The notes under the pieces: model-generated
What the model was told of the DNA's origin: nothing
What the model saw: the letters and a program-made list of their open reading frames with translations, nothing else
Databases searched by the model: none
Program-made: the position numbers and the translations under genes
Origin: Entomortierella parvispora E1425
Lineage: Eukaryota; Fungi; Mortierellomycota
Assembly: GCA_020891255.1 (NCBI GenBank)
Contig: BQFW01000003.1
Coordinates: forward strand, 310,001 to 374,000
Direction: 5' to 3'
Length of the DNA stretch: 64,000 bases
Shown here: positions 1 to 64,000 of the stretch, piece after piece
Position numbering within the stretch: position 1 is the stretch's first letter
Layout: the number at the start of each line of letters is the position of its first letter

Positions 1-1108
1 CGTCGCACTGAGACAAGTCCAAGCGGTAATTAAGATCGCCCGTCCAAAAAATGTAATCGCACGAAAAGATGGACTCTTCCCTCAACGCGCCTTTCTTGTC
101 CTGACCACCAGCAGCGCGACGCTGCCGAAGATATTCTTGGGTATATATGCTGCTCTTTGTGCTGTCCCTGCTGTCGGTTCGGAGTCTCTCCCGCCCGTTT
201 CCTGTCGTCTTGTTGGGCAGTAACGGTCTTGAATCATTGTCCAATTGATACATAGAATCATCTTCAAACTGCCTCAAGTCCTCTGTTGAATCGAACGGAG
301 AAGCAAACACGGATGGCGACGACGTTGCTGAGGATGCAGCAGAGAGCCTGTCATGGTGCTCGTACAGCATACCTTCGACATGGTTCAAGCGGTCGTCCAA
401 AAATACCATCCTTCGACAAATCGCCAAGTAGTCGTCATTTCTTCGCTTGATTTTGTTCAGATGTGCACTCAGATGAGCATTGATGAAGCAAATATCGAAA
501 CAAGGCCGACTGGCTGTGGGTCCCAGACGAATGGTCATTTTTGTGGCTATGGCTCCCTTGTTGCCCATAAACGCTGGTCCTGTTCCCACAGAGGCGTTCG
601 AGATGTTTTCCACATGTTCTGTCATGGATCCATCTCTAGTCAGGATAAAGAGGGTCATCCCCACTTGAGCCGTTTGAGAGACAAGACTAAACCTGTAGCC
701 GGGAAAGGTTCGATGCAAGGTTCGAAGGATCAGCTTTGCAAGGTCGTCAATCTTTTGTTTGATGCGATAGGTGCCGTGAATGAACGCGTCGGGGTAGGGC
801 ACAAACTCCTGGAGAGCCACGGCAACGATATCAGGCATAATGGGCATTGTTGAAGATGACGACGGCTCGGGGGCGCGGCTGCTGCCCTCGATGTTATTTG
901 GGTTTGTGAAGGGGTCTGCTCTCGAGAACGTTGGGGCTGTGGTAGCCGAGGCAGGGGAGGGGACTGGGCTGTTGGGGGCCGAGTCTGCTGTGTGGGAGGA
1001 GAGCGAGGGATGGGTTGCCAGCCAGTCCGAAAGGTCCTGCTCAATGGCTCGCTGGTTCATGTTGAATGTGCCGATGAGCACGACGGGGGCATGGTTCGGG
1101 GATGCCAT
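1..1108 (-). CDS. Inositol polyphosphate 5-phosphatase (INPP5/Inp54-like), truncated by the window edge
   Basis: Open minus-strand frame from ATG at 1108 to the window edge, absent from the ORF track because it has no stop. It translates to MASPNHAPVVLIGTFNM...DIVAVALQEF...MGNKGAI...FINAHLSAH...RRNDDY...CDYIFWTGDLNYRLDL, which contains the family motifs GNKG and GDLNYR. Confidence 0.9.
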   Translation of the reverse strand, partial: MASPNHAPVVLIGTFNMNQRAIEQDLSDWLATHPSLSSHTADSAPNSPVPSPASATTAPTFSRADPFTNPNNIEGSSRAPEPSSSSTMPIMPDIVAVALQEFVPYPDAFIHGTYRIKQKIDDLAKLILRTLHRTFPGYRFSLVSQTAQVGMTLFILTRDGSMTEHVENISNASVGTGPAFMGNKGAIATKMTIRLGPTASRPCFDICFINAHLSAHLNKIKRRNDDYLAICRRMVFLDDRLNHVEGMLYEHHDRLSAASSATSSPSVFASPFDSTEDLRQFEDDSMYQLDNDSRPLLPNKTTGNGRERLRTDSRDSTKSSIYTQEYLRQRRAAGGQDKKGALREESIFSCDYIFWTGDLNYRLDLSQCD

Positions 1109-3414
1109 GGTGGCGACGGAGGGAGAGAGGAAGGAAGCGACGGTTGGAGGGAGGATGAGAAAGGGGGGACGGGGGGACTATATAGAAGGGAATGAGAGGG
1201 AAAGGACAATATGAAGGAAAGAAGGAAGGGAGGAAAAGGGGGCAGGTGGGAAATTGAATTGGTGCAGAGTGCAGTGTGCAGTGTCGCGGTGTGTCCAACG
1301 TGCTGAGCAAAGGCGGAAGGGACCACACCATTTCCTGGGCGTCTGGGATATGACAGGGCGGATATGACATCAGGTCACGTGCACCCACAGCCTCTCTCTG
1401 CTTGCTTGTTTGTTTGTCGTGTAGAGAGAGGTGTGTCGTTTTTGTTGCCTCTCTTCTGCTTCCTTGCTGCTCGTCCTTCGCATGGCACAATGGCACAGAG
1501 GGGAAAACACGAAATCAACACGAAGTGGACGCGCTGCTTGCCCATCCAACGGTTATGTACGACCGCCCTGACTTTCGATCCACGTTGTCGTTCGCAACTC
1601 TCCAACACGAGATCACGGTTGGACGGCCTCTTGTCACTGAATGGGAATAAACGTCTTTTGCACTTCCTCTTCACTCTTTTTCACTTTCTACCCAATAACT
1701 ACGTACTAGCGCCGTGGGGATAGGAATATACCCAAGAGGAAGGCGTCATCGTTCCCCCTTCTCGGTCAGGATATCAAACAAACGGCAACATTTGTACGAA
1801 ATTCTCGTTTTTGATTCATGCACAGCAAGTGATGCTCCAAGTCTGGACCTGTTGCTTTTTTTTTTTTTTGGTTTCTGTGTGCCATGTACCTACTTCTTCA
1901 CCAAGCACTCCAATTACTCTTTCTTTGACATCTATCTCTCACACCTATCCCTACGCTTTCTAATACGTTCCTCTATGTTCCACTGCGTTTTGTGATCGAT
2001 CACAAAGCAGAGGAGGCGAGTATCAACCAGATTTTTTTTTTTTTGCACACTTTCTCGAAATACAAGGAACTTCCAGACACCAATGTAAGTCAAGCATCCG
2101 TTCATCGCTGGCTTTACTGCAGCCTTCGCGCTCGCCCATTCTTTGCCCATCAAACTTCTCCATCCCGATCCTCAGAGTCAACGATGCGCGCTGCGGCCAC
2201 TTGCACCACATGTGGTCATCTGGAGAAACATCAACACCGACCTCCGCCCCCGAACCTCTCTGACGGGCAACAGTAGTTGTTTTAGTCCTCCCAGATTGCG
2301 CCCACTGTTAGATCTTACGAGCGCGTTTTATCGCAGAAACCTCCATCTTGAACTGCCAGTTTTTTCAGTCTCATCCACTGGCCAACAAGACGCAAAAAAA
2401 AGGCTGTTGTGGGCGAGGGATCCCAAATGTGACATCCTCATTATTGTAACCACACTCTCCCTCAGTTGTGATGGATATACCATCAGGAAAGGGGGGGGGG
2501 GGGTCTTGCGGGTGCCTCTGGAGAATAATAGAAATAGCTTTAGTTTCGGTGCAGTGTGAGGGGAGGGATCCTTCCACAAGTCTTTTGCAGTCCACGATCA
2601 GAGAATCCTCATTGGTAAATTAAATGCAATCCCGGGGTCTGCGCAGGGGGTGACTGCAAGCGGGATGATAGCGGTAACAGGCGTGTACGAGTGCTATATA
2701 GATGGACCCCTTGGTTGCGGCTGTGCTGCCGCATCTCGACAATCAAAAAGAAGAAAGGCACGTCCGCACTTTGGCGGAAACGAGATGTCTAAAGAAGCGC
2801 CCAGGTCACATCGTTTTGCCTCTCATCTTTGGTCTCTGCTTCTTCGATAAGTCTCCTTCGACTAGATAGGGAGGCACCCGTGTTGAAAAGTATGTGTGGA
2901 ATGCGTTGGCTTGGCGAGTTGCGGGGGCGAGGGGAAGGTGGTCGTTGCTGTTCGTGTTCATGGCGACATTGGAGGCAGACCTTTTTTTTTTTTTTTTTTT
3001 GTTATTAATCATTCCTCTCCATTTCTCCAACCAGTTCTCCGCTCCGCATTGTCTGGCTGACACATTTAAAAGGGCCGCCCAGCGCCAACCTCGCTTCCTG
3101 TTCTTGCAGTCCATTTTCTGCTCTCTTTCCCCTCTCTCCTCTCTCTCCTCTGTCCCCAGGTTCGCCCACTCGTCAGATCGGGCCGCGTTCCGATTCCAGT
3201 TCAAAGCCTTCGCACCCTGGATGACACTCTGCCCCATTTTCATCCCCTTCAGCTAGTAGCCCTTCATCTCTCGCACCAACTTGTCTTTTATCCGGATTGA
3301 CAGTTCATTTCAGTTTTCCGTTGACTTTCCTCTCGAATCTGTTAAACTGCTGAAATATCGCACCTCCTTTTCGATCTTCACCACAAACTGCCCAAAAAAG
3401 CAACCACAGATAGA

Positions 3415-6192
3415 ATGACATTCGACCGATCGGATCGTCCCTTTTCATCAATACCCACCACTTTGCCATCATCAGAGGCAGCAACATACCCACACCCTCA
3501 GGAAGTGGCGACCCACTCTTCGATTACAACCTCATCCGCGTTGCCCTTACGACCAATTGTGACAACTGCCCTGTCCGTCTATATTCATCATGGTCTATCG
3601 TCACCGACGACCGCAACCACGGATGCGACCAAGAGCCCCGGTACAGCAGGGACGCAGCGAACCCTGTTTGATGACGACGATGGATTTGTTATGAGCACTG
3701 ACCATTTTAAGATCGGCAGCGGCAAGCAAGTTCCGGGGCAACTGAGCCATCCGAGCGAAACAAGCGAAGAGCAACACAGCCCTGACCAGGACCACAGGCC
3801 GCCTCATACCACATCAACAGATTCGTCTGACTCTCTTTCGCCACCCCTGCACCCACAAGGACAACCACGCCACCCACCCAAGGTCCAGAACTCGCTTTAT
3901 ACCCGATTCTTCCGACTGGAGACAGACCAAGCGCGGCCCGAGGTCATTGTACGGTCTAGTTGGTTGTCGACGGGCTGGCTGCTTGGCGTTCGGTCGTTGT
4001 TGTTTCTGTACACATCTGTGGTGCTGATCACGGACATGTTTAGGAACGATCGGCCCCAGTTTGCGTTCTGTTACTTGACCCAGCTGTCGTACTCTGGCTT
4101 GATATCCTACCTCGGGGTAAGTTGGCGTGCCAATTGTCTGCCCTCACCTGTTTCTTCAGCCCTATGGGCGATTGATTTTACTTTCTATGAGAGTGGGCAA
4201 GGGGGTATGATTGCGCAATTGTTGGATCAACGGGAGGAAAGCAAGATAGCCGTTGTGTTTTCACAAAATGCACGCCCCACCCTTCCTGTCCTCCCTTTGT
4301 TCTGTCTCTCAGTGTTTGGAAGCAATAGTCGTTAATCTTGTCATCTTGCACTAGTGGTGCGAGGAAGGTGATGGTGTACCTGTTGGAGAATGAGGGCCGG
4401 GCATCATCAATTGAACAGGCAAACAAGTTATTGCCCATCCCCTCACCTCCATCATCAATTGGAGAAAAAAATCGTTGGAAATTGACACCGGAAGGGACAT
4501 TATCCGGCTGTGTTCATGTTCTGCGCCCTGACCTTCTCCTCCGCTCAACAAGAAAAATTTGGGTTTTTTGGTTTTACTTTCTGAAGAGCGGATCAGCATT
4601 CCCCTTCCTTCCTTGATAGCTTTTCTGACTCCGTCTCCATCGCATGGCAAAGCGAAGACAGCAAAAAAAGGGGGGAAAGAAAGTTTCGCTTACTTATCTT
4701 GCCGGAAGGTTTTTTGTATGGTCTTGGATTGTAAAAAAAAAAAAGTTTCATTATCAGAAACGCGTCATTTTCTTTCCCTTTGAGACTGCGCTCGGCGGCG
4801 CATCCGCGCAGTCCGCCTGCTGGGCCCAGCTGGACAGCAGCCTTCTCCCAGTTCAATTGCAATTGCCCGGGCAGAATGGATCTTCCAGATAGACGCCACA
4901 CATCCCAAATCACGCACACGCAAGCACACACAAACACGCTTGCTCGCAATTGCTTACTTTTCTTTTCTTCAATTTTGAATGATCATAGACCGTATCTTGG
5001 CATACCTTGAGCGAATGGCGCCGAGAACGAGGACTACGCGCTCGCAAGGAAAGCAGTCTTACTTCCCAGAACGACTATGACCTGGGGATGGTACCCTCAA
5101 CGACCATCGAGCGACAGCACTGGCTCTTGACGGATATGAACTTTTTCCTGTACCACACCATCTGCACATTCCAGTAAGTGTCTTTGTCTTTTGTTTGTGC
5201 CTCTGTTGTGAGCCGCCTGCTGCACCTAGCTAGATCAGCATCGTTGCAAGTTTTACTGTCTTTGTCGCGTTTGAGCGCATGGACATTAAGAAAACCCCCG
5301 TCTCTCTCTTTCTCTCTGTCCAAAAAAAAAAAAAAAAAAAAATAGTGTCATTGTCCCGATTCTCTTCTGGGGCTACCTTGGAATCGAGGGCGACATCAAA
5401 CAGACGGCCGTGGAACTCGGTCCTGATGCTCTTTGGCGCAACTATTCTCTCCATGGTGGCGACCTGGTGGTCCTTATGATCGAGTTTTTTATCAACACCA
5501 TGCCCTTCATCCCTTCCCATGTGGTTATCGTCTTTACCATCTGTCTGCTCTACCTGGCAGAGGCGCATCTGGTCTACAGAGTTGATGGATTTTGGATTTA
5601 TCCCTTCTTGGACACGACTGGAGGCCCCATCTGGGTTGCCCTCTACATCGGAGTTGGCTTTGTAATCCTCTGTGCGTTTATTGCCATGTATTACCTGCAC
5701 AGGATCAAGAACTGGATCCGATCTCGGGGTACTCTCCCCACATCCGATCTCGCGAACGATCTTGGGTCAGAAGACCACCATCACCATCATCACCATCATC
5801 ATCATCATCATCATCATAGGAAAGAGCAGGAGGAGAACGAGGAAGAAAAGTCTCCTACTCACTCGTCCTCTTCGACATCCACTATTGACTCCATGTTGGA
5901 AGGTGCTATGGCCCCTGCGCCGGCTTACTCTGCTAGCTCTACAAGTCAAGGTTCTAACCCTTTGAATGAGAAGCCTGACCAGAGATCTCGTCGAAGCAAC
6001 AGCCAAAGCAGCACCACATCCACATTGATCAACTTCCCGTTTCATTCTTCATCCACCTCAACCACCACCAACTCAACAGTGACGCCGACCCACGCCCGCC
6101 ACCAATCCAACGAGACACTCTTCTCATCCTCAGCCAATACTGAATCCAGGCTCCAAAAAGTCGTCGAAGACGACGATTCTTTCGACCCGTAG
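3415..6192 (+). CDS. Multi-pass membrane protein, FAR-17a/AIG1/ADTRP (rolling stone)-like, with disordered termini and a His14 tract
   Basis: Exons about 3415-4116, 4990-5173 and 5347-6192 join in frame (..LISYLG|TVSWHTL..TICTFH|VIVPILFWG..). It has hydrophobic helices, a YLTQLSY (Thr) motif, an SLHGG (His) motif and a WIYPFLD motif typical of this family. Confidence 0.7.
5776..5817 (+). repeat. CAY trinucleotide repeat encoding 14 consecutive His
   Basis: cac cat cac cat cat cac (cat)x8, in frame in the last exon. Confidence 0.95.
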
Positions 6193-6516
6193 ACTTGAAA
6201 CCCCATATCTCCTCTCCCATACACACACTCCCCACGAATATCGAAAATCCCATTCCTACCTTGTAAATAAAAGATCGACCTGTATTGTACCTGTACCCTG
6301 AGTTAACAGCATTCTCACTTCTTCGGAATATCCGTCCACCACAAGGAAACCATGGTCATGTCAGAACAATATCTAGTGATGCAATATCCGGCTCCGCCTG
6401 ATGTGCCAGATAGATCGAGTTCCCTTACCAATTGCTCCACCCACTGACATCGCTACTAATGACATTTGCTGTCATCACACCACTGTAATTTGGTTTTTCA
6501 TTTGATATGAGACTAT

Positions 6517-8916
6517 CTACTTGCGCCCTTTCCGCCTCGAATGATTGACTGAAGGTGAGGAGGAGGAAGAACTCGGGGCATTCGGTGCCGGTGCAACGCC
6601 AATGGTAGCATTCACCAATTCGTCCTTCATTGAACTCTGCTCAATCTTTTGCTGTGTATCCAGATAAATCATCATGTCTCGAACCTGCTCCTGCAATTCC
6701 GCAATCTCGGCCTCCTTCTCTTGCAATTGATCTTTAAAGCTCTTTTGGTTCGTCAGCAATCCACTGCTCATCTCTTTTTCCTCCTCAAACAGACGCTCCA
6801 TCGTCGCAAGCTTCTCTTGCATTTTCTCTAGTCGCTTCTCGGCCGCCTTCTTTTCCTTGATCAACGACGGCACCTTTTCCTTCTCCAGAGCTTCAGCAAT
6901 TTGCGCCAGTTCCCGGTTCTTTTGATCCAGCAGAATTGCCTCCTTCTCCCACTTGGTTGCGTCCTTGTTGAGCTGTGCCAATTGGGCTGTCATTGCCGCC
7001 ATTTGAGCATCAAAGTAAAGTCTTTGCGACTCCAGTTGCGACGTCAGCAGATATGTATATTCCAGTCCAATGGCATCCAGCTTCTCCTGCCCGACTTGAA
7101 CACTATGTTGCGATGGCAGAGTTCCGTCCACTGCGCTGGGTAACTCAACCAATTTCCCGTCCGTCTTGTTTTGGATCAGGCGATGAACATATCCATCTCC
7201 TGCGTAATCCCACACCCTTTGTGTCTCCAACTCAAGAGCGTACAGATGCGATGTTTCATAATAATGGGAATAGGCGTGCTTTTCCTGGTACCGGCCACAT
7301 CCGATATGGCCACAGATCAAACAGATCCAAAGGTTCTCCGTTGTCCCGCAGAGCGCACATACACTTTGATCCTCCGTAATCCCATCCGTGCTAGCTGTCA
7401 ATCCACCACCTATGTCGCCCTGACGTGTAGATGAACTTGACAAAAGATTGTTGCTTTGTGTGTTGTGGGGTCCTCTGACTGTTTTTTGACTATACCGACA
7501 TACGGGACAGCTCCCTTCGCCCCATTTGCTCAAACAATGACAGTGGAACGTATGTTGGCAGAGGATTGTCAATAGACCTGTCACGGAAGAATCCATCCTC
7601 TCCAGACACACTGGACAGGTTGGGAGCTCAGCAAGCGCTGATGAATCTGCTGTATCCCCTTCACTTGCGCCTTTAGGGTGAAGTGTTATTGAACCCGGAG
7701 AAGAACCGAATGGGTCCTGGTCAGCATTAGCTCCCAATGTTGGTGTCGTTATTGATGTAGGCGCGGTGTGATTCTGAAGGAATGGGTCATCGTTGAGGAA
7801 GGGGAAGGCGTAAGGCGGCATGCATCCAGCTCGAATCTCTATTGACTTCAAGTACACCACATGACAAATCTCGGGCTATTGTTGATATGATAGAAGACAG
7901 AGTAAGATGAAAGTTCTTGAAGTCCACTGCATCTCAACTAAAAGTTCACATGATCTTTACCTCCATGGAGTTAAAGGTACGCCCGTTATATCGTGAATAA
8001 AACTCGTCTGTTGCCTCGCTTGTCCTGAACTTCATCAACACCATGAACCGGTTTGGGGCAGCATCACTAATTATTGTAAAATATTGAAAATTATGGTTAG
8101 AAAACAAAGGCGCTCTGGATTGCATTGACTGCTCTGACTGCCACGCTTCAGAGGAACCTACCGAATAATCCGGAAATGCGACACATTGGATCTCACGGGT
8201 CCTACAAAGTTCAGGAAGTCGCCTGGTGACATGTAACTTGGTACTGCAAGGACAGATACAGTCGTCCCATGGTCCGGCTGGATAATTTGCGCCCCTTCCC
8301 GATCCGACGGCGAATCCGACGCACCATCCTTATCGCTCTGGGTCGAAAGGTGGATGTTTCCCGTTGTAATCTCATTCTTGTCTTTGTAGAGCCGCAGAAT
8401 TCCTTGGGCTGGCTCAGACTCTTGAAAGCCTGATCCGGTCGAGGCAGCTGTTGCCGCTGCAGTAGCCATTTTTTTACTTTTAGATTGCCTACTCCTGCTA
8501 TGATTCGAGGAAGAGGATACTGATTTTTCAGTTGAGGAATCGAAGCAAGCGACTCGGATGGGCCCGAAGCGGTAGTCCTCCTCTGGGTGTTGATTGACAG
8601 AGGGGCTCGAGCGTTTTGTCTGAGAAGAAGACGAGGAGGTTGAGGTCAAGGCGCTACTAGACCCAGAAGTTTGAGCTGGAGGCGATGGGAACGGCTGAAA
8701 GAGTGATCGAAAGCGGTCGACGGACGCCGGTGCACTTTGAGGCTGCGGCTGCGGCTTCCCTGAAGAGGAAGAGAAGGTGGCGCTTCGCTGTGCGGTCGAG
8801 GAAGGCAATGAGTATGACTGTGGCTGTGGTTGTGTGGATGAGCCTTGCGGTGGAAGCAGTGGAGTAATTGTCGTTCTGTCCGGGTAGAGGTCCAGTCTAA
8901 GATGGTAAAAGTACAT
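6517..8916 (-). CDS. BRAP2: BRCA1-associated protein 2 / ETP1-like E3 ligase (BRAP2 domain, RING-H2, ZnF-UBP, coiled coil)
   Basis: MYFYHLRLDLY start at 8916; RDAAPNRFMVLMKF exon; ELPTCPVCLERMD...CQHTFHCHCLSKW...CPVCRY RING; CALCGTTENLWICLICGHIGCGRY...HA..HY ZnF-UBP. Three exons. Confidence 0.93.
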
Positions 8917-9279
8917 TGCGCCTCGGCATCGAGATCGGTCTTTGAGAAGCAAGCGTGTGGAGAATGAATGGCGATGCATGCATGCATCAATCGCGCAGTG
9001 GGGAATTCAATTTTTGTCATCACGTGGTTCGTCGCGTCCTTCATTTTTTTTTTTTTTTTTTTATTCCGTAATACTGCTTCATGCTCTGCCCACGTGGAAC
9101 ATGTCACCCTCAAACTCGTAAAAAGGCACGACTGAGTCCAATCTCCTGAACTCCTGCAGCAGCAGCGCATCATCTGGCTTTGCGGTGACTTTTTTTTTCT
9201 TTTCGTGGCCCTGCATAGCTGCCTCTTTGTTTGGTCGTTTGCGCAGGATTGCTGCGCCAGCAAGAGCAAACGTTGCAGT

Positions 9280-10984
9280 TTAAGCTGCAGATTCCGGAGG
9301 AAGAATCCATGGCGCCTCCTGGTTGCATGCCACAACGAGGCGACTCGATAAAGCGGGTTCGAGCATATACTGGTCTCCCTTCAGAATACACACCTTCCGC
9401 TTCAAGAGTCGGTCCATAAATTGGGTCCACACCATATTAGATTCCTCCCTGTCGGCTTGGAGGCAAGCCTGGACGGAAGGCATGGCTGACATAGCCAGGT
9501 CCATCCCCAATGACTTTTTCAGGGTGTCCTTCTCTTTTTTTGTCGCAGCACTCCGTTGATTTCTCTGGTTAGCCTGCTGGTACTCATTGACCATGCCAGT
9601 AAGTCGACGGGGCTGATCCCACATATGTGCAAAGCCCATGAACATCTTCAGATCCCGCAAATCCTGGTCGCCCTGTGTTTTAAGGCTCTTCGGTTTGGTA
9701 GTGTACCTCTTGCGACTTAATACCACTTTGTTCAAGGTCCGATTGTTGAAGAAAGGTTTAACCACACCCAGTCCTTCACGTGTTCGTAACAGAGATGACA
9801 ACCTCTGGTCACGTATCATGATCTTGCTCCCCGCTTTCAAGGTTACATTCCCACTGGCTGAATGACCCCAAGGTATTTCCGCTGGGACGATTTTGACATC
9901 ACGGATCAGCCTTTGAAGATAGAGTCGTGCCTCAAGATTTTGCTCTTTTGGCGAACGCGAAGAAAGCCAGGCACATCCCCTCACAATTGTTGCTAACATG
10001 TCTTCGCAGGAGAAGGACTAAGGGTGATCAGAATACGATGATTAGTAAATGTTTGAAATATGATACGAAACCAATATTGGTTGCTGGATGACCTACCTTC
10101 CCTATGCCGTGAGCTTTTGTCAAAGTACGCAATACGAACTCCACTCTCCCTTTCTCGGTCAGAGGGATTTTTTTTTGCTGGATAGCATCCATGAGCATGC
10201 CGTTTTCTGGCTTAGTCTGCGAGAGTAACGACTTTGGAGTCCCTGAGATCATGTTCTGGTAAATGGCCACTCCTGAAAACGCGTCCTTGGCTGCATACCA
10301 GATCCACAGCTCCTTCAACACTTCTTTATCCCAGTTCCACCCTAGGATCTTCTTTGTCTTGATGACTTCGCGTCCGGGACGGCCAAACATTTCATCCAGA
10401 GCGGCCAATGACCCTTGTGGAATATTTCGCGCAGCTGCCATATCTGACAGGTCTACGAGACCACCGCAATGAACATTGTAATCTTGACGGAGCCAGGACG
10501 CATCGCCCTTGACACCGACACCGCACAATAACTGGTCCGGATCTTCGAGAAAGGTCTTCAGTCTTGGCGGGAAGGGTACATTCAACTTTTGCTTCACCCC
10601 CATGATGTTGTAAATCTGAAAGAGCAAGCAGACATCTTGAGTGGCCACTTGGATCAACGAGACCTCTTGTCGTCGTTGCTCCTTTGTGATAAAATTAGAC
10701 GTTATCTCGGTATCAAACCCAACGGGTCCAGGAGATCCCGCAGTGAGCCGATAGAACTGAGTAAACTGCTTCATCATCAACTCGGCCTCCTCGTATGTCG
10801 TGGCCAAAAATACTGGCGGAAGATTATACACGCGTCGGATCTGTTCTTGTTCCATGGCATCACAAAGCAGTTGGAGAGTGGGACTGATATGTTCTTGTCC
10901 ATTGACCGGATTTGACGCGTGTGTTAGATGTTCCTGTGGAATCTGCATGTTTGCGCCGACCGTTGATCGTGACTGAAAAGACAT
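9280..10984 (-). CDS. DEDDy 3'-5' exonuclease domain protein (WRN-exo/EXD-like) with C-terminal extension
   Basis: ExoI GFDTE, ExoII GVGVKGDA, ExoIII WYAAKDA. Intron 10096-10018 joins ORF 10028-11155 to ORF 9280-9999 in frame. Confidence 0.8.
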
Positions 10985-11607
10985 CTTTTGCCCGTTGTGC
11001 TGAGGAGGACACCAGTGATGTATAAGAGTGCAGAAGGAGAGAGTAACGACGTCCCTGTAGTGAAGGGGACCACTACGAATATCGTACAAAGAGCGGGTGG
11101 GAGGAACGTGGATTTCACTGTTAGGTTGTGGAGGTCTGCAAACTCTCACGAGCAAGGGTCGCGTTCAGGGGGTTGGAACAGGCGGCTGGGACAGGGTCTT
11201 TGGAGAAGATTGTGGCAAGCACAGATGCGTTGAGGAGAATGAATGAGAATGAAGAATGGGTGAAAGAATAAAACAATGGGAGTTTACACACGCTTGCCAA
11301 CAGCCAAGCAAAATTCAATTTTGCCACCAGCCGATGGGAGGCACAGTACTTTCCAAAAAAAAAAATCGCCAAGGGGCCATACATTTGGTACAACAGTCGA
11401 CAGGCGTTCATCTCCAAACGTACACATGCGCACGGTAATATATTATACAATTCTTTTGTCTTGAACAAACACAATGAAAAAAAACATCGGAAAGGGTCTT
11501 GCTCCTGCTTGTGGTCCTGGTGCACCCAGTCCTGATCTGTTACTGGGCACTTCTCAGTCTCGCTGGAGGAGACCTCCTCTCTTTCTCCCCTTCTCTAGCC
11601 TTTACTT

Positions 11608-12309
11608 TTAGTTGTCATTGTCCTTGGACGTGGATGCTCCTGAACTGCTTCCTGCGCCACTTCCACTTGAACAACCTCGGCATCCACAATGTATGCACTC
11701 GATGACCTTGCCCTCCTCCAATGTGTGCCTGGGAACTCTGCAAACGCATGTCGTGCCAAAATTTGTGTCCTTGGGTTGAATGCATCTTAAGCAGCAGACT
11801 TTTTCATAACCAGCCTGTCGATCAGAACCAATATTAAAAAACAAACATGTTAGATGTCTGAACACCTGGCTCCATCCTTGTTTCTAGTGCAATTAGGACT
11901 CCTGCATACCTTCTTCCACTTTGCAATTAGATTTCCATCGGCGTATCCTTGCTTCAACAAGTACTCGTACAGTTCCTTTGAGATCGCCTTGCGTTTATAA
12001 AAGAGCTCATAGACATAGCGAGACCGTTGGTGGTGCAATCTGAAAATAGGCCAAAGAGCCTCGACCTTTCTCTTTCCTTCATGTGGATCGTTTTCAGCTA
12101 ATAAGGTAGGGACAGAGGGTTGTGTTAGCTTTGTTTGATATACTGCGCGGTGAAGGCCAGCTGCAACCAAGTACGTTCGAGTCGCATAGAAAGAAAGGTC
12201 CATGAAACGCACCATCCTTCATTTTCTGCTGGAATTCCTTGAGGGTAGGCTCGATTTCGTCAAAGCCCTCGGGGGCACGCTTTGTGCGCGAGGAGCGAAT
12301 CTTGGGCAT
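11608..12309 (-). CDS. BUD31: Splicing factor BUD31/G10
   Basis: [23 protein letters not shown]; [47 protein letters not shown]; [12 protein letters not shown]...CVCRVP...[10 protein letters not shown]. Three exons. Confidence 0.97.
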
Positions 12310-12593
12310 GGTCTTGTGCTGTTGGTGATGTGGTTCGAAGACAGCTAGAAGAGAAGAAAGGGGAATCAAGGCACATGCATGATGCATGCAAACTGATCAG
12401 CAAAGACGTTAAAATCTACACTGGAAACAGGTCCGGTGACGTGTACAACTCTTTTTCGAAATCGGTCAGTCCTTCTCTGTCCTTCCACAGAGGACCGCAC
12501 GCAGAAGACACCCACAAGACGCGCTGCAGTTTATAGCAGACCAGCGCTCGTTCATCCTTCTCCTCATCCTCTCATCAACCCACATTTCCCATC

Positions 12594-14877
12594 ATGGTAA
12601 TGCTTGCCCCCTCTCTCTGTCTCTTCTGCTGTCGACTTTTACTGAACGGGACTCGCGCTGCGACTGGCTGATTGCGCTGCGAGAGCCAACATCGACATCG
12701 GTGTCCACAAAACGCTCTTCAGGAACCAGATAGAAGCTGGCAGGAAAGCGACACCAGCTGCTCGACAATACGCCTCGCCTGCAGTGAAGGGATGCTACAC
12801 CTGATCACATAATGACATCACTGACCTCTTTTTCCCTTCACCTTTTAGTCTTTGGCCCCAGTTCAGATTTTCCAAGACAACGCTACCGAGGAGCGCGCAG
12901 AGAATGCTCGTTTGGTATGTTTGAACCAAACTGATCTGATCAGGAGCGATGACCCATGTATTTGACTCGAGAGGACCATGCTGACATTGTCTTTTTCATC
13001 TTCATCATTGTATCCTTCAAGTCCTCCTTCATTGGTGCCATCGCCGTTGGTGATTTGGTCAAGAGCACCCTTGGACCCAAGGGAATGGTAAACAAGCTGT
13101 TGACAGTTGGACAATGATACGACCCTCGGGGCTTGCCACTAAAAATCAGGATCGATCGCTCACATTCGCCAACAAACTTCTATTCTCTTTTTGATACCCT
13201 TTTCTATTGACACGCATGCCCACTTTCAGGACAAGATTCTTCAGTCTGCTTCCACTGGCGAGGTCATGGTCACCAACGACGGTGCCACTATCTTGAAGTC
13301 GATTGCTCTCGATAACGCCGCCGCTAAAGTCTTGGTCAACATTTCCAAGGTTCAGGATGATGAAGTTGGTGATGGCACAACCTCGGTCTGTGTCCTTGCC
13401 GCAGAGTTGTTGCGTGAGGCCGAGAAGTTGGTCAACCAGAAGATTCACCCCCAGACCATCATTGAGGGTTTCCGCATTGCCAGCGCTGCTGCCTATGCTG
13501 CCTTGGAGGCCTCTGCCATTGATCACAGCAAGGACGCCGCCGTCTTCAGAGAGGATTTGATCAACATTGCCAAGACTACCTTGAGTTCCAAGGTTTTGTC
13601 GCAGGACAAGGAATACTTCTCAAAGTTGGCCGTCGATGCCGTTTTGAGATTGAAGGGCAGCACCAACTTGGAGAACATTCAGATCATCAAGAAGGTCGGT
13701 GGACGTCTCGCGGACTCTTACTTGGACGAGGGATTCATTTTGGACAAGAAGATCGGAGTCAACCAGCCCAAGCGCATCGAGAACGCCACCATCATGGTTG
13801 CCAACACCCGTAAGCGACACAAAACAAAACGGAAACAGGATGTGTGTTTGGCAGCTGCAGCTGTCACAAGTGACTAACCACAAAAATGCATCATGAAATT
13901 TTCGATGAATAGCCATGGACACTGATAAGATCAAGATCTTTGGTGCCCGTATCCGTGTCGAGGGAACTGGAAAGTTGGAGGAGCTGGAGCGTGCTGAGCG
14001 TGAGAAGATGCGTGCCAAGGTTGAGAAGATCAAGGACCACGGTATCACTTGCTTCGTCAACAGACAGTTGATTTACAACTGGCCCGAGCAACTGTTTGCT
14101 GATGCTGGCATCATGTCGATCGAGCACGCTGATTTCGATGGTGTTGAGCGTTTGGCCTTGGTTACTGGAGGAGAGATCACCTCGACCTTCGACCACCCCG
14201 AGCTCGTTCGTCTCGGACATTGCGATGTCATTGAGGAGATTATCATTGGAGAGGACAGAGTAAGTTTTTGGTGGCTTTCGACTGCAGAAGTCACCGTATC
14301 GAATGACCCTTTTAACCTGTGTTCTAATCCACCCGCAATATATTATATCATGTTGTAGTTGATCAAGTTCTCTGGTGTTGCTGCTGGTGAGGCTTGCACC
14401 ATCGTCCTCCGTGGTGCCACACATCAGCTCTTGGACGAGTCCGAGCGCTCTTTGCACGATGCCCTCAGTGTTTTGTCACAGACTACTCAGGAGCCCAGGA
14501 CAGTATTGGGCGGTGGATGCTCCGAGGTTTTGATGTCGAAGGCTGTGGATGAGATTGCTGCCAAGACTGCTGGAAAGAAGCAGGCTGCTATTGAGGCCTT
14601 CTCCCGTGCTCTTCGTCAGATGCCTACGATCTTGGCCGACAATGGTGGATATGACAGCGCAGACTTGGTCGCCAAGTTGAGAGCTTCTCACTACGAGGGC
14701 AACACCACCCATGGTTTGGATATGGAGCAGGGAACCGTTGGTGACATGCGTGAGTTGGGTATCACAGAGTCCTTCAAGTTGAAGCGTCAGGTATTATTGA
14801 GTGCCTCGGAGGCCGCCGAGATGATTCTCCGTGTCGACGATATCATTCGTTGCGCACCAAGGCAAAGACAGGGTTAA
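12594..14877 (+). CDS. CCT2: T-complex protein 1 subunit beta (chaperonin CCT2)
   Basis: ATG|intron|[22 protein letters not shown]; [11 protein letters not shown]; [12 protein letters not shown]; TVLGGGCSE; C-terminus [13 protein letters not shown]. Confidence 0.97.
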
Positions 14878-15214
14878 GAAGACATGGAGCTACCAAACAC
14901 CAGCTCTTGTTTTCGACAGATCTAGGAACGACGAGAAAAAAATCTACATCGAGGGGGAACAGAAAACGACATAGAATGAGGTCAACCATTTCGTATATTG
15001 CAGAAAATAAATCATTCATTCAAAAACACTTTTTATTTATTTTTTGGCAAGAAGCAGATATTAAAGCAATTATCTTGAAGAAAAAGAAAAAAGTTATCCT
15101 GTTGTCAAGATCAAAAAGTAGGGGGCGGGTCATAGGGTATCTGGAACGTCAAGTCGAGGACAGGGGGAGGAAGAAAGAGAGACAAGGGCAGACAATAGCT
15201 TTCAAACAGACCCT

Positions 15215-16800
15215 TTAAGCTCGGCATTGCGACCAGAATGGGAACCCACAGGCAGCACAGATAATGAGGTACACGAGGAACTAATGACAAGAAAAAAAAA
15301 ATGATTAGCTTCCAAAAGCTTGGGTGGTTGTTCGTCTGTCGTGACAGCACTGCATCCACCAAGCAACTCACCACAATGACTGCAATCAAAATGATCATCA
15401 ACTTTGTGTTCTTCCACCACATGGTTCTCTACATTGCACGAGTTGAAAGAGGAACAAGCATGAAAAGAAAGAGTTGGTGAGCAAAAAAAAAAAAAAAAAA
15501 AAGCTGCGGCAATGCTCTGTTCAAGTCCAAATCAAGCAATGATCAAAAAGTGACGACAAACCTTGAGTGCGGTACTCCTTTTCTTGAACGCGAACGCTTG
15601 CTGGTTCAAGTTGTCAGTCTTGTCAACAAGGAGCTCAATGCGCTCGCCTCTTTCCAGTACTCGCTCTAATATGTCATGGGGTTGTCAACGAATATAAATA
15701 AAGAAGGGGGTTAGCTACGCGATCTTCAGCGTGTAGGGCAGATGGGAGAGGGGGGGAAGGGAGGCGGGAATCTCATATGACTTTAGCAACCCTGACTCTT
15801 TGTTTGAATGACCAGGACTAACCCCTCGAATCAGTTGCGCGCTCCTGCGCGCGTAAAGTCGTAATGATAGAGTGGTAGCAATGAACGAAAAAAGGTCGTA
15901 AAGAGATGAACTGAATATATTACCGATGTTGTGGACCATGACATCCTTGACCTGCTCAATCTCTCCCTGAACCTGTTTGATCCTGTCGGCGTTCGGGTTG
16001 GTCGAGAAGTACTCCTAGTAACAGAGATTCTATGTAAGCCTGCATGCAAGGAAATCTGATCCCTCCTAGACCTACCCAGTCTTGATTTATCCAAAAAGTT
16101 CCTTCCGTCTTTTCCAGAGAACAACAAATCTCCTTTCTTACCATTTGCTTTGCAATGGTCTTTGAAAACTCATTCATGCCGTATGGGACCAGGGCATTTA
16201 GAGCCCGCTCCCGACTGTACTGTGCCAAGAACCGCTCCTTAATGTCCTGCAAGAATGCAAAAGGAATCCTGCGTCCAAAAGTGTCGTCGGCCATGCACAT
16301 GTAGGTCAATCCATCTTCACAAATGTAATGGAAGAGATATCTAATACAGATGGTACAAAACGGTTCAGCATGCAGTCAATGGTGTCGTACAGGGAGCTAG
16401 GCTGTTTTCTTTTTTCGTCTTAGTCCTTTGGTCTCCATTCAGTCTTGGAGTCAAGACTAGACTCTTCTTCGTTACCTGTCATAGACATAGGTCAGCTTGG
16501 AGTTGTTGGGTGGGATCTTTTCGAGGATGGCCTCGGTTACTATTGTAGGCAGGAAAAGGCAGGTTAGATCCGATGAGTACGATAAGGGCGGAGAAGGGTA
16601 AATGCTCAGCAAGAACGAGCCTGTTGGTCGTGCGTCTTGGCTTTTTGCTGTAGGACGGGGGGTCAAAAGTCGATCGACCTGCAGGAAGTGCTGAGCAGAC
16701 AAAGCGTGCTGGCCGTACCTGTCGTAAAGTTGCCGGATGAGTTTGTGTACTCTGCGAGGATGACGGTTCCTCTGGCGACGAGGGCGTAGATGATGCTCAT
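15215..16800 (-). CDS. VAMP7: Longin-domain R-SNARE, VAMP7-like
   Basis: MSIIYALVARGTVILAEY longin start; YLFHYICEDGLTYMCMADDTFGRRIPFAFL; SNARE motif ERGERIELLVDKTDNL; WWKNTKL followed by a transmembrane helix and CAACGFPFWSQCRA*. Multi-exon. Confidence 0.92.
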
Positions 16801-17979
16801 GGTGTGTAGAGAGAAAGAAAGAAAGAAAGAGAAAGAGCGAAGGAGAAGGAGAGCAAGAAGTGAAGGAGAGAGTAGTACGGGTGGGACGAAGAAGGGAAAA
16901 AAAAAAAAAAAAAAAAAGCGGAGACGAAACTTGGCGACAGACCCGAGCGAACCACGCGGACTGGAGGACCCCTTAATTTCACACAGGCCCACGCGCGGGA
17001 CAACCTGTTGCATGGCATTGACAGGGCTTTTGCCCTGTTTGTTCCTTTCCACTCCTACCCCTGTCCTTCTCTTCTTCCCGCTTGCCTTTCTTCAGAGACT
17101 GGTTTCGACTAGATCCGAGAGAGATTCCCCTGCCCCACTTCTCATCCCCGAGATTCTGGAGGCCGCCTTCTCGTTCTTATCATCCCTTACTGCGCATTGC
17201 GCCAGTTCGCGTTTCTAGATTTTGGCACTCAGTGGCGATCAGCTTTATCGCTTGCAAGGGTCATTGGAACGACAGTCTTAGTGAAGAAGAACTCTTCATC
17301 TGATCCAGCCGCTCCCTAGCCTAGATCTCCTCAATATTCAGTCTAGAGAGAACAGAAAATGTTAATAATGGAAATACTTGCTGGAAAAGATTCAATCCTC
17401 AGCCCACTAAATCCTACGGAAAAAAAGAAGCCCCTCAACCCACCTTTGAACGACTGAGGTCACTGTGTCTGACGGGATTGGCGGGATTGGACGCGACTAT
17501 ATTCCCCATTCTGAACAGTCTTCACTTCTTGACTCATCTTGGGATCGAAGTTGTTATCGATATTTCCTCCCTCCGCACCTTTTACATTTCTGAAATTTTA
17601 TCCGCGGTGCCATGACTAGAGAGTTTTACCACTGACTGTGTGGGGATCTCCCTACGACTGTTGCGGTTTTGTGGGACAGGCAGACCTCATTCGGGAATTT
17701 AAGTGAGGGCAACCTCAATGATAAGCTTTTGAACAGCTGCCACTATAAGGCCACTATGGACAGAACTCGCAAGCCGATCCCTTGGCTGCAGCAGGTTTGT
17801 CCAAAGGTTGGCTTTCGGGCTGTGCCACCAGTCAAAGAAACTGGGTCGTTCATCTGTGCGCAAACTGAACCAGCTGAACTCTTGTGAATAACCTGAAAAA
17901 CCATCTTTCTATCAAATCCACTCCCCAAGAAATAAAAGGATGGAATGAGTTTTTATTGACAGTGGAAGAGTGGGAGTCT

Positions 17980-19011
17980 TCACAGTCGCCTTGTCTGCAT
18001 CCGATATTGTGGCCTCATGGCCCTTTCCTGCTCCATCTGCATCATGGTCGTTTCATGGTGTTGCTGTGGCTGTTCCTCCAAGACTGCACCTGCGCCAATC
18101 GCACTAATCAACAATTGCCCAATCCAAGTGGCAAAGCCTACATTGAACAGAATTGAGCCGTGAGTACAAAGGACCTCGATTACAAACATTGCATAATCTT
18201 TCTATTCTCTTTTTTTTTTTTTTTTTTTACCTCCAATCACTATGCCAATGATCGCAGCCACGGTGAAGAACGAGTAAACCGGGAGGAAAGCCTTGCACAT
18301 GTCCTTGAGCATGATCCATGGTGGCTCCATCACGACCATCACCGCGTGGAATGGTTTTGCGACCAAGAACCGCAAAGACCAATACACGACCAGACCTATC
18401 CTCCAAACACCTGTCGCCACATATCGTATCACGGCCCAGATGACTTTCCAGGCTTCCCCATTTTGAGCCGTCTTCTCAGTTTTCCTTGAATCAGAGTCCT
18501 CCTTTCCTCTTTGTCGTGGTTTCGTTTGGGTATAGGCAACAGAAGAAGAGTCCGTGATGGTGGACATTGCTGCCTCTGTGGCTGTGGCTGAGATGTCCAT
18601 GGTGGCCGACAGTCCAGAGACCGACACCAGGGCCGATATCGCTGCCAAAGCTTCCTCGGGTGACATCTTGCTGAGGGATTCCAGAGACAGCTTTGGCTCT
18701 GCTGCTGGCACGAGTGGTGGTTGTGATACGATAGGGGGCGGGGGAGAAGGCACCGAGCTTTGTTGTGATGGCAGTTTCGAGAGCCTGGCTGCGTCATGTT
18801 GCTGTTGAAACCCTCTTTGAATCCTGCCCGATGGAGCTCGACCATTGTTGCCCGAGAATAAATTCGGGGCCGAGGTCCAGGCCATGGCGAGGAATACTAC
18901 GAGCGCGGAAACGACAAAGCATTTGTTGAATGGTGGTGGCGCGTCTGTGGTGTCAAGGGCACGCCGACGATCGTGCGCCATTGGGGATGCATCACGAGAG
19001 GAGTCTGACAT
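17980..19011 (-). CDS. Hypothetical membrane protein
   Basis: ORF from MSDSSRDASP (19011) with an N-terminal hydrophobic helix, a Ser/Pro/Ala-rich middle and C-terminal hydrophobic helices. An intron at about 18221-18139 leads to a final exon GFATWIGQLL...RRL*. Confidence 0.7.
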
Positions 19012-19705
19012 TGGAAGCAAGAGATTGATTTCGAATATGAATGATGAGAGGAAGAGGAAAAAAGAAAGAGAGAGAATGATGGTTCCTGCATGCATGTTCG
19101 TGTGGAGAAGGATGTGGGTGAAAATGTGCGGCACGTGCGCGACCATGGGTGCAACGGCCCTGATCGCGGAGGAAGGTGATCTATTTTCTCTGCAGACGAA
19201 ATGAATAATTTCGTTTTATGGAGTTCATTATGTATAATATATTAGTGTTATTGTGTTTGTAGGGTGCAACTGCGAGGGGCATCAGTAATAAAAGTTATCC
19301 TAGGTTTTTTTTTGGAAATCTGATGGCCTGAACCATCAGCTATCGATCATCCACTCGTCCTTTCTTGCTCCCTGCCTTTCTCACAATCCCCGCACCTTTC
19401 CTTTCTCACCATCCCTGCTTTATTCACTGAATATTACAAACTACTAACTTTTCTGCACTCATCATCATCTATCACCGCCCTTGGACACTCAGAGCTTGCC
19501 GTCACCGACTGTAAGGATCACGCTCTATGGACAAAAACAGTGTATCTTTTCGAGACAAGGCTTTTGGCATATGCACGGCGAAAAGAGCGCAAACTTCCGC
19601 TGTCCTCTTGGAGTCGGACTCTTAGATCCATCAGGAGAGTGAACTGTAGTCAGCGTAGTACATATCCATCTAACTAAAGCTGTGTAATCGTCTTTGGTGT
19701 GATAG

Positions 19706-22700
19706 ATGGGCGTGGCCAGCACCTGGCCGTATTTGGCCAACATCGAAGGCCTGGAGTATCCCGAAGTTGTGCCCAAAGATGTTTTCCCGAGAGTCCACAT
19801 CGACATTCCTGCTATCTTGTTTGCGCTTGCGAGAAGCATCCGCTGCAACAAGATCTTCGCGGAAATGAAAAATCACATGAACTCCTCGGCCAACCTCGAG
19901 GCGCCCTACATGCTTCCCGTTGAGATCTCTCTTTTTTTGACCAAAGTCCCTCCTCTTGAGACTGATGCCATCAAGAGCAACACGGAGTTTTTATCACTGA
20001 TCGGCTCCGAGTCTACGCTCCCTCCAGTCCCCTCGGCAATATTTGAGATCGACATCTCGGCGGCGATCGACAAAACACTGTCGAAAAAGTTTTCTAAAGA
20101 CCAAGGAATACTCCACTTTGACGGCGCCAGATCCATCCAAAAGACATACGCCCGCCAGAAAAGAGATCGTTCTCGAATCGGAGCGATTGCAGCGTTTGTC
20201 CACAAGGCATCATCCGTTTTGTCCCATCTTGCCCATCTGCAATCGCAAGTGTCCCTGAAAACTGCAGCCGGAAAGGCCAAGCCAACAAAGAACCAACTAC
20301 TTCGGTTAGTGAAGAGGATTCGCGGCCCACTGCTCAAGGCGTGGATAAATACAAAGGCAATCACTCATAAGGACTGGGACACACTTGGCAATCAACTCGG
20401 CTCAAAGGGATGGAAGGTACACTCCTGTCCAGGGGAGGCTGATGTTTGCATCAGTAGGCATGCTGAAGAAGAGCAGGAAGACACGGTGGTCGCGTCGGCT
20501 GATAGCGACAATGTTTTCCACGGAGCTTCATACGTGTTGCGCAAGAGTCCTCAAGGCGGCCGGTATTACAAATATGATATCGGGGCGATCCTCGGGAGTC
20601 TTGAGCTGTCTTATGAACAATGGCAAGCTGTGGCAGTTCTGGCAGAGAATGATTACGATCGAAAGGTCCCCGGCCTAAGCCTTACCAAGATTGTGGATAC
20701 CATCCGCGACATGGACGAAATGCCAGACATGCCAAAGGCAGTCGACTACGTCAAGAAGTTCTGCTCTCAGAATTCGATCGATCAGGCTGTCTTTAAGAAC
20801 AGTGTGGATATCTTCGTCGACAATAAGGAGGATACAGACACCGGCATCATATTGGAGGATAATGCGGCAAAGCTCGTCGACCACTTGATGCTGCATATCG
20901 TGAATGAAGTCTCCAAGCTTCGATATTGGTAAGTGTCAAGCGTTTGTCCTATTGAAAGGCACTCAAGGACAGCAGTACTGACTTGTTTTCTCCCCTATGC
21001 GATTTCTCAAACAGGAACAAGCGGACCAAACCAACCGCAAGGTAAGATATCTCAAATTGTCACTCTTTTTTTTTTTTTCTTTTTTTTTCTTTTCTTTTCT
21101 TTTCTTTTCTGAACGAATGTCATCAATCCGTCCTTCATCAGGTCAAGCGCCTCATCGTTGCCTGTGGTCCCGGAAGTAGGAAGCTCAAGTCAGACAGAGA
21201 CTAAGCAAGGGTATGGTATCATATTGCTATGCAGAGAGAAAGCATACCATGCCGAAGAACCCTTTCTAAACACTACTGCACTTTATGAATAGCTTTCTGC
21301 GATTCATGAGGGATAGAAAGCGGCCAGACTATCTTTCAAAGATTCGGCATCATGATCGCACAGCTTGGTCGGAGAGTCTTCCCCCTGGCTGGTCTAGGAA
21401 TGAGGGACCCGTGGGGCTATACGATCAGTCCATAGGCCCTCCAAAAGTCCATCCCGTCGCTCCGAACGCAACCCACACCAGCAACTCTGACAACCAAACT
21501 GGATCTGCACCACTTGCGACGGATCTAGTCAACCAGATCTTGGAAGGTGACAACCCAGCAGGTTCATCTTCGATTCCTACTGCCTCAACCAGTCAGAAGC
21601 GTCCCCTTTCGCAGGAGGCAAGCCAAAAGAAGAAGAAAAAGACGAACGAAAAAAAGGCGGCTACCTCCAAGCCCATTTACAACCGTTCAAGCAGAAAGGC
21701 GCGACATGCTGTAAACAAACAGATGGGCGACTTGACGTCTTCGGCTGGCTCAGTCACTGCGACAAGGAGGGAGCACGATACCACGCACATTAAAGCTACT
21801 CTGGAAACAACGTTTTCCCGGGTGGCACTCCAGCCAGGTACTCTGTGCTCCACACTTTACAAAGGGCTTGAAAGCCAGATGAAGGGATCGACACTATTGG
21901 AAGTACAGGATACGTACCGATCCATGCGGACAATGATGATGGACCTGGTCAAAGCAAACTCTGACGCAATTTGGTCGGCGATCGCGGTATTGCAAGACTA
22001 TGCGCTGTCTATTTTCAAGTCTCACCCCACACTTGACGAAGACGACGTCAAGAAAAGAAAAGATGCACTTGGTCCAGTCTACACAAGTCAAATCTTCGTA
22101 TATCATGTGGTCCGGGCCCTTTGGAGATGGAACGATCTTACAGACGCTACCCTCACTCAGCTCAAGTGCGAAGGCACACAGCGGCTTGCGTTTACGGTGG
22201 TACTGGAGTTCAAAAAGAAGCATAGCAACCAGCAGGCCGGCGGGATCCCATTCGACCCCTTTACAAAGAGACCGGAGAAGGCGGTCAGCGCCAAGTTCTT
22301 GGAATCTTGCGCACGCAGCGCGCACGACTTAATCTGCAGCCTTGTTCTGAGAAACGTCGGCGAACTTAAGCAGCGAGTAAGTGCTTGACATTCCTAGTGC
22401 GATGTTTTATGGTCTTTATCTCTTTGCTCGTCGCTCACTCTTGTCTCTGTCCTGTTCGCTAGGTTCTTGTCCAGCAGATACAATTCTCAAAGTCCGAGCA
22501 AGGACGACTTTTCCTGGATTCGATTGAAGGCACTGGTCGGTCAAAGCTGCACGATCCCGTATCCGTTCACTTGCTCCTGAACGCGTTACTGCGACCCGAC
22601 AGTCAAGTTGCGCTATTTCCTGTAATCGCCTTCAAAGACCGGGACCTGGACCTAACCGAAAGGGAGTTCGTTGATGCATGCCGACACCTCAAACCTACAC

Positions 22701-24627
22701 CAACTACAAAGAGTGCACTAGGTGCAATCTTCACTGGAACGGTCGTGGCCGCCGAACAGCGAGCAATCGCCCACAGAGGGGAGCTATTTTTCAACTTTTT
22801 CATGTCGAAAAATACCTCGTACAGACGTGGCACTGCTCTCATGAACCCGGCCTTGAACAGTGAGCGCGCTTTGTTCATCCCTGATTCGCGCCTGAGAATT
22901 CAAACAGAGCTGGAGCACCTGGATGAATACACATCAATCGACAAAACACTCTGCGCTCTCCTGAAGGAATGCTCCAGTTTGGCTAAAAAACAGGACCCAG
23001 GGCTGGCAGATTCTCAAGATTTACTCCATCGTATCTCGGTGTTTCAGGGGCAATGGTCACAGCTTCCTGGTAACCCTCCCCCCACCATCGCGAACATCCA
23101 TACGACTAGTGGATCAATCTCGAACGCCCTCAAGTCGATGGAGGTTGAATTACAACGGCTGAAGGACGTTTTAAGCAACATGTCAGCTACACAACAACGA
23201 CAACTGCGAGACGTGACTCTACATGGTCTGCATGCGGGGTCGAGCAGTAGCGCCGAGAACACACCTCGAAGACACTATGTTCCGACGGGTGTCATCAAGA
23301 CGGACGGTCATAACCTCCATGTGTTGGCTTTTGATTTGACCACATTACGCCCAAAGAAGAATACGAAGAGCAACCCCAGTCCTACCGGCAGTGGTTATCA
23401 GCACAATATCCCTGCCTTAGCTCCAGAGGAAGGGTTTCTTGCTCTGCCTTCCGCTCTACCTTTTGCTGCATCCTCCGCTTTACCTTCGTCTTTGGATATA
23501 TACGACTCAGAGCTTTGGACGTCTCCTGATCCTGTGCTGGAGGAGAGCCTGCCTGGAAGTGAGACTGAAAATCCTAATGAGGGTCCCAGTGTTGGACATG
23601 GAAATCCAGGGCAGGGACAGGTGGCACAGCGAAACCTCGCAGGCGTAAAGACTGCAGCAGTACATGCGAAAGCCCTACCGTATGTCCAGGACCTCTTTTC
23701 AACAGCGCAGCGTGTTCAGTCTTTGGGTGGCCCGCATTTTATCGGGATCGGGGTAGATCCAGGCCGGGCGAAACCTGCAAGCGTGGTCGCAGTACACACC
23801 AAGTACCCTGACTTTTCACAGACCCTCGATATCACCGACACCGTGGCTAAAGACATTCAAAAGCGATACATGGGATGTCTAAACGCAATGAAAAAGACCC
23901 ATGGGATCGACAAACTGGAGAACACATTGATTGCAGATGTTGCTCCCGTACAAGTGAAGGTCACACAGGAAAACGGGACAACGGTTTGCGATTGGAGGGC
24001 AGCTGCCAGCGCACTCTATAGTAACCACTTAGACTGGCTCAGACCTCGCCTCGCTGCATTTGAGAAGCTAAGGACCTTTTACGGATCAATCAGTTTCAAG
24101 AAGGATCTTTATGATATGAGGACGGCGATTCGAAGCGACAGAAGCCTGGTCTGTGCAGCGGCTATCAAGATGGCGCATATTCCCCACCCGAATATTCCAC
24201 CGACTGAAGTTCAGGAGTATCGAGAGACGCCAGCCGTTCTTGGAATAGGTGACGGGGACTTTGGCGGCCGAAAGGAAAAAACCTTGGACGAACTAGCGCG
24301 GACAGTAAGTGTTGCTGGAGTCGATTTTCAAAGAGAGTAAGGGGTGTTATATCTAACATCTGGTTCTCTTATACGTTATAGGCGAATGCCAATGGCATCC
24401 CAGCGGTGAAGCTCCCGGAGTTTCGATCCAGTCAGTTCTGCAGCCGATGTCGCTTCCGGGCAGTTCAGAAAGGCAGATCCATCCTTTGTGAAAACTGCAG
24501 TTGGGACATCGACAGAGACCATAACGCCGGCGAAAATCTCGCCAGATGTCTGGGTACTCACCTACAAACACAGACATGGCCAGCGCCTCTCGACAAAGCG
24601 CTCGCCAAAGTTCACTCGCGCCAGTGA
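19706..24627 (+). CDS. XPG/FEN1-family nuclease fused to Fanzor (TnpB-like RuvC + Zn finger), 1496 aa, six exons
   Basis: Exons 19706-20928, 21015-21041, 21142-21210, 21293-22376, 22463-24304 and 24382-24627. All five introns are GT-AG with compatible phases, and the total of 4491 nt gives 1496 aa plus stop. N-terminus: MGV start, HID, FDG..K, GEAD, SADSD, ENDY..PGL (XPG/FEN1). C-terminus: KTDG, GVDPG (RuvC-I), GIGDGDF, PEFRSSQFC (RuvC-II), CSRC..CENC, DRDHNA (RuvC-III). Confidence 0.88.
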
Positions 24628-24778
24628 GGCTCATGTGGAATGAGCACAACCTTCTTTACAGCATCGGTAAGTGCAACAAAAATCCGAGGACAAAAGCACA
24701 AACCTTTGTAGACTCTATTTCAACTAATTTATTCTCACGTCTTTATGCATTTCGGGAAGTTTAGCTGTATTACCAAGT

Positions 24779-27252
24779 CTAAAGTGCTTTCGCGACATCT
24801 TTTCCTGCCCACCACAGCCATATCCGGAGCATGCCTTCGACAACCCACAGTCTCCATCGCATCGAAAAGTTGTCCACGAGGAATAACAAACTGCGCTTCA
24901 GTGTAGGGGTGTCGCCAAACAAGTACCATCGATTCCTAGGTCCCAGCCCCAGATCCTTGCCATGTGCCCTTGTCTCTTCAGAACTGTTTTCGTCTTTGTT
25001 ATCTTGGACGCCATACCACCATGATGCCAATCGACCCCAACGGCCATTAAGTCGGTCAAGCTTACGTTGCTCTCGTTTCCGACGACGCTCCTGTTCTTCT
25101 GCTCGGGTTTCTGTCCAGACGCCTCTTGTAGCATAGAGAGCATTGATATGGAATCGCTCCACGTTCTCTCCCCCGAGTTGCTGATGGATGCCTCGAGTAA
25201 GGTTGATGGTCCGGAATACCAGAAGCATATCGCGTGGAAGGACCTCCAAGAACTCAAAGACCTCAGCCATCGTCACATTCTTCATGGAGGACCGAATCTC
25301 GGTACGCTGTGCTGCCGTCATGCCCTCGCCAATTTTTTGAGTCGAGTTGGCAGGGCGTTGAATAAAGATAAGAGGAATAAATCCGACATAGTTTTCAGGG
25401 ATGCCGATGTTTGCTGAAGACTCATTCAAGAGTTTCTGGTCGTTCAAGATCAATGCCTTCCACAGTTTGCAATAGTTGTAACGGAAGGTCTCGTCCAATG
25501 TGCGATACAATCCATGATCCAAGAGAACAAATCGACTTTTTCCCGTGAACTCGTCCTTTGTGATCAGGATGTTGCCGGCCTATAAAGAGAGGGCATGAAG
25601 TCAAGTGTTAACAATCGAATGACAGGGGTGCTTTGGAGGATCTTCAAAGTCTTTCTTGTAGTTGCTTACGTGAGGATCACAATGAACAACTCCATGTTGA
25701 TACATCATTTCAGCAAATACTTCTAAAAGTGTTGTTCGCACCCACTTGGGTGATACTCCCAATTTGACCAATCCTTCGACGTCGTTGACTTTGATGCCAT
25801 TGATAAACTCCATGGTAAGAATCTTTGTCGACGAGAGATCCCAGTAAATTTCAGGCACATAAAAGTCCTTGCGATTCTTGAATCGCTCCTTGGTTGCCTC
25901 ACCATTCCTAACGAAGAACACATATTCATGTTAATGAATGTAGCTTATTGTCATTGAACGGCTCAGGGTTATTATCAACGTCATACCTGGCCTCATTGGT
26001 AAAGTCAAACTCGGAGGTGAGATTCTCTCTGAATTCATTCACGATCCAGCCGAGCTCGAATTCAGGGAACAAGAATCCAACCATGTTGGAAAGAGTTTCC
26101 ATAGTCCACATGTCAGCTATTGATGAGTACGCAAAGAAATTAGACAGGAACACACCATCGCTACCATTACTCTCAATAGTTTGTCCCATGCATACTTACT
26201 TTTAAACAGTCGTCGGACATCATTATATTGAACTTTGACTGCTGCCAACCGTCCGTCCATTGTAACAGCTATCCGAATGACGAGAACAAAGGTTAGTATA
26301 TTACTTGAGAAGAACTCGTGGCAACAATAATATGCTTGCCCTACCTCTGTGTACTTGAGCCAAACTAGCAGCTGCCAGAGGCAAAGGATCGAATTCTCGA
26401 AACAGTTCAAGAGGCATTTTGCCAAACTCCTCACGAAAGACCTGCTCAACCTCCTTCATAGACTTGAAGGGAGCTCGATCTTGAAGAATAGAGAGCGTGT
26501 TGGTATACTCTGGAGGGACAATATAGGTCAATGACGCCACATGCTGTCCTGCTTTGCAGTAAATTCCAGTGTTCAGTCTACAAAGCCGAAGCAACCGATT
26601 GGCGCATCGTTGATGGACGACTTTTCGTTCGGCCTTGTATGTGTCAGAAGTGTATCCTTCCGAAGCGTATCTCAAATGCAACACCTTGTAATCTGCCATG
26701 CAGAGGCACCTGAATGCAATCGAAAAGAACTTGAAAATTAGTGATCGGTGGTGCGCGGCTCGATCTGCACTCAGATCGGAGCGTCATTTTTTTTTTCCTT
26801 TTTAGATACCCTGTGACGAAAGTAGCGACGGATCGAAAGATGGCTACGCTGTAGATCGTTGCATGTTCGCGATATGTGGGGCTCCATGCTATGCCTACAG
26901 CTGATACCAGGGTGCCCAGACCAAGACCGATCCATAACCCTTTCTTGACTTGTTTCCACAGCGATCTTGGAGCTCTGCCGTCGGTTTGTGCAGTCAACGC
27001 AGTCTTTGGAGTTGTGGAAAGGTTTCGAGTCAGTCTCCAGCAGCTCTGGCTTTTCCGGATCGCGCGAGAGACAGGTGTGGTGGTATAGTGTATGCTGCTA
27101 TAAGGTGCATTGGCTACTGTCCGGAGTGTCCTGATGTGAAGCTGGGGTTGCCATACATTCCTTGGGGTTGGAAGCAAAGCAGAACCGACATGCCGACTTT
27201 GACCAGAGAACCAACGGAAAGCGATGGCGCACGCCGGACGGGAGATGGGCAT
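24779..27252 (-). CDS. ADCK1: ABC1/aarF atypical kinase, ADCK1/MCP2-like (mitochondrial)
   Basis: Arg/Ser-rich presequence MPISRPAC..; NTGIYCKAGQHV; EFDPLPLAAASLAQVHR; AVKVQY; EFDFTNEA; LTMEFINGIK; GVVHCDPH; LDHGLYR. Multi-exon. Confidence 0.9.
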
Positions 27253-27639
27253 GCTCGGCTTGAGCGAGAAGAGAGGCGGGATGAGCAATGCGCAAGCGAT
27301 GAGTGGGGGAATGAGAGAAGAAGAAGAGGTGGGGTTGAGGAATGACAAGTCGAGCGAGCGAAGAGAGAGAGAGATAGGAAAAGAAAGCAAGGGTGGTGAC
27401 CAGCGACCGAAAAGAAACTTTTTTTTTTTCCATTCCCCGCGTGGAACATGGCGCGGTGGCTGCTGGTGTGCAGGCCACACTGGCATCACCTCCGCCACTA
27501 AAAGTGGCCCGCGCCATCGATTTGGGAAAGTCTTGACTCACTGACAAGAAAAGGGACCTTCTCTTCTTCGCTATCCACCCCTCTCTTTTCTCTCTCTTCG
27601 TCACCCCCTCTCCCTTCTCCCCCCCTCCCTGTCCCCACA

Positions 27640-29245
27640 ATGTCGCTCAACCTTGACACCCTCCGTCTCCAGATCGACTCGCTCGACCACAAGCTCATTG
27701 CCTTGCTCAACGAACGCGCCCAGGTCTCGCTCGACATTGGCGCGGCAAAGAAACAGGCCATGGACCCTCAGTAAGCAACCAGCCCCTTTTCAAATCGACA
27801 ACCCTGACTTAATGACCCGGACATTGTCATGCACCTTTGTGGCCAACGTTAGAATGCTAATCGTTTCATGCTTTCTTTTGACAATGTGTTGTGCCATTCA
27901 ACAGGGAAGAGGACAGCACTCATGTTTACATCCCCGGTCGCGAAAAGGTCGTTTTTGAAAAGGTATGTCGGCGGCTCCCCAAAGGCAGCCCTCGGAGACT
28001 GAGCTCTTACTCTCAACCACCCTCCGATTACCAACAAGTAACTACATGTTTGTCTAGGTGACGCGCTTGAACCCTGGCCCCTTGGCTGCTGACAGTCTTT
28101 GCGCCATCTACAGAGAGATCATGTCAGCCTCGATTGCCCTCCAAAAGGATGTCATGGTCGCCTATCTCGGCCCAGTCGGCAGTTTCTCTCACGACGTAAG
28201 CTAGATCCAGAGGCAAAATGACCTTGTCTTCCCTATATCATACTAATCCTTCCTTGCCATGATCTATTATCTTATCTAGGCGAGCATGAAGCGATTCGGA
28301 GACAGCGTACAATATGCTTCACAAGGAACAATCGCAGATGTGTTCGAGGCAGTGGAGCGTGGCCGCTGTCAATATGGTGTCGTGCCCTTTGAGAACTCAA
28401 TTGCTGGATCAGTTGTCCCTACCTTGGACAAGTTCGTGAAGTCTAAGGTCAAGATCAGAGCCGAGACGTACCTCCCTGTTCACCACTACCTCCTCTCCAA
28501 AAGCAATATTGAATCTATTCGTCGGGTATACTCCCACCCTGTCGTAAGTCAATGTGGCCATCGTGTTGATATGAGAGTCAAGATCGAATGAACGAATGAA
28601 CGAACCGATCTAGTCACTAACTGTTCTCATAATTCGTATTTAAAGGCCTTGGCTCAGTGTCAGACTTTCTTGAACAGCCGATTGAAAGGTATTGAGCTGG
28701 TTCCGTGTGCTTCAACCTCGGAAGCTGCCCAACTCGCATCAAAGGAAAAGTTTGCTGCCGCCATCTGTAATCGCGTTTGCGCCGAGATTTATGGACTAGA
28801 CATTCTTCATGCTGACATTGAGGACCAGCAAGGTAAAATCAGCTCTTCGGATTCTGAGTCTTGTAACCAGAATGTTTTGTGCTTCAGGAGCTAACGCAGC
28901 GCGCTTGCGATCAATGTAGACAACACCACAAGATTCTTCATTATTTCGGATGCGTGGGATGCCCCTACAGCCAACGACAAGACTTTGCTTATGTTCACGG
29001 TGGACCACCGTCTCCCAGGAGCACTCTGCGATGGACTTAAAGTCTTCAAGGACCACAACCTCAATTTGACAAAGATTGACTCGCGCCCTTCCCTGATCCG
29101 CCCATGGCACTACGTCTTCTTTGTCGAGTGTGCAGGAGTACATGGTGATAGCGAGGCCATGCACACCGTTGTAGCAGAGCTAGGAAAGTACTGTTTGGAT
29201 GTCAAGATCATTGGGTCGTACGCCGACCAACTTGTTCAAGAATAA
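27640..29245 (+). CDS. PHA2: Bifunctional chorismate mutase / prephenate dehydratase (PheA P-protein type) with ACT domain
   Basis: LRLQIDSLDHKLIALLNERA...IGAAK...YIPGRE...IYREIMSASIALQ (AroQ chorismate mutase); AYLGPVGSFSH, VVPFENS, YSHP, NTTRF (PDT); GALCDGL...NLTKIDSRPS...YVFFVE (ACT). Multi-exon. Confidence 0.92.
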
Positions 29246-29484
29246 AACACGGATCTGTTCCACGTGACAGCACATGGAACATGAACTTGATCCCCCAAAA
29301 AAAAAATTGTCATCGCACAGACACGGACAGAGAACAGGCTTGATTACGATCTGATCCCCGCCACGCCTTCAGCACCCCTACCCCACGAAAAAGAAAAACG
29401 CTCCATCCACCGTGGTCTCTTTCTTTCTCTTCTTCTTCCACCATCCTTCAACCACTTCATTTATTCCCTCCATCGCACCTCATC

Positions 29485-30695
29485 ATGGACATTCTTCAGT
29501 GCTACAACGACTCGAGACTTAAGGTCGACTGGAACGACAACCGCATGTGGTTCGCTGTTGGGTCCATTGTCTTCAACCCCACCTTCTGGAACATTGTCGC
29601 TCGGAAAGGTAGCATTACTTTTCTGTTTATTATGGCCGTGAGGACAATCCATCGCTCGCGCCATGAGCCTTTCATAGACTACCTTGTTAGAATGCAGCTC
29701 TACTCATCCTTGTTTTCCTTTCCCACGCTTAGAATACCACACAAAATTCATTACTCGCATGTTCAACGGAAACGGACTCCACGGATGCTACGCCTTGGCT
29801 GCCACTATCTTCACTCTTGGACTGATCCGCGATGGCATGTAGGTTTTCTCCAGAGGCTTTGTTGGCAGTGGACCAGGACGGAACCTGGACATCAATAATT
29901 TCACAGCAGAACCATCCTCAATGCATCATCTGATACAACCACATACCTCGTTTGCTACTGTTTTCCATAGCTTCAAGTGGGCCCTTGATGGTCAGCCACA
30001 TGCTCAGTGCATGGACAACCCTCTTCTCCAGGGATTGGCATACTTCCTGTTCGCTGTCGGAAATATCTTTGTTCTCACCTCAATGTGGGTTCTCGGTATC
30101 ACTGGAACTTATCTCGGTAAGGAAACAGATTTGTGGTTCAAGAGTTCAACAAGGAGGATCTTGACCACTAATGGCTAAACATGAATCCCTGCATGGACTA
30201 GGTGATTACTTTGGTATTCTCATGGATGAGCGTGTCACTTCATTCCCTTTCAACGTGAACGAGAACCCCATGTACAATGGAACCGTCATGATCTTCTTGG
30301 GTACCGCTATCTGGTATGATAGATGATCTAGCTGCCATGTTAACAATTGACGACAAAAGAAAAAGATGCTGACTGCGACAATGATTCTGCATAGGTCTTT
30401 GAGCCCCGCGGGAGTTTACTTGGCTCTGATTGTCCACTTTGTTTACCGCATTGCCTTGAAGTTTGAGGGGTAATGACCATCTATTTCTTTTGACGCTGAT
30501 CAATCAGCAATGAATACAAGACGAAAACACAGGGACGTGAAACTGACTACTTGCTCTTCTTGAACTTTTAGTCCCTTTACGACTGAGATCTACAACAAGC
30601 GCGAGCAAGCCCGCTCCAAGGCCAGTTCCAAGCCAGCAGTGGCAGCCAAGGGTGGAAAGAAGAACGGCCGCTCTAACACGAAGAAGGATCTTTAA
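29485..30695 (+). CDS. OPI3: Phospholipid (phosphatidyl-N-methylethanolamine) methyltransferase
   Basis: [14 protein letters not shown]; [35 protein letters not shown]; SPAG. Multi-exon. Confidence 0.92.
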
Positions 30696-30796
30696 AGGAT
30701 GAAATACCAAAGCGAAAAGATAGAACATAGACATGATCTCAAAAACACATTTAGACTGGTGACTGCTGGCTGCCTGCAAAGAAAAATACAACAAAA

Positions 30797-30812
30797 AAAC
30801 GCGTCCTCGCGC
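30797..30812 (+). promoter_or_regulatory. Candidate MCB/SCB/E2F-like element upstream of CDK1
   Basis: AAACGCGT (MluI box ACGCGT at 30799-30804) followed by TCGCGCGG, about 275 nt upstream of the CDK1 ATG. These are short motifs and function is not shown. Confidence 0.35.
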
Positions 30813-31078
30813 GGCGGACAATTTAGTTTTTGTTGCTGTCAGGGCAGTGCTCAAGTTGCTCTTCTACGGTTGGCGACCCTGTGCTCTCCTGCTTGCCTTT
30901 GCATTCATTCATCCCCCTTGAACATAGTCATCCCCTCCCTTTTCGTCACTCCCTTCTGTTGACATTCTTTTCCTTGCTCCTCCTGCTCCACCTGCTCCCC
31001 CTGCTCCCCCCGCTCTCCTTCCTCTTTCTTTCCCTCTCGTCCCTTCTCCTACCTCCTCAATCTATACCACCACTCACC

Positions 31079-32807
31079 ATGAAGGAAGTCTCGGTCGATG
31101 ACAAGTACCAAAGAATGGAGAAGATTGGTGAAGGAACATATGGCGTGGTCTACAAAGCTACGTAAGTTGACCACTTGAACCACCCCATCCAAGTCTTCCT
31201 CTGCACAGTCCCTACCTCTGTGCTTCTTTTTGAGGATTCGCATGCAGCGATTGAGCCCCTGGACAATGCAATTGCAATTTGCCACCAAAAATTAACCCTC
31301 TGATTCTCCATGGTTTGCCATCTCCATGTCATAGCGAGAAAGAAACAAATCGAGTTGTAGCCTTGAAAAAGATTCGATTGGAAAATGAAGACGAAGGTAT
31401 TGATCGTCCCCCCCTCTTTTCCCTACCTCCCCCTGATTTGGCTGCCTGTGTCCGTTGACTCCAATGCTCCTGTCGACTGCTTCTGGATATTCTGAGCACT
31501 CTCTGTTGTCTTTCCAGCTTGCTAACCTGGCTACTTTTTTCGCTTTGCTGGATGTAGGCGTACCTAGTACTGCGATCAGAGAGATCTCATTGTTGAAAGA
31601 GCTCCGCCACGCTCACGTTGTTGCGTATGTGCTCCGGTCCTTGTCAAACCAGCAGGATGTTCAATTGACTCTGGATCCGCACGACGATCAAATGCACGTA
31701 AGACCCTGCATTAATCACCTATCTGTAATTTTTGTATTTCATATCGTTTAGGCTGCTGGATATTGTCCATGAAAAAAGCAAACTGTTCCTAGTCTTTGAG
31801 TATCTGAACTTGGATCTTAAGAAGTACATCGAGACGAATCCGACCACAAACAACTACGGACTCCCGCCAGATCAGGTTCAGGTACAGTGTGACTATTACT
31901 CTTGATACAAGCCTACATCATGATCTATTGCCTGCTATTGGTCAAACCCATTTGATCAAGAATTTTAATACATTTCCAATTACTCTTTGATTTCCGCAGG
32001 AATATCTCTATCAGTTACTCCAAGGAGTCGAGTTCTGTCACTCAAGGCGAATCCTTCACCGAGATCTAAAGCCACAAAACCTGCTCATTGACGAAAACAG
32101 GAACCTTAAACTGGCAGATTTTGGATTGGCGCGAGCGTTTGGCATTCCTATGAGAACATACACACATGAAGTCATTACACTTTGGTATCGTGCTCCTGAG
32201 ATCTTGATGGGATCGCAACATTATTCGACTGCTGTAGATATGTGGAGCGTTGGATGTATCTTCTATGAGATGATCACCAAGAAGCCACTATTCCCAGGTA
32301 AGAACAAGGCAAGAATGGACCATAGGAAAGAAAGAAAGAGGACGATCTGCAGACACTGACCAATTGTTCTCCCCTCGCTCACAAGGTGATTCTGAAATCG
32401 ATGAGCTGTACAAAATCTTCAAGGTGCGAGGCACACCCAACGATGAAATCTGGCCGAGTGTCTCCAAGCTAAAAGACTGGAAGCCATCATTTCCACAGTG
32501 GGAAGGCAAAGATCTGTCAGAACTTTTGCCCACATTGTGTCCGCAAGGAATCGATCTGTTCTCCAAACTTCTCCAGTACGACCCAGCACAGCGAATTTCT
32601 GCAAAGCGAGGTAAGATAAAGAAACCCACCCAAGCTCTCTGCACCTTCTATCCAGCTCATGAGACCTTTTACGGCCCATTGCGCGAGTACCTTTGTATTA
32701 CGGTCTTCTCTAACATAACTTTACTACTATGCCTAGCTCTTCTTCATCCGTACTTTGACAGTTTGAAAGAAGCAAGAATTGACTTGGTTGCACCAAAATT
32801 GTTTTAG
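31079..32807 (+). CDS. CDC28: Cyclin-dependent kinase CDK1/Cdc28
   Basis: [13 protein letters not shown]; [16 protein letters not shown]; [10 protein letters not shown]; [29 protein letters not shown]; GDSEIDEL. Confidence 0.96.
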
Positions 32808-33008
32808 ACACACTCAAGTATAGCAAACAAATTGTAGTTTGAAAGAAATTACAATATTTACTCTCTATCAAAGAGGCTTTTGTAGGATTGATACGTGCGG
32901 GAGTTTATGATATGCTGGAGTGAGAACGGGGAATATAAAACGGTGTATACATGCTGGTGATTGGAATGGCAAGAAGATAAGGGAAGGACATGCTGAGCTA
33001 CTATTATA

Positions 33009-33636
33009 TTACTTCTCGTCTTCGCTCTCCTCCTCGCTTTCAGATTCGCTCTCAGACTCCTCGATAATGGGGCGGTTGTTGTTGACAAAGAGATCGTCAT
33101 CACTGCCGCTTTCCTCCTCCTCCTCCTCATCCGATGAGGCGTCCTTTGCGTTGATACCATCTCCGAATGGCCAGATACCCTGCTGCTTGTACTTTTTGAT
33201 GTGATCTGGGAACAAGACAGCGCAGATGTCGCCTCCAACCTTGGTTTTGTCTTCTTCCTCTGCTGGCTCAATGATCACATAACTTCCTGATAATCCGGTT
33301 GTAGTCGAGGCGAGACGAGAATTTGATCCGTATCAGAGAAAGAAACCATCGTTAATGTCCACTATCCAATACCATCATGAAATGCCTCCCTTAAAAAACC
33401 TCCTTTGGCAGGTTCATCAGCTCGAGGATATGTAGTCTGATCTATTTACCTCTCTTGACCCAGACCAAGCTCCTGAACTTTGGTGGCAAATTGACAAGGA
33501 GTTCTTCGCCGTCTGGGAAAGCGATTTCATGGATGTTTTTGCCTCTAGAGCCCAAAACTCGAGCGAAGCGTTGACCGGGCTCAAGTTCTGGAATATCGGT
33601 GAGAATGTCGGTAGGTACTTGCTTCCGTCGGGACAT
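33009..33636 (-). CDS. EIF1AD: EIF1AD-like S1/OB-fold RNA-binding protein
   Basis: ARVLGSRGKNIHEI...LVNLPPKFRSLVWVKRG|SYVIIEP...KVGGDICAVLFPDHIKKYKQQGIWP, with an acidic tail. Two exons. Confidence 0.9.
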
Positions 33637-33896
33637 GGTGTCTGTGTTGGTTTATAGAATGATGAATAAAAGTGCAGTCGAGCAATGGACCGTTGGGCTT
33701 GGTGCATCAAAAAGATCTTTCGCCCAAAAAGCTGATCAGCTTTGATCTACTCGCGATGTTCTGATCTTCCATGACGTCTCAGACTCTGAAATAGTCACGT
33801 GCTCGAGCCACATCCTTTTGCCCAGGTGATGCATGCATGCATCCCTCTTCACTCCTCTCGACCCCCTTCACCCCTCCATCAACGACACAATTTGCC

Positions 33897-34424
33897 ATGT
33901 CTGGTCTCCTTATTTTCTTTGTCCTGGCTGTTGCCGTGGCCCTTAGCGCCGCCTCATACCTCTTCACCCCTCGCGGACCTAACCAGACGTATGTCTTCCT
34001 GCTACCCCAGGAACCAAAGAAGCGCGATGCTGTCTTTCTGTCGACTTTAGGAGACACCTATGACCACTTCACCACATGACCCAAGTCGCTAATGCTTTTC
34101 GGCCACTCGACCTTTTTCTTCTTTTTGCTGCAATAGTGTCATCCGCACGGCGCTCATTATGACCTTGGTTTCCTGCTACCTGATGTAAGCGACAATACTA
34201 GGGTCGCGACTTCTTTCTTTTTGAAAACGACACTATGGAGGAATAGGCACTGCTGCTACGCGGGAGCTATGTCCTTCACGTACCTGCTGCTGACAATGAC
34301 TTCTTTAATTGCTTTCTTTTCACCCTTTAGGTGGGCGATCACGTACTTGGCACAGCTTCACCCTCTTCTTCAACCAAGACATACCAAAATTAGAGCGCAC
34401 ACGTCAACGGAACAATCACTCTAA
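33897..34424 (+). CDS. VMA9: V-ATPase V0 subunit e
   Basis: MSGLLIFFVL...TPRGPNQT|VIRTALIMTLVSCYLM|WAITYLAQLHPLLQP. Three exons. Confidence 0.92.
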
Positions 34425-34754
34425 AGGAAATGATGAACAACCTTCTCCCTCCCTTCTCCGTCCCTCTCTCTGCGTTTCTCACCTTCGCCTTCTCGTCATG
34501 TTTTAACCGATATTGGATCCGATCCGTTGGTTCGCATCGCCTCTTCGACCCAGTCTTCCTGTTTATTGTATACCGAGATCAGCAAAAGATAACAGTGATC
34601 AGGGACAGGACTGGACGATTTCACTACAATTGTACAATAAACGAAACCCCCTCTTCCCCCTTTGCAACAAGAGAAGCCCTGCCATTTTGCATTGATTAGA
34701 CGCTATCATTTTAAATTTGTTTATTGTACACTTTTGGGAGTCTGTGGTGGGACT

Positions 34755-35852
34755 CTAACCGAGCATGCTACGCTTGCGACCTCTCATTCGCACTATGGAA
34801 ACAATTTAAAAAGAAAGGACCGAGAAGATCACTTGTTAGAAAAGCTGATTTCAATTTCAAAAAAAAAAAAAAAAAAAAATTGGAAAGAAAAGAGAGTCGA
34901 CAAATTACCATCTTCCAATTTCTTGAGGATCAACTTGGCAGCCTTGCTGCTTTCACCATAAGCCTCCAAAATCTGAGCAAACTGTGTCGAAAATGAAGTA
35001 GGGCATTGTCAGAAATCCTGCGCTCGGTAGGGACATAGTGCTATCAATCAGCAAAACACGCGCAAGTGGTTTCCTTTCTATCGTCCTTACCATGACCTCT
35101 GTGTTGGGATGCGTGCTCGTGAATGCTCTCTCGAGAACATAGAGATCGACGGCCTTGTCCTCAATCAAGTTACTGACGTAACTCAGTCCAAAATCGATCA
35201 AGACAACAGAGCCTCCAGTTTCCTTTCGCATCATCAGATTCGACGTCGTCAAGTCTCCATGGACCACCTCAATATTGTGCATCTTGCCCAGAGCCGTTCC
35301 GATTTCCTTGGCGACTCTTGATTGCGCCTCTGGTGTCTCTCCCTCGGCTGTAACGAGGAATTCACGGACGGAAATACCCTCAATATATTCCATGTAGATC
35401 AAAGAGTTCTCGAGGTCAACCATGTAAACGGTGGGGGTATCGATAAGTGCCTTTTGGCATCTGTTGAGACATCTTGCCTCCTACAAGATAAAAGTGAACA
35501 GAGGACCAGGACGGTTTACTTTTGCTTGCTTCCATTTTTTTACGGGGATCTGATAAGATAAACCAATGAAGAAGTCGTACCTGGACAACACGTCTTGAGG
35601 TCAGCTTCTTGTCCAAAGTAGGGTGTCTGTATGCCTTCGCGAAGCGCTCCTTGATGATAGCCTGGCGCTGGCAGAAGGGGGCCAAGTAGACCTTCTATCT
35701 CAGGGAACATTCACAACGACCAAACAAAAAAAACACGAATGAGATTTCATGTGCCCAAGAAATCCTGTTGCTGAATCTTTGTAAAATGATGCAGACAATC
35801 CTCATCTTACAGCCTCGGCTCCTTGCTTGATGAGTTGGGCGTTGTGGATCAT
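34755..35852 (-). CDS. BUD32: KEOPS kinase BUD32/TP53RK
   Basis: LIKQGAEA; KERFAKAYRHPTLDKKLT; VVHGDLTTSNLM; LIDFGL; EDKAVDLYVLERAF; C-terminus VRMRGRKRSMLG*. Confidence 0.95.
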
Positions 35853-36163
35853 GGTTGGGGGAAGGTTCCTGGTTCCTGACTGATTCAAGAGAAAGGGAGA
35901 TCAACGAAATGCATGCAAGAATCTGACTGGGCGCAGTAGACCCTTAATTGTAATCGATTTCTTTTGAAACGCGCTGACCTCGTCAAGTTAGACCACGGCC
36001 ATCAATTACTCCCCCTCAGCCGCAATCAATTCCAAGAACCTGAGCCATATGAAGGATCGTAAAATCACAGCTTCTCGGTACTGAAGTAGATTCTTTATTT
36101 GATCAAGGATTAGTATTATTAGAACAAGTCTCGGAGGAAATCGGTATTGAAAAGGGGAGGGGA

Positions 36164-37384
36164 TTATGAGTGAACAACGATTCTCTGCATTTGATGAAGA
36201 TCTCGACTGGAAGAACCGCCGGACGGCTGCTGTTCGTGTTGCGTTGGTCCTTGCTTCCCTCGCCAATTGATGAACTTCTTGACGGTGAACTGTCGAATGT
36301 TGGTTATCTGTGTCTCCAAGACGAGCTTTCTCATCATGGGCAGCTCGTTCTCGCACGGAACAAACGAGATTCTGTCCTCGGGATCCTGGTTGTCCACTGA
36401 GGTTGAAGAAAGAGGTGAAGGAATCTTGTTTGAGACTGCAAAAGGTGGTCCGCCAGGCTGACCAGACTCGGCCATTTGGATCAGACGCTCATAATCGATC
36501 CTGAATGTGTAGATGGGCACACCCTGATCTCGAAGTGTGCGAAGGATGGAGGCTTTGAGTTGATAGACTTCCTGTTGAGATTGCGTATCCACCTTAGCGA
36601 TGATGGGGACCACATTGGCCTTTTCAGAGATCATTCGCATATATTCGATATCGATGGGTTTGAGACGATGCACAATTAGATAAAAACACACATCAACGAA
36701 CCGATGGGCTCCCACACCTACAGTACATTTGTCATGAATTGGGAGTTAGGGGCGTTCTTCGTCTTCAATTGAGGGACATCTTTTCGTTATGTCCTACCTG
36801 TGACTAACGATCTCATCAGCTCGTTATTGCTGACTTCAGTGAACGGTGAGATCCTTTGGTTTTTCTCTTCAAAAGATTGACCCATGTGACTCAAGAAGAG
36901 CTCAAAGTTGAGTCGAGCATCCGCGACACTCCCGTATCCAGGCGTGTCTAATTATCTCCAAGAAAAAAAAAGTTGTGAAGGACTTCTTGTGAGTTATTGC
37001 ATCGGGAGCCGCTTACTGCCCATACTCTATAAGGTGTATTAGAATCTCACCTACAAAGATGAGGTTCCGAGCAGGAACTTCATCATCCGTGTCCATGTTA
37101 TCCCATGGGATTTCCATCATGGTACTCGCCGACTTTTCAATCAGTGCCTCGGTTCGAACATAGTCCTCATCCTCGTCGTCCTGGTAAGCGTTACTATTAT
37201 CATTGTTGCCGGAGGCTTTAGGTTGGTCTTCCCAGTCATGGCGCAGGACCTCAGGCAAGGTTTCCACAAACTGCCTGGCAAACATGGTCTTGCCCACGCC
37301 ACTGTCGCCAACCACAGCCAGTCGAAGGTGCCCGATGTTTTGACCCGCGAACGGGTTGGCCAAAAGGTAATGGGGTGCAGTCAT
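36164..37384 (-). CDS. Divergent septin-like GTPase
   Basis: G1 GDSGVGKT, G3 DTPGYG (formed across an intron), VDVCFYLIVHRLKPIDIEYMRMISEKANVVPIIAKVD (septin G4 region). Three exons. Confidence 0.75.
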
Positions 37385-37709
37385 TGTCTCTTCAAGGTAG
37401 AAATGGGGTGGGTGAATTGCGAATGAGTAAAAGAAATGCGAAATTGCTCAAAACAAGAGGAAGGAGGGAGGCCATTTTCCAGGAGGCACCAAGGCCACAC
37501 TTATTTAAACGGCAATGGCTGTGGTCATTTTTAGATTGCGCTACTGTGTGGATAGTATATAAACGATCCGCGGCTCTCCCGGCCCAGTGCCAGGTGCGCT
37601 TGCATCATCCAGAATATGGCCATGTGGTATCCTAGGGGGGGCCAACGACAGAAACGCGTGCATCATACAGAAAAGAAGGGCAACAGCAGATGGGCGAAGT
37701 CGTTCAATT

Positions 37710-38911
37710 TTATTCTTTCCTGCGCGACAGACGCGACTGGTGCTCAATCTGGTCCAACACAAACGAAAAACTAGGGTTGCTGAGCATCATCAGTTTGTCA
37801 ATCTTGTAATTCTCTTTCCTTGGCGACACTGTTGAAGGTGCCGATGAAGATGATGGCTTTGGTGCTCCAGATGCAATCAAGGTGACGGGTTTGGCACTCT
37901 CGGTCGTCCAGTGCACCACCTTCTCAGTCTCGGACTTGATTCTCAGATCCGAGGAGGAGACTTGGGTATGCAGTGGCACGCCTCTCCAGTTCAGCTTCTC
38001 AAATGTCAACTTTAGATCATCCGAGGATGAGACCTTAACTGCTGCCGCGGCTGTGTTCTTGTCGGCCGTTCCTTGAACGTGAATCTTTGTGACATTGTCT
38101 TTAAACAGCGCGTGCAAAAGAACAGATGGGGATAAAGAAGCAACGCCGGCTACGAACCAATGAAAAAATCAAAAAAGAACGGTATGAGGATACATGCGGA
38201 GTAAAGAAGTGGAGAAAAGTGAAGAAGAACTAAAGCATAAAGGAACGGGGGAATCTGTTTGCTCTTTGTCATCAATCTTCCATTTCCTCAGAGTAAAATC
38301 AAGGTTGTTCCTCTTTAGGTGACAACGACCCTGTGAGAAAGGTGAAAAGGGCTTATCGATCCAACGCCCATGATCCAATTGTCGTCCTCTCATAGGAAGC
38401 GGGGAAGAACATTACCCATAACGGCCAAGGCGTGCTCTGTATTTCCAAGGAATAAAGTCGAAGGAATAGCAATACAACCACAGGCGCCAAACACAAAAGC
38501 TACGCTCTTGCATTGGCGCAACGAACCCGCATAGGGTCCCACGTAGGCCAGCACCGAGTTTGCTGGCGCCAGGAATGGATTTTTTGTCTGTTTGTTGGCT
38601 AGTGGTGCTGTTGAAGTTGCTGTGGAGGTGGACGAGGCGTTTTTCCTCCGACTGCAGTACGCACTGCTAGCAGAGAATGAGCGCGCTGAAACCGAAGCCT
38701 GGGAATGAGATGTCTTGGTCAAAAGGCTACGAATGTGTGAGGTGGAGGCGATGCGCGAGCAAAGTGTTGACGCCATGGCTGAGATCAGGGGGAGGGAGGA
38801 CGGAGCGGATGCATGGATCAGATCAGACCGGGCCCTGAGCGAAACGAGCACAGGCGGGCGGACGGACCGAAGACTGCCCTGTGCAAACGCAAAAAGCAGG
38901 CCTCTTTGCAT
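37710..38911 (-). CDS. Mitochondrial membrane protein, TMEM70-like
   Basis: Long Arg/Ser-rich presequence; LAYVGPY...K...; an intron at about 38418-38151 gives M|AGVASLSPSVLLHALFKDNVTKIHV, resembling the TMEM70 pattern TP.LLH.ITK.YV. The start could alternatively be 38776. Confidence 0.55.
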
Positions 38912-39207
38912 CTAAGGCGTGCGCCAGTGGGTTTCCATCCCTTCGTTCCATTCCCTCTTTGTGCTTCTCCTTCTCTGTTCCATCCCTCGCCCTCCATCCT
39001 CTCATTGTCCGTCTCCAACTGCTGTCCAACACCCATCCTCCCCGACCAGCACGAGGCGGATCCTCTGTCTCGTACCATTCGCACCCTTTATTCTTTTTGA
39101 CCCTTTCTCCGTAATCGTTCAACTGCTCAGCTGTAACCCGACGGAAAAAAAACCCAGCGCGCACTCTATCTCTCTCTCTCCGCAACACAAAGAGCTTCTC
39201 GCACAAG

Positions 39208-40802
39208 ATGACTTCCTATCTACCTTGGTACCTATCGTACTCGCTCGCAGCGGCAGCTGTCGCCGTGCTAAGTGGAGGGGCGCTTTTGTACCATTACCAG
39301 TGCGAAATCATCTACCCTGCCAACTTTCCGGAGGGCTCCAGGACGAACGTAAGGCGCGACCGTGTCCAAGAAAGCCCAATTGATGAACACCAGAAACTCC
39401 TATGAACAACATCATCTGATCTCTGTTGTCTTCTGTTATCCACTCACCTCTCACCTGCCCATTCGTTATAATTAGGTCGCAAAACCATCCCAATATGGTT
39501 TGCCATTCGAGGACCTGACATTGACCACGCCTGACAAAGTCAAGATCAAGGCCTATCTGATCAGACACCCGGATGAGGACGTTGCTCGCAGAAGTCCCAC
39601 CATTCTCTACCTTCATGTAAGTAGCTTTTGGCTCTATAACTTCGGCAATCTTGCCATGCGCAGTCTCGGCTCAGTCTTTGTCGGAAGTCGTGGAAGCTGA
39701 ATATCAAATGGATAATGACCTATTCTTTCTTTGGTCTTCTCCATATAGGCAAACGCTGGAAACATGGGTCACCGTCTCTCTATTGCTGACGTGTTTTACA
39801 GAGAGTTTGGCTGCAATGTCTTTATGCTGTCATATCGCGGGTAAGAACCGGATCGCAATCATAGCTCGGCTCGGACTACACAGCGTTAAAGGCTTGAGGA
39901 GTTGGACGTTGTGGAGAAGGCAAACACATCAGGACACAGATAGAAACTGGAACCGGGAGCGGGATTAGCTCTTTTCGAAGACTGCCCTGGCCTATCGCGG
40001 AGCGTGGGGCCAGAGAATTCACATGAGATTGCCTTCTCTCAAACAAAAAGTTCATCCAGATTGTCTCATTGTCTCTCCTCCGCTGCCACTCTACCCTTTG
40101 ACCCCACATATCTAGGTATGGACTTAGTCATGGAAGCCCGTCTGAGAAGGGCCTCAGGATAGATGCACAGGTAATTGATCCTTGGCGTGCCGATCTCTCT
40201 CGTCAGGCAAAGAGTTAAATCTAAAATTGTGAATTCAATGATTTAGACCGCACTGGATTATATTAAAAGACATCCTGTCCTCTCGGAGACAAAACTGATT
40301 GCCTATGGACAGTCTATTGGTGGTGCCGTCTCGATCGATATCGTAGCCAGGAATGAGGACAAGTTTTCGGGGCTTATCATTGAGAACACGTTCCTCAGCT
40401 TGGTACGTATCTTTTACCCCAGATTTTTCTACGATTTCTTTGTTTCCTATTGCCAAAGCTGACTTGATGAATTTCTATTTCTATATTGGAATTGCTCAGC
40501 CCAAAGTTATCCCCCATGTGCTGCCAATGATCAGCAAGGTCTCGTTTCTGTGCCACCAAATCTGGAACTCTGAACGAATGATTCAGCAGATTACACGGCT
40601 GCCCGTCTTGTTCCTGTCGGGTCGCAAGGATGAACTTGTACCGCCAGCTCACATGCAACAACTTCACCGACTGTTGGATACCACAGGAGATGTTGTCTGG
40701 CGCGAGTTCCCAGACGGAACCCATAACGACACTTGCCTAAAACCAGGTTACTTTGATGCTATCAAGATGTTTCTTGACGGAGTTATGGGCAAGAAGGAGT
40801 AG
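39208..40802 (+). CDS. BEM46: Alpha/beta hydrolase ABHD13/BEM46
   Basis: LYHYQCEIIYP; TILYLH|ANAGNMGHR; YRGYG; AYGQSIGGAV nucleophile elbow; IIENTF; GRKDELVP; GTHNDT. Confidence 0.93.
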
Positions 40803-42189
40803 GAAAGCCTTGCCCAGATCATGATGCTTTGAAAAAGTATTATGCCAATTCTCCGGAGAGTGCCTGGAAGCAACACGAACGAATGAAAGTACTTTAGGAA
40901 GGGCACATTGGGAATGGCGAAAAAGTAAAATACATAGAAGTTTGACCGAAAAGTTGGCTCATCCTCATTTGTCCTTTGGCTTTGGTCAACCCTGACTGAT
41001 AATAAGCGCAAGTCATCGAACTGAGATGGGCCACTGGGAACAAAAAACTGTTGTCTATTTGTCTATTGTGGTTGACTCTCCTCCCGATGATGTTTGAAGA
41101 CCAGCGAGTAATATGGTACTGTAGTAGGACAAGGGGAGCAGGTGTGGACACAAAAAAAGAGAGAGAAATCGAGGGCCTGCGGGCGCGCAGTGTTCATTGT
41201 ACGGTGAGAGACATGAAAGCTGGGAGCAACAAGCTCCAGGGGCGAGACGATGTGAAAAAAGTGAGAGCCTCCCAAAGAAAACAGAAGACACGGGCAGGCA
41301 GGCACGCAAAGGGCGTTTGCGAACCCTTGTGTCCGTTGCAACATGCATGCAAGCAAGGACACAAAGCTGCCACGCCAAGGGGGGTTGGCAGGGTGAGCAG
41401 GTGCGCTGGTGCCTGCCAGCTCTGTTTGCGCACTGCTCTCCCGCGCTCCGTCCTCTTTTCTGTCATCTTTTTTCGGTTTGCTTGCCTCGCGTTCTCTCTC
41501 TTTCCTCTTCCTCCGCTAGCCCTGTTCGTCCCTGTCTGTTCTGTTGTTCTGTTCTTTGCTCGGTCATTCTCTGCTGGCATTCGCATGGCACCTTCTCATT
41601 CCCACTACAGCAACTACATTCCCCCCACCTCCTCCACACAGAGACAGAGCCGCACCTGGCTCGCTCTCTTGCTGCACGCTCGCCGCCCCCAAGTCCGACG
41701 CCCTCGTCTTTGTTTAATTCATCGCACACTCTCGAGTGGCATTATATTTTCAGACTCCCTTCTCTTTCCTTCCTCGCTACTTTACCTTTTTACCTCCACC
41801 TTTGCCGAACAAACATCCTCAACAAGGTCTAGACTTTAGGACCCTTTTTGGATTAATTGCTGGGGTTCTGGTCGTGAAAAGCTTTGTCAATCTCTTTCCT
41901 CTTCTCCGTTTTTTTTCCCTTCCACGTCCGCTCGCCTTGCCGTTGCCTTGATTCCTCATCTCGCGTCTATCCCCTTTCCTTAACGGTGCAGGCCGTCGTT
42001 GTCGTTCTTCTCCCCACCTTGCTTTGCCTTTGCTCAAGGCAAGGAAGGACAGCGACCTGAGCTCTTTTCTCTTCTTCACCACCCGCACAAGGGAAGTAAG
42101 GGACAAGATATAAAAAAAAACCACAGGACACAAAAAAACAAGGACTCCTCCTCGGCAGTCGGACACAATCCATAAAGAAACTGTCGGCC

Positions 42190-44732
42190 ATGGGCAACTC
42201 CAAATCGCGCCATTCCAACGGCCCGTCTGCATCATCGCACCCACGGCATTCCAGCAAACATTCCAGCTCATTACTCCCTCCACGAGACTCGAGTTCGACC
42301 TATAACTTTGTCCCTTCCACCACCACTTTCCCGGGGCAGCAGCCGTTACCGAACGACAGTGGGCACTACTCCATGCATGGATCGATCATGGGTATCCCAC
42401 CAGCACCCAGTCGAGCCGAGTTTGGAGGAGGCGCATACCACGCGAATAACCTCTCAAGTCCAGGACGACTAGACCAACAAAAGAAGAGTTCCGATTCGAG
42501 TCTACAATTACAATACGGGACGAGGATCAAGCGCGCTACAGCAAACAGCAACAGTGGCAACAATAATAATGGTACCACCATGGGAACTGTGGGCACGGGG
42601 GGTGGCCGTGGCTCGGGCATCTTGAGCAGCAACGGCCACATGAACGGGAGCAACAGCAACCACAACACTACCACCCTAAACCACCATTCGTTTACCCCCG
42701 GGGGACAGGTCAGCAGCAATGAGCTCTCTTACAGCAGTGGCATTCTTCGGAGTTCAGGGACAGGGCAGACTCGTGCCAACCTCATGGCAGGAGGAGTAAA
42801 TTCAGCTGAGCTTGGCGGTGTTGGTAATATGGGAGTTGGAGGTGAATACAACAACAATGGCATCTCACCACGCGACCTAGATCTGACTCGACCGCCGTCG
42901 GGCTCCTTGAATGCCACTCAGTCCAATGGCCGAACCTCAGTTTTCGTGACACCGCCCCAACAACAACTGTCTTCTTCGTCACCATCTGGGTTCCATGGAC
43001 ATCCTGGCTACAGCTCGTATCATCGCATGTCCTCCGCCTCACCATCACCGCTGGGAGGACAACGTGACGATGACATGCAGACAAACTCGTTGGCAGCAGC
43101 GACTATGAACATGGGCGTACATGACAGTTATATTTCTGGACGGAGTAGCCTGCAGCAGCAACAATCCCATCGATTTCAGCAACAGCAACTGCAGCAGCAA
43201 CAGATTCATCTTCAACAGCAATTACAACAGCTACAACAACGCGACTTTGTGGAGACTCCTACTTATCCACATCGTCAGTCTAGTATACCTCCACCCAAGA
43301 TGAATAGCCACCAGCAAGGTGGCAGTAATTATACCACACCAGCTCTTCACCCATCCCGGCTATCGCAAGTGGATCCAAGGATAGGGGCTCCTCGGACTTC
43401 TGTATATGACAGATACGACTACAGTGGTCAAACTCCCGGTGCTCCTGTGCACCAAGACCTCATGGGCAATATCAAACCCATATCCAACAACAACATCGCG
43501 ACACCTCCCCCTCGGACCAAGGACGTTTTTGCGGACGCAGGTCCCCTCATTGAGTCTATCGCACCCGTATCCAATCGCGCTCTGACTGCGGATCAAGTTT
43601 TTGCTCGACTCGCAAAACAATACCCTACAAATCCACGAGAGTCCGAAAAGAAGGATCGTATCTATCGCTGGGTCAACAATGTGGCCAAAGCGCTGACCCT
43701 CAACCCGAATACGGAAATTCCTGGGTGGATTATACCCGTTTTGCCTGATGAACTCGATGATCCCGAGAGGTAAAACACAAGGAGAAAGGAACAGGGGGGG
43801 AGAAACCATTGTGGTTTTTTGCACAGACACAAAAAATACTGAACGATGTTTTTTTTAAAAAACTTTTTTGTGATTAGCCCGTTTTATTTGGACCGCATCA
43901 CCTATGAGCTGGATATCATGGCACCTGTTGGACGACCCTTCCGCAAAGCTATCGATGTCAACTGCTCTTCAGGCGAATGGGCTATGGTAATCTAAAAGAG
44001 AAAAAACGCTCAAATATGGCAGCCCCACTTTATGCAAGAGGTCACTGTGCAGATGTTCTGATTATAACTTTCTTTTTTAACCAATAGGACCTTGCGCTAA
44101 AATACCCGCGTACCGTTGTGTATGCACTCGACCCAACACTCGACCCTTCTCGGCTACCTCTACGGATACCTGAAAACTGCAAGTTCAAGCTCCGAGATGT
44201 CAAGGACCAGGAAGGAGAGTTTGATCTGGTCCATCAACGACTGGGTGCGTTCAGGACACAGATCTTGGAATGGACACCACATTTCGCGGAACTAGGACGG
44301 CTCACGCGTGCAGGCGGGTGGATCCAACTCGCAGAGTGCAATGGCATGATTGTCCGGGCAGGAGTAGAGTCTCTCAAGGTTAATCGATGGGTAGAAAAGG
44401 CAGCTCTCAGCTCGGGACTGAACCCGATGCAGCTGGTTGAATCCCTGATGCCATTCATCCTGGGTGCAGGACTGATCAATGTCGAATGTTATGAATACGG
44501 GATCCCTATCGGAGATTGGGCTGGACCCCGAGGCAGGGTGGCGATGCAGTCTTATCTGACCATGGTGGAGTCTTTGCGTGAGGAAATCATTGAGATCCAT
44601 CGATTGGAAGATGGGATTTTTGAAGAAACGATCGCGCACCTGAAGCAAGAATTTATTGCAGAGAATGCAGAGCTGGTCATGAAGGTCATTTGCGCACAAA
44701 AACCACCTTACTCGGATGACATTTGGCGCTGA
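42190..44732 (+). CDS. Class I SAM-methyltransferase-like protein with long disordered N-terminus
   Basis: Exons 42190-~43769, ~43879-43986 and ~44089-44732. C-terminal fold: IDVNCSSGEWAMDLALKYP...YALD; FDLVHQR; LTRAGGWIQLAE. Confidence 0.75.
43142..43240 (+). repeat. CAA/CAG-rich poly-Gln region
   Basis: Encodes LQQQQSHRFQQQQLQQQQIHLQQQLQQLQQ within the methyltransferase-like CDS. Confidence 0.85.
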
Positions 44733-45440
44733 AAGAAAAATAAACTAAAATAGTAAAAAAAAAAATAAGAGGGCGGGGTGTTGAGTTGGGAGCGGACTGA
44801 TGTCAATTGGCGTAGTAAGAAGCATGCAACGAAAAGGTCGATCGCGGCCATGCGTCCGTTTACGGCATCGCCATTTTTGGACATAGAAGATCTTTGCTGG
44901 GGAGATTTCGAGATTCCCTCTCTTTACCCGAAGGTTTGAACAGTCTGTTGTCCATGTGATGGTTTCTCCGACCGCAGGAAAAAGCGCAAAGTGCATGTTG
45001 GATGTGCAAAAGATAGTAACGTGTTTGCTGGACAAACAGGCGACCCCACTCGTCAACGGTGCCTGGGCAAAACTGTCTTCTAGTGTTTCTAGTGTTCATG
45101 TCAACGAAAGAAAAAAAAAAATCCAGATCGGTGACTTGTAGACTGGCGGTGTCTTTCTTGCCAACCACTATCCTTTCAAGCAGTCAGTCACCAATGGCAG
45201 AAGTTTCAAGGACTCAGCTGGCTAAGCTACAAGGGAGATATGGCTAGACACTTTGGTATAGGATCCACAGTGTCTACTTTTCACAAGCTCTGGAAAGAGT
45301 AATTATTACCTCGCGGAGTGGTGCACGGATGAGGGACAAGAAGGTAGGCGGACTAGAGAGGGGTCGGCGTCGGCGGATACGGTCCAAAAACTGGTGCAAT
45401 AGACAAAAAAGAGATTGGAATGTCAAAGTGGCAAAAGTAA

Positions 45441-45523
45441 TGGTAGAAGTGGGATTTGAACCCACGCCTCTCTCGAGACCGCAACTTGAGTGCGGCGCCT
45501 TAGACCAACTCGGCCATCCTACC
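45441..45523 (-). tRNA. tRNA-Leu (CAA)
   Basis: Reverse complement GGTAGGATGGCCGAGTTGGTCTAAGGCGCCGCACTCAAGTTGCGGTCTCGAGAGAGGCGTGGGTTCAAATCCCACTTCTACCA. Anticodon stem CCGCA/TGCGG with loop CT-CAA-GT, long variable arm, GGTTCAAATCC B box, TTTT downstream. Confidence 0.96.
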
Positions 45524-45673
45524 TTGAATTGATGGATGGTCATGTGATTGTGACATATATGTAGATACCGAATTATCGATGTATCACGTGATATTTACCG
45601 ATAATGATTGGTTTATAAAGATCTGAAAAATTAAATTTCCATCGAGCTCCTATCCAATAGGATCTCAGCATCT

Positions 45674-45754
45674 GTCAACATGGCCGAGCGGTTAAGGCGT
45701 GAGACTAGAAATCTCATGGGTTCTCCCGCGCAGGTTCAAATCCTGCTGTTGACG
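45674..45754 (+). tRNA. tRNA-Ser (AGA)
   Basis: GTCAACATGGCCGAGCGGTTAAGGCGTGAGACTAGAAATCTCATGGGTTCTCCCGCGCAGGTTCAAATCCTGCTGTTGACG. Acceptor stem GTCAACA/TGTTGAC, anticodon AGA, long variable arm, T-run terminator at about 45761. Confidence 0.96.
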
Positions 45755-46217
45755 CGATACCTTTTTGCAACTTTTTTCTCTGATCCTCAACGAGGAAAAA
45801 GGAGAGGAGGAGGACACCAGAATCCTTTTTTTTTTGGAGTGAGAGGCAGCCAGGTGGGAAGTCCAGATGGACAGCATGGCTGGCTTGTCTAACGCGTTGA
45901 GGAAGGTTCTTGCTTAGGCTTACCATGATGTGTAACGCGTTTATCACAAGCCTGCATCAAACCCCTACCTTCGAAAATGAGTCTGCAACGAATCGCTTCC
46001 TTTTGAAGATGTGCGAGTCGACTCGCTAACTCGCGACGTTCCGTTTTTGTATCGCATGCCATGATCCCGACCCATGCCCTCAGTCTCAAAAAAAAAAAAA
46101 AAAAAATGCATGAGTCTCCGACTGTGGCCCCGAAATATTAAACTCTTGTTGTCATCTTTCTCCAACCCACAAGGTCATCCTCATCACCTTTCCCAAGTTA
46201 CCCTCCCCTCTTCCAGT

Positions 46218-46874
46218 ATGCCTCGAAAAAGCGCCTGCTCCTATGCCTATTGCAAGTATGACCTGGTTCCCCCTAGTAAGGCTGTCACTTACACTCAAAG
46301 ACAACACGTTGCAGTTTATCACCGCAACTCTCCCACCAAGTTCCTTTGCTGTTTTACCGATCAGTCCATCACTTTTTATCGACAAAGTGCGAAAAACATG
46401 GACTTTGTCTGCTTTTGTCGCCAAACGTTCATCCTCATCTCGTCTTTACGGCGCCATTACCGTGATTGCGAGATTGCAAAAGACGCTGTTCTTCAGGCGA
46501 CCTTCGATCCACCGGGTTCGGCTGGACAGTATCCTTCACCTGGCGTAGGCGGCAACAGCACGCTTTCTTCAACCGCTTCAGAAACCAAGCTCAGTTCTGA
46601 GGAGCTATCAAAGGAGATGGTCGAGCACCATCAAGCCTTCCTGGAGGACTTCTTAAGGCACTCAACAGCGCAGACTGTCAGGTTCGCTGCTTCTATGAAA
46701 GAGCATCATATAGCTCAAGCAGCAGGGAATGTTGACCTTCAAAGCACAATTGCGAATCTACATCGTTTGGCCGTCGAGCAAACGCAAATGCTCATTGATC
46801 TTCTGCACCAACGTCAGGACAAGCTGTTGGCGAAAAGCAAATGTTTTAAGGATGAAGTTAGTGCTGAGTCTTAG
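46218..46874 (+). CDS. Intronless hypothetical protein with two Zn-finger-like motifs
   Basis: Within the 266-codon ORF, starting from MPRKSA. Motifs C-x4-C-x17-H-x4-H and CFC-x12-H-x3-C, followed by a helical C-terminus. Confidence 0.55.
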   Translation: MPRKSACSYAYCKYDLVPPSKAVTYTQRQHVAVYHRNSPTKFLCCFTDQSITFYRQSAKNMDFVCFCRQTFILISSLRRHYRDCEIAKDAVLQATFDPPGSAGQYPSPGVGGNSTLSSTASETKLSSEELSKEMVEHHQAFLEDFLRHSTAQTVRFAASMKEHHIAQAAGNVDLQSTIANLHRLAVEQTQMLIDLLHQRQDKLLAKSKCFKDEVSAES

Positions 46875-47028
46875 GAATGATTCACTCCATATGCGATATA
46901 CGAACAATCTGGCGCTCCATGGTCTTCAAGACTAGTCCTGCCCAAAGATTGCGATGTTTTTGACCTGCGGCTCAATAAAATATCTTTTTTTTTTTGGGAT
47001 CTTTGCATGGAGGGTTGGGCTTTTATTT

Positions 47029-49086
47029 TTACTCGTCTTCATCTTGTGCAAGTTGCTCTGGTGTCAGTGTAGGACCCCCGGCCTTGATAAAGTAAGAGGT
47101 GTCGTATCTTTGAGATGGATCCTGAGCTCTCAATCCAATTCTCATATTGGCGATCCCACTGGTAAAGCTGCTGGTCATCGTGCCATAGAACGAATGAGCT
47201 TGGGCACAGACCAATTGCTCGACAAGGCCAATCCAATCATCATAGGCAAGCAGATGCCTGTACCTATCTTCAAAATTCTTATCGATAAGATCCTCAAAGA
47301 GAATGGCACCGAGAGAATGAAAGGAATCTAGGATCGAAGGAGAAGTCTCATCTGTAGCCATATAGAATCCGATCGTAGGAGGTTGACCTTTAGTTGCAGA
47401 GTGGACCTGATGTGGAAACACAGTCTCAACCGCCTCTTTGACGAGATCGCCCATCCAGCGATTACCAAAGTCTTGCCAACCATACTTGTCCGTCACGAAA
47501 TCGCCTCGTCGAACATGCATCGACAGTTTGAACCAGGCTGCGGAAGGACTGTTGCCCTTGGTGCCTGCATCGATTGCTTGACGCTCCATAACCATATTCT
47601 GAAGCGTTGCCAACATGTACTCAGCAGCGTCTTGAACCGCTGGGGCGTACTGAAGAGAGCGAATAGACATGTCGCGATACCTTTCTGCATCTGCCAGAGA
47701 AGAGTAAATCATTGGAACCCAACCCGTTGTATGAAACTGTCCCTCAATCGACAAGATTCTATCTTGGATCGGCCCAAGCTCTTGTTTGAGTCCCACGTAG
47801 TTCTCAATGCGACATGTCGCAAAGGAAGGGAACCGGGCTTCCCAGGGAATAGCCTCTACTGACGCCTCTTCAACAGGGAGCTGGCAACTCGAGAGATCAG
47901 GAGTGAATCTCTGATCTTGATACTGAAAATCGACTGACCATTGAACAATCTTGTCCAGTCCACCACCACGGACATCACTGAACGCGAAAAACGTTCGTTT
48001 TTGCCTATCGGTTCCATCCTTTGCCCTGATTACTTGAGACTCATGAGATGGCACCTCAAGGTTGTCTACTAGAGCGTTTCGAACAAGGTTATCGATCAGG
48101 GAGAGGTCTTCCTGTTCCGTTAGATCCCAGGCTGATCTCTGGATCCTGAAAACTCCTCGAGAGGACTGCCTTTGGGGTTTTGGTGTGCGTTCTGCTGCTT
48201 CATCCTGTTCCTCTTCTTCATCCTCGTCCAAGGCACTATAACGAGCCTCACTCTCAAGAGGCCAAGGGCCACCTTTGTGCTTTTCTTGCACGTCCTGCCA
48301 GAAGGAGACCTGAGCACCAAATTCGCTGTCTACCAAAGAGATCCCCCTGGGAAAACCAGCAGCTCTCTCCATGAACAAGTCGAACGCAATGACGCGCCCT
48401 TGGGTCGTCCTCCAGAGATGATCCAAGTCGATAAAATATCCGAGGTCAAGAGAGAGTGTGCTCTCTTGAGGGTTGTGTCCAATTGCGGATAGATCTAAAG
48501 GTGTGGCGGTTTCGGCGCAGATATCTTCATCTGAACACTGGCGGATGCGAAGAAGGGTTGGAAGCACAAGAGTCCGGTTCAAAAGATCGGCCAGATACAG
48601 TCCACGCTCAATCATGTACCTGAAATTGAAGCATGTTGTTGTTTTGTTTTAGTTACAAGGCCCAGAAGAAGAACGATGGGAAGTACCAGGAACGGAAGTA
48701 ATTCTGTACCTCATGTTATTGAAGCCTAGCCATGGGCTGTAATCCATCAACAGGAACTTCTCGTCCACAGGAAAGGACCTGTCTGGAAGGCGAGTCATAT
48801 CATCTTGAGGAAGTCGTTTGCCACCGCGATTTCCGTATGATCCGCGACCTCCAAAAGACGCAGGGTACAAGGTCTTGGCAGAGAAGAGGACCATCAGAAG
48901 CCCAGCGAGACTCAGGGCAAGGACTGCTCTGCGAGATATTGCACTTTTCTTGTTGATCTGTTGTGGATGTCCTTTGAAGAAAGAGTCTTTCTGTGGATCG
49001 TCTTGATCGATATCATCGAGTCCTGCTGTTGATCCTTGTAGGTCTGTGGCAGGGTGACTCCCTGGGCGAATCCTTTGAAAAGCCAT
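47029..49086 (-). CDS. GDP-fucose O-fucosyltransferase family (GT-B) type II membrane protein
   Basis: N-terminal transmembrane helix; YSPWLGFNNMRYMIERGLYLADLLNRTLVLP; MHVRRGDF; YMATDE; EQLVCAQAHSFYGTMTSSFT. Two exons. Confidence 0.82.
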
Positions 49087-49410
49087 ATCTGGTTGTTAAG
49101 GTGGTGGGGAACAGTTGGCAGTGAAGACAAGGAAGAATGAAAGACGAGGAAGAGTACATTATTCCCTCCCCTATTCACAGGTCCTTGCCAAAAAAAAGGA
49201 TCATTCCCTCCCCTTTGATGCACAGGTCCGTCAAGGACGCGTCTCGACGGTCACAGAGCGATTTTTAATTTTTTTTTTGCCTCCCTTTGTTTGTGGACGC
49301 GATCTCGTTGTTCAGGAACATCCCGTCATTTCATTCGCGTTCGACTGCATTCTTTTTCATCGTCAGGAACCAAGAACAAAACAGGAAAGAACATCACTCT
49401 CGGAACGAAC

Positions 49411-50832
49411 ATGGCCACCGCACTGAAGGATGTTGATGTGATCGCCATTGGCGCTGTTGGCACGACAGATGGCTCCACATCTGATTCCATCTTGGAAGAG
49501 CAGAGTGCTTCACACACAGAAGAGACTACCACGACTCCATCGACAGACACTGGCGGATCGCCAATAAGCCAGTCTAGCACTCAAAGTCAAATAGGCAATA
49601 CCGAGAAAAAGGAAGAGAAAATCGACTATGAGGAGCAACGGCGTAGAAACATTCTGGAGAACCAAAGGTTGATGATGGAGCTTGGTCTAAACCCAATCGC
49701 GATTAGCAGGTCTTTCCCTACCTCTTCCTATGATAAAAGCAAGGACTTTGACGATGATGAATACGAGGAAGGATCATCCGCTCCACCAAAGTCCAGCAGA
49801 GCTTATGTCGAGGCACGGAAACGTCGACCTAAAATTGTTCACCAGTCACCGATGGCAACACGCTCATCCAAGCGGATACGAGGCGAGGTAGCAGAGCAAT
49901 TCAATGTGGACCTGGAAGCCCTTGAGAAAGGGATCGTCCAGGATTTGGATGGAAACGACGAAGAGGTGGTTCAGCAGAGCAGCTATCAGCCTCCCCCTCA
50001 ACTTGGAGCCTACTCAAGATCTCTGTGGAAGGGGCGGAAGCAAACGACTGGGTTTGTCGTGGAGATGGAGATTCCCAACGCATGTGCTCCACTGACTCTA
50101 GGTAAGCGATCACGCTTATTCATGTATTTGTATTAATGAATTAATGAAGGCGAGAAGATGACAAGGACGAATGTGGTTTTAACGGAGCAATTGCATTCGT
50201 TTTAAAGGCAGTATCGCAACGACAATATGGGATCAAGGCAAGCTATACCAAGGCAAGGAGAACCGGTTAAAGTACTGGAGCGGCAAAGGAGTAGGTGGAA
50301 AACAAGTTCTTGTAGTATGGATTCTTTTGCTTGCTCTTGGGGAGAACGCAGCTGACAGCCTCTTCATGACATCCTTTAGAGTCTTTATAGACACCCATAT
50401 CCAATTGGATACAAGGCGGAGAAGTACTACTTTCGAGATCGATACAAGATGGAGATTAAGGAGGGTCCAGACGGACCAGTCTTTATTGTAGAATCTGCTA
50501 ATGGAAGAGTGTTCCAGGGATCTTCTCCCACACAGCCCTGGACCCTGGTGTGTCTGGCCAGTTACTCAAAAGGAACGCGGATCAGTGGGCCCTTGTTCTT
50601 TGGTTTCTCGGATCCAATCACTCAAAAGATGATTGAGAGTCTACCTGGGTATGAGTCGTGGGAAGCCGAAGTGGCCAAGGAAAACCAGAGGCTGGCTCTG
50701 CTTGAACTTGAGCAAGAGCAAGAGCCGAGGGGCGAGGAAAAAGAGGAGCGGGATGACGCAGAAACAGTGGAAGGAGAAGCACAGGTACCGCGAGAGCACC
50801 GGCAGAGACAGAAACAGGCACGCGAGGAGTGA
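49411..50832 (+). CDS. FYR (F/Y-rich FYRN/FYRC) domain nuclear protein
   Basis: YEEQRRRNILEN..LMMELGL; PYPIGYKAEK...YKMEIKEGPDGPVFIV...FQGSSPTQPW...SGPLFFGFSDPITQKMIESLPG. Three exons. Confidence 0.8.
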
Positions 50833-51182
50833 GCCTGAAGGAGTCTCAATTGCAGCAAGAAAACGAATGAAAAAAAAAAAAAATAAAATAAAAAAAAAAT
50901 AGAAGAGTGGGACTGCTCCCCGTGACAAAAAAAAAAAAAGCTTTTTGGCCCTTCGGTCTGCTTCCCTTCCCCGCCCCGCTCGATTCACACGCGCACAGAA
51001 AAACAAAGAACCAAGTTTTTTTTTTCTTTTCTCCATTCATTCCGAATCGCACTCCTCCTCCGTCGTCCCATTCTCCCTCTTCCGGTTGCATTGGCCCTAC
51101 GGATCCCTCCTCTCTTCTTAGTAGCACCCTCGCCACTCTTCCCCTCTTCCCGCCTCACAAAGTGTCGGAACAAACAGAAACA

Positions 51183-52858
51183 AGTAAAGCTCGGAGCTCT
51201 GGCTCTTTGCTGTTGTTGGCTCTTGGACCATGACCCTCTTTGTCAGGGCAAAGCTCTTACCCTGCTTTGTTCTTGGTCCGGGTTACAACCCTTGCTAACC
51301 ATGCGTACTCTTGCTTTTATCCCTGTTCTGAAATGATCAGTGAGAAAAACCAAGGTCTTTGGAGGTTCGTCCCACCCCGAACTCACATCGCTGATCACCG
51401 GACGTCTCGGTGTCGAGCCCGGTGCTGTCAAGCTCTCTCAGTTCAAGAACAAGGAGACCTCGGTTGAGATTGGTAAGTATCCGATGCCCACAAGGAACAG
51501 CCAGGAGTTACCTCATGAGGATGAGCTTGCCTCTAATGTCTTTACCTGCTCCTCTATTCTCTTTCATCCTCCCGTCATCCAGGCGTCTCTGTCCGTAACG
51601 AGGATGTTTACATCATCCAGTCTGGATCTCCCAAGATTAACGACTCTTTGATGGAGCTGTTGATCATGATCAATGCCTGCAAGGGTTCTTCAGCCCAGCG
51701 TATCACTGCCGTCATTCCTTACTTTCCCTACTCCAAGCAGAGCAAGAAGAAAAAGCACCGTGGTGCCATTGCTGCCAAGCGTACGTATAAAGCTTGTGAA
51801 CATCCCAATGCGGAACATCCGAGATCTAGTTCTTTAACCCATCCACCGTTTCGCTCCCTTTTCTCTAATAGTGGTTGCCAACATTCTCTCTATCTCTGGC
51901 GTTGATCACGTCATCACCATGGATCTTCACGCTTCTCAGATGCAGGGATTCTTCAACCTCCCCGTCGATAACCTGTACGCCGAGCCTACAATTGCAAAGT
52001 GGATCCAGGAGAATGTCGAGGACTGGGAGAACGGTGTCGTTGTCAGTAAGAACGCCGGAGGAGCCAAGAGGTAAGCGCAAAGATTCCATGAAAGAGGAAC
52101 CATGGACGTTATGGGCTGGATAGTAACAGGTTTTCTCTTTTTCTCCTCGTTATCGTAGGGTTACCTCGCTCGCCGATCGTCTCAACATCGACTTTGCGTT
52201 GATCCACATGGATAGAACCAGAAAGGGACATGCTCAGGATCCTGACCACTCTCTCTCAAAACCGGAGAACATCTACAACCGTCTCGAGGACGAGGACGAT
52301 GATGACGACAGCATGGTGGATGCCGAGACTGGCCATGAGGTTCAGCGCCCAGAGGTTGCTGACGAGACTTCGTTGATGACCCTTGTCGGTGATGTCCAGG
52401 GCAAAGTGTGCTTCATTGTCGTAAGTAGAGATGACCGTTTTGATGACCGTGCTATGATTTTTGGCAAGCAAGCAGTAAAGAGTTGAAAACTCTGCATGGA
52501 AAATTCCTCCAACGGACCCTAACACATCCTTGCATGGTCTATTTAGGATGATATGATTGATGGATGCCACTCTTTCTTGGAGGCTGCCGACAACTTGGTC
52601 AGCCATGGAGCCAAGTCTGTTTACATCATTGCCACGCACGGAATCTTGAGTGGCAACTCTTTGCGCCAGATTGAGGAGTGCGCGAACGTGCACAAGATTG
52701 TGGTCACAAACACGTACCCTATTCCTCAAGAGAAGCGTGCCCTGTGCTCCAAGTTGCAGGTGCTCGACATCAGTGCCACCTTGGCCGAGGCCATTCGCCG
52801 TACCCACAATGGAGAGAGTATCAGTTATCTGTTCTCTCAGGTTCCCAAGAACCTCTAG
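51183..52858 (+). CDS. PRS1: Ribose-phosphate pyrophosphokinase (PRS1-type); start codon apparently split by an intron
   Basis: [15 protein letters not shown]...[11 protein letters not shown]; [29 protein letters not shown]; [11 protein letters not shown]; [10 protein letters not shown]; [10 protein letters not shown]. The insertion after IHMDR is typical of Prs1. Confidence 0.93.
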
Positions 52859-53252
52859 TCGTCTAGGAGCTATTAGCGACATGATACAGGTGGACAAGGA
52901 TACCACACCATTCGAGGATATACACAACCCTTTTGCATCTCTCACATGAATTAAAGAAAACATCAATATATAATCGTTTTAGACCAAGAAGAGTGTGTGC
53001 TAGACTTCTTGAGGTTTATTGGGCGCAGCTACATCGAGTCATTGGAGGCGAAGAGAGTAGCATCAAGCTCCTTTCTCTGCCAATTGCTCTTGCACGCAGT
53101 CGAATCGTCGGACCACGCCTCCCTGTCGAGTCATCAGCTTGGTGGCGTTTGATGGCGCCACATTTCAGTGGCTTAGAAATGTTTACTATTTATGAAAAAA
53201 AATGAAACTCGACACTCTTTTCTTCTCCACAACATCAAACATAATTCTCACA

Positions 53253-55127
53253 ATGTCCGTCGGTGTAAGTTATCCTTGACCATCGTCTCTACAGCGATGT
53301 GCGTTGTCGCTTGGATTCCAGATGCATCGCTGAGTACAGCGGCGATATGTAGTAGAAGCGCACCAAGAGCTCCGTATTGAATTTTTCGCCCTCCTTCTTG
53401 TGTATTCTAGACCATCTACTCTTACCCCCAGAACCCCCGCGTCTTCAAGGCCCAGGTCGTTGCCAAGTACAACGGCATTGAGGTCACCGTCGATGACAAG
53501 TTTGTCATGGGCACCACCAACAAGACCCCCGAGTGGATCGCCAAGTTCGGTACTTCCCAGGTAAACATTTTGCTTTTTTTTTTTTTTTTTTTTTGTTTGA
53601 AACGCTTTGTTTTGGTCGTACAGCTAAATTGACATTCCTCAACGGCCTTTTTTTTTTTTTGCAGGTCCCCGCTTTCGAGGGCACTGATGGCACCATCATC
53701 TTCGAGTCTGGCGCCATCGCTTACTACCGTAAGTGATTTTTTTCTGTTTGTGCAGCCTTTGGAAGATTCAGCAGATACGATTTTGCTCTACAAAGGAAAG
53801 GAGGAGATAGGAGACCAAGGAGCAAGGACCTAGAAGAAAGCTTTGGGAAGTAGGAGGAAAGACGAGTGAAGGATGAACTTGTTTTTTAATCAGTTATCCC
53901 TGACTTAATCTATTTGTGTCGAGAACTTGATTTCTGATTCTCGTCTTCCTCCCTCTTCCCAAGGAGCTGGGTTCTTGTTCTCTTGTGTTCATTCAACTCC
54001 CAAGGAACTGGATAATGGGAACAAAAAGAAGAAGAAAAAAAAAGAAAAAAAGGTGAATGGCAGCTAACGAAAGCAATCATCTTTTATTGAACAATGTTAC
54101 AGTCGCCCACTTGAAGGAGAAGTCGACCTTGGTCGGTCGCTCCACCTCCGAGGAGGCCCACATCCAGCAGTGGATCCAGTTTGTCGACTGCTCGATCGTC
54201 CCCGCCCTCAGTGCCTGGTTGTTCCCTATCTGGGGCTTCAGCCCTTACAACAAGGTGAACGAGACCGCCGCCATTGAGCGTGTCAAGACCCAGCTCCAGA
54301 CCCTCGAGCGTCACTTGATCAAGAAGACCTACCTCGTTGGCGAGCGCGTCACCTTGGCCGATATCTCTGCCGCCACCGCCCTCTACATCGGCTACAAGTC
54401 CCTCTTTGATGCTCCCTTCCGCAAGGACTTCCCCGCCGTCACCCGCTGGTTCAACACCATCGTCAACCAGGCCAACTTCAAGGCCGTCGCTGGCGAGTTT
54501 GTCGCCTGCGAGACCCCCTTGAAGTTCACTCCCCCCAAGAAGGAGGCCAAGGAGAAGAAGCCCGAGGCCGCCAAGCCCAAGAAGGAGGAGAAGCCCAAGG
54601 CTGCCCCCAAGGAGGAGGAGGAGGAGACCTTCCAGGATGCCCCCAAGCCCAAGTCCAAGTTGGACTTGTTGCCCGCCGCCAAGATGCCCCTCGATGAGTG
54701 GAAGCGTCAGTACTCCAACAACGATACCCCCGTCGCCATGAAGTGGTTGTGGGAGAACATTGACTTGACTGCCGACTACTCGTTCTGGAAGGTCGACTAC
54801 AAGTACAACGACGAGTTGACCAAGTTGTACATGTCCAACAACTTGGCTGGTGGTCTGATGAACCGTTTGGAGCGTGCCCGCAAGTACGCTTTCGGATGCT
54901 TGGTCGTTGCTGGTGAGGACAACGCCAACATCATCACCGGTTACTTCATTGTCCGCGGTAACGCCGAGGAGATGATTGAGGAGATCACCGATGCTGCCGA
55001 TTACGATTCCTACAACTGGGTCAAGATCAACGTCGACGAGGAGAACAAGCAGAAGATCAACCAGGTCTTTGCCTGGGAGGGTTCCGTCGAGGGCAAGCCC
55101 ATCATGGACGGAAAGGTCTTCAAGTAA
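53253..55127 (+). CDS. TEF4: Translation elongation factor eEF1B-gamma
   Basis: MSVG|TIYSYPQNPRVFKA; VPAFEG..IFESGAIAYY; GERVTLADI; FPAVTRWF; PLDEWKRQYSN; KVDYKYNDEL; GKVFK*. Strong C/G-ending codon bias. Confidence 0.97.
53861..53945 (+). ncRNA. snR38: Intronic C/D box snoRNA, snR38-like
   Basis: In intron 3 of eEF1B-gamma: C-like box AGGATGA (53870-76), guide CAGTTATCCCTG (53891-902) complementary to LSU rRNA CAGGGAUAACUG, D' CTTA, D box CTGA (53934-37), terminal stem GACGAG/CTCGTC. Confidence 0.85.
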
Positions 55128-55318
55128 ACCATTTGCTTTTGTCCCTTCAGTCGCTCTCTCTTGATTCACATCTAATAAAACATAAATCAGCATCGCTGTT
55201 TCTTGAGAACCAACAACATACACAGAAAAAAAAAATGAGAATGATGGCGTCTTGGTAATTCTTTTTTTTTTAATGTTTTTGAAATATCATTTTGTCTAGG
55301 GGGGTTGAGAATTACTGT

Positions 55319-56612
55319 CTATCTGGCTTCGTTGATTACAAACGCGATCACAACGGCCAGCATGCCTAGAAAGGTAAGAGCAATTACAAGAGTATTGGTG
55401 AGAAACGCAACGCGTCGTCCGCAAGTTTGTATCTCATTGAAGAACATGGCAAAAGAGAGCGAGATTTTTCTTACCGATTACAACATGGTATTTTTCTTCA
55501 AAGAATTGCAACGTGGCGGAAAATTCGGCAGGTTGGTCCAAGTCAAAGCTCTTCAGCCAGCCTTTGCCATAAACCAATACTAAAAAAAAAAACGCGAAGA
55601 GAGATAATGGGAGAAAAGGATGAATACTCAAATAGATCGCGTGAAAGAGATCCAGATGCTCGGTCGTGCAGGTCTAGACTTACAGAGGACGTCGTGATAT
55701 CTCACGGGAGTTTCCTGCTCTGGAGTGGGTGATTCAGAGTCTTGCACAGAGGAGCGTTCGCCAGCTTCTTCCTCACTGGCCCCTTCCATAGTAAGAGACT
55801 CTGATGGCGGTGGAGATTTCACAGGAACGGGGGCGCGAACTATTTTCATCGCCAATACCTCCTACATGACAAAAAGTGATACGGAGATGAGTACCTTTTT
55901 TAGAAGACAATGCTCCTTGTGAACTAGACTTACTCTCATGGGAGACATTTCCAGAAAACCCTTATCACCCATGGCCATCGAGAGTTCCCAATTACTCCTC
56001 GAGGTTGGGTAGGTTGCGTCATCGAGAGAGCGTCTCAAGACCAGGATATCATTGCGCTAAATACAAGAGAAGTAGGGCAGAGGCAGAGAATGAGATAGGA
56101 ACATGGTAGTTATAAAAGATGACAGCCGCAATATTTCATTTTTACTCACCGCAGTTTTCAAGACCATCACATCTGAGCGGTCGTTCAGTACACCTTGCTC
56201 TGTATCGACTGACTCTAGTCCAGCATCGATCACACTGTAGGTCCATCGGTCCATTAGATTGGTACTTGGCATCACGAATCGATCCGAGAGTTTTCCTGAA
56301 GAGTCCAATTTCCGATCCGCTATTTTGTACTGATTGTAGTTGTTATTCTCAAACTGCATCTTGTTTTTGAATCGACCGTTCCGACGACCATCGTCGTCCT
56401 CTTGCCAGTTGGATTCTCGATAATGCTGGGGACTGCTGCCATCTTGGTGTGAAGGAAGAGGAGGGTGTCTGATATCCAAAGACCGAATCTTGTTCTTCAC
56501 AGGGATGTGAATAGAATACCCATCAGAAGATTTCACTATTATCGAAGACAAGAAGTGCACTCTTGTTAACTTCTTTCTGCGTCCATCAAGGATTTGAACC
56601 GCATGGATTCTC

Positions 56613-56647
<35 letters not shown>

Positions 56648-58582
56648 ATATAAGGTCTCTGGACAGAGTCACCATGAACGTAGGCGTCATCATTGATCAT
56701 GTCATTCTCCTGCAACAGCTGCTGGTATCTGTCCCACTAGATTACAAGAAGAAGAAAAGAAAATGAAAATAAGTACCAGATGTTTCACGGTGGGGAAAGC
56801 AGAATACGGAAAGGTTTTCCATACCCGACGAGAATCTGATAGCCATTTCTTGTTCCCTGTCATCATCTCGGAGACTTTGGTGGCGACCATCATATGGTAC
56901 TCCCAAGTATCACGATTCTCCACTACTTTTCCCATGAGTATGTGCGACTCTTCGCTAAGAAAAGAGGCCGAAATTAATAATGATACTAATGAATAGAGGG
57001 GATCGTCTATCTCTGTGGATATCTTTCATACCTTAGAGGGTATGATTGAAGCTGAGTCAGAAAACTCATCCTGTATGGCGTGTTTCGTTTCTCATCGCAC
57101 TTCATGGTAGGTCCCGGAGACCCATAGGAAAGTGCATAGGGCCTCTCTGGTGTGGTCGATCCAGGCTGAAGCTGAGGTAACTGTAAGCTCCTGAAGTAGA
57201 CAGTATCGCTCAGTCTATGAAAGTGCCCGTCATACAGATGGTCGGTGGTTAGTAAAGCGCAGTGACACGCACGGCTTCAATTCATGTATCCCTGAGCTCA
57301 GCTGCAATACCTTGAATAAAGAATGCTATCATGCTCCAAGCTAAAGTCTTTGATAGCCGTTGATCCAGGGAGAACATAGTCAAATGTCTGGAATGGAACT
57401 TGCGAATGGCAAGTTTCTGTTGACATCGATGCGCAGTCTGCTATTCTTCCCCCCAATTCAACAATGCTCAATATATTAGCTTCGCACTGACGGATACGCC
57501 CCTCATTATTTTTCATCCATGTTGTCGTTTACCTCGAAGATCGACTTTGCCACTGTGGAATACACCGTAATGATAGATCCGACTGTGATAGGCAACATGC
57601 TCATCCTGGACCACTTTGAATACGACAGCTAACCGGATGACTTCTCTGTGGACGTCAATTTCTTCGTCCTGTCTTTGATCCTGACCCTGTGCTGATGAAC
57701 TCCGAGTCGGCTTTCTTGGAGTCGGAAAGACGCGTTTTGACAATGAAGCATGAACAATCGGTCCTGGTAGCTTGTGCGTGTACATGAGGTCCCAAGCTAA
57801 TGACATGATATGAATGAGGGGGGTTCTCTGGTGAGTTCATACAATAAAGCACCAGTCTTGTCAGCGTTTGATAGCCCAAAGCGCAAAGGAATGCGGTGCA
57901 ATTTTTATTCGTCGTAACAAGTTTCGCTTACTTGAAGAGTTATCGCCTGTCAAGGCCCTGTCCAGAGGCCTTCTGTACTGTCGGATATGTCCTAGCAATG
58001 TTTATAATCAATCAATTAACGCCAACGTTAGAGCAAACAGCCGCCAAAGTCGATTCGTTCATTTCACATAGAACAAACTTGTTTGTTTTTACCTGGACCG
58101 CAATCACCATCATCGTACCACAAGTTTGTCATCCAGATCCATTGCTGCTCATTTCCTTTAGAGCCCAGAGAGTCCAGTTCCGCCTCATCCGTCGGTCCCT
58201 GCGCCGAAGCATCGCCGTCTTTGGTGCCTTTCATTTTTCGCCATTGCGACTGCCATAGACCTGCTGGGCCGTCCTTGGCGAGCGCCTTCTTTACGCCATG
58301 GTCAATCTGTCCCTCTTCTCTGTCAGACTCTGCTCCGGTGCCTTCCTCTGGATCTGATAAAGCAAAATCCGATTCCTTGGTGAACAAGACTTGCTCTGCA
58401 AGGTAGACGGGTGAAATCTCTAGAAACGTTCTGTCGGGGAGTCGACCCCCAAAATGCTCGATCGTGTCGTTGTTTTCGCTCACTTTTACAGGAAAGTCAT
58501 ACCCGTCGCCATGGAGTCGAACAAAGAGATAGATGATGGTCAGCCCAAAGGAGAGCATCCCCAGGGGACGCCAGGGCATCAT
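55319..58582 (-). CDS. Conserved-looking hypothetical membrane protein, multi-exon
   Basis: N-terminal hydrophobic helix (MMPWRPLGMLSFGLTIIYLFVR) and a chain of GT-AG exons ending ..FFEEKYHVVI|GMLAVVIAFVINEAR*. Internal exons were only partly resolved. Confidence 0.6.
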
Positions 58583-59024
58583 TCTGAATGTGGGTTACAG
58601 AAACTTTCAGCAAAAAAAAAAAAAACGAGATGCAATGGGGTAATAGGCGGTGTGATGCAGGAGGGAATGCAGATTGTTGACGATTTCACAATGAGACAAG
58701 GATGAATGCGCAAGGTTGAGGATGGAAAGCAAGATGTTGTGGGAATGATGGGAACTGAAAGAGAGCGACAGAGAGAAGGCAAGGGAAAAGAGAGAGAGAA
58801 AAAAGAAACGTCTTTGTCGCACACAAATTATCCGCTTCCTTGTGAGCGTCGACGCGTCGCGCGTTTCCCCCCACCAGATCCGCTTGCAAGTCAAAGAAAA
58901 AAAAGTAAGATGCATGGGTTGCTTGTATTTGTGAAAGAATATAAAAAAGAGTATCGTCTGCCTCATCGTCCTCGATCGCAGGCCTACATTCATCTCATTG
59001 CGACTTTTGGATGTGTGTCCCGCC

Positions 59025-61188
59025 TTATTGCTCAGGCTGCATATCGCCCTCAGCCATCTCCTGCTGCTCGGGAGCAGCGCCACCCTGCTGGCGTCTCTGT
59101 CCTGACAATCCAGAGACAATATCATCGACACGGAGCAACAGGCACGAAGACTCGATCGCTGTCTTGATCGTCTGGACCTTGACTGCGTTGGGCTCCCAGA
59201 TACCGTACTCGTGCATGTCAGCGATCTTGCCAGCATGACCATCCACACCCCATGAGTGGTGACCAGTGGCGTGCTTGGCACGAAGAGAAGTCAAGACCTT
59301 GATGGCGTTTCCTCCACAGTTCTGGATCAAGGTACGGGGGATAACCTCCATAGCCTCGGCGACGGCCTTGTAGGGCCACTGGATCGATCCCTCCAAGCTC
59401 TTGCTCTTCTCCATAAGACCAACAGAGATGGCCATCTCAGTTGCTCCTCCACCGGGTGCCAACTTGGCGTTGAAGTAAACGTTGCGGGCAACGCACATGG
59501 CATCCATCAAGTTACGCTCAATCTCGTTCAAAATATCCTTGGAGGGTCCACGCAAGAGGACCGTGCAGGCCTTGGGGTTGTTGCATCCAGTCAAGAAAGT
59601 GAAGTACTCGTCACCAATCTTCTCCACGGCAAAGAGACCGCAGTCAGTTCCAACGTCCGACTCCTTCAAGTCATCAACGCGGTTCACAATGGTAGCACCA
59701 ACAGCACGGGCGATACGGTTGTTATCAGTCTTACGAACACGGCGGATAGCAGTGATGTTGGCCTTGACAAAGTAGTGCTGGGCCAAGTCAGAGACACCCT
59801 TTTCCGTGAAAACAATGTCGGGCTTCAACTCGATAATCTTGTCGCACATGCTCTTGATCTGCTCCTCCTCAATCTGCAAGATACGGCTCCAGTCTGACTC
59901 CTTGGTGACCTCGATGTTGGTCTGCGACTCTCCCTTCTTGTACTCGAGAGGGCAATCCAAGAGAATAATACGGGGGTTCTCAATGCGACGACGCATCTTG
60001 GGGTGAGTGACATCCTTGTTGACCATAACTCCGTCCAAAACTCGGCAGTCGTCAATCTCGCCACCAGGGATCTATTGTTTTACAAGGATTTTTTGTCAGC
60101 ATTGTCCAACTTGTCAAATTCCGTAGCTGGCCCGTAAACGACACAAATTCCTGTGCGTGCACGTGGATTCCTGTAGCTGTTACCTTCTCAACTCTGGCGT
60201 AGCGCTTAATGTCAACCTCTCTGCGGCCATCAACCTCAACAGCGACGCAGCGAACAGCATCCAACGCGAGGTTGCACATCAAGTCGTTCCAGCGGCTGAC
60301 AAGCTTGGTTCCGATAGAAGTCTTGATAAGGTCCAACATCTCGCCCTTGTTGTTGACGTCGACGGGGATAGAGATCCTATCAACAATCTCGATGGCATCC
60401 TCCAAGGCCTGCTTCAAGGCAGCAATGATGACAATGGGGTGGATGTTGCGCTCAAGGTAAGGGAGAGCCTGGGCAAGAACCTCACCAGCTAAAAAATGGT
60501 TCAAAGGGAAGAGTACAATGGTCAGATCCAGACCTAGTCAAGCACCCTTTTTTTTATCTTCTCTCCAAGTAGATCATTCCTGAATTGATTACCGAGGATA
60601 ATGACACTGGTGGTTCCATCGCCGACCTCCTCGTCCTGTGTTCTGGCGAGTTCAATCATGCTCTTGGCAGCGGGGTGAGCAACCTCGACCTCACGCAAAA
60701 TGGCGTTTCCATCGTTGGTGAGAACAACTCCTCCCATAGGGTCCAGCAACATCTTCAACATGGAACGGGGTCCCAAGCAAGTCCTGATGATATCAGCAAC
60801 GGTCTAGCATGGTAAATTTGCGTATGTAAGAAAAGCGTCATAGGTACGTTAGTCGATGGTGGCGCCTCAAGATGTATTTTTCGTTCATTTCCTGGTCCTG
60901 ATCAGATGGTGCCTTGAAAAAGCATCATTTGGTTTGAGATGCACAGGTGAGTTTGTACCTTGGCCGCGGTAATGTTGGAGGTCTGAGCCTTGCGACCGGT
61001 CTCGCGCTCCATGTTGGTGTCTAATGGACAGAAATGACAGATGAGTGGGTTGATCAGTGACCATGATCTACATGACGACGCGTCGCTCTGGAGAGTGTTT
61101 GTTTCCAGACAGGGCGAGATGCGGTTGATCGAGATTGAGCATCCGAGGACGACCATGCGGACGTACTCATAACAATGACTTGACTCAT
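59025..61188 (-). CDS. CCT3: T-complex protein 1 subunit gamma (chaperonin CCT3)
   Basis: MSQVIVMN|TNMERETGRKAQ; LGPRSMLKMLLDPMGGVVLTNDGNAILRE; [12 protein letters not shown]; IDIKRYARVEK; LLLRVDDIVSG. Confidence 0.97.
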
Positions 61189-61726
61189 GGTGGGCAGATG
61201 TGTATTGGGGGGGGAGGGGGTGATGAAGATGGGAGAGCGGGGATGAAGCGAGGGAGGGGGGGGATGAAGGAGTGAATGGGATTCGGTGGCGGATTCTCTT
61301 TTCTCAGGTCTGACCGTCCTGCCAATTGCTTCGAGCTGGTTCCATCTCGCTTCTCTCCAAGCGTGCGAGTGCAGTGCGAGTGCGACTGAGTGCGACGAGC
61401 GTATCTTAAGGGTGTGTCCCTGTAAGCTGGTCGCTGTCATATGCAGCCCATGCGATCATGCCCTCTTCCATCCGCCCCCCTTTCTTTTCGCTCCGTTCTT
61501 CTTCGCCAAGTCCAGGAACACAGCGTCATTGGTCATTTGTTGGCCGCAGCCGTGCCCAACTTTGTCGTGCTCAGCCAGACAACTGCTTCCTGATCCCGAT
61601 CTCTTTTCTCTTTCTTTGCTTCCTATAAAGGGCACCGCATTCGTCTCCATTACCCTCCTTGCTATATTCTCTTTTCCCCTTCACATCTTCACATCCATCC
61701 CTCCTCGCTTCTGATCCCTTCTTTCA

Positions 61727-62731
61727 ATGGCAAAGACAACAAAACACCTCTTGGTAAGAACACACTGGGCCAACTTTCCACCCTTTTCCCCCTTTTTTTA
61801 CCACTTTGCCACAATGAGTTTGATACACACAGCCGCAAACATCCCCTTTTGATTTCCCCTTGTGTTCTAACGTTCAAACCCTTGAAAAAAAATATAGATC
61901 GTTGGGCTTGGAAACTACACCCACCCCAACACACGCCACAGTGTGGGCATGATGATTGTCGATGCGTTGGCCCAACGGTTCAATGCTCCCTGGGTCAAGC
62001 GTGGCGCCTGGCAATCAGAGATCGCCACCATCAATACCACGCTGAGGATTCCAAAGCAAAAGCCTCCAAAGGCTATTCCATACCCCAGTGCTGCTCGTCG
62101 TGCTGTTCAGATGATCGCGGACGCCGATGCTGCTTCCACTACCGCTACCGCCACCAACCCGTCACCCTCGTCCACAGCAGAGTCAACATCTACAACGGAA
62201 CCAACCTCCACGACTGATGCGCCCTCCCCTGTATCTCCAGAATCGACAACGATAGCAAAGCCTAAAACCAAGAAGTCTCCCGAGATGATATCGATGGATG
62301 TGACGCTCACGCTGCTGAAACCCACACTTCTCATGAACGTGAGTGGGATCTCTGTGCAGATGGCGGTCAAAGGATTGGGGATCCCCCACAGTGACTTGAT
62401 TGTGATCCATGACGACATGGAGCGCGAACTGGGCAAGGTCTCGTACAAGACACATGGATCGCACAATGGTCATAATGGCATCAAGTCAGTTATCAAGTCC
62501 TTGTCCTCACAATATTTCAAGCGGTTGAGGATAGGTATCGGCAGACCCACCGCGCCAAGTGGCAACAGGGATCAGGATGTCGTCTCCAAGTTTGTGCTGG
62601 GCAAGTTCAAGCCATTGGAGATGAAAACTCTGGAAGAACAGGTCTATGATCTGGCCCGGGATGAAGTCCTGAGGATGGTGGTCCCCTCAAAGTCACTCAA
62701 TGAAGTGCGTGGAACCACCTGGTCTACCTAA
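61727..62731 (+). CDS. PTH1: Peptidyl-tRNA hydrolase (Pth1 family)
   Basis: LL|IVGLGN...TRHSVG; LLKPTLLMNVSG; VIHDDME; GHNGIKSV; RLRIGIGRP; VLGKF. Confidence 0.92.
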
Positions 62732-62877
62732 AAGACCATTATTGTATTTTTATAATAAAAAAAAAATAATATAAAACTCTGCTTTTTGTGTCTTTTGTGT
62801 CCACTTGGGCGCCCAGGAACGTTTTGCTCTTGGACCGGATGGATGCGCGCTGTCAAGTGTCAGCCCCTTCCGTTTTT

Positions 62878-64000
62878 TTATTCTTCTGTGGTCAAGAAGG
62901 AATGACGGAATTTTTGCCATCTGAAATTTTGACGCAGCTTTTCCCAGGCCTCGAAGGCCTCTGGTTTGTAGTTTTCGCCCGCCCAATGCACCGCAAAGTC
63001 GCCAATGTGATATTTCTGGTCGGGTTCCTCCGCCACCAGCCAGTAGCTGTTGAAGCTGCACTGAGGGATATACTTGACGTTGTCTTCGGCTCTTGAGCTG
63101 TCCCAGGTGACGCGAGACGTTTTCTCCTCCCGTCCTCCCTCTGGGGTAATGATGGTGGCAGTTTCAAGAACCATTTTGCTCTGTAGCATCACGTTCATCC
63201 AATCCTGTTCATGGAGACCAGGCCCCATCTTTTGAAGAAGGCTGTTCATGAACTGACGGGACCATTCATCAATCTTCAAGAAAAACACGCCCGCATTCAA
63301 TCCATTGACGTCCTTGGTAATGATCAACGAGTATCGATTGTCAAGAAACTGTTCGAGGCGAACGCCCATCTCCATCAAAATCGCATCCGTGTCGATCCAA
63401 AAGATCCAGTCGTGTCTCTCTTGCTTGACGTACTCTTCCTTTTCGCCTTTGCCCGCTTTCGATGGATCGAGTTGTCGATCCAGCTCATCCTTGAGAATTT
63501 TGATCTTTGCCCAAGCAGGTGTCACGTTTCCGTAGGGATGCGCGGCCGCGATTTCTTCAAAGTAATGTGTAAAGTTGTCCCTGAGATCGTAGCGACCCCG
63601 ATGGTAGGTCACATAGTCACGTCGGTTCTGGTAGGATGTTTCGCCAAGGACCCGGCACTTTGATTTGGGATCCGAGTTGGTACAACGTTCACCTGAAAGG
63701 ATCACGATCTTGGGCGGGAGGAAGTCTCTTGCAGAAAAAGGGCTCTCGCGCTCATGCTTGTGTTCGTTCGGAGTAGAAACGGAAGGGGGTTGTGGTCCGT
63801 TTTGGCCGGATGTGTTATCTTCACCTGTTGTGTCCGATGGTCGTTTGGAGGGAGTCGACAGGCCGGAAATTCTCATCCCAGTTTGATACCTTGGATCGAC
63901 ATAGGGTATACAGGTCCGAGTAGAGTGGAGGAAGATCCTTGGACTGAGCAACGTTGCAGTAGTTAGAAGGGCAATGATAACGGCGGCAGCTACGAAGAGG
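62878..64000 (-). CDS. GT34 (GMA12/MNN10) galactosyl/mannosyl transferase, 5' end outside the window
   Basis: Frame open to the window edge, with a transmembrane segment LFVAAAVIIALLTT; WAKIKIL; WIFWIDTDAILM (DxD); KDVNGLNAGVFF; EQD; FNSY; GDFAVHWAG. Confidence 0.88.
   Translation of the reverse strand, partial: LFVAAAVIIALLTTATLLSPRIFLHSTRTCIPYVDPRYQTGMRISGLSTPSKRPSDTTGEDNTSGQNGPQPPSVSTPNEHKHERESPFSARDFLPPKIVILSGERCTNSDPKSKCRVLGETSYQNRRDYVTYHRGRYDLRDNFTHYFEEIAAAHPYGNVTPAWAKIKILKDELDRQLDPSKAGKGEKEEYVKQERHDWIFWIDTDAILMEMGVRLEQFLDNRYSLIITKDVNGLNAGVFFLKIDEWSRQFMNSLLQKMGPGLHEQDWMNVMLQSKMVLETATIITPEGGREEKTSRVTWDSSRAEDNVKYIPQCSFNSYWLVAEEPDQKYHIGDFAVHWAGENYKPEAFEAWEKLRQNFRWQKFRHSFLTTEE

Follow-up and report, generated by a model that had tools for sequence, protein, structure and literature searches.

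A gene carried by a mobile element within the window that we analyzed, a 64,000-nt stretch of Entomortierella parvispora E1425 (contig BQFW01000003.1, positions 310,001 to 374,000), encodes a single 1496-aa protein in which a FEN1/EXO1/XPG-type 5′ nuclease domain is joined to a Fanzor1-type TnpB homologue. The ORF, the identities of both domains, their intact catalytic residues, the fused frame in relatives, the multi-copy context and the splicing of most junctions are shown. A two-nuclease fusion borne by a mobile element and having a cut-then-resect role is the overall explanation that we consider likely, with the function itself inferred; there are no biochemical data for any family member, and the activity of both modules is likewise an inference.

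Concatenation of the six exons yielded 4491 nt, equivalent to 1496 codons plus a stop, without any internal stop, and an in-frame stop precedes the ATG at 19706. The five coding introns (86, 100, 82, 86 and 77 nt; phases 2, 2, 2, 0 and 0) are all GT..AG, with GTAAGT, GTAAGA or GTATGG donors. The preliminary description, made from the sequence alone, had proposed these introns, phases and ORF, and translation upheld them together with its residue numbers (D33, D139, E244/D246, D266/D268, D316, D1082, D1233, E1428 and D1461) and the locations of its GIGDGDF and CSRC/CENC motifs. Each UTR contributes one more intron to this gene, the only one in the element. Splicing was assessed with contigs of run X3, which its index labels 'DNA?' and whose RNA nature is inferred from contig behaviour. 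The features are as follows.

19193 to 19510, + strand: left element end, a TIR remnant (CAGACGAAATGAATAA...) and then a non-coding first exon
19511 to 19705, + strand: 5′-UTR intron ending right at the start codon; an X3 contig joins ~19509 to 19706
19706 to 20928, + strand: exon 1, FEN1/EXO1/XPG-type 5′ nuclease domain (aa 1-407)
20929 to 21014, + strand: intron 1, GT..AG, taking out an in-frame TAA at 20930; seen in an X3 contig
21015 to 21041, + strand: micro-exon 2, 27 nt, NKRTKPTA-; present in an X3 contig between exons 1 and 4
21042 to 21141, + strand: intron 2, GT..AG with conserved sites and a T/CT-rich tract at 21058-21118
21142 to 21210, + strand: micro-exon 3, 69 nt; comparative support only
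21211 to 21292, + strand: intron 3, GTATGG..AATAG, with a conserved acceptor AATAG/CTT
21293 to 22376, + strand: exon 4, basic/low-complexity linker and the start of a family-conserved middle region
22377 to 22462, + strand: intron 4, GT..AG, omitted exactly (22377-22462) by an X3 contig
22463 to 24304, + strand: exon 5, helical (REC-like) region, WED-like strand, RuvC-I and GIGDGDF
24305 to 24381, + strand: intron 5, GT..AG, omitted exactly (24305-24381) by an X3 contig
24382 to 24627, + strand: exon 6, relocated Glu, C4 zinc finger, RuvC-III and stop codon
24628 to 24768, + strand: conserved 3′ non-coding end, with the right terminal repeat ending ...TTTAGCTG

The spliced ORF is real and exceeds chance, because homologous splice sites also yield open frames in two diverged relatives, L001 (1536 aa) and L003 (1508 aa), whose uninterrupted proteins are 62-69% identical to that of the window. 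Intron lengths in the window, L001 and L003 are 86/86/87, 100/77/79, 82/82/95, 86/88/92 and 77/79/90 nt; these changes are not multiples of 3, and still the fused frame is preserved in both relatives. The donor (TGTAAGG) and acceptor (ATAG/ATGGG) of the 5′-UTR intron are unchanged in L001 and L003, where the splice sites of intron 1 are also kept. Micro-exon 2 measures 27 nt in all three, and its KRT+ motif recurs in the uninterrupted ORF of P0017. Micro-exon 3 measures 69, 87 and 87 nt, respectively, with indels of 3 and 15 nt, conserved flanking AG and GT, and an open frame in each.

X3 contigs splice the 5′-UTR intron and introns 1, 4 and 5 and use the intron 2 donor at 21042; the intron 4 junction has 255 nt on its shorter side, and the 86 nt of intron 1 are absent with an offset of 2 nt owing to a T20927A variant. 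One contig connects exon 1 to exon 5, thereby linking the FEN exon to the Fanzor exons, and is the sole contig across this junction; it derives from a paralog with ~96% identity at a low depth (6.9). The preliminary description had named separate transcripts, the first ending at the TAA at 20930, as the outcome that would refute a fusion; this is contradicted by X3 contigs that splice 20928 to 21015 and reach exons 4-5. Of the three junctions it had singled out, 20928/21015 was seen in X3 (in the paralog, with the 2-nt offset), only the donor of 21041/21142 was used, and 21210/21293 was not seen.

The same paralog contig joins 21041 to 21274, at an acceptor that precedes exon 4 by 19 nt; because it skips exon 3, that exon rests on comparison only and could possibly be a cassette exon. 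Skipping exon 3 with the canonical exon-4 acceptor would retain the frame (1473 aa). An alternative reading is thus one transcription unit producing two proteins, in which the dominant mRNA lacks exon 3 and is spliced to the upstream acceptor, so that translation stops shortly after exon 2 with a FEN-like product of ~420-470 aa, the Fanzor part arises from another isoform or an internal start, and the 1496-aa ORF is a minor or unused isoform. In its favor, the contig has nothing between 21041 and 21274, no X3 contig covers 21200-21273, and this junction leads to a stop at codon 423 when applied to the window and, in L001, where the equivalent acceptor position is AG, to one at aa 473; moreover, the exon-4 frame contains an ATG at 21285 that overlaps the stop reached from the upstream acceptor. 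Against it, the window has AC rather than AG at 21272-21273, the ATG at 21285 is missing from L001 and L003, three diverged lineages retain the fused frame through frame-neutral micro-exons, a single uninterrupted ORF covers both domains in relatives, and the supporting contig is paralogous and shallow. We regard the two-protein reading as unlikely and retain the single fused protein.

Both in the window and in diverged relatives, the two nuclease domains are read in a single frame. They are combined in one polypeptide in at least six relatives, upholding the co-occurrence raised in the preliminary description: five annotated Mortierellaceae proteins (M. alpina KAF9967645 and KAF9949650, Podila KAF9430362, Dissophora KAG0303305 and Mortierella sp. 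KAF9146337) and P0136, a single intron-free ORF of 1102 aa with every motif of both nucleases. In relatives that are 20-70% identical, the catalytic residues of the two modules remain conserved. The architecture is already present in public databases as unnamed hypothetical proteins; the preliminary description had known of no characterized Fanzor of this kind, and we found no paper describing a FEN-Fanzor fusion, nor any mention of one in the Fanzor papers searched. Between the two modules, exon 4 encodes basic runs (KKKKK at 552 and KKRK at 693), a Pfam search of the model protein detected no family in this region, and aa ~600-930 match nine long family members collinearly by BLASTP.

The AF2 model of residues 1-407 (pLDDT 93.7, pTM 0.90) displays a PIN-like alpha/beta core, a helical arch and an H2TH region. 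Foldseek matched it to FEN1, EXO1, XPG and Rad2 (E 4e-9 to 1e-5, prob 1.0, TM 0.45-0.6) over residues 1-408, and the top sequence match of the family profile against the PDB was EXO1 (E 2e-13). All seven carboxylates are present (D33, D139, E244, D246, D266, D268 and D316), with D33 assigned by position only. Among 50 relatives, conservation is 90% or more at D139, D246, D266, D268 and D316, and K146, R153 and S267 are also invariant or nearly so. Profile alignment placed E244/D246, D266/D268 and D316 on the EAD, DSD and DY motifs of EXO1, and K146/R153 on its gateway pair K85/R92 on the arch helix. In the model protein, Pfam XPG_I remained under its gathering score (21.1 vs 24.9 bits) and XPG_N gave no match. 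The domain is nevertheless a divergent branch of the Rad2/XPG family rather than a non-member, because the family profile reaches EXO1 at the above significance. The XPG/FEN1 assignment in the preliminary description held through the AF2 model, Foldseek and the EXO1 profile, with Pfam XPG_I below cut-off; 5′ flap/exonuclease activity is inferred.

With FEN1, EXO1, XPG/Rad2 and GEN1, the domain shares the fold across the whole 408 aa, the same seven carboxylates, the Lys/Arg pair on the first arch helix and a DY-containing helix-two-turn-helix. In contrast, it is only 13-17% identical to any of them, its helical arch is much longer (helices 144-183 and 195-214), it lacks the PCNA-box or repair-partner regions, and it is transposon-encoded and joined to a nuclease of the RNA-guided type.

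As had been claimed, the C-terminal domain is a Fanzor; it is a TnpB homologue of the Fanzor1 type, and RNA-guided DNA cleavage by it is inferred. Exon 6 matches Pfam Cas12f1-like_TNB (PF07282; E 1.1e-8, 35.5 bits vs a cut-off of 26.3), and profile searches of the C-terminal part reached TnpB (1e-10), mimivirus L79 (3e-10), SpuFz1 (8gkh; E 9e-7 over ~330 positions) and PpFz1 (4e-5). Exon 5 supplies a WED-like strand (YVPTGVIKTDG), the RuvC-I GVDPG (D1233), which aligns to GVDLG of TnpB, and GIGDGDF (GDGxF in the family), which fills the canonical RuvC-II position in the family alignment. Exon 6 supplies the relocated Glu, E1428, just ahead of the C4 zinc finger (C1435/C1438/C1451/C1454), and RuvC-III (R1460 D1461). 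The surrounding family motif, (D/N/P)-E-(F/Y)-x-(T/S)-S, is matched in the profile alignment by VNEY of mimivirus L79, whose Glu is E467; E467A in ApmFNuc, which we take to be the same mimivirus Fanzor, was reported to be catalytically dead, with cleavage abolished (PMC10530073). The published Fanzor motif, D-X(125,275)-[TS][TS]-X-X-[C4 zinc finger]-X(5,50)-RD (Bao & Jurka 2013, PMC3627910), is satisfied by D1233, 197 residues, S1431 S1432, Q F, the four Cys and 5 residues before R1460 D1461. Structure modelling of this part was confined to exon 5 rather than the full C-terminal half, and the model was poor (pLDDT 59): Foldseek against SpuFz gave E 0.2 (prob 0.93), and VIA-align gave Z 7.0 over residues 413-603, below the level that excludes chance.

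Compared with SpuFz1 of Spizellomyces punctatus and PpFz1 of Parasitella parasitica (PDB 8gkh and 9cf0), the domain has in common the TnpB-derived RuvC with Asp...[TS][TS]-xx-C4...RD, the conserved Gly motif at canonical RuvC-II and the Glu just before the zinc finger, as well as a fungal host and an intron-bearing gene, here in what appears to be a TIR-bounded DNA transposon, that travels with no transposase gene beside it. It differs in protein size (~1500 vs ~640-720 aa), in the complete FEN/EXO1-type domain and ~200-aa basic linker ahead of the Fanzor part, and in having no demonstrated omega RNA or activity.

The gene lies in one intact copy (~19193-24768) of a ~5.6 kb DNA-transposon-like element with apparent, imperfect TIRs, in which no transposase is encoded. 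The sequenced strain holds about five near-identical copies: contig depth is ~400-445 inside the element vs ~80 outside, and assembler word depth rises from ~86 at 19000-19199 to ~790 at 19200-19399. Two contigs with unlike upstream sequence converge on ...ACAGACGAACTTCT just ahead of 19197/19215; the left boundary is approximate, to about +/-20 nt. The left repeat of the window copy has a ~9-nt deletion and keeps 11/12 of the inner part, and that of the relative L006 belongs to a 27-nt imperfect TIR with 20/27 matches, a score reached by 6/500 shuffles. Element ends read CAG...CTG; every copy seen has TA after CTG on the right, and on the left, TA precedes CAG in two paralog contigs and TG does so in the window. 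Mariner TIRs and TA duplications have been described for Fanzor1-only elements (Bao & Jurka 2013, PMC3627910).

On the right, conservation extends ~140 nt beyond the stop codon and ends sharply with the element: homology to L001, L002 and L003 stops abruptly after GCTGTA, and genomic contigs show at least three different continuations beyond 24769/24770. Two hairpins, with one compensatory pair, occupy about 24618-24655, and the stop codon falls within the first. The 3′-UTR intron covers 24667-24764, and an X3 contig passes from 24666 to CTGTA and the flank of another copy; transcript contigs continue through the element end into flanking DNA. The 3′ end gave no Rfam match and can be put forward only as a possible omega-RNA region, without small guide RNA data.

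We also considered a relic, in which the open frame merely reflects recent descent and one or both modules are inactive, like nuclease-dead TnpB relatives. The absence of activity data, the damaged left repeat and the low family transcript depth (5-12 vs 110-150 on adjoining sequence) would fit this. Opposing it are the intact catalytic residues of both modules, conserved in the relatives as noted above, the frame maintained across lineages, and the near-identical copies, which indicate recent amplification; we judge a relic very unlikely and favor a functional fusion.

The ~1500-aa protein comprises a Rad2/XPG 5′ nuclease whose metal-binding site is complete, then a long, basic and probably disordered linker, and the Fanzor1-type module. 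In the proposed mechanism, the latter would cut DNA, guided by RNA made from the element's conserved 3′ end together with adjoining flank; the tethered FEN/EXO1-like module would then resect 5′ ends or remove 5′ flaps at the break. Through resection, repair may be directed to homologous recombination with an element-bearing copy, which would serve retention or homing, rather than to precise re-ligation. The structural claims of the preliminary description are supported, and the two-nuclease effector role in resection or homing that it put forward remains an inference.

A further alternative accepts the fusion but assigns the FEN-like domain to the RNA or mobility of the element, either trimming or maturing the guide RNA or cutting hairpins or flaps at element ends in place of the missing transposase. 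FEN-family enzymes are structure-specific, which would suit such roles, as would near-identical copies at several different sites without an encoded transposase, an inverted repeat with ~170-nt arms near the left end of relatives, and the conserved right-end hairpins. However, ordinary-looking TIRs and TA fit a Tc1/mariner transposase acting in trans, as for Fanzor1-only elements, the best sequence match is the resection enzyme EXO1, and the gateway Lys/Arg of DNA 5′-end-processing enzymes is conserved. This alternative appears improbable to us, and break resection remains the preferred reading.

The protein would be a natural counterpart of hand-built exonuclease-nuclease fusions from genome engineering. 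With T5 exonuclease, such fusions have been made to FnCas12a or enIscB and also tried with SpuFz1, in pursuit of this shift in repair outcome, and they raise editing efficiency (PMC11471210, PMC13434818); these likewise tether a FEN-superfamily 5′ exonuclease to a compact RNA-guided nuclease, but are man-made with a phage enzyme, whereas the fusion here is natural, has a eukaryotic-type Rad2/XPG domain, and its repair effect is inferred. A Fanzor1 and a second nuclease likewise travel together in PGv-1, a Mariner element of Phaeocystis globosa virus (Bao & Jurka 2013). There, the nucleases are separate proteins, the second is of another family (GIY-YIG) and the element has its own transposase, whereas the element described here carries both nucleases in one polypeptide without a transposase.

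The open reading frame (ORF) listing at this locus comprises four separate pieces (19706-20932, 21285-22388, 22571-24340 and 24406-24627), which the preliminary description had joined into a single spliced ORF of 1496 aa. This claim held: the six joined exons amount to 4491 nt and read through 1496 codons without interruption to a terminal stop, and all five introns are GT-AG, as had been proposed. Furthermore, every residue that the description had numbered was located at its stated position in the 1496-aa model, and both the TAA at 20930 and the stop upstream of the ATG at 19706 were as described. The principal features are as follows.

About 19193-24768: DNA-transposon-like element of about 5.6 kb
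19706-24627, plus strand: six-exon gene encoding the 1496-aa protein
19706-20928, plus strand: exon 1, encoding the FEN-like 5′ nuclease domain (aa 1-407)
21015-21041, plus strand: exon 2, a micro-exon
21142-21210, plus strand: exon 3, a micro-exon
21293-24627, plus strand: region of exons 4 to 6, containing the Fanzor part

As a separate candidate, a coding extension 5′ of ATG 19706, reaching into the non-coding first exon, was rejected, since TAA occurs in frame at 19445-19447 and is followed by no further ATG.

The N-terminal domain matched Pfam XPG_I only below threshold, and single-sequence phmmer searches of exons 1 and 5 against the PDB returned no matches, so that family profiles were needed. 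The N-terminal family profile matched EXO1 at 2e-13, followed by XPG, Rad2, FEN1 and GEN1, and in the EXO1 alignment both members of the Lys/Arg pair have counterparts, as do the EAD, DSD and DY motifs. Within a 50-sequence family alignment, D139, K146, R153, D246, D266, S267, D268 and D316 were invariant or nearly so. Moreover, the AlphaFold2 model of this domain (pLDDT 93.7) retrieved only FEN1, EXO1, XPG and Rad2 as top Foldseek matches (probability 1.0, E-values to 4e-9, residues 1-408), and its arch is unusually long, with helices at 144-183 and 195-214. Set beside the best profile match, to the resection enzyme EXO1, the alternative that the FEN domain serves RNA processing or mobility appears very unlikely.

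At the opposite end of the protein, exon 6 passed the Pfam Cas12f1-like_TNB threshold, and the C-terminal family profiles matched TnpB (1e-10), the mimivirus TnpB-like protein L79 (3e-10), SpuFz1 (9e-7 over approximately 330 positions), PpFz1 (4e-5) and Cas12f. The C-terminal family alignment retains YV.TG.I.TNG, G(I/V)DPG, FYGS..FK, GDGxF, (D/N/P)E(F/Y)xTS..C..C and RD..(A/G).N, and the Fanzor motif of Bao and Jurka is met residue by residue. The family glutamate (E1428 here) aligned with E467 of L79; in ApmFNuc, a mimivirus Fanzor, the E467A substitution is reported to abolish cleavage (PMC10530073). Exon 5 predicted alone yielded a poor model; trivial matches aside, SpuFz and PpFz ranked highest, with non-significant scores.

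The fused frame recurs in relatives. In two diverged relatives from public assemblies (62-69% protein identity), the order of the pieces is unchanged; the diverged relatives came from Logan (L001 and L002) and from ENA soil metagenomes (L003, L004 and L011). All donor and acceptor sites are kept among the present gene, L001 and L003, and applying the exon model to the latter two gave uninterrupted ORFs of 1536 and 1508 aa, respectively. Exon 2 measures 27 nt in all three, exon 3 measures 69, 87 and 87 nt with indels of 3 and 15 nt, and the introns differ in length by non-multiples of three. Word-index protein searches, which recover only close relatives within a length band, gave 2, 4 and 2 matches; the long fusion proteins came from an exhaustive phmmer search with exon 1, which found 208 relatives. 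At least fourteen of these exceed 1000 aa, most of them collinear with the N-terminal, middle and C-terminal regions of the model, and in six of the fourteen the FEN-like N-terminus is combined with Pfam Cas12f1-like_TNB at the C-terminus. Annotated proteins account for five of these six: two from Mortierella alpina and one each from Podila epigama, Dissophora globulifera and Mortierella sp. The sixth, P0136 (1102 aa), in which the catalytic motifs of both nucleases are complete, is encoded on a metagenome contig by one uninterrupted ORF, as is another relative, P0017. Several annotated models end just past the GDGxF motif, at the site of intron 5, and their last exon has therefore likely been lost from the model. 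Across sequence divergence of at least 70-80%, neither active site has been lost, and an inactive relic, the reading in which one or both nuclease modules no longer work, is accordingly regarded as very unlikely. The 1102-aa intron-free ORF on a JGI metagenome contig (L009, 826-4134), a distant family member with complete catalytic motifs, may be the simplest of the family to express.

We next consider transcript evidence. The DNA of this gene was absent from every run indexed as RNA, and two runs of one sample contain the gene sequence. X2 (42 Mb of contigs, 99+% identity, introns kept) is, judging by its behaviour, likely a genome. X3 is labelled 'DNA?' in the index; we infer that it is a transcriptome and treated it as RNA because of its contig total of 24 Mb, its adapters, its skipping of GT-AG introns that X2 keeps, and its depth of 5-12 over the gene versus 110-150 on neighbouring sequence. 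Its contigs are approximately 96% identical to the present gene and therefore derive from a paralogous copy. These paralogous contigs omit approximately 19510-19705, a 5′-UTR intron reaching the ATG, as well as 86 nt at intron 1 and exactly 22377-22462 and 24305-24381; at the 3′ end, 24666 is joined to CTGTA and the flank of another copy, marking a 3′-UTR intron at 24667-24764. A single contig of 1532 nt connects exons 1, 2, 4 and 5, which contradicts the scenario that the preliminary description had named as refuting, namely two separate transcripts.

In this contig, the exon-2 donor is joined directly to 21274, so that exon 3 is absent and entry occurs 19 nt upstream of exon 4, at an alternative acceptor that reads AC in the present sequence and AG in L001. 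On the present sequence this junction would lead to a stop at codon 423; skipping exon 3 with the canonical exon-4 acceptor would keep the frame, giving 1473 aa. The precise bases at the junction of the isoform that skips exon 3 were not read, a protein-index query with exon 4 having returned only relatives of 53-68%. Exon 3 is thus backed by comparison only, without transcript support. A rival reading, that alternative splicing yields two proteins from this gene, is unlikely beside the AC at that acceptor in the present sequence and the frame conserved in relatives; a FEN-only isoform cannot be excluded. A T-rich tract with CTTTT repeats lies at 21058-21118 within intron 2; it was masked in the read alignment, and contigs break there.

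The gene lies on an element with multiple copies. At the right end, similarity to all of the relatives breaks off at ...TTTAGCTGTA, 141-143 nt beyond the stop codon, and in the genomic run at least three different sequences continue past 24769/24770; on the left, the multi-copy zone begins at about 19195-19215. Single X2 contigs show a word depth of 400-445 inside the element versus approximately 80 in the flanks. L001 and L002 are near-identical within the element and unrelated immediately outside it, which rejects orthologous loci in place of mobile copies; the flanks of L001 and L003 likewise show no similarity to the genes beside the present element. The ends read CAG...CTG with TA alongside, the left end here having TG instead. 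An inverted-repeat scan of the window found no terminal repeats because the left repeat, whose inner part is kept, carries a deletion of approximately 9 nt; a 27-nt imperfect terminal inverted repeat was seen only in L006, another relative. By the ORF listing, the element has room for no further gene. Bao and Jurka (2013) described Mariner-type elements that carry only Fanzor1 and are flanked by TA duplications, a precedent that this context appears to match. The 3′ non-coding stretch contains conserved hairpins, and an Rfam search of 19000-25000 gave no relevant match.

Collectively, these data show a recently amplified mobile element in which a single conserved reading frame joins two nuclease modules with intact active-site residues. 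We propose that the Fanzor module would make an RNA-guided cut, that the tethered FEN/EXO1-like module would remove 5′ flaps or resect, and that repair may then be biased to recombination with a copy that bears the element. We put forward such a natural 'cut-and-resect' effector, a transposon-borne RNA-guided nuclease that has acquired an EXO1/FEN1-like end-processing domain in cis by which it dictates repair at its own break, as a tentative reading that is possible but less likely than not. If true, breaks in a eukaryotic nucleus would be channelled towards copying of the element by homologous recombination or towards repair prone to deletions. In that case the protein would also be the first in nature, within the TnpB/Fanzor/Cas12 lineage, to carry an additional and independent active site for DNA cleavage, and would offer a ready scaffold for editing tools. 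The bolder variant, in which the nuclease pair wholly replaces a transposase, is no more than possible. T5 exonuclease has been fused to Cas12a or IscB, and also tried on SpuFz1 (PMC11471210, PMC13434818); these fusions are an engineered parallel to the natural pair, which would be their naturally optimised counterpart.

Apart from Fanzors, no RNA-guided DNA nucleases are known from eukaryotes. What Fanzors do naturally in eukaryotic genomes is unclear, and low activity limits their use. The fixed union of a Fanzor with a FEN1/EXO1-type nuclease suggests that end processing helps such elements exploit their own break, and renders testable the hypothesis of an RNA-guided cut followed by 5′ resection and recombinational copying. 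We found no description of a FEN/XPG-Fanzor fusion in the literature searched, including the four main Fanzor papers, which is not proof of absence, as most subscription journals lay outside the search. GenBank and UniProt already contain members of the family, under no fuller label than 'hypothetical protein' or 'Cas12f1-like TNB domain-containing protein'; such uninformative labels, together with several gene models without the last exon, make the family easily missed.

Several minor observations concern the element's ends and copies. The 98-nt GT-AG intron in the 3′ UTR is conserved, with its acceptor 4-6 nt from the element end; ACAGC just before its donor is able to pair with the terminal GCTGT. 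Two conserved hairpins occupy approximately 24618-24655, with the stop codon inside the first of them, and splicing of this intron would place both beside the element's last bases and the flanking DNA; the transcript contig continues there into another copy's flank. An X2 contig at single-copy depth (approximately 71) joins 19737 to 21243 and represents a paralogous copy that has lost the whole FEN-like exon and both micro-exons, so that its gene retains only the Fanzor part. The left 300-400 nt of the element (19200-19600) reach an assembler depth of approximately 790, about twofold the 400-445 of the body, and recur in a contig of 9.7 kb, whose one other shared segment is 24001-24115; this end is therefore common to other elements or deletion derivatives. 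In the L001-type contigs L005-L008, a large inverted repeat (arms of approximately 100-170 nt) lies about 200-560 nt upstream of the start codon, its spacer of approximately 70 nt occurring in both orientations (L005/L006 versus L007/L008), and the window has no equivalent of this repeat. Finally, a 247-aa ORF (24779-25522, minus strand) ends about 10 nt past the element's right end and is covered in X3 at a depth of approximately 112, indicating that the insertion lies directly behind the 3′ end of a host gene that is expressed.
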